Positions 1 through 64,000 of a stretch of DNA of 64,000 nucleotides are shown here, one piece after another. The position numbers and the translations under genes were made by a program. The notes below the pieces were generated by a model, which had not been told where the DNA came from, did not search any database, and was given only the letters and a program-made list of their open reading frames with translations. The DNA comes from an uncultured Chloroflexia bacterium (GTDB lineage: Bacteria > Chloroflexota > Dehalococcoidia > UBA2979), in NCBI GenBank assembly GCA_963728205.1, contig CAVSIV010000001.1, positions 576,001-640,000 of the forward strand. The letters are read 5' to 3'. Every line of letters begins with the position of its first letter. Position 1 is the stretch's first letter.

Positions 1-300
1 TTCGCCCACCTCCGCGGCGAAACGCTCGAACCCCGCGGGCGCAGTGATCTGCAGCACGCGGGCCGGCGCGCCGCCCACGACCGAGAACCCGTGCGGGATA
101 CCCCGGGGCAGCAGGCCGAACGAGCCCGGAAGCGCCTCCCACTGCCGGTCGCCGCAGGAGACGGCGAGGGTACCGTCGAGGAGGTAGAACGCCTCTTCCT
201 CCGAGCGGTGCGCGCGCGGAGGCGGTGCGAATCCGGGCGGAAGCTGCTGCTCGACAATCGTGAAGGCGCTGTCCGAGCCTGCGGCTCCCAGCAGATGCAC
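1..300 (-). pseudogene. Cupin (quercetin 2,3-dioxygenase-like) gene, 5' end apparently lost, runs off window edge
   Basis: Not in the ORF track. My translation of 300->1 is open: AFTIVEQQLPPGFAPPPRAHRSEEEAFYLLDG...LLPRGIPHGF...LQITAPAGFERF (cupin motifs 1 and 2; first His replaced by Arg). Confidence 0.75.
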
Positions 301-302
301 CC

Positions 303-590
303 GACGGCACTCGTCTCACGGAACGTGGCGAAGCGGCGCAAGTCACCAAGCAGTCGATGGGCGCGCTCGTCGACCACCTCGAGGCGCGCGGCTACGTCGA
401 CCGCACGCCCGATCCCCTCGACGGCCGTGCCCGGGTGATTCGCCTGACCGCGCGCGGGCCCGACGTCGAGCGTGCGGCCCGCGAGACGATAACCGAGGTG
501 GAGGCGGAGTGGGCGCGACGGCTCGGCGCGCGACGCATGCAGCAGTTCCGCCGCACGCTCGAGGACCTTGCCCGGCAGATCGAGCGATGA
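303..590 (+). pseudogene. MarR-family regulator, N-terminally truncated
   Basis: DGTRLTERGEAAQVTKQSMGALVDHLEARGYVDRTPDPLDGRA is a MarR wHTH. In-frame stop at 261 and no start codon for the N-terminal helices. Confidence 0.75.
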
Positions 591-838
591 GCTTTCCGGA
601 CCGACTCGCGCTCGGCATTGGCCTGCTCGGGAACGTGATCACGGCCGCACTGTTCCTGCGCATGCTGCAGCGGCTCTTCCTCGGGCCGCTGCCCGACCGG
701 TGGCGGCGCTTCCCCGACCTCGGGCGCGTCGAGGTCGCCACGCTGGGCACGCTGCTCGGCTTCGTCGTGCTGATTGGCGTCATGCCGGCATGGCTGCTCG
801 ACGTCATCGACTCGTTCGCGCGAAGGCTCGTCGGGTGA
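587..838 (+). pseudogene. C-terminal fragment of NADH-quinone oxidoreductase subunit M-like protein
   Basis: ITAALFLRMLQRLFLGPLP...DL...EVATLGTLLGFVVLIGVMP.WLL matches the NuoM C-terminus; only 83 aa of a much longer protein. Confidence 0.7.
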
Positions 839-906
839 TGCTCACCGCCGCGCCGCCATCGTGGCTCGCGGGGGCCGCGGGGCCGCTCCCGGCGAGTGGC
901 CGCGCG

Positions 907-1215
907 ATGACCGGGATGGCCGACGACGTCATCCCGGAGATCGTGTTCGTGGTGGGCGGGATCGCGGTGCTCGGCTACGCGCTTTTCACGTCGCGGCGCC
1001 GCCAGGCGCGAGCGGCGGTGGCCGCGCTGGCCGCGCTGGTCGTGACGGTGGTGGCCGCCGTCGTGACGGCGATGATGCCCGGCGGCGCGCAGCGCCTCAC
1101 CGTCTTCGACACCTATGCACGCGACGGCGCCGCGGAGTGGGCGAAGCTGATCGTGCTACTGCCGACGGCCGGGGTGATCGCACTCTCCGTGCGCTGGTTC
1201 GAGCGGGACGCCCGG
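907..1215 (+). pseudogene. N-terminal fragment of NADH-quinone oxidoreductase subunit N-like protein
   Basis: IPEIVFVVGG...FDTYARDGAAEWAKLIVL...SVRWF resembles the NuoN N-terminus and follows the NuoM fragment. The frame becomes Arg-rich junk after about 1215. Confidence 0.65.
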
Positions 1216-1557
1216 CAACCCACGGTAGTCCGCCGGCGGCCCTCAACAGGCCGGAGAGCCGCTCGCGAGTCGTCCGACGACCGCGTCGTCTGCCGTCGGC
1301 CGTCACTGTGGCTCACTGTTGGCCACTGGAGCGTCGTTTCAGTCGGCCCCGTTCCGAGGCCCCCGCGCCGCGGACGGCGGCCGTCGGCACGCATGTGGAC
1401 GCGGTGATGAAGGCCCGCTACACGCGTCCCGGGACTTCACCCGTGGCCGGCCGCGGCGCGGTGGGACGCAGACTGCGAACGCGCGCCCGAGTGATCCCAG
1501 TGGCAGGCCGCAGCGAGCAACTGACATACCGCCACGCGCAGTGGGGAATGCAGCTCC

Positions 1558-2115
1558 ATGAACGCTCGCGATACCTGGTTCCGGCGCGCGGCCTGGCGAC
1601 GAGCGGTCGCTCCAGGCGGCGGCCACTACGCGGCCGAGGTAGGCGGGTCCCCGCCCTCCGCAGGCGCGGTGCGCTGGGTCGCGGCCGGTCTGTCACTCGG
1701 GGCGGGCGGAATCCATTTTGCCGTGAGTCCCGAGCACTTTGCGGAGTACTGGCTCTTCGGCTGGCTCTTCGTGATCGCTGCGTGGTTCCAGGCCTGCTGG
1801 GCGCTCGCGATGGTCAGCAGCGGCACCCGCCGCGTCGCGCTGGCAGGGGCGGTCGTGAACATCGCGCTCGTCGCCGTCTATCTCTGGACGCGGCTCGTCT
1901 CCGTGCCGGTCGGTCCGGAGGCGGGCGAACCCGAGGCGGCGACGCTGCTCGGCGGCGCGGTGCTGATATTCGAAGTGCTGATTGTCGCGGCGGCGCTCTC
2001 CGTGGTGCGCGCTCCCCGCGAGGCGTCCGCTCCCGGCGCCACACCGGGACGGCTGCTGGGCGCGGCGGTGCTCTGCGTCATCGTCGGCGCCGCACTCGCG
2101 ATCGCTAGCACGTGA
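1558..2115 (+). CDS. Integral membrane protein with His-containing motif (IH...PEH..EYW), function unknown
   Basis: About 5 hydrophobic segments, GC-rich third positions, directly upstream of a cupredoxin gene. Confidence 0.7.
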   Translation: MNARDTWFRRAAWRRAVAPGGGHYAAEVGGSPPSAGAVRWVAAGLSLGAGGIHFAVSPEHFAEYWLFGWLFVIAAWFQACWALAMVSSGTRRVALAGAVVNIALVAVYLWTRLVSVPVGPEAGEPEAATLLGGAVLIFEVLIVAAALSVVRAPREASAPGATPGRLLGAAVLCVIVGAALAIAST

Positions 2116-2372
2116 CCGCTTCTTCCACCGCTCCTGGCCCGGCCGGTCGCAACTCCTCCCGCGACCGGCCGGGCGCCATCTCGTGAAGCGATCCGCGTTG
2201 CCGAACGGCTGACCCATGCTCGGGCCCCGTCGGGTGATCCGTGGCGCCGCTTGCGGCGAGTCATTGCCAGGGGACGGGACAAATCCGAAACGGCAGAGCA
2301 ATGGGGCGGCTGGTGGTCGCAACGCGCCGACGTTCCTCGATCGCTCCTCGCCGTGCAGTGGAGGAGGGCAAG

Positions 2373-3488
2373 ATGTCAGGGAACCCCGTCGGCCTCGCCA
2401 TCCGCGAGGGAGGGGGGCGCGGACGGCGCGCCGCCTGGTTGCTGGCGGCATGCGTCGCCATCACGGCGACCGTTCTGTTGCTGGTCGCCGGTCGTGCGAG
2501 CGCCGCGAACGCAGCGGTGAGCGCCGCAGGCTCGGGCGCGGCTGCGCGCTTCAATCCCAATACCGTGACGGTCGCCTCCGGAGACACCGTCAACTTCGAC
2601 TGGGTGAGCGGCACGCACACGGCGACGGCCGTCAACGGCGCCTTCGACTTCCAGGTGACGAGTGGGAGTCCCACGAACACGTGGACGGCAGGCGCGCCGG
2701 GCACCTACTACTTCTACTGCGCGGTCCACGCCACCGCGGCCGAGGCCACAGAGGCGCACGTGCAGGCGAACGACGCGATGGTCGGCAAGGTCGTGGTCAC
2801 GGCGGCCGCGAGCGGCACGCCTACGCCCACGCCGACGGCGACCGCGGCGCCGAGTGCCACGGCCACGCCGGCGGCGACGCCCGCGGGCAGCGCCACGCCC
2901 GTCGCCGCGGCCGACTTCACGCAGTTCGGCTTCCCCACGGTGGGTGGCTCAATCCAGCTCGCGGCCGGCCAGGGCGGCACGGTCTCGGCCGGCAACCAGA
3001 CGGTCACGATCAATCCCGGAACGTTCGCGACGCCGGTCACCTTCGACCTGCTCACGGGCGACGTCGCGACGTTCCAGCCGCTCGCGGATCCCGACGACAC
3101 GGTGATCGGGGCCTTCGCGTTCCGCGTCACGGGACCCAGCGGGCTCATCCGCACGTTCGCGAAGCCCGTGCACTACGCGATCACGAGCGCACAGGTCGCG
3201 GCGGGCGGCAGCATCTACAACACGACGGCGACCAATCCGCCGCAGGCGAGCGAGAACGCGAAGCCGCCAGTGGTCGCCGGGCAAACGCTGACGCATGACT
3301 TCACGGGTGCCGCCGTCGGTTGGTTCACGACGGCACCGGCCCCGGGGTCGGTGGCGCCCGCACCGGCCACGACGGGGAACGCGGGGCTGCTCGGAGCAGC
3401 GCAGCCGGTGGCTTTCGCCTGGTTGCTGGGCGCGCTGGCGCTCGCGACCGTCGTGGGCGGACGCCTGCTGCTCCGCCGGCGGCGCTAG
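2373..3488 (+). CDS. Secreted plastocyanin/cupredoxin-domain surface protein with PT linker and C-terminal sorting signal
   Basis: RBS GGAGGAGG; signal peptide; FNPNTVTVASGDTV; THT; GTYYFYCAVH...MVGKVVV; C-terminal PATTGNAG + TM + RRRR. Confidence 0.85.
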   Translation: MSGNPVGLAIREGGGRGRRAAWLLAACVAITATVLLLVAGRASAANAAVSAAGSGAAARFNPNTVTVASGDTVNFDWVSGTHTATAVNGAFDFQVTSGSPTNTWTAGAPGTYYFYCAVHATAAEATEAHVQANDAMVGKVVVTAAASGTPTPTPTATAAPSATATPAATPAGSATPVAAADFTQFGFPTVGGSIQLAAGQGGTVSAGNQTVTINPGTFATPVTFDLLTGDVATFQPLADPDDTVIGAFAFRVTGPSGLIRTFAKPVHYAITSAQVAAGGSIYNTTATNPPQASENAKPPVVAGQTLTHDFTGAAVGWFTTAPAPGSVAPAPATTGNAGLLGAAQPVAFAWLLGALALATVVGGRLLLRRRR

Positions 3489-3625
3489 GCGGCGGAGGGT
3501 CCCGCCGGACGGGCCGGACCCTCGGGCGCCCGCGCGTCGGCGCTCGCTGCGCCGGCCGCACGTCCGGGCAGGAGCCGCGTCGAGTTGAGGATGAAGGTCA
3601 GCTCCGACGACACCTGGACGGCAAC
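3485..3625 (-). pseudogene. Remnant of heavy-metal P1B-type ATPase C-terminus
   Basis: VQVSSELTFILNSTRLLP resembles the last TM helix (SELxFILNSxRLL) of P1B ATPases; no upstream coding context. Confidence 0.5.
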
Positions 3626-3974
3626 TGGTAGGTAGACATGAGCGAGACCAGGCCGCTCATCCAGTAGCGCGTCCGCGGCGCGCTCGCTCACCAGGTTGAC
3701 TTCCCTGCTCGGTCAAGCTCGTTGCTGTCGCTTCGGCGGCGACGGGCTTGGCCGGTCTCTTGACGGGCCTTATTGCGCCGGGATCCCGCCGGACCTCCAG
3801 CTTCGATCGTGCTTCCCGTGATCCCACGCCCGCCCATGGGCGCCCGCCACGGGATGATCGCGCTGGATGGCGTCCCTGAAGAGGGACGGAAGGCAATCGT
3901 CTGCACCCGCCGACTCAGAGGCGATCGCGTCGCCCGGACCTTCCGCCGACGAGCGCGTCGGCGCGGAAGGGACG

Positions 3975-5138
3975 TCAGGGGCAGGTCGTCCCCTGGACCT
4001 CGCATCCGTTGGAGAAGTTGCCATCGCAGTCGATGAAGCCCGGCGCACACGCGACGATCACACAGTTGCCATTGGTGCACCCGGTGCTGGCGTTCGGTGC
4101 GAAGCAGACATTGCCGCAGCTGCCGCAGTTGTTCGGGTCGGTCGTCAGGTCGAAGCCGTTGTCGACCACGCCGTCGCAGTCGTCGTCGAGTCCATTGCAC
4201 ACCTCGGGTTGCGGAAGCACCTCGCCGAGGCACGCTCCCCACTGGCCGGTGCTATCGCAGATCTGGGTTCCGCTCCGACAGATGCCGACGTTCGCCGTTC
4301 CAGCCGGACCCGAGTAGCAGGGCCGTGTCGCGCCCGGGGTGCAGACGCCGGTGGCCACGCAGGTTCCGCTCACGCAAGCCTGGCCGCTCGGGCAGGCAGC
4401 GCCGCAGGACCCGCAGTTGTTCACGTCGGTCGACGTGTTGACGCACACGCCGTTGCACAGAACTTCGCCGGCCGGGCACTCCTGCACGCACGTGCCGTTC
4501 TGACACACTTCCGCCGCCGGGCAATCCGCGTCCGTGGTGCAGCCGACGCACACGCCCGCGCCGTTGCAGGAACCGGCCGGGCAAGCCGTCCCCGCGGGTG
4601 CGGGAGCGAAGCCGCACGTCCCGCTCACACAGGTGGCCGTGAGGCAGGGGGCGGTGGACTGCGCGCAGTCGGCCGGTGTCGTGCACTGGCTCTGAACGCA
4701 GGCGCCGTTGGAGCACGTTGTCCCCGCGGCGCAGACGGTGCCGCAGGCGCCGCAGTTGCTGTTGTCGCTCTCGGTGTCGATACACGCGCCGTTGCACCAC
4801 GTCTGGCCGGTGGGGCAGACGGGGTTGCACGTGCACGTGACCTGGACGCACACGCCGTTGCGGCACACCGAGTCGTGGGAGCACGAGTTGCCGCACGCGC
4901 CGCAGTTGTCGCTGTTCGAGGTGAGGTCCCGGCACAACCCGCCGCATTCGGTCAGCCCGGGCGGGCAGCCCCTGCCGGGCGGCGATGGCGGAGGCGCCGC
5001 CCAGGCGGGCTTGCCTCCCAGCACCGTTGCGCCGACGCCGATGCCCAGGGCAGCGAGGGCTCGGCTCAGCATCCTGCGCCGTCCGATGCCCTCGGGCTCG
5101 GCCACAGCTCGGGCCAGGTCGTCGAAGCGATTACTCAT
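3975..5138 (-). CDS. Tat-exported cysteine-rich repeat protein
   Basis: FDDLAR...GRRRML twin-arginine leader with AWA cleavage; four NCGxCGxxC repeats; EVCNGLDDDCDG motif; about 54 Cys by hand count. Confidence 0.85.
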   Translation of the reverse strand: MSNRFDDLARAVAEPEGIGRRRMLSRALAALGIGVGATVLGGKPAWAAPPPSPPGRGCPPGLTECGGLCRDLTSNSDNCGACGNSCSHDSVCRNGVCVQVTCTCNPVCPTGQTWCNGACIDTESDNSNCGACGTVCAAGTTCSNGACVQSQCTTPADCAQSTAPCLTATCVSGTCGFAPAPAGTACPAGSCNGAGVCVGCTTDADCPAAEVCQNGTCVQECPAGEVLCNGVCVNTSTDVNNCGSCGAACPSGQACVSGTCVATGVCTPGATRPCYSGPAGTANVGICRSGTQICDSTGQWGACLGEVLPQPEVCNGLDDDCDGVVDNGFDLTTDPNNCGSCGNVCFAPNASTGCTNGNCVIVACAPGFIDCDGNFSNGCEVQGTTCP

Positions 5139-6625
5139 GCTGATACCTCAACTCGCTGGTCCTGCAGGAGGGCCAGAACGGCGGGGGCGCCGACGCTCAG
5201 GCCACTGGCGACATGCCCGTCAGGGTCGACCCGCACCGCGATCGGTGTGCCGCCGGCGCCATAGGACGACATGACCGCGCCCGCGGCGTCAAGCAGCACG
5301 GTCGAGGCGAAGCCCTGGGCCGCCGTCGCCGCCGCGTCTCCGGTGGTAACGACCAACAGCTCGGGTGCGCGGGACGCGCGGCTCCGCTGCTCCCAGGACA
5401 GCACGTCGGGCAGCATGCGCTGGCAGAAGCCGCAGCCGGGGTTCCAGAACAGCAGCACGACGTCGCGGCCGCGGGACTCTGACAGCGCGACTTCGCCGCC
5501 GCCTATCGTGGGCAGGCGGAAGTCGGGGGCGAGGGCGCCGACGCGCAAGCCCTGCGGTGATGGCGCCGGAGCCGCCGCCGGGGCCGGGCGGAGCTGCAGC
5601 GGCACTCCCCTCGTCACCCGCTCCACCAGGGCCGTGATGGCCGGCCCACCCGACGTCACCGGCGACGCGATGTGCCCTCGGACGTCGACGAGTACCGCGC
5701 CGGGCGTGCCGTTGTAGCGGTAGGCGGTCGCCACCTGGCGATTGGGGTCGAGCAGGACGTCGGCCAGGCCGTGCTCGGCCGCCTTGGCCCGGTTCTTGTC
5801 GACCGCGCCGCTGCTGACGAGGACCACCCGCAGCCGGTTGGCGTGCTCACGCTGCCAACGCGCGATGTCGGGCGCGAGCGTGGTGCACGGGCCGCAGCCG
5901 GGGTCGGAGAACACCAGCAGGACGGGCTTGCCTCCGGTCCGCAAGCCGGCCAACGTCACGGTCGCTCCCTGCAGGCCCTCGAGCGAGAACGAAGGGGCGT
6001 CCAATCCGACTGGAAGGCCGTCGGACTGGGGGTGCTGGTGGGGCGGAGCGGGCTGGCCGGTCGCCACCGCCGGTCGCTGCTCGAGCTGCTCAACTCGGCG
6101 CAGGAGGCGGCCGTGCTGGCGCAGCAGGAGGAACAGCGCCCACGTCTGCGCCCCGACCACGCCGCTGAGCACGGTCAGCGCGCTGCCGACGACGAGTTGC
6201 GTCGCGGTGAAGTCGGTCAGGCTGCGCCCGCCGCCGGAGGCGGCCACCGCGGCAGCTGCGGCGAGCAGCGCGGCGTTGCGCATGAGGCTCCAGCCTGAAA
6301 TCGGCCCATTCGAGAGGGCGCCAAAGCAGTTGCAATCCGGCCGTCGGCCGCGAGCCAGGTTGACGGCCAGCAGTCCGCTGAAGGCCAGGAGAGCCATCGC
6401 GCCGAGGATGCCCGCCAGCCGAGCGGTCGAGGCCGGGATCAACAGGATCGCGACGGCCAGCTCGAAGACGGGCAACCCGACGGCCGCTACGCCCGCCAAC
6501 GGACCCGGTACACCCAGCTCCGTCGCAGCCCGGCGGGTTCCGACCCGGTGGTTCGCCTTGGCCGCGCCCGACACTGCAAACACGGCGGCAAGCACGAGCC
6601 TCAGCCCAAGCATTCCCGTCGCCAT
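5135..6625 (-). CDS. MauE/DoxX membrane domain fused to two TlpA/thioredoxin-like domains
   Basis: MauE motif RPDCNCFG; two redoxin domains with CGPC and CGFC; stop overlaps the start of the Cys-rich gene (ATGA). Confidence 0.85.
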   Translation of the reverse strand: MATGMLGLRLVLAAVFAVSGAAKANHRVGTRRAATELGVPGPLAGVAAVGLPVFELAVAILLIPASTARLAGILGAMALLAFSGLLAVNLARGRRPDCNCFGALSNGPISGWSLMRNAALLAAAAAVAASGGGRSLTDFTATQLVVGSALTVLSGVVGAQTWALFLLLRQHGRLLRRVEQLEQRPAVATGQPAPPHQHPQSDGLPVGLDAPSFSLEGLQGATVTLAGLRTGGKPVLLVFSDPGCGPCTTLAPDIARWQREHANRLRVVLVSSGAVDKNRAKAAEHGLADVLLDPNRQVATAYRYNGTPGAVLVDVRGHIASPVTSGGPAITALVERVTRGVPLQLRPAPAAAPAPSPQGLRVGALAPDFRLPTIGGGEVALSESRGRDVVLLFWNPGCGFCQRMLPDVLSWEQRSRASRAPELLVVTTGDAAATAAQGFASTVLLDAAGAVMSSYGAGGTPIAVRVDPDGHVASGLSVGAPAVLALLQDQRVEVSA

Positions 6626-6950
6626 GCGTCCGCCTTCGGCCGATACAGCCCCGTCGTGGTGGCGCCGCATGCTAGCAACGCCTCAGCCCCCTGCCAACAA
6701 CGCACCGCGACGCCGCCGCGTTCTCGGCGATTCATTCGCGTCCGTCGCCACGACGACAACGGACGCAAACGGCCGCTTCGAGCGGTCGTCGACACGCTCC
6801 TCCCGGCCCCCTGCCCCAGCAGCATCAGTCAGTACAATCTGGCCGCGCACGTGGTCGCACTTCGAATGGCCGAAATCGACTTCCCGCTCGGGTAGGCTCA
6901 CCCTTGAAGCAACCCGGATCATTCTGTGCGAGGTCCGCAGGGAGCGCGAC

Positions 6951-7448
6951 GTGTTTGAGACAGCGAGCGAACTGGCGGCGCTCCAGGCGCTGCTCGACCG
7001 AAGCTTCGGCGCGAGCGGCGAGCACATGCGCGGAATCGTCACGGCCGAGCGTCGGCTGACGGCGGTGCAGGTCGCGAACTACCTTCAGGGCGTGAAGCAC
7101 GTGTCGTTCGGCACGGTGAGCAGCAACTGTGAGCCGTTCGTCTCGCCGCTCGACGGCTGGTTCCTGCACGGCCAGTTCATCGTGAGCACCGCAGCGAAGG
7201 CCGTTCGGGCGAGGCACGTGCGGCGAAAGCCGGCCGTGAGTCTCGCCCACGTCGTCGGCGACGACATCGGCATCTGGGTGCACGGAAGGGCACGGATCGC
7301 CGGGAGAGGTGATCCGCTCGTCGACGAATACGACCGCGTCGCGACAGAAACGTACGGGAGCAGCCCGTTCGGCTGGGGCGACGTCGTGGTCATGCCGATC
7401 GAACCGCGGGTGATGTTCGCCTACGCGCCCGATCCCGCGAAGTACTGA
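6951..7448 (+). CDS. Pyridoxamine 5'-phosphate oxidase-like (split-barrel flavin/F420) protein
   Basis: GTG start after GGGAG; ETASELAALQALLDRS...EPFVSPLDGWFLHG...RARHVRRKPAVS pattern. Confidence 0.8.
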   Translation: MFETASELAALQALLDRSFGASGEHMRGIVTAERRLTAVQVANYLQGVKHVSFGTVSSNCEPFVSPLDGWFLHGQFIVSTAAKAVRARHVRRKPAVSLAHVVGDDIGIWVHGRARIAGRGDPLVDEYDRVATETYGSSPFGWGDVVVMPIEPRVMFAYAPDPAKY

Positions 7449-7667
7449 GCGATTGCATCGTGAGGGATTGCCGGGAAGGTGGGGACGCGCGGATCTCCTC
7501 CGCGCGGAAGATCCAGGGCGCCCCACGATCTCGCAGTAGTGTCCCCGACGCCGAAGGCGACGAGGGGCTCGGCCCTGCCGTCGGTCCCAGTGCTTAGACT
7601 CTGACCGGCCTGAAATGCAGCCGTTCACGACCCATCCGACGGACTTCGCCCACGAAGGGACCGCCCA

Positions 7668-8309
7668 TTGGCTGTACGCGTCGATCTGAACATCTCGCTC
7701 GACGGTTTCGCGACGACGACCGATCAGACGCCAGAGGACCCGTTCGGGCGGGACTGGCAGCGTCTCGTCCACGCCTACGTCGCGACCCGTACGTTCCGAA
7801 CTCGCGTCCTGCACGATACTTCTGGCGAAGGTACGACGGGTGTCGACGACGAGTACGCGCAGGCGTACTTCGCCGACCTCGGAGCGGAGATCATGGGTGC
7901 CGGCATGTTCGGGCTGCACAACTACCCGGACGACCCCGACTGGCGCGGTTGGTGGGGAGACGAGCCGCCGTTCCGGGTACCGGTCTTCGTGCTCACTCAC
8001 ACCCCGCGCAAGTCCATCGAAATGGCCGGTGGAACGACATTCCACTTTCTCTCCGCGACCCCCGCCGAAGCGCTCGATCACGCGCTCCGCGCCGCAAACG
8101 GCAAGGACGTCCGGATCGGCGGGGGCCCGACCGTAGTCCGCGAGTTCCTGAAGGCCGGTCTTGTCGACCAACTCCACGTCGCGATCGCGCCGATCGTGCT
8201 GGCGCGCGGCATCCGCCTCTGGGACGACCTGCGGGGGCTCGAGTCCGGATTCGCGGTGAAGGCGGAAACGGCGCCGAGCGGGACGATTCATCTCACGTTC
8301 CGCCGCTGA
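7668..8309 (+). CDS. Dihydrofolate reductase-like (RibD C-terminal) protein
   Basis: ISLDGF, IMGAGMF, PVFVLTH, GKDVRIGGG, LVDQL motifs. Confidence 0.9.
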   Translation: MAVRVDLNISLDGFATTTDQTPEDPFGRDWQRLVHAYVATRTFRTRVLHDTSGEGTTGVDDEYAQAYFADLGAEIMGAGMFGLHNYPDDPDWRGWWGDEPPFRVPVFVLTHTPRKSIEMAGGTTFHFLSATPAEALDHALRAANGKDVRIGGGPTVVREFLKAGLVDQLHVAIAPIVLARGIRLWDDLRGLESGFAVKAETAPSGTIHLTFRR

Positions 8310-8452
8310 GGGCGCGGACACGGCCCGAAGCCGGGAGGAAGAGGCCGCCATGCCGGGAATCCTCCAGCGAACGGGAGCCCGTTGCAGGCCGCTAGCGGTA
8401 CGATTCCCGCCGTCGCTTGGGCGCGCACGGTTCCGCGCTGATGAGAGGGGCC

Positions 8453-9307
8453 CTAGGGTCGGTTCGCCCGTTCGATCGGGAAGCCGACGATCGAGCCCCA
8501 CTCCGTCCACGAGCCGTCGTAAACGCGAACGTTCGACCAGCCGAGGAGGCGACTCGCGGCGAACCAGCCAAGCGACGCTCGATGCGAGAGACGACAGTAG
8601 GTCACCACGTCCAGCTCGGGGGTCGCACCGACCGAACGTAGCTGCCCCTCAATCGCATCGGCATCGAGGAACACCCCTTCCTCGTCGAGCAGGTGCTCGA
8701 AGTACAGGTGCCGGGCGCCCGGAATCCTCCCGGCTCGCTCCGCGCCGTGGTCGACCGCGTACGAGGAAGGCGAGACGCGAGCGCCCTCCCATTCCTCGTC
8801 CGTGCGCATGTCGATCAGGACGCGCGCGGGATCGTCCAGGTGTGCTCGCACGTCGTCGCGTCCGACCTCCGCTGCAATGCCCGCGGGGCCCGGCGTGACT
8901 TGCGCTGCCACCGGTGGGCCACTGGGTTCGCGGGTTACGGCGAACCCTTGCGACAGCCAGCGCGCGCGCCCACCGTCAAGGACACTCGCGACGTGATCTA
9001 GGCCGGTCAGTGCGAGCACCCAGTAGGCGTACGTAGCGAATTGAATTGGGTCTCCCACCAGGACGACGTGTGAACGGTCGGAGATCCCGAGCTCACCGAG
9101 TCGGCGCGCCATCTCTTCGGCCGCCGGGAATGCTCGGTCACGCTCGTCCCAGCAGAGTGCCTTCCACCACGCGAAGCGCGCACCTCGAATGTGTCCTTCG
9201 CGAAAGTACCGGGCTTGGGGCTCGGGCTCTGACGACACCTCGACGACAACCAGGTCGGGGTCGTCCAGACGATCGTTTAGCCACTCGGCCGTCACCAGTG
9301 GGTGCAT
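8453..9307 (-). CDS. Tandem-rhodanese sulfurtransferase
   Basis: LVTAEWL, GHIRGA, LDGG, GRIPGA, active-site YCRLSHR, VYDGSWTEW. Confidence 0.92.
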   Translation of the reverse strand: MHPLVTAEWLNDRLDDPDLVVVEVSSEPEPQARYFREGHIRGARFAWWKALCWDERDRAFPAAEEMARRLGELGISDRSHVVLVGDPIQFATYAYWVLALTGLDHVASVLDGGRARWLSQGFAVTREPSGPPVAAQVTPGPAGIAAEVGRDDVRAHLDDPARVLIDMRTDEEWEGARVSPSSYAVDHGAERAGRIPGARHLYFEHLLDEEGVFLDADAIEGQLRSVGATPELDVVTYCRLSHRASLGWFAASRLLGWSNVRVYDGSWTEWGSIVGFPIERANRP

Positions 9308-10007
9308 TTGCTGTACTCCTCGCCAGCACCGCGCCTGATCCGCGGGCGGCGGCGACGTGCCTGTGCCGCCTGGCACGGCGGCTCCCGGGTTCATCGTTGC
9401 CGATGCGACGCGAGCGATCGTAGGACCGGGTGCGCCGAGCGTGAACTTCACGATCGCGCGATCGTCGCGGCGACCGCTCGCCCCGCGTCCATCGGCGGCG
9501 CCGTGCTCCATCGGCTCGCAGCTGCCGGGCCGCGCGGTCGGCGAGCCGGCTCCGGTCGTCGCCGTCGGATCGCGCTCGGTCGCTCGTGGGCGCGTGAGTC
9601 CTCGCATGCGATCGCAGGCACTCGTTTGTCCTCGGCGTCCTCGCCCGACCTATCTGCAGGCTTCGACGCCGCTCGGCGAGGCGCCGCCGACGCGAACGGC
9701 GTCGAAGCAGGTACCAGGCGACTCCACGTCGCAGTCAAAGGAGGCCGCCCCGCAGCCAGGCGGCCGGCCGCGTAACCCACGGCGTCCGCGGCGAGGGCGG
9801 TCCGGACCGTCGCACGGTCGACGCGCGGGGTTGTGCCCTCGCCGCGAACGCGCGGCAGTCGGCACGATGCCGTCGTCGTTCCCCACGGCGCAGGCCCCAA
9901 GCACAGGGACGGCCGCGGGCATCGGACTCGGACGAACGTCCGAGGCGACGTGGCGGCGTGGGCGGGTAGCATCGGCGCTGACATGGCGCGACGTGAGGAG
10001 GACCGAT

Positions 10008-11462
10008 ATGACGGGGGAAGGGGCGGGCGAGCGACGTGCGCTGGTGATCGGCGGCAGCATGGGCGGCCTCCTTGCCGCGCGCGCACTGTCCGATCACTTC
10101 GGCTACGTCGGCATCGTCGAACGCGATGCGTTTCCGCAAATCGGGGAGAATCGCCGCGGCGTGCCGCAGGGGCATCACACGCACGGCCTGCTCTCGCGGG
10201 GCGCGGCAATCCTCGAGCAGATGCTGCCGGGACTGAGCGACGAGGTCGTCGCGGACGGCGGCCTGCGCGGCGACCCGGGCCTGCGTGGGCGATGGGTGGT
10301 CGACGGGCGCCCCATACGCCGGGTCGTGACCGGTCGCGAAGGGCTGCTCGTCAGCCGCCCGCGGCTCGAGGGGCACGTGCGGCGCCGTGTGCTCGAGCTG
10401 CCGTCGGTCGAGGCGCTGACGGGTTGCGCCGCGCGAGGGCTCGCGATGTCGGACGACGGTCGGCGCGTGGTCGGGCTGCGCGTGCAGCGCGAGGGCGCGG
10501 TGGAGGAAGTCGTGCCCGCCGACCTGGTCGTCGACGCGACCGGACGGGGGTCGCAGAGCCCGCGCTGGCTGGAGGCAGTCGGCTTCCCGCCTCCCGGCGA
10601 GGAGCGGGTCGAGGTCGACATCCGGTACATGACGCGCCTCTACCGTCGTCGTCCCGAACACCTCGTCGGCGATCGCTTCGTCCTGCTCGCCGCGACGCCG
10701 CCGAGCGGCCGCGCGGGATTCGTGACCGCGATCGAGGGGATGCGGTGGATGGTCACGCTGCAGACCTACCTCGGCGAGCGGCTGCCCAGCGACGACGCGG
10801 GGTTCCGCGCGTTCGCGGCCTCGCTGCCGGCGCCGGACATCGCTGCAGTCCTAGACGACGCGGAGCCGTGCAGCGACGCGGTGGCATACCACTACCCGGC
10901 GAGTCAGCGCCGGCGCTACGACCGGCTGCGCCGGTTTCCGGAGGGCTATCTCGTGTTCGGTGACGCGGTCTGCAGCTTCAATCCTGTGTACGGGCAGGGG
11001 ATGAGCATGGCCGCCATCGAAGCCGCAGCGCTCGACGACTGTCTCCGCCGTGGTGCGCGCGACACCCTGGCCCACCGCTTCTTCCAGGCGATTGCGCGGC
11101 CGATTGAGTCCGCGTGGCGGGCGTCGGCCGAGAGCGATCTGCGGTTTCCCGCCGTGACTGGCCGCCGGCCGCTGCGCGTCCGCCTCGCAAATCGCTACGC
11201 AGATCGTCTGGCACGCGTCGCAGAGCGTGACCACGCAGTGGCGGCCGCGGTGCTCGCGCTCATCAACCTCGAAGCCGGCCCCGAGGCGGTGATGCGCCCG
11301 ACGATTCTGTGGCGCGCGCTCTTCGGCGCCTCGCGGGGTGCCCCCGCCGTGGACGAGACGCGAGAAGGCGCGTGGATGGCGGTGCGCGACGTGCTCGGCG
11401 ATGTGGAGCGTCAGTCGTCCGAAGCTGAGCCGGGGGCTGACACCCGCGCGGCGGCCGGGTAG
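10008..11462 (+). CDS. FAD-dependent oxidoreductase/monooxygenase
   Basis: RBS GAGGAGG; VIGGSMGG Rossmann motif, RRGVPQG.H.H, DLVVDATGRGS, GDAVCSFNPVYGQGM. Confidence 0.9.
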   Translation: MTGEGAGERRALVIGGSMGGLLAARALSDHFGYVGIVERDAFPQIGENRRGVPQGHHTHGLLSRGAAILEQMLPGLSDEVVADGGLRGDPGLRGRWVVDGRPIRRVVTGREGLLVSRPRLEGHVRRRVLELPSVEALTGCAARGLAMSDDGRRVVGLRVQREGAVEEVVPADLVVDATGRGSQSPRWLEAVGFPPPGEERVEVDIRYMTRLYRRRPEHLVGDRFVLLAATPPSGRAGFVTAIEGMRWMVTLQTYLGERLPSDDAGFRAFAASLPAPDIAAVLDDAEPCSDAVAYHYPASQRRRYDRLRRFPEGYLVFGDAVCSFNPVYGQGMSMAAIEAAALDDCLRRGARDTLAHRFFQAIARPIESAWRASAESDLRFPAVTGRRPLRVRLANRYADRLARVAERDHAVAAAVLALINLEAGPEAVMRPTILWRALFGASRGAPAVDETREGAWMAVRDVLGDVERQSSEAEPGADTRAAAG

Positions 11463-11757
11463 CGCGGCGCGCAACCCGCTGGGCTCCCTCGGTCGTGTTC
11501 CGGAAGCTCTCGTGCATCACGCTTTCCCGTGCACGAGCAGTCAGTGGCGCGCAGGATGGCGGGGCCGTCGCGTCGCGGCCGCGTAGCTCGCAAGCCGACT
11601 GAGGGGTGTCCGGCGTCGCGAGCTTCATCGCGTTCGGTGCGGGCTTCGCCTTGGCTGCGGCCCGTGGCTTGGCGCCCGCCTTCCCCGTGCGCTTGGTCGG
11701 CGCTGTCGGCGCCTCGCCGGGCGGGTCCGCGGCTTACGAGCGCGAGGACTGCTCTGG

Positions 11758-12129
11758 TCAGGGCGCGGCGTGCTGCCAGACGCCGAGCACGTTCCCTGCG
11801 GGGTCGCGGAAGTGCGCGATCCACAGGTCGCCCTCGGCGCGAGGCTCCTCGAGTTGCTCACCGCCTTCGTCGACGATCGCTCTCAGAGCCGCATCAATGC
11901 GATCGACGTAGATGAAAGCCGTCACGCCGCCTCGATCGGCTGCGGGTCGGTCGCTCACCCATCCGCCAATCAGGTCCCCGGACGCGTCATCGAAGCTCCA
12001 GCGATCACCCTCTCCTCGGATGCTCCAGCCGAAGACTCGCTGGTAGAACGCGGCCGACCGCGCAACGTCAGTCGCGGGGATCTCGAGATAGGAGACCTTG
12101 CCGTGGCGCTGAAGGGGATTGTCGTTCAT
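11758..12129 (-). CDS. VOC/glyoxalase family protein
   Basis: YLEIPATD..RSAAFY..VFGW and FRDPAGNVLGVW. Confidence 0.88.
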   Translation of the reverse strand: MNDNPLQRHGKVSYLEIPATDVARSAAFYQRVFGWSIRGEGDRWSFDDASGDLIGGWVSDRPAADRGGVTAFIYVDRIDAALRAIVDEGGEQLEEPRAEGDLWIAHFRDPAGNVLGVWQHAAP

Positions 12130-12453
12130 GGCGCGGGTCGATCTTGATTCGGTCATCGGGGCAGGCCATCCGGTCATGCGGGAGCCAGCGGATGCTAGCA
12201 CCACGCCGACACGATGCCGTCATCGTGTGCCAGCGCTCGCGTGCCAGCGTTCGCGTGCCGGCGTGACGATCGCGCCCGTGATCCGATGCGGGTGTGCCCC
12301 GCGCCGCGAGTGTTCAGCTCCGCGTCCGCGGCTCCCCGCGGCGTAAGGCACCTGCGACACCGCGATACCTGGGAGAGCAGTGCGCAGAGGCGCAAGAAGG
12401 TCTGAGCCTGCCGCACCGTCCGAGTCCGCTCGGCGGTTGGTTCGGCCGGATCA

Positions 12454-12900
12454 TCACGTCCCCCGGTTCGTGGGAAAGCGGGGTGGATGGGGCTCACTTG
12501 CCTTTTCGCCAGCGGGCGTTCCATGTCTAGCGACTTGCCCCAGCCCCTTCCCGAGAAGGGCGGTGACCCAGGCGACTGGGACGATGAACAACAGTGATTC
12601 GACGAGGACCACGGCGAGCGGTTGCCTCGACGGAAAGAACCGGGTTTCCGCCACGATCTGCGGGAGCAGCGAAGCGACCCAGGTTTCGAGGGCGAGCAGC
12701 CAACAGTGTCGGGGCTGACGCACAGCTGCGATCCCGGCGACGACAAGCGGCGGCACTACAAGACCCAGGAGGGCGAGCGTAGTCCGCGAACCAAAGGTGC
12801 CGAAGGCCACCGGGATCTGTGCGAGTGCCAAGATCACCAAGAAAGGGACTTCCGCGAGCATGTGTGATATCGGGGAGGGCAGCCGCTCGCGGGATCGCAT
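12454..12900 (-). CDS. Hypothetical membrane protein
   Basis: Several hydrophobic segments; atypical, lower-GC codon usage; no recognised motif. Confidence 0.35.
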   Translation of the reverse strand: MRSRERLPSPISHMLAEVPFLVILALAQIPVAFGTFGSRTTLALLGLVVPPLVVAGIAAVRQPRHCWLLALETWVASLLPQIVAETRFFPSRQPLAVVLVESLLFIVPVAWVTALLGKGLGQVARHGTPAGEKASEPHPPRFPTNRGT

Positions 12901-13095
12901 GTGCTCCTCCGGCCCCGCGCGTGCAGGGTCGTCCTGTTTCTGTCAGGCTCACGGGCCCTTCGGTCAGGCCGGAATGATGCTCTCGCTACACCATGCCATC
13001 GCCGGCACCTTGCTCAGGCGGGCGTCACCATGAAGGAACCAAGCAGCCGTCGCGATGGGAGGCCGCAACCCACGGGACCGATTCCGACGCCGTCG

Positions 13096-13815
13096 TTAAC
13101 CAACCGGCGCTGCCCGCCCGATTCTTCTCCGCAGCAGCACGATCGCCAGCGCCGCCATCCACAGCAGCCACGCACCGTAGGAGACGCGCTCGACAGCACC
13201 CATCCACGGAGTCGCCTCCCCGGCCGCCACGGCGGACGTCGTTGTCGCCACGTACGCTCCGGCTGCGAGGGTGGTGATGGCCATCGCGATCGAGAAGTAT
13301 CGGAAGCGCACGCCGAGAGCAGTGGCGCTCGCGCCGATCTCGGTAATGATGAAGAGGACCGCCACCATACCGAGCACCATGTGCCCTACATCGTTGGCAC
13401 CACCGGCGCCCTCCGCTAGTTCCTCGCGCGACGTCATCGGGAACAGAAGCCACAGGGGGAACATGATCGCCTGCGCGACGAGAATGCCGCCCGCCAGGCG
13501 CAGCGCGCGGCGCGCGCCTGCGACCCGCCACACGCCGATCCCGAAGCCGAGCACGAGCAACGTGAAGACGGGCATCATCGCGGTCAGGAACGCCCTCGAC
13601 GGAGCACCGGTCCCCGACAGTTCGCTGATTGCCTGATCGGCGCGGCTGTAGCCGTCGTACACGGAGGCCGCGATTACGTCGTTGGCAATGATGTAGCCGA
13701 CGCCGTATCCGATCCCGCAAGCGAGCAGAACGGTGTTGATCACGCCTGTCGTGCTTCGCGGTGAAGGCTTGCCGCCTGGCGCGCGCAGCGCTGGCCGCCG
13801 CACTGACATTGACAT
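13096..13815 (-). CDS. DUF998-like membrane protein
   Basis: LLACGI...GYSRADQAISEL...H...GAVERVS pattern with multiple TM segments. Confidence 0.75.
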   Translation of the reverse strand: MSMSVRRPALRAPGGKPSPRSTTGVINTVLLACGIGYGVGYIIANDVIAASVYDGYSRADQAISELSGTGAPSRAFLTAMMPVFTLLVLGFGIGVWRVAGARRALRLAGGILVAQAIMFPLWLLFPMTSREELAEGAGGANDVGHMVLGMVAVLFIITEIGASATALGVRFRYFSIAMAITTLAAGAYVATTTSAVAAGEATPWMGAVERVSYGAWLLWMAALAIVLLRRRIGRAAPVG

Positions 13816-13955
13816 GATCGCGCACTCCGAGTGCACACTCGTTCCGATTGGAGCCCGCAGCTTCGCTCGGGCAAGCGAGCGTCCGTCAGAGTCGTTCGTC
13901 CTCCGATTTCGAGGACACGCGGTGCCGGTCGGGCCGTTGCGCGTCCGGACAGCAG

Positions 13956-14118
13956 CACTTTCATCCGATAGCCGCCCGAAGGGCTCTGGTAGATCAGCAC
14001 GTTCGGGCCAAACCAGGTCCACAACCCGCTCCGGGACTCCGTCTGTTCCCAGACCTGCCCGTTACACAGCGAGTGGATGTTCCAGGCGTTCAGGCCGGTG
14101 AACTGTCCGCTGATGCAT
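13956..14118 (-). pseudogene. Fragment of a small NGQ(V/I)W-motif domain
   Basis: ISGQFTG...LCNGQVWEQT...PNVLIYQS..GGYRMKV within ORF 13740-14186; the flanking parts of that ORF look non-coding. Confidence 0.4.
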
Positions 14119-14133
14119 TTCGGCCCCGCTCCC

Positions 14134-14742
14134 TCATGGAGTCGCGGTGATCGCCAAGGGCAACGCGATGGCCCGTGCGGGATCATCCCCGACCAGCAAG
14201 GTTGCTTGGGCGGCGTTCGCCGCTAGCGCGAAGTCCACTTCGCCCGTCTTCGTAGTTCCACCGTCCACGAGCTCATCGAGGAGGTTCGTTGGCGCACTCG
14301 TGTCAGTGCCGTCGCGCAATCGGAAGGTCGCGCTCCAGAAGTTCGCCGGGTAGCGGTTCTCGTTGGTCATGCGCACCGTCAAGGTGAGCCGCAGCTCGCC
14401 CGGATTTCCCGGACGGGCAACCGCCGACAGGATCGCGTAATGGGCATCGCCGACGATGGCGGTGCCGCCGCTCGGCAGGCTCACCTGATAGGCGGTGGCG
14501 CCGGCGGTCGTCGCGGTCCCCACTGCCGCGCCGGCGCCACCGGGTCCATCACTGCGACCCGGCGCCGTGGTCGCAACGAGCGCGCGTGGCGTGGGGGCCA
14601 CACTCGCCGTCGGCCGCAACTGCTGCATGGCGACAACGAATCCGGTGATCGCGGTGAGCAAGGCTGCGATCGCCGTCAGGATCCCCGGCAGCGTCTGCCA
14701 CCAGCTCCGGTCACCGCGGCCGCCGCTTCCGCTCTCCGTCAT
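14134..14742 (-). CDS. Membrane-anchored protein with Ig-like (DUF4352-like) C-terminal domain
   Basis: WWQTLPGILTAIAALLTAITG anchor, low-complexity linker, beta-rich LTLTVRMTN...FRL...GEVDF domain. Confidence 0.65.
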   Translation of the reverse strand: MTESGSGGRGDRSWWQTLPGILTAIAALLTAITGFVVAMQQLRPTASVAPTPRALVATTAPGRSDGPGGAGAAVGTATTAGATAYQVSLPSGGTAIVGDAHYAILSAVARPGNPGELRLTLTVRMTNENRYPANFWSATFRLRDGTDTSAPTNLLDELVDGGTTKTGEVDFALAANAAQATLLVGDDPARAIALPLAITATP

Positions 14743-14849
14743 CGCTCGACACTCCCCGGCTCCGGCCGACGCACCGGCTCGGCCCGCGCCCGATGCGACC
14801 GGACGGGAGTCTACGTCATGCCGATGAGGGACAAGGGGGCACGGCGTGC

Positions 14850-15239
14850 AAGCGGCTGGCTCGCGCCCACGCCGACGGCGCATTTGCTGATGTCGAGGAC
14901 GAGCAGCGCCTCTCCGAGATCGATGCCCAGCTCACGGTCCTGCGTCCCATCGAGCTGGACGCGGTACAGGCTGTCGCAGATCGTCTGAAGGACTTGCCGC
15001 GGCTCTGGCGGCTTGCCACCAATGCCGAGCGGCGGCACCTCGTACAACCGCTGCTCCGGCAGGTCTTGGTGGACCTGCACACCAGGCAAGTCACGGGTCT
15101 GGTGCCTCTGCCGGCGTTCCGCCTGCTTCTGGAAAAGGCGGTTGTCCGGCCGAGTCGGACCGCGGTGGAGGTTTTGGTGGACCCGAGGGGGCTCGAACCC
15201 CTGACCTCCACACTGCCAGTGTGGCGCTCTCCCAGCTGA
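14850..15239 (+). pseudogene. C-terminal remnant of large serine recombinase
   Basis: KRLARAHADGAF...RLSEIDAQL...LWRLATNAERRHLVQPLLRQVLVDL resembles the coiled-coil/C-terminus of serine integrases. No catalytic domain; the frame ends inside the tRNA. Confidence 0.65.
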
Positions 15240-15250
15240 GCTACGGGCCC
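15175..15250 (-). tRNA. tRNA-Ala(GGC)
   Basis: GGGCCCGTAGCTCAGCTGGGAGAGCGCCACACTGGCAGTGTGGAGGTCAGGGGTTCGAGCCCCCTCGGGTCCACCA: 76-nt cloverleaf, GGC anticodon, G3-U70 pair, encoded CCA. Confidence 0.97.
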
Positions 15251-15436
15251 GCGGGAAGAACAGGTTAGCGGAGCGCCCCGGGTACGCGCGAGCCGTCACG
15301 CGCTCCCTCCCCGTCCGGATCGGCTGAGGCGACCAGAGCGGCGCGCGTGGCTCCGCTCCGGCCCCGTCCCGCTAGGATGCGCACGCGTGGCTGCTCTCCG
15401 AGCAGCCGGCACCGGCGGGCGGAGGAAGGGCCGGAG

Positions 15437-16936
15437 ATGCCCGGAGCGATGCTCGACTTCCCCGATGCCGACGACTACGCGCGCGTGCGCGACGTGTTTC
15501 GTGCCGCGGGATACACCGACGAGGCCGTCGCGACGACCCTCCGCGACGAGGAGCTCCCGGCGGGGATGCAGAAGCGCCTGCCGGTCCTGCTCGCTCGCAC
15601 GCGCGCCGGCACCCCCCTGCACACGCTGATTCGGCTCTTCGTCCTGGGCGCGGGCGCCAATCCCGAAGCCGTCGCGGCGGCGCTGGCCCCGATGACCCCG
15701 GCGCAGTGGGTCGAGCGCGGGTTGCTCGAAGCGCACGACGGCGAGCTTCGCGCCACCCTCCAGGTCCGCTGCTACCAGGACCTGCTCGTCGCGTGGGACT
15801 TCTCGCTCGAGACGCGAGGCGTGCTGCACCCGGATTATGTGATGGGGATCAGCGCCAGCACCCTCAGCCTCGCCGGGCTGACGGTGCGGCGCCCGGTCGA
15901 CTCGACGCTCGACCTCGGCACGGGCTCGGGCTTCCAGGCCTTCATGGCCGCACGGCACAGCCGGCGCGTCGTCGCGGTCGACAAGAACCCGCGCGCGGTG
16001 CAGGTCGCGCGCTTCAACGCACGCCTCAACGCGCTCGACCACGTCGAGTGCCGCGAAGGCGATCTCTTCGCGCCGGTCGTCGGGGAGCGCTTCGACCTGA
16101 TCGTGTCGAATCCGCCGTTCATCGTCTCGCCGGACAACGCGTACTTCTTCCTGCACGGCGGCATGAAGGGCGACGAGGTCTGCCAGCGGATCGCCCGCGA
16201 GGCCCCGGCGCTGCTGAACGCCGGCGGCTCCTGCCAGTTCCTCGCGAACTGGGCCGTCCTGCGCGGCGTGGACTGGGAGGAGCGGCTGCGGTCGTGGTTC
16301 GCGGACTCGGGCTGCGACGTCTGGGTGCTGCGACGCGGTGAGCAGACCGTGGACCGGTACGCGGCGACCTGGATCGAGACCGGCGAGCAGCGCGTCGCGT
16401 CCGATCGGTACGCGGGCGCCTTCCGCGAGTGGATGGAGTACTACGAGCGCGAGGGGATCGAAGCCGTCGGCGCCGGTGTGATCACGATGCGCCGCTCGTC
16501 CACTCGCGCCCCGTGGTTCCGGGTGACCGAGGGGCCGTCGGCGATGAGCTTCCCGTCGGGCGGGGACGTGGCGCAGCTGATGGACGCGCTCGGCGCGCTG
16601 GCGACGACCGACGACGACGCGCTGCTCGAGTGGCGGCCGGCGGTCTCGGACGCCGTGCGGCTCCGACGCGAGTATCGGATCGCGCCCGGCGGTGGATGGG
16701 AGCTCGAGGCGGGTCAGCTGCGGCGCATCCGTGGCTTGCAGTACGAGGGTGCGATCGACGCCTACGGCGCGGAGCTCGTCGGTCGGCTCGACGGGCGCCG
16801 CACGCTCCGGTCCGTGATCGACGAACTGGCGGCCGAGACCGGCGTCGAGACCTCGGCCGTCCGCGACGCGGCCATTCCAATCGTGCGGCACCTGGTCGAG
16901 CAGGGGTTCCTGCTCCCGGGCGCGCCCGGCCCCTAG
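15437..16936 (+). CDS. Class I SAM-dependent N-methyltransferase with C-terminal PqqD-like winged helix
   Basis: LDLGTGSG motif I, VAVDKNPRA, IVSNPPF motif IV; C-terminal LDGRRTLRSVIDELA...LVEQGFL. Confidence 0.88.
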   Translation: MPGAMLDFPDADDYARVRDVFRAAGYTDEAVATTLRDEELPAGMQKRLPVLLARTRAGTPLHTLIRLFVLGAGANPEAVAAALAPMTPAQWVERGLLEAHDGELRATLQVRCYQDLLVAWDFSLETRGVLHPDYVMGISASTLSLAGLTVRRPVDSTLDLGTGSGFQAFMAARHSRRVVAVDKNPRAVQVARFNARLNALDHVECREGDLFAPVVGERFDLIVSNPPFIVSPDNAYFFLHGGMKGDEVCQRIAREAPALLNAGGSCQFLANWAVLRGVDWEERLRSWFADSGCDVWVLRRGEQTVDRYAATWIETGEQRVASDRYAGAFREWMEYYEREGIEAVGAGVITMRRSSTRAPWFRVTEGPSAMSFPSGGDVAQLMDALGALATTDDDALLEWRPAVSDAVRLRREYRIAPGGGWELEAGQLRRIRGLQYEGAIDAYGAELVGRLDGRRTLRSVIDELAAETGVETSAVRDAAIPIVRHLVEQGFLLPGAPGP

Positions 16937-17409
16937 CGCTTGGTGTTCCCCCGCAGATCCCACCCGGCGGAGACGGGAGCGCCGTTGCCGCCCCTGGCGT
17001 CCTGCGGCCTGTACTCGTACTCGATCTTCGCAAAGTTCAGCGACACCGATTCCTCGGGGACGGATTCGGTCGCGCCGGCCTCGTTGTAGCTGGAGACGAC
17101 GACATCGGACAGGGTGATCTGCAGGTACTCCACCGGGATCTCGCCGGACCGGCGCACCGTGAGGACGGCATCCTTCAGGTGGCTGCCGCTCGCGCATGCC
17201 TCCATCAGGCGTGGGGACGCGACGCTCACCCGCGACGTGAAGGTGAAGTCCTGGAACGAGGGCCGTCCTGCGGCCGCTGCGCCGGCGCTGCGCGAGATTG
17301 CCTGCGAGAGCCCCCAGCTGAACGACTCGACCTCGATCTCGTCCTTGTGCTTGTCGTCCTGGCTCTCGCCCGAGATGCCGTCGAGCTTGAGGAACATGTC
17401 CGCGGCCAT
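16933..17409 (-). CDS. hcp: Type VI secretion tube protein Hcp (orphan)
   Basis: DMFLKLDGISGESQDDKHKDEIEVESFSWG...ASPRL..ACASG.H...EYLQITLSDVVVSSY...ESVSLNFAKIEYEY..Q...GWDL: full-length Hcp1 signature. Confidence 0.95.
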   Translation of the reverse strand: MAADMFLKLDGISGESQDDKHKDEIEVESFSWGLSQAISRSAGAAAAGRPSFQDFTFTSRVSVASPRLMEACASGSHLKDAVLTVRRSGEIPVEYLQITLSDVVVSSYNEAGATESVPEESVSLNFAKIEYEYRPQDARGGNGAPVSAGWDLRGNTKR

Positions 17410-17411
17410 GG

Positions 17412-17948
17412 CTACAGTGCCTCCGTCTGCAGTGAGAGGGTGATGGTGGCGGTGCCGTCGCCGCCGAGCTCGCTATGGCCCTGGCGAATCAGGTACGAGC
17501 CGCGCGCTCCGACGTAGCGCCCCGTGCCGCCGACGATGGCGAACTCGTCCTCGCTGTCGAGGCCGTCCCCCGTCCGCCCGAGCCCCATGATTGCGCCGTC
17601 CGGGAGGGTGATGACGTGGTGCTCGAGGCTGGCGAGCGCCCCGAAGCGCTGGCCGGCGTTCATGCTGATGTACGTGCCCGCGAACTCGCCAATCGGCGCC
17701 TCGGCATCCGGGCGCGGGAAGAGCGCACCGGACACGAGCATCCGCTGACCGACCTCGGGCAGCTGCCCGGCCGCCAGCTCGCGGGATTGCACGTGCCAGT
17801 CGCGCCCGTGCAGGACCATCGCGTTCCCTGCCGGCGTCCCCGCGGGTGTCGACGGCGCTCGGTCGAACGCCCCCATCGTGCCGACGCCGACGAGGCCGCC
17901 CGCGAACAGCAGACCGCGCTTGAGTAACGACCGTCTCGATTCCGACAT
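17412..17948 (-). CDS. Tat-signal protein with dirigent/allene oxide cyclase-like beta-barrel
   Basis: SRRSLLK twin-arginine signal; ITLPDGAIMG...FAIVGGTGRYVGARG motif; stop lies 2 nt before the hcp start. Confidence 0.75.
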   Translation of the reverse strand: MSESRRSLLKRGLLFAGGLVGVGTMGAFDRAPSTPAGTPAGNAMVLHGRDWHVQSRELAAGQLPEVGQRMLVSGALFPRPDAEAPIGEFAGTYISMNAGQRFGALASLEHHVITLPDGAIMGLGRTGDGLDSEDEFAIVGGTGRYVGARGSYLIRQGHSELGGDGTATITLSLQTEAL

Positions 17949-18034
17949 CTTCTGCCTCGGCTCTCGCGCAAGTACGACCATGGTTCTAGCAGCGTGCGTC
18001 CTGTCGCGGGGCGCCGCAGAATCTCAAGAATTCG

Positions 18035-18364
18035 TCAGAAAACGCGGCGGCGCGCCCGGCGCTCCGCCGGCCGCATCAGCCGCGCGTGCGCGCGGCGGTA
18101 CGCGGCCGACTCCCGGCGCGGGTCGTCCGCGAGGTCGGGCAGCTCGACCAGCGTCATCGCGTCGCGCCAGAAATGGGCGCGCGAGAGGGTGAGCGCGAAG
18201 CAGCCGTCCGCGACGGGTGGAGCGGCTACGACGGCCCCGTCCAGGGCGTCCGCCACACGCGCGGCTACGGCGCCGGCGGCGAGGTGTACCCGTACATCTG
18301 GCTGAACGCCCAGCGAGCGAAGCCGACCGCACCGCGCAGGCGGAGCACGGGCCAGGCGGTGCAT
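18035..18364 (-). CDS. Hypothetical protein
   Basis: ATG preceded by AGGGGG; fills the gap between co-oriented genes; no motif. Confidence 0.3.
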   Translation of the reverse strand: MHRLARAPPARCGRLRSLGVQPDVRVHLAAGAVAARVADALDGAVVAAPPVADGCFALTLSRAHFWRDAMTLVELPDLADDPRRESAAYRRAHARLMRPAERRARRRVF

Positions 18365-18416
18365 GGCCCCCTGGCCCGTGCGTGCTTCTCGTGGCCGGCG
18401 GCGCGGCGGCTGCGGC

Positions 18417-20795
18417 TCAGAGCGCGCCCTGCCCCTGCGGGAGCCGATCGACCCAGTCCTCCAGCCCGATCTCCGCGAGCACCTCCCGCGCGTCGCCGCC
18501 CACCGGCGACGCCGCGGCGCCGGCGCGCACGGGCGTGCGCGACAGGCGCGCCGCCGGCCCGGTGGTGGTGACGGTGCCGGCGCCGCGGTGCGCGCGCGTC
18601 AGCGACAGCCCGTGTGCGACCGCCCACGGGTCATCCATGAGTTCGCGCGTGTCGACGACCACCGCGTGCGCGCCGATGCCGGCGGCGACCAGCCGCGGCA
18701 CCCACGCCGCCACCGGCGCGGCGGCGAAGCGCGCCTCGAGCGCGGCCGAGAGCGCGTCGCCGCGCAGCGCGACGTCGAGCCCGCGCATGCCCTCCACGCC
18801 GGCCAGCGCCGGCAGGTCCGCCTCCCGCGCGCCGACGAAGAGCCAGCCGTCGCTCGCGGCGTATCCGCGGTGCAGCGGCCCGGCGCCGACGGCGTCCGTG
18901 CCGCGCGGCTCGTCCCAGGTCTTGCCGGCGAAGTCGAGCATGAACGGCGACTGCAGCACGGTGGCCGTGTAGGCGAGGGCGGCGTCGACGTGCTGGCCCT
19001 GGCCGGTGGCGCGGCGGTGCAGGAGGGCGAGTGCCGTGGCGTACGCGCCGAGGTAGCCCGTCCCGTAGTCGTTCACCGCGTAGTTCTGCAGCCGCGGCTG
19101 GCCGTCGCCGCCGAAGCGCTCCTGCATGCCGGTCGCGGCCTGCGCGATCTGCTCGTGCCCGGCGCGCTCCGCGAACGGGCCGATCTGGCCGTACGTGTTG
19201 ATCGACGTGTAGATGATGTCGGGCCGCCGCGCGCGCACCTGCTCGTACCCGACGCCGAGGTGCTCCGCGACGCCCTTGCGGAAGTTCTGCACGACGACGT
19301 CGGCGCGATCGACGAGACGCCAGAACACCTCGAGCCCCTCCGGCTCGGCGAGATTGAGCAGGATGTCGCGCTTCCCGCGGTTCACGTCGAGGTGGAAGGT
19401 GTCGTTGGGCGGGCGCATCGGCGGCTGGATCTTCACGACGTCGGCGCCGTACTCGGCGAGGGTGCGGCCGCACGTGGGGCCGGCGAGCACCATGCAGAGG
19501 TCGAGGACGCGCACCCCGTCGAGCGCGGCCCGCATCGTCGCGTCCGCGCCGGCGGCGCCGTTCGCTCCGTTGGTCGCGCTCGCGCCGCGGCGAGCGGCGC
19601 GCATGCCGCTTTCTGCCGGCGATGGAGACGCGGCAGACGTGGCGCCAGCAGCGGGCGTTACGCCCGCCGCTCGCCGCGGCGCGGAAGCGTCGTCGAGCTC
19701 CGCGAGGATCGCGTCGCGGTCGGCATCCGGCTGCGACGCGGGCCCCTTGATGCGTGGCGGCGTGAGCGACAACCGTGCCGGCACGCCGGGCTGCCGGACG
19801 CGGCCCAGCCGTGGGTCGTCGAGCTCGACGATCGTCTCCGATGCGACCGCGTGCGGGTGCGTGAGCCACTCGGCGCTCGGCCGGCACACCGCGCACTCGC
19901 CGCCGGCGTCGGCGACGAGCGCCTCCCACTGGTCCGCGGTGCGCGTCTTGAAGAGCGCGCGCGCACGCTCGCCGAGCTCGCGCACGAGCTCTGGGTCGGC
20001 CGCGAGGCGGTCGCGGTCGAGCATGCCCTCGGCGATCCACCCGCCGACGCCGGCCGCCTCGAGCACTGCCTCCGTGCGCTTGTTGCCCGTGTGGAACATC
20101 ACCCAACGGCCGTCGGCGCACTCGAACTGCGTGGTGAGCGAGAGCGCGCCGAGTGGGAACCCGCGCTCCGGCGCGTCGTGGATGCGCAGGCCGTTGTAGC
20201 CGATGGCGCCGAACATCGCGTCGAACAGCGGCACCTCGATGCGCTGCCCGGCTCCGTCCCGGTCGCGCGCGACGAGCGCCATCGCGACCGCGACGGCCGC
20301 CTGGATGGCGGCGTACGTCGAGGCGACCGGCACCGCGGTGTAGAGCGGTGGCCCCGGCTCTCGTCCGGTGCGGTTGCGGCGGTAGAGGCCGGACGCCGCG
20401 GAGACGACACCCTCCCACGCGCGCGTCCCGGCGCGCGGGTCGTCAGCCGCGAAGCCCGGCAGCGAGCAGTAGACGAGCCGCGGGTCCGCGGCGCACAGCG
20501 CTTCGGCCCCGAGCCCGAAGCGGTCCATCACGCCCGGCCGGAAGTTCTCGACGACCACGTCGGCCGACGCCACGAGCCGGCGCGCGAGGTCGCGGTCGGT
20601 GTCGCGCGCGAGGTCGAGCACGATCGACCGCTTGCCGCGATTGAACGCCGCATTGGCCGGCGCGTCCCACCGCGGGCCGCCCGGCGGGTCGACACGGACG
20701 ACGTCGGCACCCTGATCGCCGAGCAGCTGCGCGGCGAGCGGCCCGGCGATGTACTGGCCGAAGTCGATGACGCGAACGCCGTCGAGCGCACCCAT
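18417..20795 (-). CDS. Family III CoA-transferase with two tandem CaiB/BaiF domains
   Basis: Two copies of LDGVRV.D...AGP...GADVV...NRGKR...ADVVV.NFR.GV. Confidence 0.92.
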   Translation of the reverse strand: MGALDGVRVIDFGQYIAGPLAAQLLGDQGADVVRVDPPGGPRWDAPANAAFNRGKRSIVLDLARDTDRDLARRLVASADVVVENFRPGVMDRFGLGAEALCAADPRLVYCSLPGFAADDPRAGTRAWEGVVSAASGLYRRNRTGREPGPPLYTAVPVASTYAAIQAAVAVAMALVARDRDGAGQRIEVPLFDAMFGAIGYNGLRIHDAPERGFPLGALSLTTQFECADGRWVMFHTGNKRTEAVLEAAGVGGWIAEGMLDRDRLAADPELVRELGERARALFKTRTADQWEALVADAGGECAVCRPSAEWLTHPHAVASETIVELDDPRLGRVRQPGVPARLSLTPPRIKGPASQPDADRDAILAELDDASAPRRAAGVTPAAGATSAASPSPAESGMRAARRGASATNGANGAAGADATMRAALDGVRVLDLCMVLAGPTCGRTLAEYGADVVKIQPPMRPPNDTFHLDVNRGKRDILLNLAEPEGLEVFWRLVDRADVVVQNFRKGVAEHLGVGYEQVRARRPDIIYTSINTYGQIGPFAERAGHEQIAQAATGMQERFGGDGQPRLQNYAVNDYGTGYLGAYATALALLHRRATGQGQHVDAALAYTATVLQSPFMLDFAGKTWDEPRGTDAVGAGPLHRGYAASDGWLFVGAREADLPALAGVEGMRGLDVALRGDALSAALEARFAAAPVAAWVPRLVAAGIGAHAVVVDTRELMDDPWAVAHGLSLTRAHRGAGTVTTTGPAARLSRTPVRAGAAASPVGGDAREVLAEIGLEDWVDRLPQGQGAL

Positions 20796-21038
20796 GGCGA
20801 CCTCCTCCATCCACACGCGGCCGCGGCATCATAGCGAGCCCGCGGCGACGGATTCGCCTCCGCGGCCGCGAACGGGGCGGTGGCGCGCGGCCGCGCGGGC
20901 TCCTCATCCGGCTGACGCCGAGCCGTTCGCCGTAATCGGTTGCAAGCAGGCTGCAACGGAAGTCTGCGCGCTGTGACGCGTCTCTCCCGGCGGCCCGCCT
21001 ACGCTCGGCGCGCCAGATCACCGGGAGGAGGCGGCATC

Positions 21039-21386
21039 ATGCACGCCACAATCGGAGCACTCGCACGGCGCCGGCACAGCCCACGGCCCGATCGGGCGCA
21101 TGCTCGCGCGGTGACCGCGCCGGGCGCGGCGCCGTCCCGCGCGCCGGCCACGCCCGCGTTCGAAGAGCTGTCCGAGATCGTCCGTGCGGCCGGCGGTCCG
21201 CTCGACGCGCTCGACCTGATCAGCGTCGCCGCGTCGACCGCCGGGCCGCCGTCACTGCATCTCGAGGTTGCGTTCGCGCCGGCCGGGACGATGCCCGCGG
21301 ACGGGCTGCGGCGCGACATCGAGTTCCGTGTCCGGGCGGTGCTCCCGCACGCCAGAGTCGGCGTCTCCCTGGTTCGCGCCCCGTAG
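21039..21386 (+). CDS. Hypothetical protein
   Basis: RBS GGAGGAGG; C-terminal alpha/beta-like segment (LHLEVAF...LRRDIEFRVRAVLP). Confidence 0.45.
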   Translation: MHATIGALARRRHSPRPDRAHARAVTAPGAAPSRAPATPAFEELSEIVRAAGGPLDALDLISVAASTAGPPSLHLEVAFAPAGTMPADGLRRDIEFRVRAVLPHARVGVSLVRAP

Positions 21387-21565
21387 GCCTGACCGGGACA
21401 TCCCATGGGTCCGACTTCCGACAGGCCGCAAGCACTCTGCGATGCGCCCGCCCGAGATCACGATGCGCGTGTCGCGGCCCGCCGCGTATGCTCGGGATCG
21501 CTCCGGCGGCGGCGCCCAAGGGGTCCCAACCCCAGCCGGTTCAACCGCCGCCGGGGTTCCCACGC

Positions 21566-21979
21566 TCAGTCCGGCAGACGCCGCTGGTGATCATGCGGGG
21601 CTCCGTTGCCGGGGCGCCGGTGGTCGGCCATGCAGCGCCGGAGCTCGTCGCAGAGCGCCGCGATATCGAAGGGCTTGCGCAGCGAGCCATCCGCGTGCAG
21701 TTCGTAGCATGCCTGCGCCGCGTCGTCCGCCGACACGATCAGCACCGGCGACTCGACGTGCCGCGCGCGCATCTCCCGATAGAACGCGCGACCGTCCATG
21801 ATCGGCAGGTGCAGGTCCAGAATGATCGCCGACGGCTCCGGCCCGCGCTCGAGCTCGTCGAGCGCCGCCCGGCCGTTCTCCGCCGATACCGACACGTAGC
21901 CTTCATCGGCAAGAACATCGCGCATCAACTGTGACACGGATGGGTCGTCCTCGACGATCAGGATCATCTCGCGAGTCAT
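21566..21979 (-). CDS. Single-domain response regulator (CheY-like)
   Basis: ILIVEDD, IILDLHLPIMDG, VSA, LRKPF. Confidence 0.92.
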   Translation of the reverse strand: MTREMILIVEDDPSVSQLMRDVLADEGYVSVSAENGRAALDELERGPEPSAIILDLHLPIMDGRAFYREMRARHVESPVLIVSADDAAQACYELHADGSLRKPFDIAALCDELRRCMADHRRPGNGAPHDHQRRLPD

Positions 21980-22135
21980 GAGTCATCCCGTAATTCCCCG
22001 CCAGCGATCCACGTTCGCTCGCGATAGGTCCATCTCGCATACATCGTGCGCGGAAGGACGTCGCGGACCTATCGCGATTTGCCGGTTCATGATTTACATA
22101 ACATCGTGTTCTGGCCGGCGACGGCCGGATTCGCC

Positions 22136-22936
22136 TCAGGCGGGGAGGCCCTGCCAGGTGCGCCGGCCGTCGACCATCGCGAATCTGCCCAGGCTCGGGA
22201 CGGGGTGGCTGATAGCGAGCAGCGCATCGGTGCCGTCAATTTGCCCTGCCAGCGCGCGCCGCGTGCGCACCGTCGCCTCGTGGTCGTCGTCCCAGGTCGT
22301 CGCCCAGTCGGGCTCCGCGATGTCGATCGCGCTGATGAAGGCGTCGCCCAGCACGTAACCGCGCTCCCCTTGCGACGAGACGACGAGCGCGGTGTGGCCG
22401 GCGGTGTGGCCGGGCGCGGCGAGCGTGGTGATCGACGGCGTCACCGCGTGATGTCCGTCGACGAGCTCGAGCACGCCCAGCGTCGCCAGCGGCGCGACGT
22501 CGCGACTGAAGGTGCGCGGCGGGCGCGGCTCGCGGTTGTTCAGGACGTCCCAGTCGATGCGCGGCACGAGGTAGCGGGCGCGAGGGAACGTCGGCCGGCC
22601 GGTCTCGCGGTCGACGTTCCAGCCGGTGTGGTCCCAGTGCAGGTGCGTGAACACGACGGTGTCGACGTCGCCGGGCGTGGCGCCGGCCGCGCTCAGCTCG
22701 CGCAGGAGCGCGCTGTCGCGCTCGGGGCCGCCGCCCGTGTCGATGAGCACGGTGCGTCCGTCCGCGTGGAGCAGGAACGCGGAGAAGTTGATCGCGAAGC
22801 GGCCCTCGGCGTCGAGCAGGTCGGCGTAGCGTGCGAGGCCGTCGCCGGCGGACGCGTAGATCTGCGCGGCCGGCGGGCCGCCGGTGAGGTCGAGCAGTGC
22901 CGCGATCTCGACGTCGCCGATGTGCGCGCGTTGCAT
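22136..22936 (-). CDS. Metallo-beta-lactamase fold hydrolase
   Basis: LIDTG, THLHWDH, PGHTAGH, GDA. Confidence 0.9.
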   Translation of the reverse strand: MQRAHIGDVEIAALLDLTGGPPAAQIYASAGDGLARYADLLDAEGRFAINFSAFLLHADGRTVLIDTGGGPERDSALLRELSAAGATPGDVDTVVFTHLHWDHTGWNVDRETGRPTFPRARYLVPRIDWDVLNNREPRPPRTFSRDVAPLATLGVLELVDGHHAVTPSITTLAAPGHTAGHTALVVSSQGERGYVLGDAFISAIDIAEPDWATTWDDDHEATVRTRRALAGQIDGTDALLAISHPVPSLGRFAMVDGRRTWQGLPA

Positions 22937-23059
22937 GAGTTGCCTCCCCGGCACAGCCGGGGCCGGCGCCCCGGGCGGGGCGCAGCTTCGCAGAACGCGG
23001 CGGGGGACGCGACTCGCGCCGCCCCGCCGCGCACCGGCGCGAGTGACCGCGGGGGCGCG

Positions 23060-23357
23060 CTACGAGGTGCCGTTCTGGGGCGGCGTCTCCTTGGGCCGGA
23101 TCGTGAGCTGGTCCTGCTCGCGCGCCCGTCACGGTCAGCACGGCGTCGCCGAGGCGCTCGTCGATCGACGGCTCCACCAGCAGGACGTCGCGCTGGTCGT
23201 TCGCGATCACGCGGTCGCCGACGTGCTGCTGATCGACCATCAGCGCGAGCTCGCCCTCGTCGGTGGCCGCGAGCCGAATGCACTGCTCCGCGTCCGCACC
23301 GCTCTCCTCGAGGATCCCGGCAAGCCGGTCGATCGCTCCGCTGCTGACTTCGAGCAT
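23060..23357 (-). pseudogene. HesB/IscA-like protein with apparent +1 frameshift near 23120
   Basis: MLEVSSGAIDRL...IRLA...LALMVD....GDRVI...VLLVEPSI...L; a plausible tail EQDQLTIRP...* lies in the next frame; span is 298 nt. Confidence 0.6.
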
Positions 23358-23485
23358 CTGGTGCCTCCATTCCGCGACGCGCGAAGGGGCGCGCGCCGCC
23401 GCGACGGGTGCGCGCGATGCGCAGGACACCCGTTCATCCACCGTATCGCCGCGCGCAAACGCGGCCATGGCGGAGCGCTCGGCGA

Positions 23486-25009
23486 CTAGCGGTAGAGGCT
23501 GAGGTCGCCGCGCCAGGCGAGCCGCTCGGCGCTGCGCGGGTCGTCCTCCACGCGGCAGGGCACGTCGAACACCATCGTCGCCCGACGCTCGGGGTCCCAC
23601 GCCGGCCACGGCGGCAGGCCCTCGCGGTTCGGGTCGGCGTTGCGCGCGAAGTCCGCCCATGCCCGCGACATCACCGCCGCCAGCGCGAACTTGTCGTCGC
23701 GCTCGCCGGTCATTGGCGCGATCGCGGTGTTGTCGAAGACGAACGGGATCTCCATCGCGTGGGCGGCCTTGAACAGCCCGCCGAGGAAGTCGCTCTCCCA
23801 CGTGAAGAAGTACATGTAGGTGGGCGCGGCGCCGGCGGCGGCGCGCAGCTCTGCGACGCGGTTCGCCGCGAGCCGCCGCGCCTCGCTGGAGATGCCGACC
23901 CAGAGGTCCCACGGCGTGTCGTCGGGCCGGTGCTCGCGATAGACCGCGAGGATCTCCTGCCAGCGGTCGCCGAGCATCTTCTGCAGCTCGTCGTGCAGCT
24001 CCGCCTCGGTCAGCTTGCGACGCTTCGGGTGGCGCGCCATGAACAGCGCCATCTCGTCCTTGTTCGTCCCGAGCAGCAGCGGCACGCCGAGCGACGGCGG
24101 GGCCGGCGCGTCCACGTGCGGGTGGTAGGGGAAGTACGTCGAATCGATGGTCGGCGCGCACTGGAATCCGTCGAATTCTTTCTGCGCGCGGGCGTACGCC
24201 GCGGTAAGCGCGTCCATCGGCATTGCCTGCAGGCCCGCGACGTCGCCCTCGGCGAGGCCGGCGGTCCGGATCAGGCAGCGCGCGAAGTCGGTGGCCTTTG
24301 CCGGGTCGGTCGCGTTGAGCATCACGCTGCTCTGCACGATTGCGCGGTGGAAGAGGCCCTCGGCCGACGGCATCGCGAGCAGCGCGCACACCTTCCGGCC
24401 GCCGCCCGACTCCCCGAAGATCGTGACGTTGCCCGGGTCTCCCCCGAATGCCGCGATGTGCTCGCGCACCCAGCGCAGCGCCTCCACGCAGTCGAGCATC
24501 CCCGCCACGCCAGAGCCCGCGAAGGCGTCGCCGGCGAGGTCGGCGAGGTGCAGGTAGCCGAAGACGTTCAGCCGGTGGTTGATGGTCACGACCACGACGT
24601 CGCCGCGGGTGGCGAGCCGCGTGCCGTCGTACCAGCCCTCGGAGCCGGCGCCCTCGGCGAAGCCTCGGCCGTGCAGCCAGACCATCACGGGGCGGCGCGC
24701 GTCGTCGCTCGCGGGCGTCCAGATGTTGAGCACGAGGCAGTCCTCGCCCGGCTCCACCTGCGGCATCGGGCCGACGGTCCGCGAGTCGCCGAGGCTGCCC
24801 TCGACCAGCGAGCCCCGCTGCGGCGAGATGTGGCCGTGGCGCGTGGCGTCGAACGCGCCGCTCCACGGCGCCGCCGGCTGAGGCGGCAGGAAGCGGCCGC
24901 CGGCGGTCGTGGCGCCATACGGCACGCCGAGGAAGACCTCGACCCCGTCGCGTGCGACGCCGCGCACGGCGCCCAGCCCGGTCTGCACGATCCGCTCGTC
25001 GTCCGCCAT
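23486..25009 (-). CDS. Type B carboxylesterase
   Basis: FLGVPYG, EDCLVLNIW, PVMVWLHG, FGGDPGNVTIFGESGG, H..EIPFVF. Confidence 0.93.
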   Translation of the reverse strand: MADDERIVQTGLGAVRGVARDGVEVFLGVPYGATTAGGRFLPPQPAAPWSGAFDATRHGHISPQRGSLVEGSLGDSRTVGPMPQVEPGEDCLVLNIWTPASDDARRPVMVWLHGRGFAEGAGSEGWYDGTRLATRGDVVVVTINHRLNVFGYLHLADLAGDAFAGSGVAGMLDCVEALRWVREHIAAFGGDPGNVTIFGESGGGRKVCALLAMPSAEGLFHRAIVQSSVMLNATDPAKATDFARCLIRTAGLAEGDVAGLQAMPMDALTAAYARAQKEFDGFQCAPTIDSTYFPYHPHVDAPAPPSLGVPLLLGTNKDEMALFMARHPKRRKLTEAELHDELQKMLGDRWQEILAVYREHRPDDTPWDLWVGISSEARRLAANRVAELRAAAGAAPTYMYFFTWESDFLGGLFKAAHAMEIPFVFDNTAIAPMTGERDDKFALAAVMSRAWADFARNADPNREGLPPWPAWDPERRATMVFDVPCRVEDDPRSAERLAWRGDLSLYR

Positions 25010-25257
25010 GACGCACCCCCTCGGCGCTCCGTCCGCCGGCACGCTAGCACAGCGCGTACGCTTCGAGCGGCGCGTGATCACCGTGCCGCTCGTCACCCCG
25101 CACCACCCCGCTTCGTCTCCGCCCGCGTGTCCCGGCCGCCCCGCCGCCGGGCCTCTTGACGATGTGCCCGCGGCAGGGGAATGTGCGCCGACTCGCTCGC
25201 GCGAGGAGGGTTGAAGCGGTCGCCGCAGAGCGGCCGCGGGGGTCGGAAGGAAGGATC

Positions 25258-25842
25258 GTGGACGGGTATCGCATCGCGCTGTTCGTGCATCTGCTGTCGC
25301 TGCTCGTGGCGACGGCCGCGGCGGGCATCACGCACCTTGCCGAGCGCCGGCTCCACGGCGCCACCACCGCGGCCGAGGCCCGGCAGTGGCACGGCATCGT
25401 GATGGGTACGGCACAGGTGTTCCCCGTCGCGGTGGTGGGCCTCGTGCTCAGCGGCGCCTACATGGTCCATCGCGCCTGGACGTGGAACACCGGGTTCGTC
25501 GACGCCGGGCTGCTGGCGGCCGTGCTCCTGATGGTCAGCGGCATCGTTCTCGGGCGCCGGGGTACCGCCGCGAAGGCCGAGTTCGAGCGCGTCGGCGCGG
25601 GTCCGCTCGACGCGCGCGCGCAGGCGGCCGCCCGCGATGGCTTCGCGGAGGCGCTCTCCTGGGCGAACACGATGCTCGCCCTCGCCGTGGTGTTCGTGAT
25701 GGTGACGAAGCCCGCGCTGCCCGGGGCACTCGCGGAGCTCGTGCTCGGCGTCCTCGCCGGCGTGGCCATCGCGCGCCTCGGCGCGCGGGAGCCGCAGGTC
25801 GGCCTCGGCCCGGACGCGTCGTTCGAGCTCGAGGAGGCCTAG
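25258..25842 (+). CDS. DUF2269-like membrane protein
   Basis: ALFVHLL...LSGAYM...VFVMVTKP pattern with multiple TM segments. Confidence 0.7.
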   Translation: MDGYRIALFVHLLSLLVATAAAGITHLAERRLHGATTAAEARQWHGIVMGTAQVFPVAVVGLVLSGAYMVHRAWTWNTGFVDAGLLAAVLLMVSGIVLGRRGTAAKAEFERVGAGPLDARAQAAARDGFAEALSWANTMLALAVVFVMVTKPALPGALAELVLGVLAGVAIARLGAREPQVGLGPDASFELEEA

Positions 25843-26012
25843 CCGCACCCACGGGCCTGGTTCGAGCGGCGCTCGCAGCAAGCGCCGCTCGCCGGTCCCG
25901 CTGCCGCGCCACGCCACTCGCTCCGCATGCGGCCGCCGCTCGCCCGCACGTGGGCGCTGCGTATACTGCGCGCTCGCGGGAGTACGTCCGCCAGTCGCCG
26001 GGGAGGGTGCGC

Positions 26013-27203
26013 ATGACCACGCCGCTCGAGGGAATCAAGGTCGTCGATCTGTCCCGGCTCGCCCCGGGCCCCTATTGCTCGATGCTCCTCGGCGACCTCG
26101 GCGCGGACGTCCTGCTGGTGGAGGCGCCGGCCGGCGCGATCCAGGGCGGCTTCGGCGGGGGCGGCGGCGACGACGCGGCCGCGCAGCGCCGCCGCGCGCA
26201 CAACGCGCTCGCCCGCAACAAGCGCTCGATCGTCGTGAACCTCAAGGAGGAGGCGGGGCGGCACATCGTGCGGCAGCTGGCCGCCGACGCCGACGTCTTC
26301 CTCGAGGGCTTCCGCCCCGGCGTGACCGAGCGGCTCGGCGTCGGCTACGACCAGATCCGCCACGCGAACCCGCGCATCGTCTACTGCTCGCTGTCCGGCT
26401 ACGGCCAGAGCGGCCCGTATCACGACATGGTCGGGCACGACATCAACTACATCTCGGTCGGCGGCGCGCTGGCCGGCATCGGCCGGCCCGAGGCGAAGCC
26501 GTCCATCCCCTACAACACCATCGCCGACTTCGCCGGCGGCGGGCTGATGTCGGCCTTCGCGATCCTCGCGGCGCTGATCGCGCGCGATCGCACCGGCAAG
26601 GGCCAGTACGTCGACATGGCGATGTCCGACGGCGTGCTCTACCTGCTCGCGAGCCAGACGGGCGGCGTGCTGGCCGGCGGCGATCCGCCGCGGCCCGGCG
26701 CGCGCGGACTCGGGGGCGGGTCGCCGCACTACGACGTCTACGAGTGCGCCGACGGCAAGTACGTCTCGCTCGGCTCGCTCGAGCCGCAGTTCTGGGCGGC
26801 GCTGTGCGACGTTGCCGGCCGTCCGGACATGAAGGCGCACGAGTTCGACGGCGAGGGCCACCAGGAGTTCGCCGAGCATCTCACGCGCATGTTCAAGACG
26901 AAGACGCGCGACGAGTGGTTCAAGGAGCTGCGCGGCATCGAGCTGTGCGTGGCGCCGGTGCTCGACGTCGCCGAGGCGCTGGCGAACGAGCACAACCGCG
27001 CGCGGCAGATGGTCGTCGACGTGAACGATCCGCAGGTGGGCGTGGTACGCCAGGTCGGCATCGGCCCGAAGTTCTCGGAGACGCCGGGCCGCGTGCGCAC
27101 GACCGCGCCGGCGCCCGGTCAGCACACCGACGCGGTGCTGAAGTCGATCGGTTACGCGGCCGCGGACATCGCGAGCCTGCGCGAGCGCGGCGTCATCGGG
27201 TAG
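26013..27203 (+). CDS. Family III CoA-transferase / alpha-methylacyl-CoA racemase-like protein
   Basis: PLEGIKVVDLSRLAPGP, RNKRS, EGFRPGV, GHDINY, IADFAGGG. Confidence 0.92.
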   Translation: MTTPLEGIKVVDLSRLAPGPYCSMLLGDLGADVLLVEAPAGAIQGGFGGGGGDDAAAQRRRAHNALARNKRSIVVNLKEEAGRHIVRQLAADADVFLEGFRPGVTERLGVGYDQIRHANPRIVYCSLSGYGQSGPYHDMVGHDINYISVGGALAGIGRPEAKPSIPYNTIADFAGGGLMSAFAILAALIARDRTGKGQYVDMAMSDGVLYLLASQTGGVLAGGDPPRPGARGLGGGSPHYDVYECADGKYVSLGSLEPQFWAALCDVAGRPDMKAHEFDGEGHQEFAEHLTRMFKTKTRDEWFKELRGIELCVAPVLDVAEALANEHNRARQMVVDVNDPQVGVVRQVGIGPKFSETPGRVRTTAPAPGQHTDAVLKSIGYAAADIASLRERGVIG

Positions 27204-27370
27204 GAGAGCTTCGCCGCCGTCGCCGCGCGTTCCCGCTCGACCGGCGTCGAGCGGCAGCCCGGGAGGGTGCCGATCCCTCCCCCAACCGGAGGTGCCCGCG
27301 CACCCGTGCGGCACGCATCGGCGCTCTGCCAACCGCCGCTCGACGCCAGTCGAGCGCCTCCGCCGTCGCC

Positions 27371-27991
27371 CTAGGGCGCGATCACCGTTCGCGAGAACTG
27401 CAGGCTGGTGAGCGCGTTCCAGATCGACTCCGCGAGGAAGGGGCCTGGCGCGAGCTGGTTCGTGCCGGTCGACAGCAGCGCCATGCCGATCGCCCACACC
27501 GCGAAACCGGCCGCGTTCGCGAGCATCGGCACGCCGCCCGAGAGGCCGCTGACCTTCTCGAGCGCGGCCTGCGTGCACAGCACCCACGCCACGACCGCGA
27601 GCAGGCCGGTGCCGAACGAGATCGGCGGGATGACCATCAGCACGCCCAGGGCGAGCGGCGCCGACGCGAACCCCGCGGCGCGCACGAGTTCGTCGACGCG
27701 CACGCTGGTGCGCGCGAGCCGCTGCATCACGGCGTAGACCACGAGCAGCCAGACGAGCCAGAGCGCGACCGAGAACATCGAGCCGAGCAGCACGCTTTTC
27801 ACGAAGACGGCGCCCGTCTCGCCGAGCCCGCTGGTGAGCCACCACAGCCAGCCGCCGAGCCCGAGCATGAAGGTGGACACGGCGACGATCGCCAGCGCGG
27901 GCACAGTGGCGGAACGGTCGGCGCGAATGTCGTCGAAGACGCGAACGTCCAGCAGCGCGAGGCGCTGCAGGTAGTGGCTCGTGGTGCGCAC
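27371..27991 (-). CDS. Yip1-like membrane protein
   Basis: LDVRVFDDI..D..AT..AL.IV...ELVRAAGFASAP pattern with several TM segments; start uncertain. Confidence 0.65.
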   Translation of the reverse strand: MRTTSHYLQRLALLDVRVFDDIRADRSATVPALAIVAVSTFMLGLGGWLWWLTSGLGETGAVFVKSVLLGSMFSVALWLVWLLVVYAVMQRLARTSVRVDELVRAAGFASAPLALGVLMVIPPISFGTGLLAVVAWVLCTQAALEKVSGLSGGVPMLANAAGFAVWAIGMALLSTGTNQLAPGPFLAESIWNALTSLQFSRTVIAP

Positions 27992-28096
27992 GTCGAGCAG
28001 TGAGGCGGTCAGGGTCGCCCTCCCAGCCGGGGAGACTGGACGAGAGTGTACAACAGCAGAGGCGCGCAAGCACCTGATTAGTTACGGGGCGCGGCC

Positions 28097-28194
28097 CGCT
28101 TCAGGCGCGCCGTGAGTCCCGCGCACCTCACGCCGCGAGAGGTGGCGACCTCCCGGCTGCGGAGTCGGCTCTTGCCCACGGCGCGCCTGAAGCG
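28097..28194. repeat. Perfect 18-bp inverted repeat with 62-nt spacer
   Basis: CGCTTCAGGCGCGCCGTG (28097-28114) / CACGGCGCGCCTGAAGCG (28177-28194). Confidence 0.85.
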
Positions 28195-28219
28195 CGCCCC
28201 CGCCCGCCCGTGCGCGGCG

Positions 28220-28954
28220 TCAGCGTAGAGGCCGCTTCGACGGCAGGCCGGCGCGGCGCGGGTAACGGTCGTCCAGCGGCCCCGTACGTCGCACGAGCAG
28301 CACCAGCTGCTCGTAGGGCCCCGGCGGGAGCGGCAACGGGCGCGCCGCCAGCGGCTCGCCGCCGAGCGCCGCGATCGCCGCGCTCGCCTCGGCGAGCTCG
28401 TCGCGCGCGCGGCTGCCCTTCGGCGCGGCGAGCACGCCGCCCTCGCACAGCAGCGGCAGCGCGTACTCCACGAGCACCGCCAGCGGCGCGAGCGCCCGCG
28501 CCACCACGACATCGAACGCCGCGCGCAGCGCCGGGTCGCGCCCGGCGTCCTCCGCGCGGGTGTGTCGGACGTCCACGTCATCGAGCCCGAGCTCGCGTGC
28601 CGCGAGCTCGAGGAACGCCGCCCGGCGAGCGTGCGACTCCACGAGCGTCAGCCGCAGCGCCGGCTCCACGATGCGCATCGGCAGCCCGGGGAACCCGCCG
28701 CCCGGCCCCAGGTCCGCCACCCGCGCCGCCGCACCGGCGACGAGCACCCCCGCCTCGCGCAGCACGGCGAGCAGCGCCAGCGACTCGCCGAAGTGCCGTC
28801 GCTCGACCTCGTCCGGATCGGTCACGGTCGTCAGGCCGGCGCGCTCGTTCCACTCGAGCAGCAGGTCGCGGTAGCGTGCAAACGCCGCGCACTGGGCGTC
28901 GCTCAGCGCCAGGCCGAGCCGGGCCGCGTCGGCGGGCAGCAGCGAGAGCGTCAC
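28220..28954 (-). CDS. rsmG: 16S rRNA m7G527 methyltransferase
   Basis: LLLEWN...LT, RHFGESL, DLGPGGGFPGLP, LVES, RAE, FDVVVARA, YPRRAGLP.K.PL. Confidence 0.93.
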   Translation of the reverse strand: MTLSLLPADAARLGLALSDAQCAAFARYRDLLLEWNERAGLTTVTDPDEVERRHFGESLALLAVLREAGVLVAGAAARVADLGPGGGFPGLPMRIVEPALRLTLVESHARRAAFLELAARELGLDDVDVRHTRAEDAGRDPALRAAFDVVVARALAPLAVLVEYALPLLCEGGVLAAPKGSRARDELAEASAAIAALGGEPLAARPLPLPPGPYEQLVLLVRRTGPLDDRYPRRAGLPSKRPLR

Positions 28955-28998
28955 GGCGTGGCTCCGGTCGAGGTGCTCGCGCACGGCGCGGCGCAGGT

Positions 28999-29029
28999 TT
29001 GACAGGGGCGGCCGCGTTGGTCCTAGACT
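28999..29029 (+). promoter_or_regulatory. Candidate sigma70 promoter for greA
   Basis: TTGACA-19 nt-TAGACT; the spacer is longer than optimal. Confidence 0.4.
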
Positions 29030-29126
29030 GCATTCGGCAATGAGGTAGGGCAACCGGCGCCTTCGCCGAGCCTCTCGCCACATACACACACTGAAACATC
29101 GGGATCACCACGCAAAGGACCGCCCA

Positions 29127-29936
29127 ATGGCGGAGCCGATTGGCGCTGGCGAAGCGCTGACGCACTTCCTGAACTCGCTCGAGCCCGAGACGGCCCGTGC
29201 CGACCGCGACGAGGTCGAGCGTTTCGTCGAGTGGTTCGGCACCGCGCGCCCGCTCGCCGAGCTCACGGGCGACGACGTCGCGCGCTACCACCAGGAGCGC
29301 TCCGCGGCGAACGGCGAAGCGGCCGAGCCCGCGCACGTGGAGCCGCTGCGCGCGTTCCTCGCGTACTGCTCGCGCATGGCCTTCACCGACGACAACCTGG
29401 TTCCGCGCCTTAACCTCGGCGACGGCGCCGGCGGCGCGCGAGGCGGCGCGGGCGCCGTGGAGGAGCTGGCCGGTGAGGCCTATCACGTCACGCTCGAGGG
29501 CCTGCAGGGCCTCGAGCGCCAGCTGGAGGAGCTGAAGGCCGAGCGCCCGGCGATCGCGGAGAAGCTCCGCGCGGCGATGGCCGACAAGGATTTCCGCGAG
29601 AACGCGCCGCTCGACGCCGCCCGTGACGAGCAGGCGCATCTCGAGGCGCGCATCCGCGACACGGAGCAGCGCCTGCGCCGCGCGGTGATCATCGATCGCG
29701 ACGCGAAGCGCGGCCGCGCGAATGTCGGCTCGACCGTGAAGCTCCTGAACCTCGACCGCCAGCGCGAGCAGACCTTCACCCTCGTGAGTCCCACCGAGGT
29801 CGACCCGGCGAAGGGCCGCATCTCGATCGAGTCCCCGGTCGGCGTCGCCGTGCGCGATCGCTCCGTCGGGGACGAAGTGACCGTGCAGGCGCCATCGGGC
29901 CCGATCAACTTCCGCCTGATCGAGGTGGTCGACTAG
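29127..29936 (+). CDS. greA: Transcription elongation factor GreA with N-terminal extension
   Basis: C-terminal T.EG...LE..LEEL...DFRENA...A.DEQ..LE.RI...ISIESPVG; about 110 extra N-terminal residues. Confidence 0.92.
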   Translation: MAEPIGAGEALTHFLNSLEPETARADRDEVERFVEWFGTARPLAELTGDDVARYHQERSAANGEAAEPAHVEPLRAFLAYCSRMAFTDDNLVPRLNLGDGAGGARGGAGAVEELAGEAYHVTLEGLQGLERQLEELKAERPAIAEKLRAAMADKDFRENAPLDAARDEQAHLEARIRDTEQRLRRAVIIDRDAKRGRANVGSTVKLLNLDRQREQTFTLVSPTEVDPAKGRISIESPVGVAVRDRSVGDEVTVQAPSGPINFRLIEVVD

Positions 29937-29972
29937 CGGCCGTTGCGGTGCGCGTGTCCGCGCGTGCAGCGG

Positions 29973-30563
29973 CTAGCCCAATCGCCCGAGCAGCCCCAGC
30001 GAGCGCTGCACGACCAGCGCCGTCGCTTGAGCGTCGTAGGCGGGCAGCGAGCTGTCCGTGAACAGATGCCTGTCCCCCGGGTAGACGAACAGCTCCGCCA
30101 GCTCCGTCCCGACCGTCTCGACCAGTGCGCGGGCGGCGTCGAGGTCGCCCTCGAGCGCGAAGAACGGGTCCTGGTCCATGCCGTGGATCTGCACCGGGAC
30201 GCCGTCGGGCCACGGGCCGATCGCCCATTCGCCGGTGATGGGAAGACACGCCTCGTAGAGGAGCGCCCCCCGCGCGCCGGGCCGGGTCTGCGCGAGTCGC
30301 TGCGCCGTGCCGGAGCCCATCGAGATGCCGGCGTACACCAGTCCCGCGGGCAGCTGCGCCACGGCTCGGTCAGCGCGCCGGTCGAGCTCCTCGTGACCGA
30401 TGCGCCGCGCCAACGCGAGGCCGTCCTCGATGGACCCCGGTCGCTCGCCGTCGAACACGTCCGGCGTGTGCACGGTGTGCCCGCCGGCGCGCAGCGCCTC
30501 GGCCAGCGCGCGGACGCCGTCGGTGAGTCCCTGGATGTGGTGGAACAGCACGACCTCGGCCAT
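29973..30563 (-). CDS. Dienelactone hydrolase family protein
   Basis: VVLFHH..GLT, GISMG nucleophile elbow, DPFF, YPGDRHLF. Confidence 0.88.
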   Translation of the reverse strand: MAEVVLFHHIQGLTDGVRALAEALRAGGHTVHTPDVFDGERPGSIEDGLALARRIGHEELDRRADRAVAQLPAGLVYAGISMGSGTAQRLAQTRPGARGALLYEACLPITGEWAIGPWPDGVPVQIHGMDQDPFFALEGDLDAARALVETVGTELAELFVYPGDRHLFTDSSLPAYDAQATALVVQRSLGLLGRLG

Positions 30564-30565
30564 CG

Positions 30566-31483
30566 CTACCCCCCGAGCAGCAGCCGGTCGAGCACCATCG
30601 CGGCGAACAGCAGCGCGAGGTACGACGTCGAGTACCGGAACATCGCGCGCGTCCCCCCGGTGCCGGGCGACCGGTAGATCCTGACCGCGTACCAGATGAA
30701 GCCCGCCCCGCCGGCGATCGCCACCACGAGGTAGAGCACGCCGAGCCGCGCCACCGCCCCGAAGATCAGCGACAGCGCGGCCGTCAGGATCGCGTAGAGG
30801 ATGATCTGGCGCTTCGTCTCGCGTTCACCCACGACCGTCGGCATCATCGGGATGCTGGCCGCCCGGTAGTCATCGGCGAGCCCGAGCGCGAGGGCCCAGA
30901 AGTGCGGCGGCTGCCAGTAGAAGACGAGCAGGAAGAGCAGCACGCCCTGCAGCCCGATGTGCCCGGTGACAGCCGTCCAGCCGATCAGCGGCGGCGCGGC
31001 GCCGGCGGCCCCCCCGAGCACGGTGTTGTGCACCGTCGTGCGCTTCAGGTACAGCGTGTAGACGACCGTGTAGAAGAGGAACGCGGCGACCGCGAGCGCC
31101 GCCGAGAGCAGGTTCACGGTCAACGCCAGCCAGATCCCCGAAGCGACCCCCTGGGCGATGCCGAAGATCAGCGCGTGCCGCGCCGGGATGGCGCCGCGCG
31201 GAATCGGGCGGTTGCGCGTGCGCCGCATGATCGCGTCGATGTCGCGGTCGATGTACATGTTGACCGCACCGGCGCCGCCGGCGGCGAGCATGCCGCCGAT
31301 CAGCGTCGCGATCACGAGCCACGTGCTCGGCCAGCCGCTCTCGGCCAGCACCATCGCCGGCACCGTCGTGATCAACAGCAGCAGGATGATCGACGGCTTG
31401 GTCAGCGTGAAGTAGTCGCGGAGCAGCGCGCCCGTCGAGCGACGGGCGATGGGCGACGCGACGACATTCGCCTCGCTATGCAC
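30566..31483 (-). CDS. ctaB: Heme o synthase (protoheme IX farnesyltransferase)
   Basis: LTKP, NMYIDRDIDAIMRRT..RP, WQPPHFWAL, DYRAA.IPM. Confidence 0.95.
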   Translation of the reverse strand: MHSEANVVASPIARRSTGALLRDYFTLTKPSIILLLLITTVPAMVLAESGWPSTWLVIATLIGGMLAAGGAGAVNMYIDRDIDAIMRRTRNRPIPRGAIPARHALIFGIAQGVASGIWLALTVNLLSAALAVAAFLFYTVVYTLYLKRTTVHNTVLGGAAGAAPPLIGWTAVTGHIGLQGVLLFLLVFYWQPPHFWALALGLADDYRAASIPMMPTVVGERETKRQIILYAILTAALSLIFGAVARLGVLYLVVAIAGGAGFIWYAVRIYRSPGTGGTRAMFRYSTSYLALLFAAMVLDRLLLGG

Positions 31484-32426
31484 GCGCGTGGCTGGCTTCG
31501 CGCGGCGCCGCCTTGGCAGGTTCGGCGGCCGGCTCGGGGCCGGGACGGTACTGCCCCGCGATGGTGAGCACGATCAGCACGCCCCACGTTGCGCTGCCGA
31601 GCACGAGGTGCAGCACGCGCGCCCACTCCGAGAAGTGGCTGAAGATGTTCAGCCCGCCGCTCACGATCTGCAGCACGAAGAGCGCGCCCACGAGGAAGGC
31701 GCCGCGCCGGATCCACTGGCCCGGCTCGAGCCAGCGCCACGCCGCGTAGACGAGCGCGATGATGGCGAGCGAGTCGAGGGCGACGAGCAGCCGGTGCGCC
31801 CACTGGATGGACTGCATGCGCCCGCCATCGACGAACGGGATCGGCGCCTGCGTGCAGCCCGGCCACGTCGTGCACGCGTAGCCGGCCGCGTTGCCCACGA
31901 CGTACGTACCGGCCACGACGACCACGGCCGTTGCCACCGCCGCCACCCCGGCCACGGCGATGAACCGGCGCCGCACCGGCGTGCGCACCACGGTCCGGCC
32001 CGGTCCGAGCATCGCGAACGCGGCGATCAGCGCGAGGACGGCGAGGAGCACCTCGGCGGTGGAGAGGTGGAACGCGACGACCTCGGGCGGGAGCTCGCGC
32101 TCCACGGTCACCTTGCCGAGGTACGCCTGGATCGCGAGCAGCGGGAGTGAGATCACGGCGAGCCAGCGCAGCACGGCATCCGTGCGCCGCACCCGGAACG
32201 TCGCGACGGCGGTGAGCACCACGAGCACGCCGACGATGGCGGCGGTCGTGCGGTGCGAGTACTCGATGATCGGATGCAGCGACAGCGGCGGCAGGAGCCG
32301 GCCGTGGCAGAGCGGCCAGTCGGGACAGCCGAGCCCGGAGCCCGTCGTGCGGACCGTGGAGCCGACGCCGATCAGCACCAGGGTCATGAAGACCGTGACC
32401 AGGGCGAGCCGCTGGTAACGAGACAT
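31476..32426 (-). CDS. ctaA: Heme a synthase
   Basis: GLGCPDWPLCHG, EYSHR, second Cys pair CTTWPGC, AHR. Confidence 0.93.
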   Translation of the reverse strand: MSRYQRLALVTVFMTLVLIGVGSTVRTTGSGLGCPDWPLCHGRLLPPLSLHPIIEYSHRTTAAIVGVLVVLTAVATFRVRRTDAVLRWLAVISLPLLAIQAYLGKVTVERELPPEVVAFHLSTAEVLLAVLALIAAFAMLGPGRTVVRTPVRRRFIAVAGVAAVATAVVVVAGTYVVGNAAGYACTTWPGCTQAPIPFVDGGRMQSIQWAHRLLVALDSLAIIALVYAAWRWLEPGQWIRRGAFLVGALFVLQIVSGGLNIFSHFSEWARVLHLVLGSATWGVLIVLTIAGQYRPGPEPAAEPAKAAPREASHARA

Positions 32427-32479
32427 CGAAGCAACACCCCCTCCGCTGAGGCGCAGCGGCAGCGTACGCCCGGCGGGAC

Positions 32480-32704
32480 TTAGGCTCCCGTCGGCGTCTG
32501 CTCGGGCGCGCGCGTCTGCGCCGTGGCCGCCTCCCGGGCGGTGGGGCGCCCGGCCGCGTCGGCCTCGCCCTCCGTGAGCCGCTCCTCGAGCAGCTCGATC
32601 TCGTGCTGCAGCGTGCGTACCCGCGCCTGCAGCACGAGGAGGTAGACGAAGAGCCCGGCCCAGAAGATGGCGAACCCGGCGAAGAGGTACTGCAGCGCGT
32701 TCAT
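32480..32704 (-). CDS. ccmD: CcmD-like small membrane protein
   Basis: YLFAGFAIFWAGLFVY TM followed by a coiled tail; start overlaps the ccmC stop. Confidence 0.7.
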   Translation of the reverse strand: MNALQYLFAGFAIFWAGLFVYLLVLQARVRTLQHEIELLEERLTEGEADAAGRPTAREAATAQTRAPEQTPTGA

Positions 32705-33432
32705 CGTGCCTGCTCCCAGCGATCGACGAGCGAGCGCAACGTCTCCGTGCGCTGCCCGAGGCGTTCGGTGTCGGTGTGCAGCGAGACCAGCCACGTCGTC
32801 AGCAGCATGATCGCGCCCATGCTGATCAGCAGGACGGCCGTCATCTCCGGCGGCAGCGCGGGGCGCTCGAGCGCGCGGAACACGATCGGCTGGGGATGCA
32901 GCGTTCGCCACCAGGTGACGGACATATGGATGAGCGGGATGTCCATGAAGCCGATGATCGCGAACACCGCCGCGTAGCGCGCGGCCTGCTCGTCGTTCGG
33001 CCCGGCGACGGCGCGCGCCAGCAGGTACGCGCTGAAGATCAGGAAGAGGATGAGCGTCGACGTCAGCCGCGCGTCCCACGTCCAGTACACGCCCCAGATC
33101 GGCTTGCCCCAGATCGCGCCGGTGACGAGCACGAGGAACGTGAACAGCACGCCCACCGCGGCCGACGCACGCGCGGCGGCGTCCCAGCGCATGTCGCGCT
33201 TCCACAGCACGACGATCGAAGCGACGAAGGTGACCGTGAAGGCGGCATAGGCGGCGATGGCCGACGGCACGTGGATGTACATGATGCGCTGGACGTCGCC
33301 CTCGACGGCTTCGCGCGGTGCGGCGAGCACGGCGCCGACGATCATCGCGAACATCCCCACGCCGGTGAGCGGGGGCAGCACGCTCCAGCGCCATCCGTAG
33401 ACCCGCTGGGCCGTCGACGCGATTCGGTTCAT
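32701..33432 (-). CDS. ccmC: Heme exporter CcmC
   Basis: RIMYIHVP, WGKPIWGVYWTWDARLT (WWD domain), WWRTLH. Confidence 0.95.
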   Translation of the reverse strand: MNRIASTAQRVYGWRWSVLPPLTGVGMFAMIVGAVLAAPREAVEGDVQRIMYIHVPSAIAAYAAFTVTFVASIVVLWKRDMRWDAAARASAAVGVLFTFLVLVTGAIWGKPIWGVYWTWDARLTSTLILFLIFSAYLLARAVAGPNDEQAARYAAVFAIIGFMDIPLIHMSVTWWRTLHPQPIVFRALERPALPPEMTAVLLISMGAIMLLTTWLVSLHTDTERLGQRTETLRSLVDRWEQAR

Positions 33433-34085
33433 CGTTCCACCACCATCGGGAAGAGCAGGGCCGCTCCGAGCGTGCTCCACAGCGCGAAGATCACCAGCAA
33501 CAGCATCCACGGCGCCGCACCGGATGGCTGGCCGAGGCTGGCGCCGGTCGCGCGAACGGCCGCGATCAGCATCGGCACGAGCACGGGCAACGCCAGTGAT
33601 GGGAGCAGCACCGCCCGGGACCGCACGCGCCCCCCGAGCGTCGAGAGCAGGGTGGTGAGGGAGACGTAGCCGACTGTCCCCACCGCCACGATCACCACCA
33701 GCCGCCAGGTGATCAGCGTGGCATCGAACAGGATAGTCGCGAGCAACAGAAGGGCAACCTCGACCGCGAACAGCGCGAGCATGTTGCTCAGCGCCTTGCC
33801 CAGGTAAATCGCGGTCGGCGACGCCGGCGACAGCAGCATCGCGTCGAACGTGCCCTGGTCGGCCTCCTGCTGGAACGAGCCCCCGCCGGCGAAGATGCCG
33901 GCGAAGAGGAACGTGGTCCACAGCACGCCGGGCAGCAGCGGGCGCACGTCGCGCGTGGCGAGGTCGAACGCGAACGAGTAGGTCAGCAGGCTGATCGCCG
34001 CGAATGCCGCGGCCGCGACCCAGCCGCTGCGGTCGCGCCACGCCAGCCGCAGATCCTTGCGCAGCACGACGAGCGTGCCGTTCAC
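33429..34085 (-). CDS. ccmB: Heme exporter CcmB
   Basis: KDLRL..R, GVLW, F..E...G, IYLGK, LLP.L.LP. Confidence 0.9.
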   Translation of the reverse strand: MNGTLVVLRKDLRLAWRDRSGWVAAAAFAAISLLTYSFAFDLATRDVRPLLPGVLWTTFLFAGIFAGGGSFQQEADQGTFDAMLLSPASPTAIYLGKALSNMLALFAVEVALLLLATILFDATLITWRLVVIVAVGTVGYVSLTTLLSTLGGRVRSRAVLLPSLALPVLVPMLIAAVRATGASLGQPSGAAPWMLLLVIFALWSTLGAALLFPMVVER

Positions 34086-34795
34086 GGCCGCGCCCCCGTC
34101 GCCGGCGTGGCCGCGGTGCCCGACGCGCCGGCGGCGCCCGCCGTCGTGTCCTCGACGACGCGACCGCGCTCGAGCCGCACGATGCCGTCGGCCCACGCGC
34201 CGAGGTGGTCGATCCGGTGGGTGGCGGCGAGCACGGTGAGGCCGGGCGCGGCGAGCATCAGCTCGTCGAGCAGGGCCACGCCGTCGACGTCGAGCCCGGT
34301 CTCGGGCTCGTCGAGCAACAGCACGTCGGGGCGGTGCACCAGCGCGCGCGCCAGCGCGAGCCGCTGGTGCTGGCCGCGCGACAGCACGCGCGTCGGCTCG
34401 CGGCGCCGGCGCCAGAGGCCGACGCGGCGCAGCAGCTCCTCGATGCGCGCGGCCGGCGCCGCGACCCCGTAGAGGCGCGCGAAGAACTCGAGGTTCTCCA
34501 GCGGCGTCAGCTCCTCGTAGAGCATCGGCGAGTGCGCGAGCACGCCGATGCGCGCCCGCAATCCCAGCGCGCGTGGTGTGAGTGGCTCGCCGTCGACGCG
34601 GATCTCGCCCGCGGTCGGCGTGATCAGCGTGGCGAGCATGCCGAGCAGCGTGGTCTTGCCGGCGCCGTTCGCGCCGAGCAGCGCGGTCTTCGCGCCGGCC
34701 GGGAGGCGGATCGCGACGTCCTCGACGACCGGCAGCGTCGCGTAGCGCTTGGCGAGACCCCGCGTCTCGAGTGCCGGCGGCCGCGGCGCCGTCAC
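34082..34795 (-). CDS. ccmA: Heme ABC exporter ATPase CcmA
   Basis: GANGAGKTT, LYEELT..ENL, LSRGQ, LLLDEP; located in the ccm operon. Confidence 0.9.
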   Translation of the reverse strand: MTAPRPPALETRGLAKRYATLPVVEDVAIRLPAGAKTALLGANGAGKTTLLGMLATLITPTAGEIRVDGEPLTPRALGLRARIGVLAHSPMLYEELTPLENLEFFARLYGVAAPAARIEELLRRVGLWRRRREPTRVLSRGQHQRLALARALVHRPDVLLLDEPETGLDVDGVALLDELMLAAPGLTVLAATHRIDHLGAWADGIVRLERGRVVEDTTAGAAGASGTAATPATGARP

Positions 34796-36000
34796 GAGGA
34801 TGCGCCCGGCGAGCCGTCGCCGCCGGCGCCGTCGCCTCCGGCACCGGCGCGCCGGTGCCGGCGCGCGGCGCCCCACCAGCCGGCCCCGACGGCTCCGCCG
34901 GCGATCACGACGAGCGCGATCGCGGCGCCGAGGACCACGGTGGGGCGGTCGGTCAGCGGATTGCCCGCCGGCTGCGCACCGGAAAGGCCGATCATGTCGA
35001 CCTGCAGCCCCTGCCCGGGCGGAACGTTCTGGCGTGTCACCACGAGCAGCTGCTCCCCCTGGACCTGCGCGTCCGGCGCGCGCTGCGCGTCGCCGACGGG
35101 ATCGAGCGAGCGGAGGAATCGGGACGGCGCACGCGCCTCGATGCGGTCCGCCTGCACGGGTGTCGTGACGCGCAGCTGATAGCGGTCGGCCTGGCGATCG
35201 TAGCCAATGGTGTAGCGCGTGACGACCGACGTGACCCCGGGCAGCAGCGGCGTCCCGACGGTCACGACACCGCCCTGCAGCTGCACCGGATCGTCGGCCG
35301 TGAGGCCGCCCGCGTCCGTCGTGCCGTCCGGTGCCGGCAGCCGCAGCGTGGGCGCGCCCTTCGCGCCGACGTACACGCGATCCGACGGGTTCTGCACGAG
35401 GTCCTCGCGCAGCAGGGTGAGTTGCCCGGCCGCGCGGTCGATCGCGAGCAGCGTCGCGGTCGTCGACTGGATCGTGAGCGCCGGCGCTTCCGAGGTCGTC
35501 TCGTAGACGGTGATGTCGCGCTGCGCGGTCGGCTGATCCGGCGTGATCTGCGCGGGGTCGCCAAAGTACGGCACGCCCTGGTACTCGAGCCGCAGGACGA
35601 ACGACGCCGAGGCGTCCGGGACCACGGCGAACGAGTAGGCGCCGCCGCTGACGGTGGTCTGCTGCGAGTCGACGACGTTGTTGCCGTTCAGCTCGATCAG
35701 CAGGATCGGGAGGTCGCCCGAGAGCGACGCGCCCGCCGTGCCGTCGGTGATGGTGCCACTGATGCGCCCGGTGGCCGCCGGGGAAGGGGTACCGCCGGCT
35801 GCCTTGGGCGTGGGGGCTGCGGCCGGCGCGGTCGACGCCGGCTCGGGCGTGACGGTGGCGGTGGGCGACTGCGCACGCGCGGCCGTCGCGCCGGCCGCGC
35901 ACAGCGCGGCTGCGACGGCGAGCACCGCGAACAGCGCGCCGGGGCGAGCGAGCCGTCCCAGCGAGGAGGGGTGCGCGCGCGCCCGCCCCGAGTACGTCAC
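34792..36000 (-). CDS. Exported beta-rich protein with C-terminal TM, within the ccm operon
   Basis: Signal peptide, GRISGTITDGT carboxypeptidase-regulatory-like domain, YQGVPY, ITVYETT; overlaps both neighbours by GTGA. Confidence 0.75.
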   Translation of the reverse strand: MTYSGRARAHPSSLGRLARPGALFAVLAVAAALCAAGATAARAQSPTATVTPEPASTAPAAAPTPKAAGGTPSPAATGRISGTITDGTAGASLSGDLPILLIELNGNNVVDSQQTTVSGGAYSFAVVPDASASFVLRLEYQGVPYFGDPAQITPDQPTAQRDITVYETTSEAPALTIQSTTATLLAIDRAAGQLTLLREDLVQNPSDRVYVGAKGAPTLRLPAPDGTTDAGGLTADDPVQLQGGVVTVGTPLLPGVTSVVTRYTIGYDRQADRYQLRVTTPVQADRIEARAPSRFLRSLDPVGDAQRAPDAQVQGEQLLVVTRQNVPPGQGLQVDMIGLSGAQPAGNPLTDRPTVVLGAAIALVVIAGGAVGAGWWGAARRHRRAGAGGDGAGGDGSPGASS

Positions 36001-36359
36001 CGTTGGTTCGCCCGAGCTTGCGGCTGGGGCTGCGCCGCCGACCCCGGTTCGGCCGGAGAGGCCGCCGATGATGGGGCGGCGGACGGCGGCGCGGCCGTCG
36101 ACTCGCCGCGCTCCCGTAGCGCCTCCGTGACCGCGCGCAGCGGCGGCCCGAGCGCCCGCCGCCCCGCCGCGCGGTCCTCGGCGGCGATGCGACCGGCCGC
36201 CAGGTCCTCGTCGAGCTCGCGCAGCTGCCGCAGCAGCGACCGGTGCTCCGCGCGCAGCTCCTCGACGCCGTCGTCGACCAGGCGCTCGTCGCCGCGTGGG
36301 AACGCGATGTAGGCGGCGACCGCCGCGGCGACGAGCACGAGCACGAGGAACGGGATCAC
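35997..36359 (-). CDS. CcmI-N-terminal-like small membrane protein
   Basis: N-terminal TM then LRQLRELDEDLAAGRI..ED. Confidence 0.7.
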   Translation of the reverse strand: MIPFLVLVLVAAAVAAYIAFPRGDERLVDDGVEELRAEHRSLLRQLRELDEDLAAGRIAAEDRAAGRRALGPPLRAVTEALRERGESTAAPPSAAPSSAASPAEPGSAAQPQPQARANQR

Positions 36360-36868
36360 GCGTCGTCCTCGCTCTCGGCCAGCTGGCGGTCGAGCCATGC
36401 GTCGTCGGGGGACGGCGCGCCGGCCGCGGGCGCGGGACCGGCGCGGCCGGCGGGTCTCCGCAGCTGGAAGAGGAAGAAGCCACCGATCAGTGCCACCATC
36501 GCCAGCGATCCGCCGACCCACCCGAAGAGCACGAGGTTGAACCCCTGCGCGGGCACCCGGGCCAGCACGCGCTCGCCGTAGCGGTCGCGGAAGTACGCGA
36601 CGATCACCTCGGGCGGGTCACCCGCCTGCAGTCGCTGCCGGATCACCGCCTTCATGTCGTTGCAGATCGCGAGATTGCACACGTCGAGCCGCTCGTTCAT
36701 GCACTGCGGGCAGAGCAGCTGGTGCTCGACCGCGAGCTCGCGTGCATCGAGATCGGCGCTCTTCGGCGAGGACGAGCCGTCGTGGGTGATGAGCAGGACG
36801 TAGCCGACGCCGAGCAGCACGGCGAACGCCACGGCGCCGGCCACCAGCAGTCGTGTGTGCGCGCGCAT
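36356..36868 (-). CDS. ccmH: Cytochrome c biogenesis protein CcmH
   Basis: LLCPQC, M..VIR..L..G, YF..RYGE.VL. Confidence 0.9.
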   Translation of the reverse strand: MRAHTRLLVAGAVAFAVLLGVGYVLLITHDGSSSPKSADLDARELAVEHQLLCPQCMNERLDVCNLAICNDMKAVIRQRLQAGDPPEVIVAYFRDRYGERVLARVPAQGFNLVLFGWVGGSLAMVALIGGFFLFQLRRPAGRAGPAPAAGAPSPDDAWLDRQLAESEDDA

Positions 36869-36872
36869 CCGT

Positions 36873-38888
36873 CTATGCCCGCCGCGTTGCCCCGCCGGGG
36901 AGCTCCACCGGCGCCTCGACCGGCGCGCGCGCCGCCTGCCTGCCCGGCGCGAGCGCGAGCAGCGCGCCGAGCACGTAGATCGCCCCGCCGATCCACAGGA
37001 AGTCGATCAGCGGGTTCACGAACGCCTGGAACGTCGCGGTGAGCTGCGGATCCCACCCCTGCATGAAGACGTAGAGGTCGCCGGTCCACGTGTGGCGGAT
37101 CGCGACGATGCCCGTCGGCTGGTCCGGGAAGTTCGTGAAGGTGCGGCGGCCGGGCTCGATGGTGCCGATCGTGTGCCCGCCCTGCGCCACGTCGATCTGC
37201 GCGCGCACCTCGTTGTCGATGCCGTTCACGCCCGGCTGCGTCTGGTAGAGGCGCTCGTAGGTCAGCGTGTACGACCCCGCCTGGAACGTCTCGCCCGGCT
37301 TGATCGAGGCGCGCGACTGCTGCTGGTAGATGTTCGAGCCGACCACCGCGATCGCCATCACCGCGATGCCGATGTGCACGAGGTAGCCGCCGTAGCGCCG
37401 CTGGTCGCGATCGAAGAGGTGAAGGAACGCGCCGGCCCACGAGCGCCCGGTGGCGCGGTGCACGCCGCGCGCGCCCAGCGCGTACTCGCGCAGCGTCACC
37501 GCGAACACGGCGATCGCGCCGCCGACCGCGGCGAGCGCGAAGGGGTCGCGCATGCCGAGCGCGAAGAGTGCGACGAGCGACACGACCGTGACGGCGGCGG
37601 GCATGCGCAGCCGCCGAGCAAGCGTCCCCGACGCCGCCTGGCGCCACGGCAGCAGCACGCCGATCGCCGTCAGCGCGAGCATCACGATCAGCAGCGGGCC
37701 GATCACCTCGTTGAAGAACGGCGGCCCCACGGTGATGCGCGTGCCCTTGATCAGCTCGGAGAAGACCGGGAAGAGGGTGCCGCCGAGCAGCACGAGCGCG
37801 ATCGCGATCAGCAGGTAGCTGTTCAGCAGCAGTCCCGTCTCGCGCGAGGCCAGCGAGTCGATCTCGCCGTCGGCGCGCAGCGTCGGCAGCCGCCAGGCGA
37901 GGAGCACGAGCGACGCGATGACCACGCCGCCGAGCAGCACGAGGAAGTACGGGCCGACCGCGGACTGCGCGAACGAGTGCACTGAGGTGACGAGCCCGCT
38001 GCGCACGTTGAACGTGCCGAAGACCGCGAGCGAGAACGCCGCGAGCACGAGCACCAGGTTCCACAGCTTCAGCATGCCCCGGCGCTCCTGCACCATCATC
38101 GTGTGCAGGAAGGCGATCATGGGGAGCAACGGCAGCAACGCGGAGTTCTCGACCGGATCCCAGCCCCAGTAGCCGCCCCAGCCGAGGACCGTGTACGCCC
38201 ACCAGCCGCCGAGCATGTTTCCGATGCTGAGGATCAGGAACGCGAGCAGCGCCCAGTTCCGCACGTGCCGGATCCACGCGCCGTCCACCTTGCCCGAGAG
38301 CAGCGCCGTCGCGCCGAGCGTGAAGGGCACCGACGTGCTCACGAGGCCCGTGAGCAGGAACGGCGGGTGGATGAGCATTCCCGGGTCGACGAGCAGCGGG
38401 TTGAGGCCGACGCCGTCGACGGGCGTGATCGGGCTGACTTTGAACGGCGAGGCCATGAACACCAGCGCGAACAGGAACGCCGCGAGCAGCGTGCCGGCCG
38501 TCGCCACTGCGTGCGCCGCGCCCCACGGAATCCGCGGCACCGTGAAGTGCGCGAACCCGGCCATGAACAGCGACATCATCCAAGTCCAGAAGAGAAGCGA
38601 CCCGGGTTGACCGCTGTACAACGAGGCCCATTTGAACTGCGGCTGCATCTCGCGCGACGACACCGCGGCGACGTGCGCGATCGAGAAGTCGTTGCTGAGC
38701 AGCGCGATGCCCATGATCACGACGGCGCAGGTCATCAGCGCACCGGTCGCGACGATCGCGCGGCGACCCGCGAGCACGGCGCGGCCGTTGCGCCGGCGCA
38801 GCCCGGTGATGGCGGCACCGACCGCGAAGAGCGTGGTGGCGAACGCCGTCAGGAGCACGGCGGCGCCGAGCGTGGCCAGGACGTTCAC
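36873..38888 (-). CDS. ccmF: Heme lyase CcmF
   Basis: GSLLFW, GLNPLL, IHPP, WAY..LGWGGYWGWDPVEN, RSG..SVHSFA. Confidence 0.96.
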   Translation of the reverse strand: MNVLATLGAAVLLTAFATTLFAVGAAITGLRRRNGRAVLAGRRAIVATGALMTCAVVIMGIALLSNDFSIAHVAAVSSREMQPQFKWASLYSGQPGSLLFWTWMMSLFMAGFAHFTVPRIPWGAAHAVATAGTLLAAFLFALVFMASPFKVSPITPVDGVGLNPLLVDPGMLIHPPFLLTGLVSTSVPFTLGATALLSGKVDGAWIRHVRNWALLAFLILSIGNMLGGWWAYTVLGWGGYWGWDPVENSALLPLLPMIAFLHTMMVQERRGMLKLWNLVLVLAAFSLAVFGTFNVRSGLVTSVHSFAQSAVGPYFLVLLGGVVIASLVLLAWRLPTLRADGEIDSLASRETGLLLNSYLLIAIALVLLGGTLFPVFSELIKGTRITVGPPFFNEVIGPLLIVMLALTAIGVLLPWRQAASGTLARRLRMPAAVTVVSLVALFALGMRDPFALAAVGGAIAVFAVTLREYALGARGVHRATGRSWAGAFLHLFDRDQRRYGGYLVHIGIAVMAIAVVGSNIYQQQSRASIKPGETFQAGSYTLTYERLYQTQPGVNGIDNEVRAQIDVAQGGHTIGTIEPGRRTFTNFPDQPTGIVAIRHTWTGDLYVFMQGWDPQLTATFQAFVNPLIDFLWIGGAIYVLGALLALAPGRQAARAPVEAPVELPGGATRRA

Positions 38889-38907
38889 GACGTCACCCTA
38901 TCCGGAC

Positions 38908-39360
38908 TCAGTTCGTGGCGGGTGCGGAGTGCAGCGTGGGCGGTGCCTGGGTCGGCGTCGGTGACGCCGCGTAGAACGCGTTCTCGTGCTTGATCACGAC
39001 CTGCGACGCGTCGAGCGTGCCTGCCCCGGCTGAGGTCCCGTCGACCACGACGAACGCCCCCGGCCCAAACAGGTCGGGTGTCGACCCGGTGAAGTTGATG
39101 GTCATGCGCTCGCCGTGATCGCCGGCGATGTCGAAGCGGACGGGGTGGCCGTCGTGCTGGACGATCGAGCCGTCGACCACGCGCCCGCCGACGCGCCAGG
39201 TCTTGCCGCTCGTGTCGAGCTGTTGCGCGAACTCCTCGGGCGTCTGGTAGTAGGAGAGCGACGAACCCGCGGCCCGCACCGCCAGGATGCCGATGGCGGC
39301 CGTCGCGACCGCCAGCAGGATCACGAGGCGCGCGCGGCGACTGGCGAGCAGTCCGCTCAC
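38908..39360 (-). CDS. ccmE: Heme chaperone CcmE
   Basis: YY.TP.E, RVGG.V..GS, PDLF, VVVDG, heme-binding KHEN. Confidence 0.9.
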   Translation of the reverse strand: MSGLLASRRARLVILLAVATAAIGILAVRAAGSSLSYYQTPEEFAQQLDTSGKTWRVGGRVVDGSIVQHDGHPVRFDIAGDHGERMTINFTGSTPDLFGPGAFVVVDGTSAGAGTLDASQVVIKHENAFYAASPTPTQAPPTLHSAPATN

Positions 39361-39908
39361 GATGCGGCCTCGAGCTTCGCGAGCATCGCGCGGAAGTCCT
39401 TCTCGTCGAGCGCGCCGTTGTACTTCTGGCTGACCTGGAGGCCGGGCTTGAGGAAGAACGCCTCCGGGAGGCCAGAGACACCGTAGTCCACGTATACGTT
39501 GCCCTCCACCTCGTGGAGGATCGGGAACGTCAGGTGGTGATCACTGACGAACGCCTTCGCGTCCGACTCCGTGTCCCAGATGTTCACCCCGATGAACGTG
39601 TAGCCCCGCTGCCGGTACTCCGGCCACAGTTGCTCGATCAGCGGTGCCTCCTGCTGGCAGGGTTGGCACCACGACGCCCAGAAGTAGATGAAGACCGGTC
39701 CGCTCGCGTGGTCCGCCAGCGTGAGAGTCGATTGCCCGTCGAGCGAGGGGAGCGTGAAGTCGGGTGCGACCGTGAACGGGGCAGACGCCTGACCGACCTG
39801 CGACTGGCCGACGCCCCGCTTCATGGCGATGCCGAACACCGCGACGAGAACCAGCGCGCCGGCCCCCACCGCGACGACGACCAGGCGGGTCGCTTGCGCT
39901 CGCGACAT
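39357..39908 (-). CDS. ccmG: Membrane-anchored thiol-disulfide oxidoreductase (CcmG/TlpA)
   Basis: APDFTL, FWASWCQPC, YGVSGLPE; first gene of the ccm operon. Confidence 0.85.
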   Translation of the reverse strand: MSRAQATRLVVVAVGAGALVLVAVFGIAMKRGVGQSQVGQASAPFTVAPDFTLPSLDGQSTLTLADHASGPVFIYFWASWCQPCQQEAPLIEQLWPEYRQRGYTFIGVNIWDTESDAKAFVSDHHLTFPILHEVEGNVYVDYGVSGLPEAFFLKPGLQVSQKYNGALDEKDFRAMLAKLEAAS

Positions 39909-40190
39909 ATCGAGAATCGAGGCTACGCCCGACCCACCGCTGATTCAACGCGCCCCGAAACGAGGCGGCCGGGAATCGCCGCGAGCCTCGGGGAGGTCGA
40001 GCGCGGACCGTCTGAGCGGTCAGTGCGATGGCCGTCGGGGGCAATATCTGCTCAGGCGCCTTCTCAATCCGGCTTGACCGTGGCAGGGGCGGATGCTACT
40101 TCACTAGGGCCGAACGCGAGTCCCGCCCGGTCCATGCCGGGCGTTCGCGTGTTTGTATCGACGCAGGCCGAGATCTGGGCGCAGGCCGAA

Positions 40191-40273
40191 GCCGCGCCGG
40201 GGGTACCCGGCACAGTTATTGCCCGCGCCGAGTATCCCGGCGCAGGCAGGCCGCGCCGGGTATCCCGGCATAG
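40191..40273. repeat. Three imperfect palindromic repeats upstream of ctaC
   Basis: CCGCGCCGGGGGTACCCGGC, CCGCGCCGAGTATCCCGGC, CCGCGCCGGGTATCCCGGC at about 30-bp period. Confidence 0.75.
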
Positions 40274-40311
40274 AGGCATCGACGCACGAGCCCAGTCCTG
40301 GGAGGTCGCTT

Positions 40312-41322
40312 TTGCGCTGGTCCCGCTTCACTGCGCGGCGGCTGGTTCCGGTGGCAGTGCTGCTGCTGGTCGCGCTGCTCGTCGTCGCATGCTCCGCGCC
40401 GCAGTCCACCATCAACCCGAAGTCGAACCACGCTCAGAGCATCCAGGACCTCTACCGGCTCGTGTTCTGGATCGGCGCGCTGATCTTCGTCCTCGTGTCG
40501 GCGCTCGCCGTCATTTTCTCGGTCGCCTTCCGCGAGCGGCCGGGCCGCGAGGCGCGCCAGATCCACGGCAACACCCGCCTCGAGATCCTGTGGACGTTCG
40601 TCCCCGTCGTGATCCTGATCGCGATTGCCGTGCCGACGTTCAAGACGATCGTGGACATCAACGGCACGCCGCCGGCGAACTCGCTCAAGGTGACGGCGAC
40701 CGGCCACCAGTGGTGGTTCGAGTTCGCCTACCCCGACCAGGGCTTCGAGACGGCGAACGAGTTGCACCTGGTCGTGAACAAGCCCGTGGACATCAGCATC
40801 CTGTCCGTCGACGTCATCCACTCGCTGTGGATGCCGCAGCTGATGGGCAAGGTCGACATGGTCCCCGGCCACGAGAACCACATGTCGTTCACTCCGAACG
40901 AGATCGGCGAGTACCGCGGCCAGTGCGCCGAGTTCTGCGGGCCGTCGCACGCGAACATGCGGTTCCGCGTCTTCGTGCAGTCGCAGCAGGACTTCGATGC
41001 CTGGGCGGCCACGCAGAAGCAGGACGCGGCGGCGCCGACCTCCGACCTCGCCAAGGCCGGCGAGCAGGTGTTCACCAGCGGCGCGTGCATCGGCTGCCAC
41101 ACGATTCGCGGCACCGTCGCGCAGGCGAAGGTGGGTCCGGACCTGACGCACGTGGGCAGCCGGACCACGATCGCCGGCGGCACGCTCGACAACACGCCGG
41201 ACAACCTCGCGAAGTGGCTTCACAACCCGCCCGGGATCAAGCCGGGCTCGATCATGCCGAACCTGAACCTGACCACGGACCAGATCCAGAAGCTGGTCGC
41301 GTACCTCGAGAGCCTCAAGTAG
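40312..41322 (+). CDS. ctaC: Cytochrome c oxidase subunit II with fused cytochrome c (caa3 type)
   Basis: TTG start after GGGAGG; lipobox VVAC; HQWWF; DVIH; CuA site CAEFCGPSHANM; heme c site CIGCH...MP. Confidence 0.95.
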   Translation: MRWSRFTARRLVPVAVLLLVALLVVACSAPQSTINPKSNHAQSIQDLYRLVFWIGALIFVLVSALAVIFSVAFRERPGREARQIHGNTRLEILWTFVPVVILIAIAVPTFKTIVDINGTPPANSLKVTATGHQWWFEFAYPDQGFETANELHLVVNKPVDISILSVDVIHSLWMPQLMGKVDMVPGHENHMSFTPNEIGEYRGQCAEFCGPSHANMRFRVFVQSQQDFDAWAATQKQDAAAPTSDLAKAGEQVFTSGACIGCHTIRGTVAQAKVGPDLTHVGSRTTIAGGTLDNTPDNLAKWLHNPPGIKPGSIMPNLNLTTDQIQKLVAYLESLK

Positions 41323-41343
41323 GCAGGCTGGGAAGGTCCTGAG

Positions 41344-43161
41344 ATGGCTACTGCTGCCGGCACGATGCCCGCCGTCAGTCCCCACACGGGACTGTGGTCA
41401 TGGCTCACCACGGTCGACCACAAGCGCATCGGGACTCTCTACGGGGTCACCGCCACCATCTTCTTCATGGTGGGCGGCCTCGAGGCCGTGCTCGTGCGCA
41501 CCCAGCTCGCCGTGCCCAACGGGCACGTGATCGACGCCGAACGCTACGACCAGCTCTTCACGATGCACGCGCTCACGATGATCTTCCTGGCCATCATGCC
41601 GCTGGGAGCGGCGTTCTTTAACTGGCTCATCCCGCTGATGATCGGCGCGCGCGACGTTGCGTTCCCGCGCCTGAACGCGCTCTCGTACTGGATCTTCCTC
41701 GGCGGCGGCATCGTCCTGTACAGCAGCTTCGTGCTGGGCGGCGCCCCGGACTCCGGCTGGTTCGCCTACGCCCCGCTGTCCGACCGCGCCGTCGTCGCGA
41801 ACATGTTCAGTGGCGGCAGCGGCATGAACTTCTACGCCGTCGGGCTGCTGATCCTCGGAATCTCATCGCTGATCGCGGCGCTGAACTTCGCGGTGACCAT
41901 CATCAACATGCGCGCGCCCGGGATGACGATGATGCGTCTCCCGGTCTTCGTCTGGATGACGCTCGTCGTCGCGTTCCTGCTCATCCTGTCGCTGCCGGTC
42001 CTCACCGTCGGCCTGCTGGAGCTGCTGTTCGACCGCGAGTTCGGGACGAACTTCTTCATCACCGCCAACGGCGGTGATCCGATCCTGTGGCAGCACCTGT
42101 TCTGGATCTTCGGTCACCCCGAGGTGTACGTGCTGATCCTGCCGTCGTTCGGCATCATCAGCGAGGTGCTCCCGGTGATGTCGAAGAAGCCGCTCTTCGG
42201 CTACGCCGCCGTGGTCTTCGCCGGTGTCTCGATCGCCGTGCTGGGCTTCGCGGTGTGGAGCCACCACATGTTCACGACCGGGCTGGGCACCGTGCCCCAG
42301 ATCGTCTTCTCCGCGAGCACGATGGCCATCGCGGTGCCGACCGGCGTGAAGATCTTCAACTGGCTGGGCACGCTGTACGGCGGGAACATCCGCTTCACCA
42401 CGGCGACCTACTTCGCGATCTCGCTGATCGTGCTGTTCACCATCGGCGGCATCAGCGGCGTCATGCACGCCACGGTGCCCGTCGACATGCAGCAGCAGGA
42501 CACCTACTTCGTCGTCGCCCACCTGCACTACGTGCTCTTCGGCGGCTCGATCATGGGCATCTTCTCGGGCATCTACTACTGGTTCCCGAAGTTCACTGGC
42601 CGCTTCCTCAGCGAGTCGCTTGGCAAGGTGCACTTCTGGCTGTTCTTCATCGGCATGAACCTGACGTTCTTCCCGATGCACTTCCTCGGCATCGCGGGAA
42701 TGCCCCGTCGCATCTACACCTACGACGCCCACCTCGGGTGGGGCCTGTGGAACATGGTCGCGACGATCGGGGCCTACACGATCGCGACGGGCATGCTGGT
42801 CTTTGTCATCAACTTCTTCCGCAGCCTGAGCCAGCCGGCGACGGCCCCGGACAACCCGTGGGACGGCGCGACGCTCGAGTGGGCGACCAGCTCGCCGCCG
42901 CCGGAGCACGACTTCGACGTCATCCCGGACGTCCACGACCGGGATCCGCTCTGGTACAACCGCGACCACAACATCGCGGCCACCGAGCCCCCGGCGCACC
43001 TGCACATCCACATGCCGCCGCCGTCGTACTACCCGATGGTGCTGGCGCTCGGCGTCGTCCTCGTCGGGGTCGGCGTGCTGTCGAGCCTGGCGGTCACCGC
43101 CCTTGGAGTGGTCATCGCGTTCTACGCCACATGGGCGTGGATCCTCGAGCCGACGGAGTAG
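41344..43161 (+). CDS. ctaD: Cytochrome c oxidase subunit I (A1 type)
   Basis: DHKRIG, FGHPEVY, WSHHMF, AHLHYV, MPRR. Confidence 0.97.
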   Translation: MATAAGTMPAVSPHTGLWSWLTTVDHKRIGTLYGVTATIFFMVGGLEAVLVRTQLAVPNGHVIDAERYDQLFTMHALTMIFLAIMPLGAAFFNWLIPLMIGARDVAFPRLNALSYWIFLGGGIVLYSSFVLGGAPDSGWFAYAPLSDRAVVANMFSGGSGMNFYAVGLLILGISSLIAALNFAVTIINMRAPGMTMMRLPVFVWMTLVVAFLLILSLPVLTVGLLELLFDREFGTNFFITANGGDPILWQHLFWIFGHPEVYVLILPSFGIISEVLPVMSKKPLFGYAAVVFAGVSIAVLGFAVWSHHMFTTGLGTVPQIVFSASTMAIAVPTGVKIFNWLGTLYGGNIRFTTATYFAISLIVLFTIGGISGVMHATVPVDMQQQDTYFVVAHLHYVLFGGSIMGIFSGIYYWFPKFTGRFLSESLGKVHFWLFFIGMNLTFFPMHFLGIAGMPRRIYTYDAHLGWGLWNMVATIGAYTIATGMLVFVINFFRSLSQPATAPDNPWDGATLEWATSSPPPEHDFDVIPDVHDRDPLWYNRDHNIAATEPPAHLHIHMPPPSYYPMVLALGVVLVGVGVLSSLAVTALGVVIAFYATWAWILEPTE

Positions 43162-43171
43162 GAGAGCATCG

Positions 43172-43774
43172 ATGGCGGTAGCCGCGACTGAGCACGGGCC
43201 CGTTCATCACACGACGACGGGCATCGACAACCGGAAGCTCCTCATGTGGATCTTCCTGGCGTCCGAGTGCCTGTTCTTCGGTGCCCTGATCTCGGCGTAC
43301 CTGATCTTCAAGGGGAAGTCACTCGTCGGCCCGTACCCGGGCGACATCGTGAACATCCCGGTGACGTCGGCGAGCACGTTCGTCCTGCTGATGAGCAGCC
43401 TCGCGATGGTGCTCGCCGTCTACGGCGCCGAGCACGGCCGCCCGCGCATGATGAAGCTCTGGCTGCTCGTCACGATCCTGCTGGGCCTGACGTTCCTCGG
43501 CTTCCAGGCCTACGAGTTCCGCTCGTTCGGCTCCGAGGGGCTGAACCTCACGACCAACCAGTTCGGTGCCACGTTCTTCATGCTCACGGGCTTCCACGGG
43601 ACGCACGTGGCCGTCGGCGTGCTGGCGCTCACGTCGCTCCTGGTGGCTTCCTTCCGGCGGAGCGGGCTGGGGCCCGAGGCCGGGTTCAACGTCGAGGTCG
43701 TCGGCCTCTACTGGCACTTCGTCGACATCGTCTGGATCATCATCTTCACGGTCATCTACCTGATGCCTCATTAG
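43172..43774 (+). CDS. ctaE: Cytochrome c oxidase subunit III
   Basis: MWIFLASE, LTGFHG.HV, YWHFVD.VW. Confidence 0.95.
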   Translation: MAVAATEHGPVHHTTTGIDNRKLLMWIFLASECLFFGALISAYLIFKGKSLVGPYPGDIVNIPVTSASTFVLLMSSLAMVLAVYGAEHGRPRMMKLWLLVTILLGLTFLGFQAYEFRSFGSEGLNLTTNQFGATFFMLTGFHGTHVAVGVLALTSLLVASFRRSGLGPEAGFNVEVVGLYWHFVDIVWIIIFTVIYLMPH

Positions 43775-43804
43775 GCGGCGCGGCGGATCGGAGCGGAACG
43801 CCCC

Positions 43805-44551
43805 ATGACCAGCGAAATGACCCACGGCGAGGCGGAGCTGCCGCCCGTTCAGCATCCGCTGCCGCGGATCGGTCCGCGCCAGTACGTCATCATTGGCGTG
43901 ATTCTGACCATCGTGACCAGCATCGAGCTGTGGGTCTCGTACTCACCGCTCGGCGGCCTCAAGATTCCGATCCTGATCCTGCTGTCGGCATTCAAGTTTG
44001 CGGTCGTCGTCGCCTTCTTCATGCACCTGCGCTTCGACGCCCCCGCGCTGACGCGGTTCTTCGTCTTCGGCCTGGCGCTCGCCGGCGTGCTGCTCCTGGC
44101 GCTGATCTCCATCTTCTGGAACGACACGACGGAGCACCGCCCGGCTCCGCAGCCGTACGTGAAGTCCGAGGCGGCCGCACCGGCGGCGTCCGGCGGCGGC
44201 GCGGCCGCCACCGCGGCCACGACCGTCACGGTCACGGAGCGGGAGTTCGCGATCAGCCTCGGTTCCGACAGCGCGCCGGCCGGCACGGTCACGTTCGACA
44301 TCTCGAACGCCGGCTCCGTCGCGCACAACGTCTACGTCATCAAGACCGACCTCGCGCCGGACGCGCTCCCGACAGCCGGCGGCCAGATCGACCAGAGCAA
44401 GGTCGACGTCGTCGCGCATACGGATGGTGACATCGCGGCGGGGCAGTCGGCAAAGGTGAGCGCCAAGCTCGCCGCAGGTTCCTACGTGCTCGTGTGCGAC
44501 GTGCCGGGCCACTACCAGCTCGGGATGCACGTCGCCTTCACCGTGAAGTAG
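43805..44551 (+). CDS. ctaF: Cytochrome c oxidase subunit IV fused to C-terminal cupredoxin
   Basis: Y..IG..L..VT.IE...K...VV.FFMHL (subunit IV), linker, then AHN...GSYVLVCDVPGHYQLGM type 1 Cu site. Confidence 0.88.
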   Translation: MTSEMTHGEAELPPVQHPLPRIGPRQYVIIGVILTIVTSIELWVSYSPLGGLKIPILILLSAFKFAVVVAFFMHLRFDAPALTRFFVFGLALAGVLLLALISIFWNDTTEHRPAPQPYVKSEAAAPAASGGGAAATAATTVTVTEREFAISLGSDSAPAGTVTFDISNAGSVAHNVYVIKTDLAPDALPTAGGQIDQSKVDVVAHTDGDIAAGQSAKVSAKLAAGSYVLVCDVPGHYQLGMHVAFTVK

Positions 44552-44575
44552 CGCCCGCGACCCCGGCCAGGAAGG

Positions 44576-44608
44576 ACGAAAGCCGCCGGCGCAGCCGGCG
44601 GCTTTCGT
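44576..44608. terminator. Probable bidirectional intrinsic terminator
   Basis: ACGAAAGCCGCCGGC-GCA-GCCGGCGGCTTTCGT, a perfect 15-bp stem between convergent ctaF and ctaG. Confidence 0.8.
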
Positions 44609-44733
44609 GTGTCAGCCACGCAGGCCTGCGCCGCCGGCTGCGGCGAGGTTCTGGTCGCGGGCGGACCGGAAAGAATCGGGCCAAGCGACGGGCGCGCCGG
44701 ACGCGGGACCGCGCGATCACCGCGGCCGGGCGG

Positions 44734-45675
44734 CTAGGCCTCGACGGCGCTCCGCGCCTCCGCGCGGCGGCGATCCTCGGCCGCCTCCTGCGCGCGCTGC
44801 GCCTGCTCGGACTTGTGCGCCCAGACGGCGAACGTAACGCCCATCGCCGCGAGATACATCATCCCGCCCGGCACCCACATGATGAGTCCACCCAGCTGCT
44901 GATCGTCCAGCGGCGTGAGCGCGATCGGGCCGATCTCTCGCGCGTATGCGTGGTAGAGCGGGTGGCTGGCCAGGGTCAGCATCGCGCCGAGGAACTGCTG
45001 GGGAACGTTGCCCGCGAAGATGTACAGCACGCGCGGGATGTAGCTCAGCCGCGAGCGCAGCGGCTTCGGGTCGATGACGTTCCACCAGAACAGCCACGCC
45101 ACGCCGGCCATGCTCAGGTGTTCGATATCGTGCAGCACCGGGTGCGTCAGGGCCGCGTCGTACCACCCGGGGGCGAGGTGCCACAGCCAGAGCGTCGCGG
45201 TCATCGCGAAGATGGCCACGGCCGGGTGCGTGACCGTGCGGTAGGCCGCGCGCACGGAGCGCCGGCGCGCCAGCCGCCGGATCACGCCGAGCCGCAGCCA
45301 CCGCGGCATTCCGCGGAGCGACGGCGTCGTCGGCGCACCGAGGAGCAGCGCGGGGACCGCGAGCATCATCAGGATCTCGTGCTGGAGCATGTGAAACGCG
45401 AAGTAATCCTCGGACAGCGAGTCGATCGGCGACTCGAGGGCCAGGATCAGCAGCACGACGCCGAGGAAGAAGAACGCCGTCTGCCACCACGGGTGCTCGC
45501 GGCTGCGCGTCGTCCATCGTCGCAGCCCGCGCACGTAGAACCAGACTGCGAACCCGAGCGGCACGAGGAACTGCGGGTCGAAGCTCCAGCGCGCCCACAT
45601 CGGCGCGTTGGGGTCCACGACGTCGTGGCCCGTCGCGAACGGAAGCAGCAGGTCAGGCGACGGCAGGATGGCCAT
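44734..45675 (-). CDS. ctaG: caa3-type oxidase assembly factor CtaG
   Basis: SPID, F..HMLQH, W.WH...YD, H..EH, DQQLGGLIMW. Confidence 0.9.
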   Translation of the reverse strand: MAILPSPDLLLPFATGHDVVDPNAPMWARWSFDPQFLVPLGFAVWFYVRGLRRWTTRSREHPWWQTAFFFLGVVLLILALESPIDSLSEDYFAFHMLQHEILMMLAVPALLLGAPTTPSLRGMPRWLRLGVIRRLARRRSVRAAYRTVTHPAVAIFAMTATLWLWHLAPGWYDAALTHPVLHDIEHLSMAGVAWLFWWNVIDPKPLRSRLSYIPRVLYIFAGNVPQQFLGAMLTLASHPLYHAYAREIGPIALTPLDDQQLGGLIMWVPGGMMYLAAMGVTFAVWAHKSEQAQRAQEAAEDRRRAEARSAVEA

Positions 45676-45770
45676 GCCGGATCCTTCTCGGGCAGCGGTG
45701 TTCGCGGCGCTCCGTAAAGTGTCTCCCAGATCGGGCTCGGCCGCACGCGCGGCGCGAGGCGCCGCGGGCG

Positions 45771-46175
45771 CTATGCCGGCGCGGCCGGCTCGTCACCGGA
45801 GGCGCTGGGCGGGGGCTCGGCGCCGGCGTCCGGCACGGCCCCCGAGAGGCGCGTCGCGACGGCCGCGCTGAGCGTGTCGACGGCCGTGAGCTGGATCCAC
45901 GTCTCGAACGCCTCGCGGATCGCGGAGTATGCCGCTTCGATCTCCGCCTCGAGCCGCGGGCTCGTCGACGTCGCCTGGCGTGCCCCGGCGATGCGCTCGA
46001 GCAGGGCCTCGAGCCGCGGCGTGAGGTCGTCGTGGAGCTCGTGGAACTCCTCGTCCTCCTCGGCGTGCCCGCGGTCGCGCATGATCTGCAGCGCGCCCAT
46101 CACCCAGGCGATCGTGCCCAGCAGGGTGCCGGTCTCCTCGCGCGTCAGCGCCAGCGGGATGCGGTCGTCGCTCAT
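45771..46175 (-). CDS. Hypothetical acidic alpha-helical protein
   Basis: ATG overlaps the ROK stop (ATGA); host-like codon usage. Confidence 0.6.
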   Translation of the reverse strand: MSDDRIPLALTREETGTLLGTIAWVMGALQIMRDRGHAEEDEEFHELHDDLTPRLEALLERIAGARQATSTSPRLEAEIEAAYSAIREAFETWIQLTAVDTLSAAVATRLSGAVPDAGAEPPPSASGDEPAAPA

Positions 46176-46963
46176 GCGTCGCGCTCTCCTTCGTAGGCGA
46201 CCGTCGAGGCGACGCGCACGGCGCCGGTCAGCGCGCCCTCGTCGCCCAGGCGCGCGGCGACGACATGCGGACCGGCCGCCACCTCGTCGAGCACCCGCTG
46301 GAGCAGCGGGATCACGATCTGCGCATGCGCCGGCTCGGCGTCGACCACGATCAGCTCCGGGTCGAGCAGCGCCGCGGCGTCGGCCAGCACGCCGGTCAGC
46401 ACCTGCAGCGCATCGTCGTCCGGCGACGCTCCGGCCGGCAGTTCCGGCACCGCCGGCAGCCCACCCGCGCCGTCGTGCGCGCCGCGAGCCACGCGCCCGC
46501 CCAGGAGCAGAGCGGCCGTGGGGATGCCCCGCAGCGACACGTACAGCGCATCCGTCGCGTCGAGCGCCACGCCGGCCGCCGTCTCCGCGATCAGTGCCGC
46601 ATGGGCGCGGTTCACCGCCGCGACCGGCGCGCCGAGGTGCCTGCGCAGCGCGTCGGCCACCGCGAGGCCGTCCCACTCCGGCTGTCCGCTGGTCGCGAGC
46701 AGGTGCCCCGTCGCGCCGTCGACGTTGCCCGGGCAGGCGACACCGATGCCGAGTGCGGATCGTCGGTGTCCCTCGCGCGCGAAGGCCATCGCGATGCGGC
46801 CGCCGACCTCCCACGCCCACGCCGCCTCGCTGGGGAGAGCCGGCAGCGGCCACTCCTCGCGTGCGATCGACGCGCCGTCGAGGTCGGCGAGCAGCACCCG
46901 CAGCCGGTCGGCGGTGAAATCGACGGCGACCAGCACGGGATCGCCGGGCGGGGGGATGGTCAT
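46172..46963 (-). CDS. ROK-fold protein with degenerate catalytic motifs
   Basis: AVD, GIGVACPG.VD, PV..VN..., LDPELIV, A.LG...L.GA; NDAN, GTGIG and EIGH motifs are altered. Confidence 0.8.
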   Translation of the reverse strand: MTIPPPGDPVLVAVDFTADRLRVLLADLDGASIAREEWPLPALPSEAAWAWEVGGRIAMAFAREGHRRSALGIGVACPGNVDGATGHLLATSGQPEWDGLAVADALRRHLGAPVAAVNRAHAALIAETAAGVALDATDALYVSLRGIPTAALLLGGRVARGAHDGAGGLPAVPELPAGASPDDDALQVLTGVLADAAALLDPELIVVDAEPAHAQIVIPLLQRVLDEVAAGPHVVAARLGDEGALTGAVRVASTVAYEGERDA

Positions 46964-47027
46964 GCGAGCCTCGTTCCGTGGACGGCCGCCCGGGCCGGCG
47001 CGACCCGCGGGGCCGGCGCGGCCGGCC

Positions 47028-48107
47028 TCACTGCCACGCGGCTTCCAGCTTGCGCAGCGCGGCGACCGCTTCGTTCACGTCATGTTGCGTCATCACGGCC
47101 GCAAGCGGGATCGCCAGCAGCTCCCCCGGCAGGCGCTGGGCGACGGGGAAGTGGTCGGCGTCGAGCCGCGGATCGCCGGCGCCCAGCAGCGCGCCGAGCC
47201 GCTCGCTTGCGTGAAGCGGCCGTCCGGCCGCGGGCGTGCAGGCGATGCCCTCCGCGCGGAGAGCATCAATCGTCGCGTCGAGCGTCCGGCGCCAGAGCAG
47301 GCTGCGCAGCCGCACGACATACACCGAGTAGGCGTGGCGGATTGCTCGCCCGTGCGGCATCCCGGCGGCGCCGCGCATCCCGCGGATCCCGAACGTGAGC
47401 TCCCATGCCGCGTGCCGGCGTAGCTCCAGCGCGGCCACCTCGGCGCGCAGCCAGCCGAGCGCGCGTCGCGCCGCCGCCGTGTCCGGCGGCGCGTCCTCGA
47501 CGCCCGCCGCGCCCGCCGTCCACGTGACGGCGGCTGCTGCGGAGGCATCGTCGGCAGCGCCCAGGCGGACGACGCTCACGTCACCCAGCGCGCCGGCCGG
47601 CCGTCCGCGCTCGGACGCGCCGAGCGCGCCCGACGCGTCCTCGACGAGCGGCACTTCGCGAGGGCCGATGAGCCGCCGCAGCTCCGTCACCGCCGCGGGG
47701 TGGCCGAATGGGTGCAGCACGATCACTGCCCGCGTCTCCTCGCCCAGCACGCGGGAGAGCCCGCGCGGCGACAGCGCGGCCGACTCTGCGTCGACCTCCA
47801 CCGGCATCGGGACGAGCCCGGCCGCGGCGATGCTCTCCACCCAGGCGTCGGCGCCGAGGTCGGGGACTGCGACCTCGCGGCCCCGCGCGGGGAGCGCGGC
47901 GAGCACCGCGGCGCGTGCCTCGGCCGGTCCCGCGACGAGCCGCGCCGGCCGCTCCTCGGCGCCGAGGAGCGCCGACAGCTCGCGCACCAGCGCTGCGGCC
48001 GCGTCGCGGTCGTCGGCGGGCGCGGGCTCCGGGTCGGTGGGCCATGGATCGGTGCGAACCGGCGGGCCGCCGTCGATTGCGAGCGGCTGCGGGTGCTCGT
48101 CAGTCAC
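47028..48107 (-). CDS. DegT/DnrJ/EryC1/StrS aminotransferase-fold protein lacking the PLP lysine
   Basis: LAIDGG.PVR, TRAVI.LH.FG.PA, VEDA...LGA...G..GD, AL.AEGI; no SFxxxK motif. Confidence 0.8.
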   Translation of the reverse strand: MTDEHPQPLAIDGGPPVRTDPWPTDPEPAPADDRDAAAALVRELSALLGAEERPARLVAGPAEARAAVLAALPARGREVAVPDLGADAWVESIAAAGLVPMPVEVDAESAALSPRGLSRVLGEETRAVIVLHPFGHPAAVTELRRLIGPREVPLVEDASGALGASERGRPAGALGDVSVVRLGAADDASAAAAVTWTAGAAGVEDAPPDTAAARRALGWLRAEVAALELRRHAAWELTFGIRGMRGAAGMPHGRAIRHAYSVYVVRLRSLLWRRTLDATIDALRAEGIACTPAAGRPLHASERLGALLGAGDPRLDADHFPVAQRLPGELLAIPLAAVMTQHDVNEAVAALRKLEAAWQ

Positions 48108-48216
48108 CCGCGGAATCTACGCGAGCCCACCTGCGCGCGCAAAACGCCCGCCGCGGGAAGTCGAGTACGCGCCGCGTGCTGGACCGGATGGGACGCGGGC
48201 AGCGCGCGCGAAGGCG

Positions 48217-48480
48217 CTAGCTCGCCATCGCCTGACGCGCTTGACCGTCCAGCGCCGGCACCAGCGCTGCGGGCGGGATGGCAAGCACGTCCGAGAGTGC
48301 GAGCAGCGAACGCAGCGGAATGTCGCGCTTGCCGTTTTCATAATTCGACAGCGCCGCCTGCGTAATCCCGGACAGCCATGCCACGTCGGCCTGCGTCTTC
48401 CCCTGGTTCAGGCGGATCTGGCGCAGCCGCACGGCCGTGTCGTCGCGGTCGTAGTACCGGTCGTCGGTCGAGGTTTTCAT
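48217..48480 (-). CDS. XRE-family HTH regulator
   Basis: LRQIR...G.TQ..VA...GI.Q..LS.YE.G.R. Confidence 0.88.
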   Translation of the reverse strand: MKTSTDDRYYDRDDTAVRLRQIRLNQGKTQADVAWLSGITQAALSNYENGKRDIPLRSLLALSDVLAIPPAALVPALDGQARQAMAS

Positions 48481-48601
48481 CGGCCGCAAACCCTCTACCT
48501 CTCGTCAACGTTCGGTTCGTTCTGCCACCGACAGTATCCCGGCTAAACGAGTCATGCAACGGGGGTGATGGGCTCGGCGGGGAAGTGCCGGGTCTGTCGG
48601 C

Positions 48602-48710
48602 TAGAATCGCACCGGATTCGCGTCCCGCGCGACCCCGATCGCCGGTAGCCGAGATGCCCGGTGTCCATCGCTGCTGTCGGTCGGCGAAGGGGGGCGCGCG
48701 TGGAGAGGAG
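48602..48710 (+). promoter_or_regulatory. Candidate -10 (TAGAAT) followed by a structured 5' leader, possibly pan-motif-like
   Basis: TAGAAT at 48602-48607; long bulged hairpin about 48626-48700 ending just before RBS GAGAGGAG of the DUF2520 gene. Confidence 0.45.
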
Positions 48711-48715
48711 CGGCG

Positions 48716-49642
48716 GTGAGCGAAGCGATCGACCCGGCTCGCCGGCGCGGCGCCGGCGTCGGGATCATCGGCGCCGGGCGGCTGGGCAGCGCGCTCGCGG
48801 CGGCCCTGCGCGCCGCCGGCTACGACGGCGTGCGCGTCGGCACGCTCGCCGACCGCGACCCCGCGCGGGCCACGCGACTCGCGGGCGCGCTCGCGCTGCC
48901 CCCGCCGCTGGCGCCGGCGGCGCTCGCCGGAGCCTGCGCGCTCGTGTTCCTGTGCGTGCCCGACGGCGCGGTGCGTACGGTGGCGGACGCCTGGCCGGCG
49001 GGGCCGAGCGGCGCGGTCGTCCACTGCAGCGGCGCGCTCGGGCTCGACGTGCTTGCGACGCCGGCGACGCGCGCCGCGGTGGGGACGTTTCATCCCCTGC
49101 AGACGTTCCCCGCCGGCGAGCCGCCCGTGGAGGCGGCGCGACGGTTTGCGGGCGTCGTCTGCGGAGTCGAGGCGTCGAGCGGTGCAGCGGGCGGCGCGCT
49201 CGGCGAGACGCTCGAGGCGATCTCCGCCGACCTCGGTGCCCGCGCGGTGCGCCTCGAGGGCGTCGACCGTGCCGGCTATCACGCCGCGGCGGTGCTCGCG
49301 AGCAACGACGCCGTCGCGCTGATGGCGGCGGCTGCGCGCGCATGGTCGGCGGCGGGCCTCCCCGCGGCCGAGGCCCGGGAGGCGCTCGCGCCGCTCATGC
49401 TTGCCGCCGCCCGGAACATCGCGGCGCTGCCGCTCGAGCGCGCGCTGACCGGCCCGGTCGCGCGCGGCGACGTCGACACCGTCGCGCGCCACCTTGCCGC
49501 GCTCGCGCCCGACCCGGATCTGCGCGAGCTCTACCGGCGCCTCGCGTTCGAGCTGCTCGCGCTCGACCTCGGGCACGACGCGGCCACGGCGGCCGCGTTG
49601 CGCGCCGCGCTCGCCGAGGACGCGCGGCCGCGCGGGACGTGA
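48716..49642 (+). CDS. Rossmann-like + DUF2520 protein (PanG-like ketopantoate reductase candidate)
   Basis: IIGAGRLG, VPD, VHCSGA, FHPLQTF, YHAAAV.ASN, LTGPVARGD. Confidence 0.9.
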   Translation: MSEAIDPARRRGAGVGIIGAGRLGSALAAALRAAGYDGVRVGTLADRDPARATRLAGALALPPPLAPAALAGACALVFLCVPDGAVRTVADAWPAGPSGAVVHCSGALGLDVLATPATRAAVGTFHPLQTFPAGEPPVEAARRFAGVVCGVEASSGAAGGALGETLEAISADLGARAVRLEGVDRAGYHAAAVLASNDAVALMAAAARAWSAAGLPAAEAREALAPLMLAAARNIAALPLERALTGPVARGDVDTVARHLAALAPDPDLRELYRRLAFELLALDLGHDAATAAALRAALAEDARPRGT

Positions 49643-49738
49643 GCGCAGCATCGCGCGCGCGGGCGGTCCCTTCGTCCGACCCCGCCTACACTGGCGCGCG
49701 GCGGCCGCGCTCGCGGACGCCCGACGGAAGGGAGCCCC

Positions 49739-50575
49739 GTGCGCCTCACGCTCGGCGAGGTGGTCATCGACTGCACGCACCACACCGCGGTGATGGGCAT
49801 CCTGAACATCTCCGACGACTCTCCCGTCGAGCACTCGCGCGTGGGCGTCGACCGCGCCGTCGACCGCGCACGTGAGCTTGCTGCACAGGGGGCCGAGATC
49901 ATCGACGTCGGCGCGAACTCGACGCTCACCGGCTCGCGCGATCTCGACGCGCAGGAGGAGATCGAACGGGTGGTGCCGGTCGTCGAGGGAATCGTGGCGG
50001 CGGGGCTGCCCGTGTCGGTCGACACCTGGAAGCCGGCGGTCGCACGCGCGGCGGCACAGGCGGGCGCGCACCTCCTCAACGACGTCAGCGGCTTCACCGA
50101 TCCCGCGATGATCGCGGTAGCCGAGGAGTTCGGCGTGCCGGGCGTCGTCATGCACATGCGCGGCGCGCCGAAGCACCACCGCGAGGTGAGCCAGGAGTAC
50201 ATGGACGTCGCGGCCGAGGTGCGGGGTTTCCTCGTCGACCGCGCGGTGGAGCTGCGGGCGCGCGGCGTGGAGGCGTGGCTCGACCCCGGCTTCGAGTTCG
50301 GGAAGTCGCTCGACGACAACGTGCGGCTCTACGCGGACCTGCCGAACCTCGTCGCCTCGGGCTACCCGGTGCTGATCTCCGCGTCGCGCAAATACTTCCT
50401 CGCGGAGCTGATCGGCCGCGAGCGCAGCCAGCACGTCGAGGGCCTGACCGAGGCGACGACGATCTTCAACGCGCTCGCCGCGCTCGCCGGCGTGCACGTG
50501 GTGCGCGTTCACGACGTGGCCCCGGTCGCGACGGCGATCCGCCTGGTGGACTCGCTGCGAAGGATGACCGCATAG
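49739..50575 (+). CDS. folP: Dihydropteroate synthase
   Basis: VMGILN.S.DS, IIDVG..ST, SVDT, LNDVSG, MHMRG.P, DPGF.FGK, SRK, RVHDV. Confidence 0.95.
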   Translation: MRLTLGEVVIDCTHHTAVMGILNISDDSPVEHSRVGVDRAVDRARELAAQGAEIIDVGANSTLTGSRDLDAQEEIERVVPVVEGIVAAGLPVSVDTWKPAVARAAAQAGAHLLNDVSGFTDPAMIAVAEEFGVPGVVMHMRGAPKHHREVSQEYMDVAAEVRGFLVDRAVELRARGVEAWLDPGFEFGKSLDDNVRLYADLPNLVASGYPVLISASRKYFLAELIGRERSQHVEGLTEATTIFNALAALAGVHVVRVHDVAPVATAIRLVDSLRRMTA

Positions 50576-50587
50576 GTCTGCTCGTCG

Positions 50588-51127
50588 TCACCGCTCTCGC
50601 GATGCCAGCGCCAGTGTCGCCGCGATGAACGACGTCTTCCCGTCCGTGTACGCCTCACGCGCGGTGCCGTGGCGCAGCGCGAGCGCGCGCTTCAGTGTCT
50701 CGTAAGCACGGGCGCGCTCGGGGTGCGCGCGCAGGTGGTCGCGGAAGCGCAGGTGGCGCTCGGCCTCTGGCGAGCCGGCGATGAGCATGTGGACGTGCTC
50801 GCGCCGCCGTCCGCGAGCGGCGTCGGCGGCGCGCACGAAGTAGTGGCGGCCGGGGATGCCGTTCTCGCCGCGGTACTCGTACCCCAGCGCCTCGAGCGCG
50901 GTGACGCACGCCGCGCCGTCCTCGAAGGTCGCCACCAGCGGCATGACGTCGACGACCGGCTTCCCCGCGAGCCCCGGCACGGAGGTGCTTCCGATGTGCT
51001 CGATCCCCGCCAGTCGCTCGCCGCAGGCTGCGCGGACCGCGGCGGCGGACGACTCGAACTGTGCCGGCCAGCGCGCGTCGTACTCGACGATCTCGATCGC
51101 GCCGGGCTCCGCGGCGTGCTCGCTCAC
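50588..51127 (-). CDS. GrpB/UPF0157 nucleotidyltransferase-fold protein
   Basis: YD..W...F, EHIGSTSVPGL.GKP.VD, FRD.LR, Y..LK, YT.GK. Confidence 0.9.
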   Translation of the reverse strand: MSEHAAEPGAIEIVEYDARWPAQFESSAAAVRAACGERLAGIEHIGSTSVPGLAGKPVVDVMPLVATFEDGAACVTALEALGYEYRGENGIPGRHYFVRAADAARGRRREHVHMLIAGSPEAERHLRFRDHLRAHPERARAYETLKRALALRHGTAREAYTDGKTSFIAATLALASRER

Positions 51128-53988
51128 GCCGGCGGCTCGCCGAGCAGCGCCTGCAGGTCGTGCTTCGCATCGAGGATGTGCGCCCACAGGTCGCCCACCC
51201 GTTCGACCCGCGCCTGCGCGGTCAGGATCGTGAACTCCGTCGGGAGCGTCTTACCGAGCTCGTCCCAGCGCAGCGGCATCGACACCGGTGCGCCGGGCTT
51301 CGCCCGCGGCGAGTACGGCCCCGCGAGGCTCTTGATGCGCGCGTTCTGGTTCGCGTCGAAGAACACCTTGCCGCGGCGCTTCTCGGTCGCCCACTCCATC
51401 GTCACTTCCTTCGAGTGCGCGCGCAGCAGGAAGCCGCCGAGCGTCTCGGCCACGCCGCGGATCGTCTCGTAGTCGTACTGGCGCAGCACGGGCACGTAGA
51501 TGTGCAGGCCCGTCGCGCCCGACGTCTTCACGAACGACGACATCCCGGCGCCGTCCAGCAGCTCCTTCAGCCAGCGCGCGACCTCGCACGTCTGCTGGAA
51601 GGCGCGGCGGTTGTACTCGGGCTCGGCGCCCTTCGCCTCCGTGCCCGCGTAGATGTACGGGTCGAGGTCGAACAGCACGAAGTCGGGGTAGTTGAGCACC
51701 GACCGCAGCACGGCGTCCTTCGACCCGCGGAAGTCCACCGCAAGGTGGCGGGCGTCGGGCTCGGGGTTCACGCGCGCCAGGCTGGTGTGGAGCGCGACGT
51801 CTGCGATCTGTCCGAGCCACACGAGCGTGGCGAGGTTGTTGACCAGCACGTACTCCTGGTCGCCGCCGCCGCTCTCCGTGTGCACGGTCACGGTCTCGAC
51901 GAAGTCGCCCGGGAGCTGCTCGACGTGCTTCTGGTAGAAGGACGAGCCCTCGATGCCGTTGGGGTAGCGCGTCATCGTGAGCGGGCGGTCGCGCAGGTGC
52001 GCGATCAGCAGCGGTGACATGCGCGCGTAGTAGGCGATGAGGTCACGCTTGGTCAGCGCGCGCTGGTCGCCGAGCGCCGGCCACATCACCTTGTCGAGGT
52101 TGGTGACGGCGACGCGATGCGGCCCGACCTCCAGCGTGAGCTGCTGCTGCTTCGCCTCGAGCTGCGCGAGCACCGAGGCGATCGCGTCGTCGCTCCCGGC
52201 GGCGGGCGCGGGTGTGGCGGCCGCGCGCGACCGCACGTCGGTGGCGGTCGCCGGCAGCGCCGACGTCGGCTCCTGGCGCACGACCTCGTCCGGGCCCTTG
52301 TCGTCGCGCAGCCGCTGGAAGACCGGCGCGCGCAGGTTGTGGTCGTTCGTCCACTGCGTGAATTCGACCTCGACGACGACCTCCGGGCGCACCCATGTCA
52401 CGTCTTTCGTGCCCGCCGGTACGCCCTCGCACGCCGGCGCGTCGCTGCGCAGCGGCTCGAGCCGCTGCAGCATGCGCGCGATGCCGCGGTCGTCGAATCC
52501 GCTGCCGACGCGCCCGGCGTGGACGAGCGGCCCGCCCGGCGCGTCTCGGGTCGCGATCGCGAGCGCGCCGAACGTATGCACGCGCGAGCCCTGGCCCGCG
52601 GAGTAGCCGACTACGACGAAGTCGTCGCTCTGCCGCGCTTTCACCTTCAGCCAGCTCTTCGACCGCCGGCCGGCCTCGTAGCGGCTGTCGCGGCGCTTTG
52701 CGACCAGGCCCTCGAGGCCGACGTCGACGGCGGCGCGGTAGGCGACGACGCCGTCCGCGTGGAAGTGGTCGACGCGCTGAATGCGCGTCGTGGGCATCAG
52801 GGTCAGCTGCAGGACGCGCTTGCGCTCATCGAGCGGCGACTTCTGCAGGTCGATGCCGTCGAGGTAGAGCAGGTCGAACGCGTAGTAGTAGACGGGGACG
52901 TCGCGCTCGGCCTGCTGGATCTCGACGGCGTTCGCCAGGTTCATGCGCTGCTGCAGCCGCTCGAACGACGGCAGGCCGTTCTCGCCGAGCGCGACGATCT
53001 CACCGTCGAGCACGAGGCTGTGTGCCGGCTGTCGCCCCAGCGCGGCCACGAGCGACGGGTACTGTGCCGACATGTCGAGCCCGCGTCGCGAGCGGAGCGT
53101 CACGCGGCCGTCGTGCAGCAGCGCGAGCGCGCGTACGCCGTCGAGCTTCGGCTCGAAGAGCCAGCGGTCGTCGGAGAACGGCCGATCGACGGGCGTGGCC
53201 TGCATCGGCTCGAGCGCCGCGGGAAACGGGGCGTTGCGCACGGCGCCGGGCAGCAGCGCGTGGTCGAGCGGCGGCGCGACGACGTCGCGCTGGGGCAGGC
53301 GGCCGGCCTGGAGGTCGGCGATGGTGAGGCCCGTCAGCACCGACGCATCCTCGTCGACGATCTCGCGCGTGGCGTTGGCGGCCTCGTCCCGGTGCTTGAT
53401 CATCAGCCATGAGTTCTCGGACTGAGCGGTCTTCACGAGCGTCCACGAGCCCTTGAGCTTGTGGCCACGCAGCGTCACCGAGACCTTGCCATCGGCGATC
53501 GCCTGCCGCATGCGCGCGTTCGCCTCGTGGCGGTCGCCGAACGCGAGGACGCCCTCCTCGTCGGGGGAGTAGGTGCCGCGGTCCCACACGATGACCTCGC
53601 CGGCGCCGTACTCGCCCTTCGGGATCAGGCCCTCGAACGTCGCGTAATCGAGCGGGTGGTCCTCGGTCATCACCGCCAGGCGCTTCTCGGCGGGGTCGAG
53701 CGACGGGCCTTTCGGCACCGGCCACGACTTCAGCACGCCGTCGACCTCGAGCCGCACGTCGTAGTGCAGCCGGGTGGCGCGGTGCTTCTGGACGACGAAC
53801 GTGAGCGGTCCCTCGCCCGGCTCGGCGTCCGCCGGTGAGGGCTCCGGCGTGCGCGAGAAGTCGCGCATCGCTCCGTAGGCGCCGAGCGGCGCGCGCTCGG
53901 TCGGATCGTCGGTGTTGGACTCGCGCCGGTCCCGCTCGGCGCGCGGCGTCCCCGCGCGCGCGGAAGTGCTGCGTCGAGCGCGCGGCAT
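51124..53988 (-). CDS. ligD: NHEJ DNA ligase D (phosphoesterase-ligase-polymerase)
   Basis: RDF..TPEP and KH.A.RLHYD.RLE (PE); EPKLDG, EGLVAK, WLKVK (ligase); TNLDK, RYP.G, FDLDP, KTSG..GLH (Pol). Confidence 0.96.
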   Translation of the reverse strand: MPRARRSTSARAGTPRAERDRRESNTDDPTERAPLGAYGAMRDFSRTPEPSPADAEPGEGPLTFVVQKHRATRLHYDVRLEVDGVLKSWPVPKGPSLDPAEKRLAVMTEDHPLDYATFEGLIPKGEYGAGEVIVWDRGTYSPDEEGVLAFGDRHEANARMRQAIADGKVSVTLRGHKLKGSWTLVKTAQSENSWLMIKHRDEAANATREIVDEDASVLTGLTIADLQAGRLPQRDVVAPPLDHALLPGAVRNAPFPAALEPMQATPVDRPFSDDRWLFEPKLDGVRALALLHDGRVTLRSRRGLDMSAQYPSLVAALGRQPAHSLVLDGEIVALGENGLPSFERLQQRMNLANAVEIQQAERDVPVYYYAFDLLYLDGIDLQKSPLDERKRVLQLTLMPTTRIQRVDHFHADGVVAYRAAVDVGLEGLVAKRRDSRYEAGRRSKSWLKVKARQSDDFVVVGYSAGQGSRVHTFGALAIATRDAPGGPLVHAGRVGSGFDDRGIARMLQRLEPLRSDAPACEGVPAGTKDVTWVRPEVVVEVEFTQWTNDHNLRAPVFQRLRDDKGPDEVVRQEPTSALPATATDVRSRAAATPAPAAGSDDAIASVLAQLEAKQQQLTLEVGPHRVAVTNLDKVMWPALGDQRALTKRDLIAYYARMSPLLIAHLRDRPLTMTRYPNGIEGSSFYQKHVEQLPGDFVETVTVHTESGGGDQEYVLVNNLATLVWLGQIADVALHTSLARVNPEPDARHLAVDFRGSKDAVLRSVLNYPDFVLFDLDPYIYAGTEAKGAEPEYNRRAFQQTCEVARWLKELLDGAGMSSFVKTSGATGLHIYVPVLRQYDYETIRGVAETLGGFLLRAHSKEVTMEWATEKRRGKVFFDANQNARIKSLAGPYSPRAKPGAPVSMPLRWDELGKTLPTEFTILTAQARVERVGDLWAHILDAKHDLQALLGEPPA

Positions 53989-53991
53989 GGC

Positions 53992-54906
53992 CTAGGTGCG
54001 GGCCCGCGACTTCCGCGAGCTCGACTTCTTCTTCGCCGTCGGCGCGGGCTCGGCGTCTGCCGCTTCCGTGTCGGCCTCGCCGGCCGCTTCCGTCTCGGCC
54101 TCGGTCGCGCCGTTCTTCGCCGCGGCGCCGCCCTTGCGCTGCTGTGTCGCCTCGATGCTCGCGCGCAGCGCGGCCATGAGGTCGACGGGCTGCGGCGCCG
54201 CGGCCTCCTCCTCGTGGCTGACCACCTCGCCGCCCTCGAGCTTCGCGGTGATGCGCTCTATCAGCGCCTCGCGGTACTCGTCGCGGTACTGCGTCGGATC
54301 GAACGGCTCCTGCAGCATCTCGATCAGCGAGTGCGCCATCTTCAGCTCCTGCGCCGAGAGCTTGACGCTCGACACGTCGATCTCGGGCTCGGAGCGGATT
54401 TCGTCCGGGTAGAACAGCGTCTCCAGCACGATGCGGCCATCCTGCGGCCGGAGCACGCAGAGTGACTCCCGGTTGCGGATGGCGATCTTGCCGATGGCGA
54501 CGAGCTGCTTGTCCTGCACGGACTGCATGAGCAGCGCGTACGGCTTCACGCCAGCCTCGTCCGGCTCGAGGTAGTAGCCCTTCTCGTAGTAGAGCGGGTC
54601 GATCTCGGCCGACTCGACGAAGTTCGTGATCTCGATCGTCCGCTTGCTGGGAACGGGGAGGTCCTCGAAGTCCTCGTCGGTGAGGACGACGTACTGGTCC
54701 TTCGCGTACTCGTAGCCGCGCACGATCTCGTCGTAGGCGACCTCGCGCTCCTCGGCCGGGCACCAGCGCAGCTGGCGGATGCGCACCAGGTCGTCGCGGT
54801 GCAGCTGACGAAAGCCGATGTCTTTGCTGTCGGTGGCGGTGTAGAGCTTCACGGGGATGGAGACCATCCCGAAGCTGATCGCACCGCTCCAGATTGCGCG
54901 GGGCAT
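53992..54906 (-). CDS. ku: NHEJ Ku protein
   Basis: RAIWSGAISFGMVSIPVKLY, D.Y, DLMAAL..S, basic tail. Confidence 0.96.
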   Translation of the reverse strand: MPRAIWSGAISFGMVSIPVKLYTATDSKDIGFRQLHRDDLVRIRQLRWCPAEEREVAYDEIVRGYEYAKDQYVVLTDEDFEDLPVPSKRTIEITNFVESAEIDPLYYEKGYYLEPDEAGVKPYALLMQSVQDKQLVAIGKIAIRNRESLCVLRPQDGRIVLETLFYPDEIRSEPEIDVSSVKLSAQELKMAHSLIEMLQEPFDPTQYRDEYREALIERITAKLEGGEVVSHEEEAAAPQPVDLMAALRASIEATQQRKGGAAAKNGATEAETEAAGEADTEAADAEPAPTAKKKSSSRKSRART

Positions 54907-54996
54907 GGTGGGGCTCCCTTCGCCCGCCTGGAGTTTCGAGTATAGAGAGCCGAGGACCAGAGCGATGAACGGTGGCCGACCGGGGGGCGCGCGCCG

Positions 54997-55335
54997 CTAC
55001 ATCTTCAGCAGCGACTGCTCGATCCAGCGAATGGCGGCTTCGCCCTCGGCACGCGCCTCGGTGCGGCCGAGGAGCATCGGGGCGATGGCCTCGATCACGG
55101 CGGCGAGCTCAGGGTCGTCGCCGCGCAGGCGCTCGTGCGCCTCGACGGGCGACACGCCTTCCTGCCAGTAGGGGCGGAGTGCCTCGGTCACGAAGGCGCC
55201 GCCGAGCAGCTGGACGCGCTCCTCGTGGGTGAGGCCGGCGGCGCGCTGCAGATCGCTCAGCGCGGTCAGGACGTCGTCGGAGGAGCCCCCGTGCACCTCG
55301 AAGCGAAGCACCCGGCGGCCTGGGGTCATAGCCAT
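54997..55335 (-). CDS. Hypothetical protein upstream of ku
   Basis: Strong RBS AAGGAGG, host-like codon usage, helical composition. Confidence 0.7.
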   Translation of the reverse strand: MAMTPGRRVLRFEVHGGSSDDVLTALSDLQRAAGLTHEERVQLLGGAFVTEALRPYWQEGVSPVEAHERLRGDDPELAAVIEAIAPMLLGRTEARAEGEAAIRWIEQSLLKM

Positions 55336-55352
55336 GACCTGCCTCCTTCGCG

Positions 55353-55366
55353 CGAACGCCAGTTCG
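55353..55366. promoter_or_regulatory. LexA (SOS) box of the GAAC-N4-GTTC type
   Basis: CGAAC-GCCA-GTTCG just upstream of the RBS of 54997-55335; weaker site (minus strand CGAACATTTGAAC) at 55391-55403. Confidence 0.7.
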
Positions 55367-55496
55367 CGCATTGGATCGAGCGGATAAACAGTTCAAATGT
55401 TCGCTCTCCGCGAGGATACGACCGGTGCTCGCGGATGACAACAGGAATCCGGGCCCCCGGGCGGGGCAGCCGCGTCGCCCCCGCGCGACCCCGCGC

Positions 55497-56372
55497 TCAG
55501 CCGAGGAGTGTCGCGGGATTGTCGCGCACCATGCGCCGCACGTCGTCCTCGGCGAACCCGGACATCACGAAGTAGTCGGCCCACATGCCCAGTCCGACCG
55601 GCGGGTCGGGGTTCGGCGCCTGGCCGAGGTCGGTCGAGAGGATGACGTGCTCCGGTCCCACGGCGCGCACCTGCGCCGCGACCTGCTCGAACGCCTCGTC
55701 GCCACCGGGACCGAACGACGGCATCGCGCACTGCTCGATGTACGCGCCCATGCCGGCGAGCTCCCGCTGTGCGTCGACCGGGAACCAGAAGGCGGCGTGC
55801 GTGACCACGCTGCGGATCGCGCGCCCGCGCGCCTCGCGCATGAGCACGAGCGTCTCCTCGACGGAGAGGTGCCCGCTCGCCAGCACGGCGTCGTGCGCGC
55901 CGATCATGTCGAGGATCGTCATCACCTCGGGGAGCAGCCGGCCGTCGGCGTCGAGCACGCGCAGCGCCGGCCCGGTGCGCGACTGCGAAGACGGGCGGTA
56001 GGCACGCCACTGCGCGGCGTCGAACGTGGGCATCCAGACCACCTTCGCGCCGATGCGCAGCGACACGCGAACGGCCTCGGGGTTGAGCCCGCCGACGCCG
56101 TGGTCGAGCGAGAGCCCGCCGTAGACGCGCAGCGGCTCGACCTCGCCCGCGAGGGCCCAGGCAAGCGGTGCCGTGGGGTACTCGTGGCTCTTCAGCACGA
56201 GGCCCGCCATGCCGGCGCGCCGCGCACGATGGACGAGCGCGCGGGCGTCGAGCCGGCGGGCGGCGTCGGGGTCCGGCGCGGCATGCACGTGGATGTCGAT
56301 CGCGCCGTCGAGCAGCGCGCGGGCGCGCGGGGTGAGCTCGTCGAGCGTTGGCCAGTCGGATGTGGCGGTCAC
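55497..56372 (-). CDS. DUF6282-like amidohydrolase-fold protein
   Basis: GAIDIHVH..PD, LKSH, VWMPT, SGH, VTH, LSTDLGQ. Confidence 0.82.
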   Translation of the reverse strand: MTATSDWPTLDELTPRARALLDGAIDIHVHAAPDPDAARRLDARALVHRARRAGMAGLVLKSHEYPTAPLAWALAGEVEPLRVYGGLSLDHGVGGLNPEAVRVSLRIGAKVVWMPTFDAAQWRAYRPSSQSRTGPALRVLDADGRLLPEVMTILDMIGAHDAVLASGHLSVEETLVLMREARGRAIRSVVTHAAFWFPVDAQRELAGMGAYIEQCAMPSFGPGGDEAFEQVAAQVRAVGPEHVILSTDLGQAPNPDPPVGLGMWADYFVMSGFAEDDVRRMVRDNPATLLG

Positions 56373-56460
56373 GCGGTGACGATAGCGCGCGAGGCCGCTG
56401 CGCGGGCGTCCGCCCGCACCGTCGCGTGGGTGGCGGCCGCCCGCCGACGGCTGGCGCCGC

Positions 56461-56724
56461 CTATCCGCCGGCGATCGCGGGGACCAGGTGGATCTCGTCA
56501 GCGTCGCCCACCGGCTGCGACAGGTCGTTCTCGGTGATCGTGCTGTTGACCGCGATCGCCAGGTCGCGCCGCACGCGGCCGTCGTCGACGATCAGCCGCT
56601 TGATGCCCGGGCACTCCGCGTCCAGCGCGTCGATCACCGCGCGCAGTGTCCCGGCAGGCACCTCGACGCGATCGCGCCCGGCGCTCGCGTCGCGCATGTG
56701 CGAGGGGATGTGGACGACTGGCAT
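56461..56724 (-). CDS. MoaD/ThiS ubiquitin-like protein
   Basis: beta-grasp pattern ending VPAIAGG. Confidence 0.9.
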   Translation of the reverse strand: MPVVHIPSHMRDASAGRDRVEVPAGTLRAVIDALDAECPGIKRLIVDDGRVRRDLAIAVNSTITENDLSQPVGDADEIHLVPAIAGG

Positions 56725-56785
56725 GCTTCGATCCTCCGTGTCGGCGGCATGTCTGCCGCCGCTTCGGCGCCCCGGCTGCCCGCCC

Positions 56786-57157
56786 TCACCGTGCCGGCGG
56801 GGTGCGCGGCTGCTCGATCGCTGCTCGCAGCTCCGCCGCCGCCGCGTCGAGCGTCTCCAGCGCCGGCCGCGCGAACTCCACCTCCGCGAGCATCCCGCGC
56901 ACGTACTCGATGCTCTCCGCCGCGCTCTCGGCCGCGGTGACCAGCCGCTCGTGCATGTTGCACGCGCGCACGATGAACTCCGCGTTCGCCTCGGCGTCGC
57001 CGATCGCACGATGGTCGAGCAGGCGGATGCTCGTATAGGCCTCGGCGACCAGCGCGTCGTCGTCGACCAGCGTTCCGATGATCACCCCGACGCCGCGATC
57101 CTGCCGCGGCTGGATCCGCCACGGACCGGCGGTGCGATGCGGAGCGTCGTCGGCCAT
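56786..57157 (-). CDS. Hypothetical protein with phage-like motif
   Basis: TAGPW...AEANAEFIVRACNMHERLV; RBS GGAGG. Confidence 0.6.
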   Translation of the reverse strand: MADDAPHRTAGPWRIQPRQDRGVGVIIGTLVDDDALVAEAYTSIRLLDHRAIGDAEANAEFIVRACNMHERLVTAAESAAESIEYVRGMLAEVEFARPALETLDAAAAELRAAIEQPRTPPAR

Positions 57158-57260
57158 CTCGCGCCTCCATCCATCCCGGCACGCGACCGTGCGGCACCAG
57201 TGATAGCAGACGAGCGGGGCCGCCGCCCCGCTCGTCTTGCGTACGCATCCGGAGCCGCGG

Positions 57261-59534
57261 CTACTCGGGGAGGAGCTCCTCGAGGATCACCCGCGGCGAC
57301 ATCGGCATCTGGTGGAAGCGGATGCCGATGGCGTCGTAGACCGCCTGCTGCAGCGCCGGCATCGGCGGCACGATCGGCACCTCGCCGACGCCGCGCACGC
57401 CGTACGGGTGGCCCGGGTTCGGCACCTCGACCAGCACCGTGTCGAGCATCGGCAGGTCGTTCGCGACGGGCATGCGGTAGTCGAGGAAGCTCGCGTTCCG
57501 CAGGTGCCCCTCGTCGTCGTAGAAGTACTCCTCGTTCAGCGCCATGCCGATGCCCTGGGCGACGCCGCCCTGGATCTGGCCCTCGACGTACGACGGGTGG
57601 ATCGCGGTGCCGACGTCCTGCACGGCCGTGTAGCGCAGCACCTCGACCTTGCCGGTGTCGCGGTCGACCTTCACGTCGACGATGTGACCGGCGTATGCCG
57701 GGCCGGCGGTGTTCTTCCGCACGGTCGCCGAGACGGCGATCATGCCGCCGGTCGCGGCGAGCTTCGCTGCGAGTTCCTTGAACGACAGCTCCTTGCCCTC
57801 GGGGCCACGGATCACGCCGTCGTCGTCGTACTTCACCTGCTCGACGTCCGTCTCCCAGATCCGCGCCGCGCGCTCCCGCATCTGCGCGCGGATCTGCTGG
57901 CCGAGCTCATACGCGACCCAGCCGCCGGCGAACGTCGTGCGGCTGCCGCCGGTGACGGCGGTGTAGCCGACGCCGTCGGTGTCGGTCACGTGCGGCTTGA
58001 TCACGTCGTTCTCGATGCCGAGCGTCTCGGCGAGCTGCATCGACAGCGACGCGCGCGTGCCGCCGATGTCGGTGGAGCCGAGGATCAGCGACACGATGCC
58101 GTCGGAGTTCACCGTCGCGCTGGAGGACGACTCCATGCCGCCGTTGAACCAGAAGCCCATCGCCACGCCGCGCCCGACGTCCTCGCCGGTGAGCTCGGAC
58201 GTGTAGTGCGGGTGGTTCTTGACGGTCTCCATCACCTCCTTCGCGCCGATGCGCGGCCAGGGCTGGCCGGCGGCGTTGCCGGTGCCCTCCTCGGAGGCGT
58301 TCTTCAGACGCAGCTCCATCGGGTCCATCTCGAGCTGCTCGGCGAGCTCGTCGATGACCGCCTCCACGGCGAACTCCGACGCCGGGGCGCCGGGTGCGCG
58401 GTAGGCCGCCGTCTTCGGGCCGTTCACGACGACGTCGAAGCCGTCGATCTGCTGGTTCGCGATGTTGTATGGCGCGAGGGCGCACATGGCACCGGCGCCG
58501 ACGGGCGAGCCGGGGTACGCACCGGCCTCGTACGCGAGGTAGGCGTTGGCCGCGACGATCGTGCCGTCGCGCTTCGCGCCGATCTTCACGCGCGAGTAGG
58601 TGGCCGAGGTCGGGCCCGTGGCCTGGAAGACGTCCTCGCGGGTCATCCACAGCTTCACCGGGTGCCCGGTCCGCTTCGACAGCAGCGCCGCGACGGCCTC
58701 CAGGTAGATCGGGAGCTTGCCGCCGAAGCCGCCGCCGATCTCCATCGGCACGACCTTCACGCGCGTCGTCGAGACGCCGAGCACGGCCGCGACCTGCTCG
58801 CGCACGGAGAACGCGCCCTGCGTGGAGGTCCACACGGTCACGTCGCCGTCGCGGCTCCAGTACGCGGTCGCGTTCTGCGGCTCGATGTAGCCCTGGTGGA
58901 ACATCGACGTCTCGAACTCGCGCTCGACCACGACGTCGGCCTCGGCGAAGCCGGCCTCGACGTCGCCCTTCTCCAGGCGCATGTGCATCGCGATGTTCGT
59001 CGGCCGGTCCGGCGCCGGCTCGACGCCGCGCGCGCGCACCGTGGTGCGGAGCTCGTCGTGCAGGATCGGCGCGGTGTCGAGCATCGCCTCGCGCACGTCG
59101 ATCACGGCCGGCAGGACCTCGTAGTCGACCTCGATCAGGGCGAGCGCGTCCTCGGCGACGTGCTGGTCCGTCGCGGCGACGGCCGCGATCGCGTGGCCGT
59201 GGTAGAGCGCCTTGTCCGAGGCGAGGAGGTTGTCGAGCAGCCACTTCGCGTTGGCGCTGGACTCGCCGAGATCGAGGTCGCCCTCGCCGGCGCGCGGGAA
59301 GTCCGCGTTGGTGATGACGGCCTTCACGCCCGGCAGGGCGGCGGCCTTCGAGGTGTCGATGCGGGTGATGCGGGCGTGCGCGTGCGGGCTGCGCAGCACC
59401 GCACCAAAGAGCATGCCCTCTTCCTTGGTGTCGGCGCCGTACTCGGCCCGGCCGGTGACCTTGTCGACGCCGTCCGGGCGGACCGGGCGGGTGCCGATGA
59501 CCTTGTACGTGCGTGGCTTCTCGGGGGCGACCAT
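57261..59534 (-). CDS. Xanthine dehydrogenase/CoxL-like molybdopterin-binding subunit
   Basis: DKVTG.A.Y..D, RSPHAHA, HQGYIEP, GGGFGGK, AYRAPG, GQIQGG, RGVGE. Confidence 0.93.
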   Translation of the reverse strand: MVAPEKPRTYKVIGTRPVRPDGVDKVTGRAEYGADTKEEGMLFGAVLRSPHAHARITRIDTSKAAALPGVKAVITNADFPRAGEGDLDLGESSANAKWLLDNLLASDKALYHGHAIAAVAATDQHVAEDALALIEVDYEVLPAVIDVREAMLDTAPILHDELRTTVRARGVEPAPDRPTNIAMHMRLEKGDVEAGFAEADVVVEREFETSMFHQGYIEPQNATAYWSRDGDVTVWTSTQGAFSVREQVAAVLGVSTTRVKVVPMEIGGGFGGKLPIYLEAVAALLSKRTGHPVKLWMTREDVFQATGPTSATYSRVKIGAKRDGTIVAANAYLAYEAGAYPGSPVGAGAMCALAPYNIANQQIDGFDVVVNGPKTAAYRAPGAPASEFAVEAVIDELAEQLEMDPMELRLKNASEEGTGNAAGQPWPRIGAKEVMETVKNHPHYTSELTGEDVGRGVAMGFWFNGGMESSSSATVNSDGIVSLILGSTDIGGTRASLSMQLAETLGIENDVIKPHVTDTDGVGYTAVTGGSRTTFAGGWVAYELGQQIRAQMRERAARIWETDVEQVKYDDDGVIRGPEGKELSFKELAAKLAATGGMIAVSATVRKNTAGPAYAGHIVDVKVDRDTGKVEVLRYTAVQDVGTAIHPSYVEGQIQGGVAQGIGMALNEEYFYDDEGHLRNASFLDYRMPVANDLPMLDTVLVEVPNPGHPYGVRGVGEVPIVPPMPALQQAVYDAIGIRFHQMPMSPRVILEELLPE

Positions 59535-59557
59535 ATTTCCCTGCTTTCCGCGCTACC

Positions 59558-59641
59558 GGCCGGGACCGCTCACGCCTGACGGCGTCAGCGGCTCCCGGCC
59601 TATCTGCCTGCGCTCGCTCCGCTGGCGCTTCGCTCGCTCCG
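59558..59641. repeat. Intercistronic hairpin plus CGCTCGCTCCG direct repeat (REP-like)
   Basis: GGCCGGGA-CCGCT-CACGCC-TGAC-GGCGTC-AGCGG-C-TCCCGGCC; CGCTCGCTCCG at 59611 and 59631. Confidence 0.6.
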
Positions 59642-59702
59642 GCGAGCGCGCGGTCGAGCTGAGGTGGGTGGGTGCGTTTCCGCGCCCTCGCGGGCACGTC
59701 TC

Positions 59703-60200
59703 TTAGCTTGCGCCGTTCATCGCGTCGGCTGCGTGCAGCACGGCGCGGATGATCTTGTCGTAGCCCGTGCACCGGCAGAGGTTGCCGGCGAGCCAGAAGC
59801 GCGCCTCGGCCTCCGTCGGATGTGGGTTCTCGTCGAGCAGCGCCTTCGACGCCATCAGGAACCCCGGCGTGCAGATGCCGCACTGCAGCGCGGCGTCCTC
59901 GAGGAACGCCTGCTGCAGCGGGTGCAGCGCTTCCGGTTGCGCGAGGCCCTCGATCGTCGTGAGCTCGGCGCCCTCGACCTCCGCGGCCATCACGCAGCAG
60001 GAGTTCACGAGGCGACCGTCGAGGATCACGGCGCACGCGCCGCAGTTCCCGTTGTTGCAGCCTTCCTTGGCGCCCGTGAGGCCGATGCGCTCGCGCAGCG
60101 CCTCCAGCAGGCTGTCACGCTCGTCGGCGAGGAAGCTGCGCTCCTCGCCGTTGATCGTCGCGGTGACGACGATGCGGTCGGTCTTGACCCGGTTCGACAA
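59703..60200 (-). CDS. 2Fe-2S subunit (CoxS/XdhC-like)
   Basis: GCNNGNCGAC...SC; QCGICTPG...NLCRCTGY. Confidence 0.95.
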   Translation of the reverse strand: MSNRVKTDRIVVTATINGEERSFLADERDSLLEALRERIGLTGAKEGCNNGNCGACAVILDGRLVNSCCVMAAEVEGAELTTIEGLAQPEALHPLQQAFLEDAALQCGICTPGFLMASKALLDENPHPTEAEARFWLAGNLCRCTGYDKIIRAVLHAADAMNGAS

Positions 60201-60212
60201 CTCGACCCCCGT

Positions 60213-61082
60213 CTATCCCTGCCCGCGCGCGCGCTCGACGGCGCGGCGGAGCGTCCGCTCGGTGAGCACCTTCGCCAGGTGCCGTCGCTGCTTGATCGAG
60301 CCGCGCATGTCGTCGATCGGCACCGCGGCGCTCTTCGCGGCCTCGGCGGCCGCGGCAATCGTCTCGTCCGTCGCCGGCTTGCCGACGAGCGCGGCGGCCG
60401 CCGCGTCCACCACGATCGCCGTCGGCGCGACGGCGCCCACGGCGATCGTGGCGGCGGTCACCGTGTCGCCGTCGAGCTGCACGGCCGCGCCGACGTTGAC
60501 GACCGCGATGTCCATCTCGTTGCGCGGGATGAACCGCTGCCACGCCGCCCCGCTGCCGGCCGCCGGCCGCGGGAAGCGGATCGACGTCACGAACTCGCCG
60601 GCCTCGAGCACGTTGCGCCCGGGCCCGGTGTTGAACTGGGCGACGGGCACGTCGCGCTCGCCGTTCGGCCCGGCGACGTGCGCCACGCCGCCGAGCACGA
60701 TCATCGCCGGCACCGTGTCCGCCGCCGGCGACGAGTTGCAGAGGTTGCCGCCGAGGCTGGCCCGCCCCTGGATCGCCGTGCCGCCGACCACGTGCGCGGC
60801 CTCGACGAGCGCCGGCCACGTCTTCGCGATCGCGGCGTCGCCGTACACCCGGTAGAGCGGCACCGCCGCGCCGACGGTCAGCCCGTCGCCGTCGTGCCGG
60901 ATGTCCATCAGCTCCGGGATGTGCTTGATGTCGACGAAGAGGTCAATCTCGCGCCGGCGCTCGCGCGCCTGCACGATCACGTCGGTGCCGCCGGCCAGCG
61001 GCCGGGCGAACCCCCCGCCGTCCTGCAGCAGGCGCACCGCCTCGGCTACCGAGGTGGCGCGCTTGTATTTCACCGCCTGCAT
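60213..61082 (-). CDS. FAD-binding subunit (CoxM/XdhB-like)
   Basis: LAGGTD, IQ.RASLGGNLCN.SP.AD, DDMRGS. Confidence 0.93.
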   Translation of the reverse strand: MQAVKYKRATSVAEAVRLLQDGGGFARPLAGGTDVIVQARERRREIDLFVDIKHIPELMDIRHDGDGLTVGAAVPLYRVYGDAAIAKTWPALVEAAHVVGGTAIQGRASLGGNLCNSSPAADTVPAMIVLGGVAHVAGPNGERDVPVAQFNTGPGRNVLEAGEFVTSIRFPRPAAGSGAAWQRFIPRNEMDIAVVNVGAAVQLDGDTVTAATIAVGAVAPTAIVVDAAAAALVGKPATDETIAAAAEAAKSAAVPIDDMRGSIKQRRHLAKVLTERTLRRAVERARGQG

Positions 61083-61266
61083 CCGCCGTGCCTCCGTTCG
61101 CGCATCCGCGCAAGCATACAGGGGCCCGGTCGTGTTGCTTGCCGCTGCAAGACGTCCGGGCGGAATCGTGGCGACGGGTGCCGGATGCCCCGACGCGTCG
61201 CGCGCCTATTCTGCCTGATTGCGTGCCGGCTCACAAAGCCCCGACGGGGAAGCGGGCGGCCACAGT

Positions 61267-61464
61267 CTAGGAGCGGTCGATCTCGTCGCGCGGGCGGAGG
61301 AGCGCGCCGGCGATGACGGCAACGCCGAGCGCAATGACGGCGATCGAGAAGACGACGTCGGCGCGCAGCCGCAGCACGTCGTAGGCGTCGAGCGCGAAGA
61401 GCACGCCGAGACCGACGAACACGGCGCCGATCACCACGGCGGTCAGGCTGAATCGCTCGCTCAT
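61267..61464 (-). CDS. Small two-TM protein coupled to the PspC gene
   Basis: SL..VIGAVF.GLG...; start overlaps the upstream stop. Confidence 0.65.
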   Translation of the reverse strand: MSERFSLTAVVIGAVFVGLGVLFALDAYDVLRLRADVVFSIAVIALGVAVIAGALLRPRDEIDRS

Positions 61465-62414
61465 CACCGCACCGCGGCCGATCCGAACACGTTTGAGAGG
61501 TCGATCTCCAGCCGCCGCTGCGCCTGCGCGTAGCCGGAGCCCGTGACCTGGTGGTCGACGCTCACGCCATCGAACGAGCGCCCCAGGATCTGGCTGCTGC
61601 CGAACACCGTCTGCCCGGTGACGCGCGCCGGGACCCCGGGCGGCAGCATGACGGTGACGTCGCCGAAGGCCATGCTCACGTTCACGTGCGTCGTGCCCTC
61701 GGCGAGGGGCACGTCGCGCAGGTCGACCACCAGCGAGCCGAAGGCGTGGCTGTAGTCGCCCTGGAGGTCGGCGAGCGTCTGCGGCCGCTCGGTGCGGTCG
61801 CCGAAGCCGCTCTGCATGCCGATATGCGGCGTCGCGCTCGTGACGGCCGCGAGTCCGGCGAACAGCAGCGCGAGCGCGACGAGGCCGCCGTGCACCCCGT
61901 GGCGGGCGTCGACGATGATGCCGAGCCCGGTGAGCACCAGCAGCCCCGCGAAGATCGCCTCCCACGGCGGCGCGGGGACGTCCACGGTGCGCGCCAGCGC
62001 GATCGCCCCGACGACAATCAGCAGCACGCCGACGACGACGCCGGCCGTCGCGGACGACTCGCGCCGGCGGTGGGCCCGGACGGGCGCTGACGCGCCGACG
62101 GTGCCCTCGCCCTCGGGCATGATGATCATCGCGAGCAGGTAGAACGCCCCGAACAGGCCGCCCGTCACGACGAGCAGTACGACGAACGCGATGCGCACGA
62201 GCACGGGGTCGACGTCGAGGTACTCGGCGAAGCCGCCGGCGACGCCGGCAATCACACGATCGACGTTCGAGCGGGTCAGGTGGTGACGTGAGGGTGGCGG
62301 CGCGCCCGGCGGCTCCGCCGGCAGCGCGCCCGGCGGCTCCGCCGGCGGCGCGCCCGGCGCCTGCGGCGCCTCGGGCGCGGGTGGTGCGTTCGGGTCGGGC
62401 TCGTCGGTCGGCAT
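61464..62414 (-). CDS. PspC-domain protein with LiaF-like C-terminal domain
   Basis: L.RS..DRVIAGVAGG.AEY..VDP.LVRI; FG...VDL...FGDV.V..P. Confidence 0.85.
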   Translation of the reverse strand: MPTDEPDPNAPPAPEAPQAPGAPPAEPPGALPAEPPGAPPPSRHHLTRSNVDRVIAGVAGGFAEYLDVDPVLVRIAFVVLLVVTGGLFGAFYLLAMIIMPEGEGTVGASAPVRAHRRRESSATAGVVVGVLLIVVGAIALARTVDVPAPPWEAIFAGLLVLTGLGIIVDARHGVHGGLVALALLFAGLAAVTSATPHIGMQSGFGDRTERPQTLADLQGDYSHAFGSLVVDLRDVPLAEGTTHVNVSMAFGDVTVMLPPGVPARVTGQTVFGSSQILGRSFDGVSVDHQVTGSGYAQAQRRLEIDLSNVFGSAAVR

Positions 62415-62514
62415 GGCGCCGCCTCGCCTTCTGCCGACCGATCGTACGCCGATCGCTCGCCGGCGCGCGTGCCGATCGGCCGCCTTCGCGGGTGCCCTTC
62501 GCCACCTGCCCCAA

Positions 62515-63462
62515 TCAGTGCCCGCGCCCGTGCGCGAGCCGGTCGAGCGAGCGCATCTGCACGGTGAGCAGCGAGATGTACGGCGTCGCGACGCCGAGCG
62601 CCTCGGCGCGCCGCAGCGGCTCGCCAAAGATCGCCTCGACCTCCATCGGCCGGCCCTCGACGAAGTCAATCATCGTGCTCGGCCGGTAGACGGCCATCGC
62701 GTCCGTGAGCGTCATCATCGTGCGGGTCATCGCGTCGGCGTCGTGGCGCGCGGCCTCGCCGTGTGCCGCGAGGTCGGCGTTGCCGGCGGCGACGACCTCG
62801 CGGATGGTCGCCTCCGCGGCGGCGCGCAGCCCGGGCTGCCCGAGGATCCGGTCGGTGGTGACGCCGCCGGCGGTGACCGCGAGGCCGTTGAACGGGATGT
62901 TCCAGCACAGCTTCTGCCAGCGCGCCGCGAGCAGCGACGGCGACGTCGCGACCTGGACGCGCGCGCCCGCCCACAGCGCCGCCGCCGCGGTGAGCGCGGC
63001 GGAATCGTCCTCGAGGTGCCCGATCGTGACCGGGCCGTAGTCGAGGTGGTGCACCGTTCCCGGCTCGCCGCGGTTGATGCAGGTGAAGGCCAGCCCGCCG
63101 AACACGCGCGCTGGGCCGAACCAGTCGGCGAAGCGCTCCTCGAGCCCGAGCCCGTTCATCAGCACCAGCACGCGCGTCTCCGCGCCGACGCACGGCGCGA
63201 CGAGCGCGCGTGCCTCCTCGATCGCGGTCGCCTTGAGCGCGCAGAGCACCCAGTCGACCGGGCCAATCGCGTCGCTCGTGCGCGCAATCGCCGGGCGGTC
63301 GAGCGCGAAGTCGCCGTCCTTGCTCTCGATGCGCAGGCCGCCGACCGCGACCGCGTCGTAGTCGCGTCGCATCAGGAAGTGCACGTCGTGCCCCGCCTCG
63401 GCGAGGCGGGCGCCGTAGTAGCAGCCGACCGCGCCGGCGCCAATCACCGCGACCCGGCTCAC
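62515..63462 (-). CDS. panE: 2-dehydropantoate 2-reductase
   Basis: VIGAGAVG, K, NGLG.EE, W.KL.WN, PSTM.D...GR.ME. Confidence 0.9.
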   Translation of the reverse strand: MSRVAVIGAGAVGCYYGARLAEAGHDVHFLMRRDYDAVAVGGLRIESKDGDFALDRPAIARTSDAIGPVDWVLCALKATAIEEARALVAPCVGAETRVLVLMNGLGLEERFADWFGPARVFGGLAFTCINRGEPGTVHHLDYGPVTIGHLEDDSAALTAAAALWAGARVQVATSPSLLAARWQKLCWNIPFNGLAVTAGGVTTDRILGQPGLRAAAEATIREVVAAGNADLAAHGEAARHDADAMTRTMMTLTDAMAVYRPSTMIDFVEGRPMEVEAIFGEPLRRAEALGVATPYISLLTVQMRSLDRLAHGRGH

Positions 63463-64000
63463 GCGCTGCCCTCGCGCACCGTGAGCACGACCTTGCCGGT
63501 GGAGCGCCGGTCGCGGAGCAGGCGCAGCGCGTCGACCGCGCGCGCGAGCGGCAACGTCTGCGACACGAACGGCCGCAGCCGCCCCTCGGCGTGCCAGCGC
63601 ACGAGCTCGTCCATCGCCGCCGTGACGGCGTCGGGCCGGTGGCGTCGCAACTGGCCGAGACTGAGGCCGAGCGCGGAAGCGTCCTTGACCAGCAGGTGGT
63701 TGGCGGGGATCTGCGGGACCGTGCCGCTCGCGAAGCCGATGATCAGGATGCGGCCGCCCGGCCGGATCACGTGCAGTGACGCCGTGAAGGCGTCGCCGCC
63801 CACGGGGTCGTAGACGACGTCCGCGCCGCCGGCCAGCGCCGTGACGCGCTCGCGGATGTCCTCGGTCGCGTAGTTCACGAGGTGGTCGGCGCCGTGCTCG
63901 CGCGCGACCGCGAGCTTCTCGGCGCTGCTCGCGGTCGCGATCACGGTCGCGCCGACCGCCTTCCCGACCTCCACCGCGGTCAGGCCCACGCCGCCCGAGG
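63459..64000 (-). CDS. NADPH:quinone oxidoreductase (MDR family), 5' part outside window
   Basis: SGGVGL.AV, GAD..VNY, DPVGG, GFASG, R.STGKVVL. Confidence 0.9.
   Translation of the reverse strand, partial: SGGVGLTAVEVGKAVGATVIATASSAEKLAVAREHGADHLVNYATEDIRERVTALAGGADVVYDPVGGDAFTASLHVIRPGGRILIIGFASGTVPQIPANHLLVKDASALGLSLGQLRRHRPDAVTAAMDELVRWHAEGRLRPFVSQTLPLARAVDALRLLRDRRSTGKVVLTVREGSA

Follow-up and report, generated by a model that had tools for sequence, protein, structure and literature searches.

Double-membrane bacteria build the T6SS, of which Hcp is regarded as a component and a hallmark; the assembled Hcp hexamer is about 9 nm wide. In the auxiliary hcp islands of the T6SS, Hcp1/TssD builds the tube, and it chaperones and carries small effectors that are encoded beside hcp. 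Pairing of another kind is known from the Tat hitchhikers of Streptomyces, where MelC1, a caddie with a Tat signal, accompanies the signal-less tyrosinase MelC2. Eight-stranded barrels are found in the pyocyanin demethylase PodA, in AbyU, Cyc15 and AOC, and in plant dirigent proteins; we know of no pairing of any of these with Hcp. Among N-methyltransferases, GenN is the gentamicin 3''-N-methyltransferase, which acts on an amine, and AerE is the aeronamide asparagine N-methyltransferase, which acts on a peptide.

The locus described here resembles each of these in part. It lies in a 64-kb stretch of DNA (the window, analysed at its full length of 64,000 nucleotides) from a Chloroflexota MAG of 4.1 Mb in 6 contigs that is 89% complete. 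As in the auxiliary islands, a canonical Hcp1-type protein is encoded beside a small protein, about 15 kDa when mature, which elsewhere can follow VgrG instead. In contrast to those islands, no T6SS sheath gene, TssF or TssK was found in a search of the genome for TssB, TssC, TssF and TssK, the partner lies upstream and carries an invariant Tat signal, a methyltransferase is linked, and the hosts belong mostly to single-membrane phyla. The order of a gene for a small Tat-signal protein directly upstream of a signal-less partner recalls MelC1/MelC2, although the partner here is Hcp, which normally forms large hexamers. With PodA, AbyU, Cyc15, AOC and dirigent proteins the small protein shares the barrel at a sequence identity of 14-23%, a likeness of fold and weak profile only. 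The methyltransferase has the fold and the NPP[FY] and SAM motifs of GenN and AerE, more distantly of HemK/PrmC, but differs from GenN and AerE in an extra C-terminal DUF7782/PqqD-like domain. A literature search, mostly at abstract level, found nothing on the trio, on DUF7782/DUF7059, or on Hcp in monoderm phyla without a T6SS. We call the cassette new for the genes it combines and the setting in which they lie; its mechanism is a proposal.

Gene layout and the three proteins

The features of the locus are as follows.

15437..16936, + strand: methyltransferase gene, 499 aa, with DUF7059, an MTS core carrying NPPF, and a DUF7782/PqqD-like tail
15347: alternative GTG start of the methyltransferase gene
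16933..16936, no strand: CTAG palindrome, the overlapping stops of the convergent Hcp and methyltransferase genes
16933..17409, - strand: Hcp gene (TssD family), 158 aa, without signal peptide
17407..17424, - strand: translational coupling junction, with GGAGG at 17420-17424 within the barrel gene, the barrel TAG at 17412-17414 and the Hcp ATG at 17407-17409
17412..17948, - strand: barrel gene, 178 aa, with a Tat signal and an eight-stranded dirigent/AOC/PodA-like barrel
17859..17948, - strand: predicted twin-arginine signal peptide region, approximately residues 1-30, RR codons at 17931-17936
17981: alternative ATG start of the barrel gene

The layout agrees with what the earlier note had read from the DNA. 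The ribosome-binding site of hcp lies inside the upstream gene, GGAGG preceding the barrel TAG, which is separated from the Hcp ATG by 2 nt. The stop of hcp interlocks through CTAG with that of a convergent methyltransferase gene, whose ORF carries the NPPF motif. A promoter and terminator scan found no promoter-like site at the locus and one terminator-like site, within the methyltransferase gene, no more than chance would give.

The Hcp is intact and canonical, as had been claimed. It matches PF05638 with E 3e-40 (137.9 bits, cut-off 23.5) and TIGR03344 with 64.9 bits (cut-off 58.9), and it aligns over its full length with P. aeruginosa Hcp1 (1y12, E 2.5e-38). By descent it is an ordinary T6SS tube protein and not a member of a divergent family. 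When 59 cassette Hcps were compared with 40 Hcps from four mostly double-membrane phyla (6 of the 40 being themselves linked to the methyltransferase or located behind a weak barrel homologue), the cassette proteins proved relaxed at several positions conserved in T6SS-type Hcps, for example Y133 falling from 100% to 58%, Q136 from 97% to 53% and G140 from 100% to 71%. The same comparison gave relaxations only, and no residue gained specifically in the cassette Hcps that could be a candidate methylation site. On an Hcp tree of 161 columns the cassette label requires 7 changes versus 31 in shuffles, and the starred branches permit a single origin, the tree being compatible with one origin of the cassette Hcps or with several. 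Complex prediction for Hcp with the mature barrel protein (residues 30-178) scored 0.00 in two runs made without controls, a score that speaks neither for nor against binding.

The upstream gene had been described as encoding a twin-arginine protein with a dirigent/AOC-type barrel, and both parts of this description hold. The protein begins with an SRRSLLKRG motif, behind which comes a hydrophobic stretch; all 59 aligned relatives keep R5 and R6, and the genome encodes TatC (E 5e-58). Motif, hydrophobic region and TatC together mark it as a predicted Tat substrate. The N-terminal part of the family profile matches the signal regions of MelC1 and AioB at E 0.17-0.2, which is not significant. 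The barrel itself scores above the cut-offs of PF03018 Dirigent (32.7 bits, cut-off 29.1) and PF18678 AOC_like (27.2 bits, cut-off 25.9). Its AF2 model (pLDDT 82.9) has 8 strands, and Foldseek matches it to PodA (5k21, E 1.3e-7, TM 0.82 on target), Cyc15, AbyU, AOC and dirigent proteins, the E values to PodA, the Diels-Alderases, AOC and dirigent proteins ranging from 1e-7 to 1e-4. A single-sequence search of the PDB gave no match and a profile search was needed, which retrieved Cyc15b (1.5e-5) and a dirigent protein (3.3e-4). The conserved positions of the family are mostly glycines, together with Y145; Y152 is near-invariant. At two loci, L245 and P0023, the barrel gene stands behind a VgrG gene, a pairing like that of cargo. 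The 599-aa P0023 might be taken for a VgrG-barrel fusion, but its C-terminal part reads like a frameshift into the barrel gene, leaving adjacency only; a 348-aa barrel-Hcp ORF at L247 spans a run of N and is an artefact of that gap. No barrel-Hcp fusion was present among the homologues searched for longer lengths, which is weak evidence.

The methyltransferase matches PF05175 (2.8e-17), PF25004 (1.8e-15), PF23186 (7.4e-11) and PF05402 (4.3e-5). The last, PqqD, covers residues 440-492 with 24.2 bits (cut-off 23.4) and is also found in a Bryobacterales paralogue; PqqD-like domains are of a peptide-binding type. Against the NCBIfam equivalogs every score is under the cut-off. Identity with the release-factor glutamine methyltransferase HemK/PrmC was rejected, TIGR03534 giving 72.2 bits where the cut-off is 199.1; NPPF is present, but the domain architecture, with DUF7059 and DUF7782, is different. 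The AF2 model (pLDDT 92) matches GenN and AerE in Foldseek at about E 1e-21 over some 370-400 columns, the next tier being at 1e-11, and sequence matches run from GenN (7e-17) to HemK (1e-10). In 46 relatives D159, G163 and G165 of the SAM motif and N225 and P227 are invariant, while G161 and P226 are kept in at least 90%. Shared fold and motifs thus predict a GenN/AerE-like N-methyltransferase. The tree of the family has a fully supported split between 73 actinomycete enzymes, none of them Hcp-linked, and 18 others, of which 12 are Hcp-linked, so that by sequence the Hcp-linked enzymes form a branch apart from the housekeeping actinomycete branch. Relatives also occur inside true T6SS clusters, in the order TssB-TssC-Hcp-MT in Gemmataceae and MT-TssK-MT-TssB-TssC-Hcp in Bryobacterales, with a further case in the Planctomycetota genome G630.

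Distribution of the cassette and of T6SS genes

A search centred on the barrel protein gave 83 relatives, and the best 80 loci, from 76 assemblies, were analysed. In 71 of these 80 by tblastn with the protein of the window, or in 73 by HMM, the next gene downstream, on the same strand, is hcp, and the median gap between the two genes is 3 nt (68 loci). A methyltransferase gene is present within 3 kb in 50 of the 80, where its order varies: 16 are downstream and co-directional, 14 convergent, 14 upstream and co-directional and 6 divergent. The 4-nt overlap of the Hcp and methyltransferase ORF ends recurs in six loci listed as convergent. Three Hcp-methyltransferase loci from Thermoleophilia and Actinomycetes (L007, L008 and L016) all have the barrel gene upstream by HMM. 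The cassette loci belong to Actinomycetota, Chloroflexota, Dormibacterota, Acidobacteriota and one Bacillota, and the closest relatives of the cassette in the window belong to another phylum. The linkage is therefore conserved in other genomes, as the earlier note would have it. At its core the cassette couples two genes in translation, the first for a Tat-signal protein with a barrel of the small-molecule-binding type and the second for a canonical signal-less Hcp.

The place of the methyltransferase is looser. Of 401 sampled Chloroflexota genomes, 18 have Hcp and 8 have the methyltransferase, and the two genes are adjacent in 4, a linkage far beyond chance; the other 4 of the 8 methyltransferase-bearing genomes have no Hcp. 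In 19 genomes with the barrel-Hcp pair and no adjacent methyltransferase, a full-length copy was found elsewhere in 5 and none was detected in 14. The methyltransferase is a frequent but not an obligate partner.

The reported lack of vgrG, PAAR, tssB/C, baseplate and clpV genes in the 64 kb holds, with one addition. Just outside the window, on C1 at 540-555 kb and about 38-52 kb from hcp, lies a phage-type contractile-tail cluster with a sheath, a gpD-like hub and a PAAR-like ORF. In the rest of the genome, too, no T6SS core gene was found among those searched for: the whole assembly has one Hcp copy, no TssC or TssF by HMM, and no tblastn match to TssB, TssC, TssK or ImpE with queries from a Bryobacterales T6SS. 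No TssC was found in any of 17 other Chloroflexota genomes with Hcp or of 7 more monoderm genomes with Hcp (G401-405, 407, 408), and among 50 genomes with the barrel-Hcp pair one had it. At least five phyla carry the cassette, and a T6SS sheath is almost always missing from the genomes concerned. Neither of the two outcomes that the earlier note named as refuting its proposal, a complete T6SS in the genome or a three-gene linkage not conserved elsewhere, was found. The proposal of a three-gene module outside the T6SS is supported, with the methyltransferase gene as a frequent and not a constant member.

Proposed mechanism and alternative explanations

The reading we prefer, with a probability of roughly 40%, is a T6SS-independent cassette in which Hcp partners the Tat-exported barrel protein and is probably exported with it, and in which the methyltransferase modifies one of the two proteins. 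Hcp and barrel protein would be produced at equal levels and bind each other in a complex resembling the Hcp-cargo pairs of the T6SS auxiliary islands. The folded complex would cross the cytoplasmic membrane through Tat by means of the invariant twin-arginine signal of the barrel protein, on the model of MelC1 escorting the signal-less tyrosinase in Streptomyces. Since the Hcp hexamer is large for Tat, co-export would need a sub-ring species. Also against this reading are the carriers of the pair in which no methyltransferase was found, some Chloroflexota Hcps, for example L071, that lack both barrel partner and signal peptide in genomes without a T6SS, and the negative searches for a cassette-specific residue in Hcp and for a barrel-Hcp fusion. 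Outside the cytoplasm, in cells unable to fire a T6SS, Hcp may serve as carrier, ring scaffold or cap for the barrel protein. Before export the methyltransferase may N-methylate a cassette protein, and Hcp is the likelier target because the adjacency of methyltransferase and Hcp persists in true T6SS clusters that have no barrel gene.

Where Hcp acts separates this reading from the strongest competing one, in which Hcp stays in the cytoplasm as a holdase that keeps the barrel precursor stable or competent for export, and Tat exports the barrel protein alone. We consider this plausible in outline but unlikely. There are parallels, since T6SS Hcp stabilises small effectors and dedicated chaperones guard Tat substrates, and the tight translational coupling, the lack of a signal peptide on Hcp, its fold and length unchanged from T6SS Hcp1, and the cargo-like pairing of the barrel protein with VgrG would all suit such a role. 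Against it stand three Hcp-family proteins of Chloroflexota (L073, L081 and L083), which have no barrel partner and of which each has an N-terminal signal or anchor of its own, preceded by a good ribosome-binding site; because of these, Hcp can be argued to work outside the cytoplasm in this phylum. A chaperone role also leaves the methyltransferase unexplained.

The closest folds of both partners of Hcp include small-molecule enzymes (GenN and PodA), so that a role centred on a metabolite fits them equally well. The methyltransferase would then N-methylate a metabolite as GenN does, the exported barrel protein would bind or transform that compound or a related one outside the cell in the manner of PodA or the Diels-Alderases, and Hcp would be an accessory scaffold. 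The top fold matches, GenN for the methyltransferase and PodA, Cyc15, AbyU and AOC for the barrel, point this way, as does the occurrence of the methyltransferase without Hcp. Yet this explanation gives no reason for the near-obligate coupling of barrel and Hcp genes, nor for methyltransferases beside hcp inside T6SS clusters. Further, the tail of the enzyme resembles the peptide-binding PqqD, the equally good fold match AerE methylates a peptide, and the mostly glycine conservation of the barrel family also speaks against it. Taken as a whole, a metabolite-centred cassette seems to us distinctly improbable.

It is very improbable that Hcp is the tube of another contractile machine, either the tail-like cluster on C1 or a T6SS encoded in the 11% of the genome that the assembly lacks. 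The nearby sheath, hub and PAAR-like ORF and the 89% completeness leave some room for it, but 49 of 50 cassette genomes lack TssC, and of 10 other monoderm genomes with Hcp only one yielded a phage-type sheath C-domain. Tube genes usually sit right after the sheath gene, and there the tail cluster carries two small ORFs, neither with a family match. That the cassette is a decaying, functionless remnant of a horizontally acquired T6SS is hardly credible, for although TssB, TssC and Hcp are fragmented in a Solirubrobacterales MAG (L175) and the closest cassette relatives of the window lie in another phylum, the ORFs are intact at 30-54% identity across at least 70 loci of at least five phyla, the RR, SAM and NPP motifs do not vary, the coupling junction is kept, and the barrel and methyltransferase genes are not T6SS core genes.

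Beyond the preferred reading, Hcp, and in some genomes VgrG, could be the visible parts of an undescribed sheath-less system for export or surface assembly in single-membrane bacteria. Such a system would be fed by Tat through the barrel protein as a 'pilot', and a dedicated N-methyltransferase would mark the tube protein, doing the same job in the genuine T6SS clusters of Planctomycetota and Acidobacteriota. This extension is speculative and, in our estimate, unlikely.

Implications for Hcp biology

An intact Hcp, tightly coupled to a predicted Tat-exported partner, is kept in dozens of genomes that have no T6SS, mostly of single-membrane phyla. The recurrence of the same gene set in many, mostly single-membrane, bacteria probably reflects an undescribed job of Hcp there. 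If Hcp is exported by Tat, or is a ring chaperone for a Tat substrate, a well-studied protein would have gained a new use, and Tat client pairs a new type. The DUF7059/DUF7782 methyltransferase family is flagged as a T6SS-associated accessory gene, and methylation of Hcp is directly testable in cultivable Gemmataceae or Acidobacteriota. If a sheath-less export system does exist, parts of the T6SS would have a second life outside contractile machines, and methylation of Hcp would be an unrecognised layer of the T6SS itself.

Genes of the cassette and the conservation of their linkage

The cassette comprises a barrel protein of dirigent or allene-oxide-cyclase (AOC) type, the T6SS tube protein Hcp (TssD) and a methyltransferase (MT), which are encoded in the window as follows.

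16933..17409, minus strand: Hcp gene, matching PF05638 end to end (E 3e-40) and scoring above the TIGR03344 cut-off
17412..17948, minus strand: barrel gene, upstream of hcp, above the gathering scores of PF03018 (Dirigent) and PF18678 (AOC_like)
15437..16936, plus strand: MT gene, with DUF7059, an MTS core with NPPF, and DUF7782 with a marginal PqqD match

The earlier note had described a canonical Hcp with its ribosome-binding site inside the gene of a twin-arginine, dirigent/AOC-like protein and its stop codon interlocked with that of an NPPF methyltransferase, and this sequence observation is correct in all details. Solved Hcp1 proteins, PA0085 (1y12; E 2.5e-38) among them, align with the entire length of this Hcp. 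The barrel stop codon and the Hcp start codon are 2 nt apart, a GGAGG 10 nt upstream of that start lies within the barrel gene, and the barrel protein has the twin-arginine motif SRRSLLKRG at its N-terminus, with a hydrophobic stretch after it. At the other end of hcp, the stop codons of MT (TAG) and Hcp overlap within a palindromic CTAG. All three ORFs have the strong third-position GC bias typical of real genes, in a sequence of 72% GC. Directly upstream of the MT gene is a tRNA-Ala(GGC) gene (window 15175-15250, minus strand), overlapped on the opposite strand by an ORF without a Pfam match (14793-15239, plus strand); the ORFs at 13096-14883, near this tRNA gene, have lower GC and a weak coding signal and may be the trace of an old integration site. 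A tRNA-Sec gene (anticodon TCA) is located at 28129-28220 (minus strand).

Among 401 Chloroflexota genomes, including the window's own (G000) and the unpublished G145, Hcp is found in 18 and the DUF7782 methyltransferase in 8; the two are adjacent in 4, in three gene orders and with the barrel gene present every time. A barrel-centred search (alignment A2) gave 83 relatives, and the best 80 loci, from 76 assemblies, belong by their record titles to Actinomycetota (36), Chloroflexota (24), Acidobacteriota (8), Dormibacterota (6), Bacillota (1) and others (5). A co-directional hcp directly follows the barrel gene in 71 of these 80 loci by tblastn with the window Hcp as query, and in 73 by an HMM built partly from the same loci; one of the seven HMM misses is at a contig edge and five of the remaining six are among the most distant matches. 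The median distance from barrel stop to Hcp start is 3 nt (n=68 loci). An MT gene is present within 3 kb in 50/80 loci, where it is downstream and co-directional (16), convergent as in the window (14), upstream and co-directional (14) or divergent (6). In 19 barrel-Hcp genomes lacking MT at the locus, a full-length copy is present elsewhere in 5 and none was detected in 14. The linkage behind the proposed three-gene module is thus conserved, and these counts define the barrel-Hcp pair as its core, with MT as a frequent third partner. For each of the three window genes, the nearest relatives include two Acidimicrobiia loci (L176 and L186; 49-54% identity), both of which share the window's convergent layout. 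The cassette seems to be passed between phyla as one unit.

Protein folds and a tentative mechanism

The barrel protein has a Tat signal, which Hcp lacks. In the model proposed here, Hcp and the barrel protein would bind each other, Tat would carry across the membrane either this complex or the barrel protein after its release from Hcp, and MT would modify either Hcp or the barrel protein; the probability of this model as a whole is put at roughly 0.4. That Hcp instead serves as a cytoplasmic holdase for the barrel protein is an unlikely reading. When cassette Hcps are compared with 40 Hcps from four mostly double-membrane phyla, six of which are MT-linked or behind a weak barrel homologue, no cassette-specific residue has been gained relative to those 40, and several positions conserved among them are relaxed. 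In short trees, the window Hcp groups with other cassette Hcps and with tube proteins of Gemmataceae and Rubrivivax.

In the model of the barrel protein (59-row alignment, pLDDT 82.9), a disordered signal region precedes a barrel of eight strands. Among solved structures this barrel is most like the pyocyanin demethylase PodA (E 1.3e-7, TM 0.82 on target), the Diels-Alderases AbyU and Cyc15, allene oxide cyclases and dirigent proteins of plants; a profile search gave Cyc15b at 1.5e-5, a dirigent protein at 3.3e-4 and PodA at 0.012. These proteins all bind or transform small hydrophobic molecules, and several of the look-alikes are trimers. A cassette centred on a small molecule is rather improbable. 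The twin arginines are invariant in the family (59/59), the remaining invariant positions being five glycines and one tyrosine. A 50%-identity library contains 1704 representatives of the family at E <=0.001; nearly all of the best 150 stand alone, with lengths of about 165-205 aa and a match that runs on from the RR region.

The third member of the cassette, MT, is, judged from its sequence, catalytically intact. Its 46 aligned relatives share without exception D159, G163 and G165 of the SAM motif as well as N225 and P227. The closest folds to the MT model (pLDDT 92) are those of GenN and AerE (about 370-400 columns, E about 1e-21), with the next methyltransferase tier ten orders of magnitude weaker in the fold search. 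GenN methylates an aminoglycoside amine, and the AerE structure, according to the title of its entry, holds a modified peptide substrate.

T6SS genes and the methyltransferase family

The assembly of G000 (six contigs, 4.1 Mb, 89% complete, 5.6% contamination) encodes TatC and a single Hcp gene. The earlier note had seen no tssB/C, baseplate or clpV gene in the window; searches of this 89%-complete assembly gave no TssC (sheath) or TssF (baseplate-type) and no tblastn match to TssB, TssC, TssK or ImpE of a Bryobacterales T6SS. TssC is found in none of the 17 other Hcp-bearing Chloroflexota genomes and in 1 of the 50 barrel-Hcp genomes searched (out of 66), there on other contigs. The cassette exists, is conserved and is present without a T6SS.

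The window MT belongs to the Hcp- and T6SS-associated branch of its family. An MT-centred search gave at least 581 relatives, and Hcp lies within 4 kb of MT in only 4 of the best 80 loci, most of the others being Streptomyces-type, with two conserved large neighbour families (59/80 and 58/80 loci). In a tree of 91 enzymes, obtained by a quick search without a mixture model and leaving out L015 (duplicate) and L089 (partial), a split with 100% SH-aLRT sets 73 actinomycete enzymes, none Hcp-linked, apart from a group of 18 that has 12 Hcp-linked members and includes the window MT. Gemmataceae and Bryobacterales enzymes among these 18 are located within genuine, Pfam-checked T6SS clusters, one in the order TssB-TssC-Hcp-MT followed by a PKMT-like methyltransferase and the other in the order MT-TssK-MT-TssB-TssC-Hcp-ImpE. 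The MT family occurs in 5 of 201 sampled Planctomycetota genomes, in two of which (G409 and G630) it is within a T6SS cluster beside hcp. None of these T6SS clusters contains a barrel gene, which leaves Hcp as the common denominator of the MT neighbourhoods. That the cassette genes in the window are the remnant of a T6SS is very improbable.

In the Gemmataceae T6SS clusters L101 (5459-7009) and L094 (5522-7096), a PKMT-type enzyme follows the DUF7782 MT; that of L101 has PF21782 and PF10119 by Pfam, and its L094 counterpart was read from the ORF list. These domains are those of the Rickettsia protein-lysine methyltransferase family. In a Solirubrobacterales MAG (L175, G406:C7:868000-886000), TssB, TssC and Hcp are each split across frames at about 8600-11250, a pattern explained by an actinobacterial T6SS in decay or by indel errors of a long-read assembly.

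A phage-type contractile-tail or eCIS-like cluster is present at G000:C1:540000-555000, 22-36 kb before the window start, and also contains two small unannotated ORFs after the sheath and a 1143-aa protein.

L005 6287-7375: tail sheath (phrog tail sheath, 2.4e-25)
L005 17722-19089: gpD-like hub
C1:554010-554171: PAAR-like ORF with an in-frame TAG

Of 10 further Hcp-bearing genomes from Chloroflexota and Actinomycetota, only one has the phage-type sheath C-domain, and the cluster is therefore taken as incidental; a hidden machine to which Hcp belongs has very little probability.

Other Hcp contexts and clues to location

In an Actinomycetota MAG that has no TssC and also carries a barrel-Hcp-MT cassette (L200), the gene of a true VgrG (L245 1252-3207; Phage_GPD 1e-82 plus OB domain) is followed after 3 nt by a barrel gene; P0023, read through a probable frameshift, is a second case of VgrG-barrel neighbours. 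Four Chloroflexota cassettes have a second, extended Hcp (362-371 aa) after the first, which resembles the Hcp-effector fusions of T6SS and whose C-terminal half (an extension of about 210 aa) has no Pfam match.

L072 7473-8558: extended second Hcp
L211 4001-5095: extended second Hcp
L214 4001-5107: extended second Hcp
L218 1669-2781: extended second Hcp

Divergent Hcp-family genes (L076, L079, L080, L082, L084, L085, L088 and L090) number one to four in each of five related Chloroflexota genomes (genus code g114), with no TssC in these genomes and no barrel or MT neighbour at these genes.

The literature search gave no paper about the trio, about DUF7782/DUF7059 or about Hcp in monoderm phyla that lack a T6SS, with most subscription journals and supplements outside its reach and an earlier description possible. 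Passages of PMC3482391 give Hcp solely as a T6SS component. The composition and context of the cassette match no described system, and every part comes from a known family.

Three Chloroflexota Hcp-family proteins without a barrel partner bear an N-terminal signal or anchor of their own.

L073 3516-4163, minus strand: Hcp-family protein with its own signal or anchor
L081 3373-3990, minus strand: Hcp-family protein with its own signal or anchor
L083 about 6950-7564, minus strand: Hcp-family protein with its own signal or anchor

In all three, a good ribosome-binding site precedes the chosen start, and GC3 in the extension is of coding type. These predicted signals suggest that, in Chloroflexota that lack a T6SS, Hcp works outside the cytoplasm.
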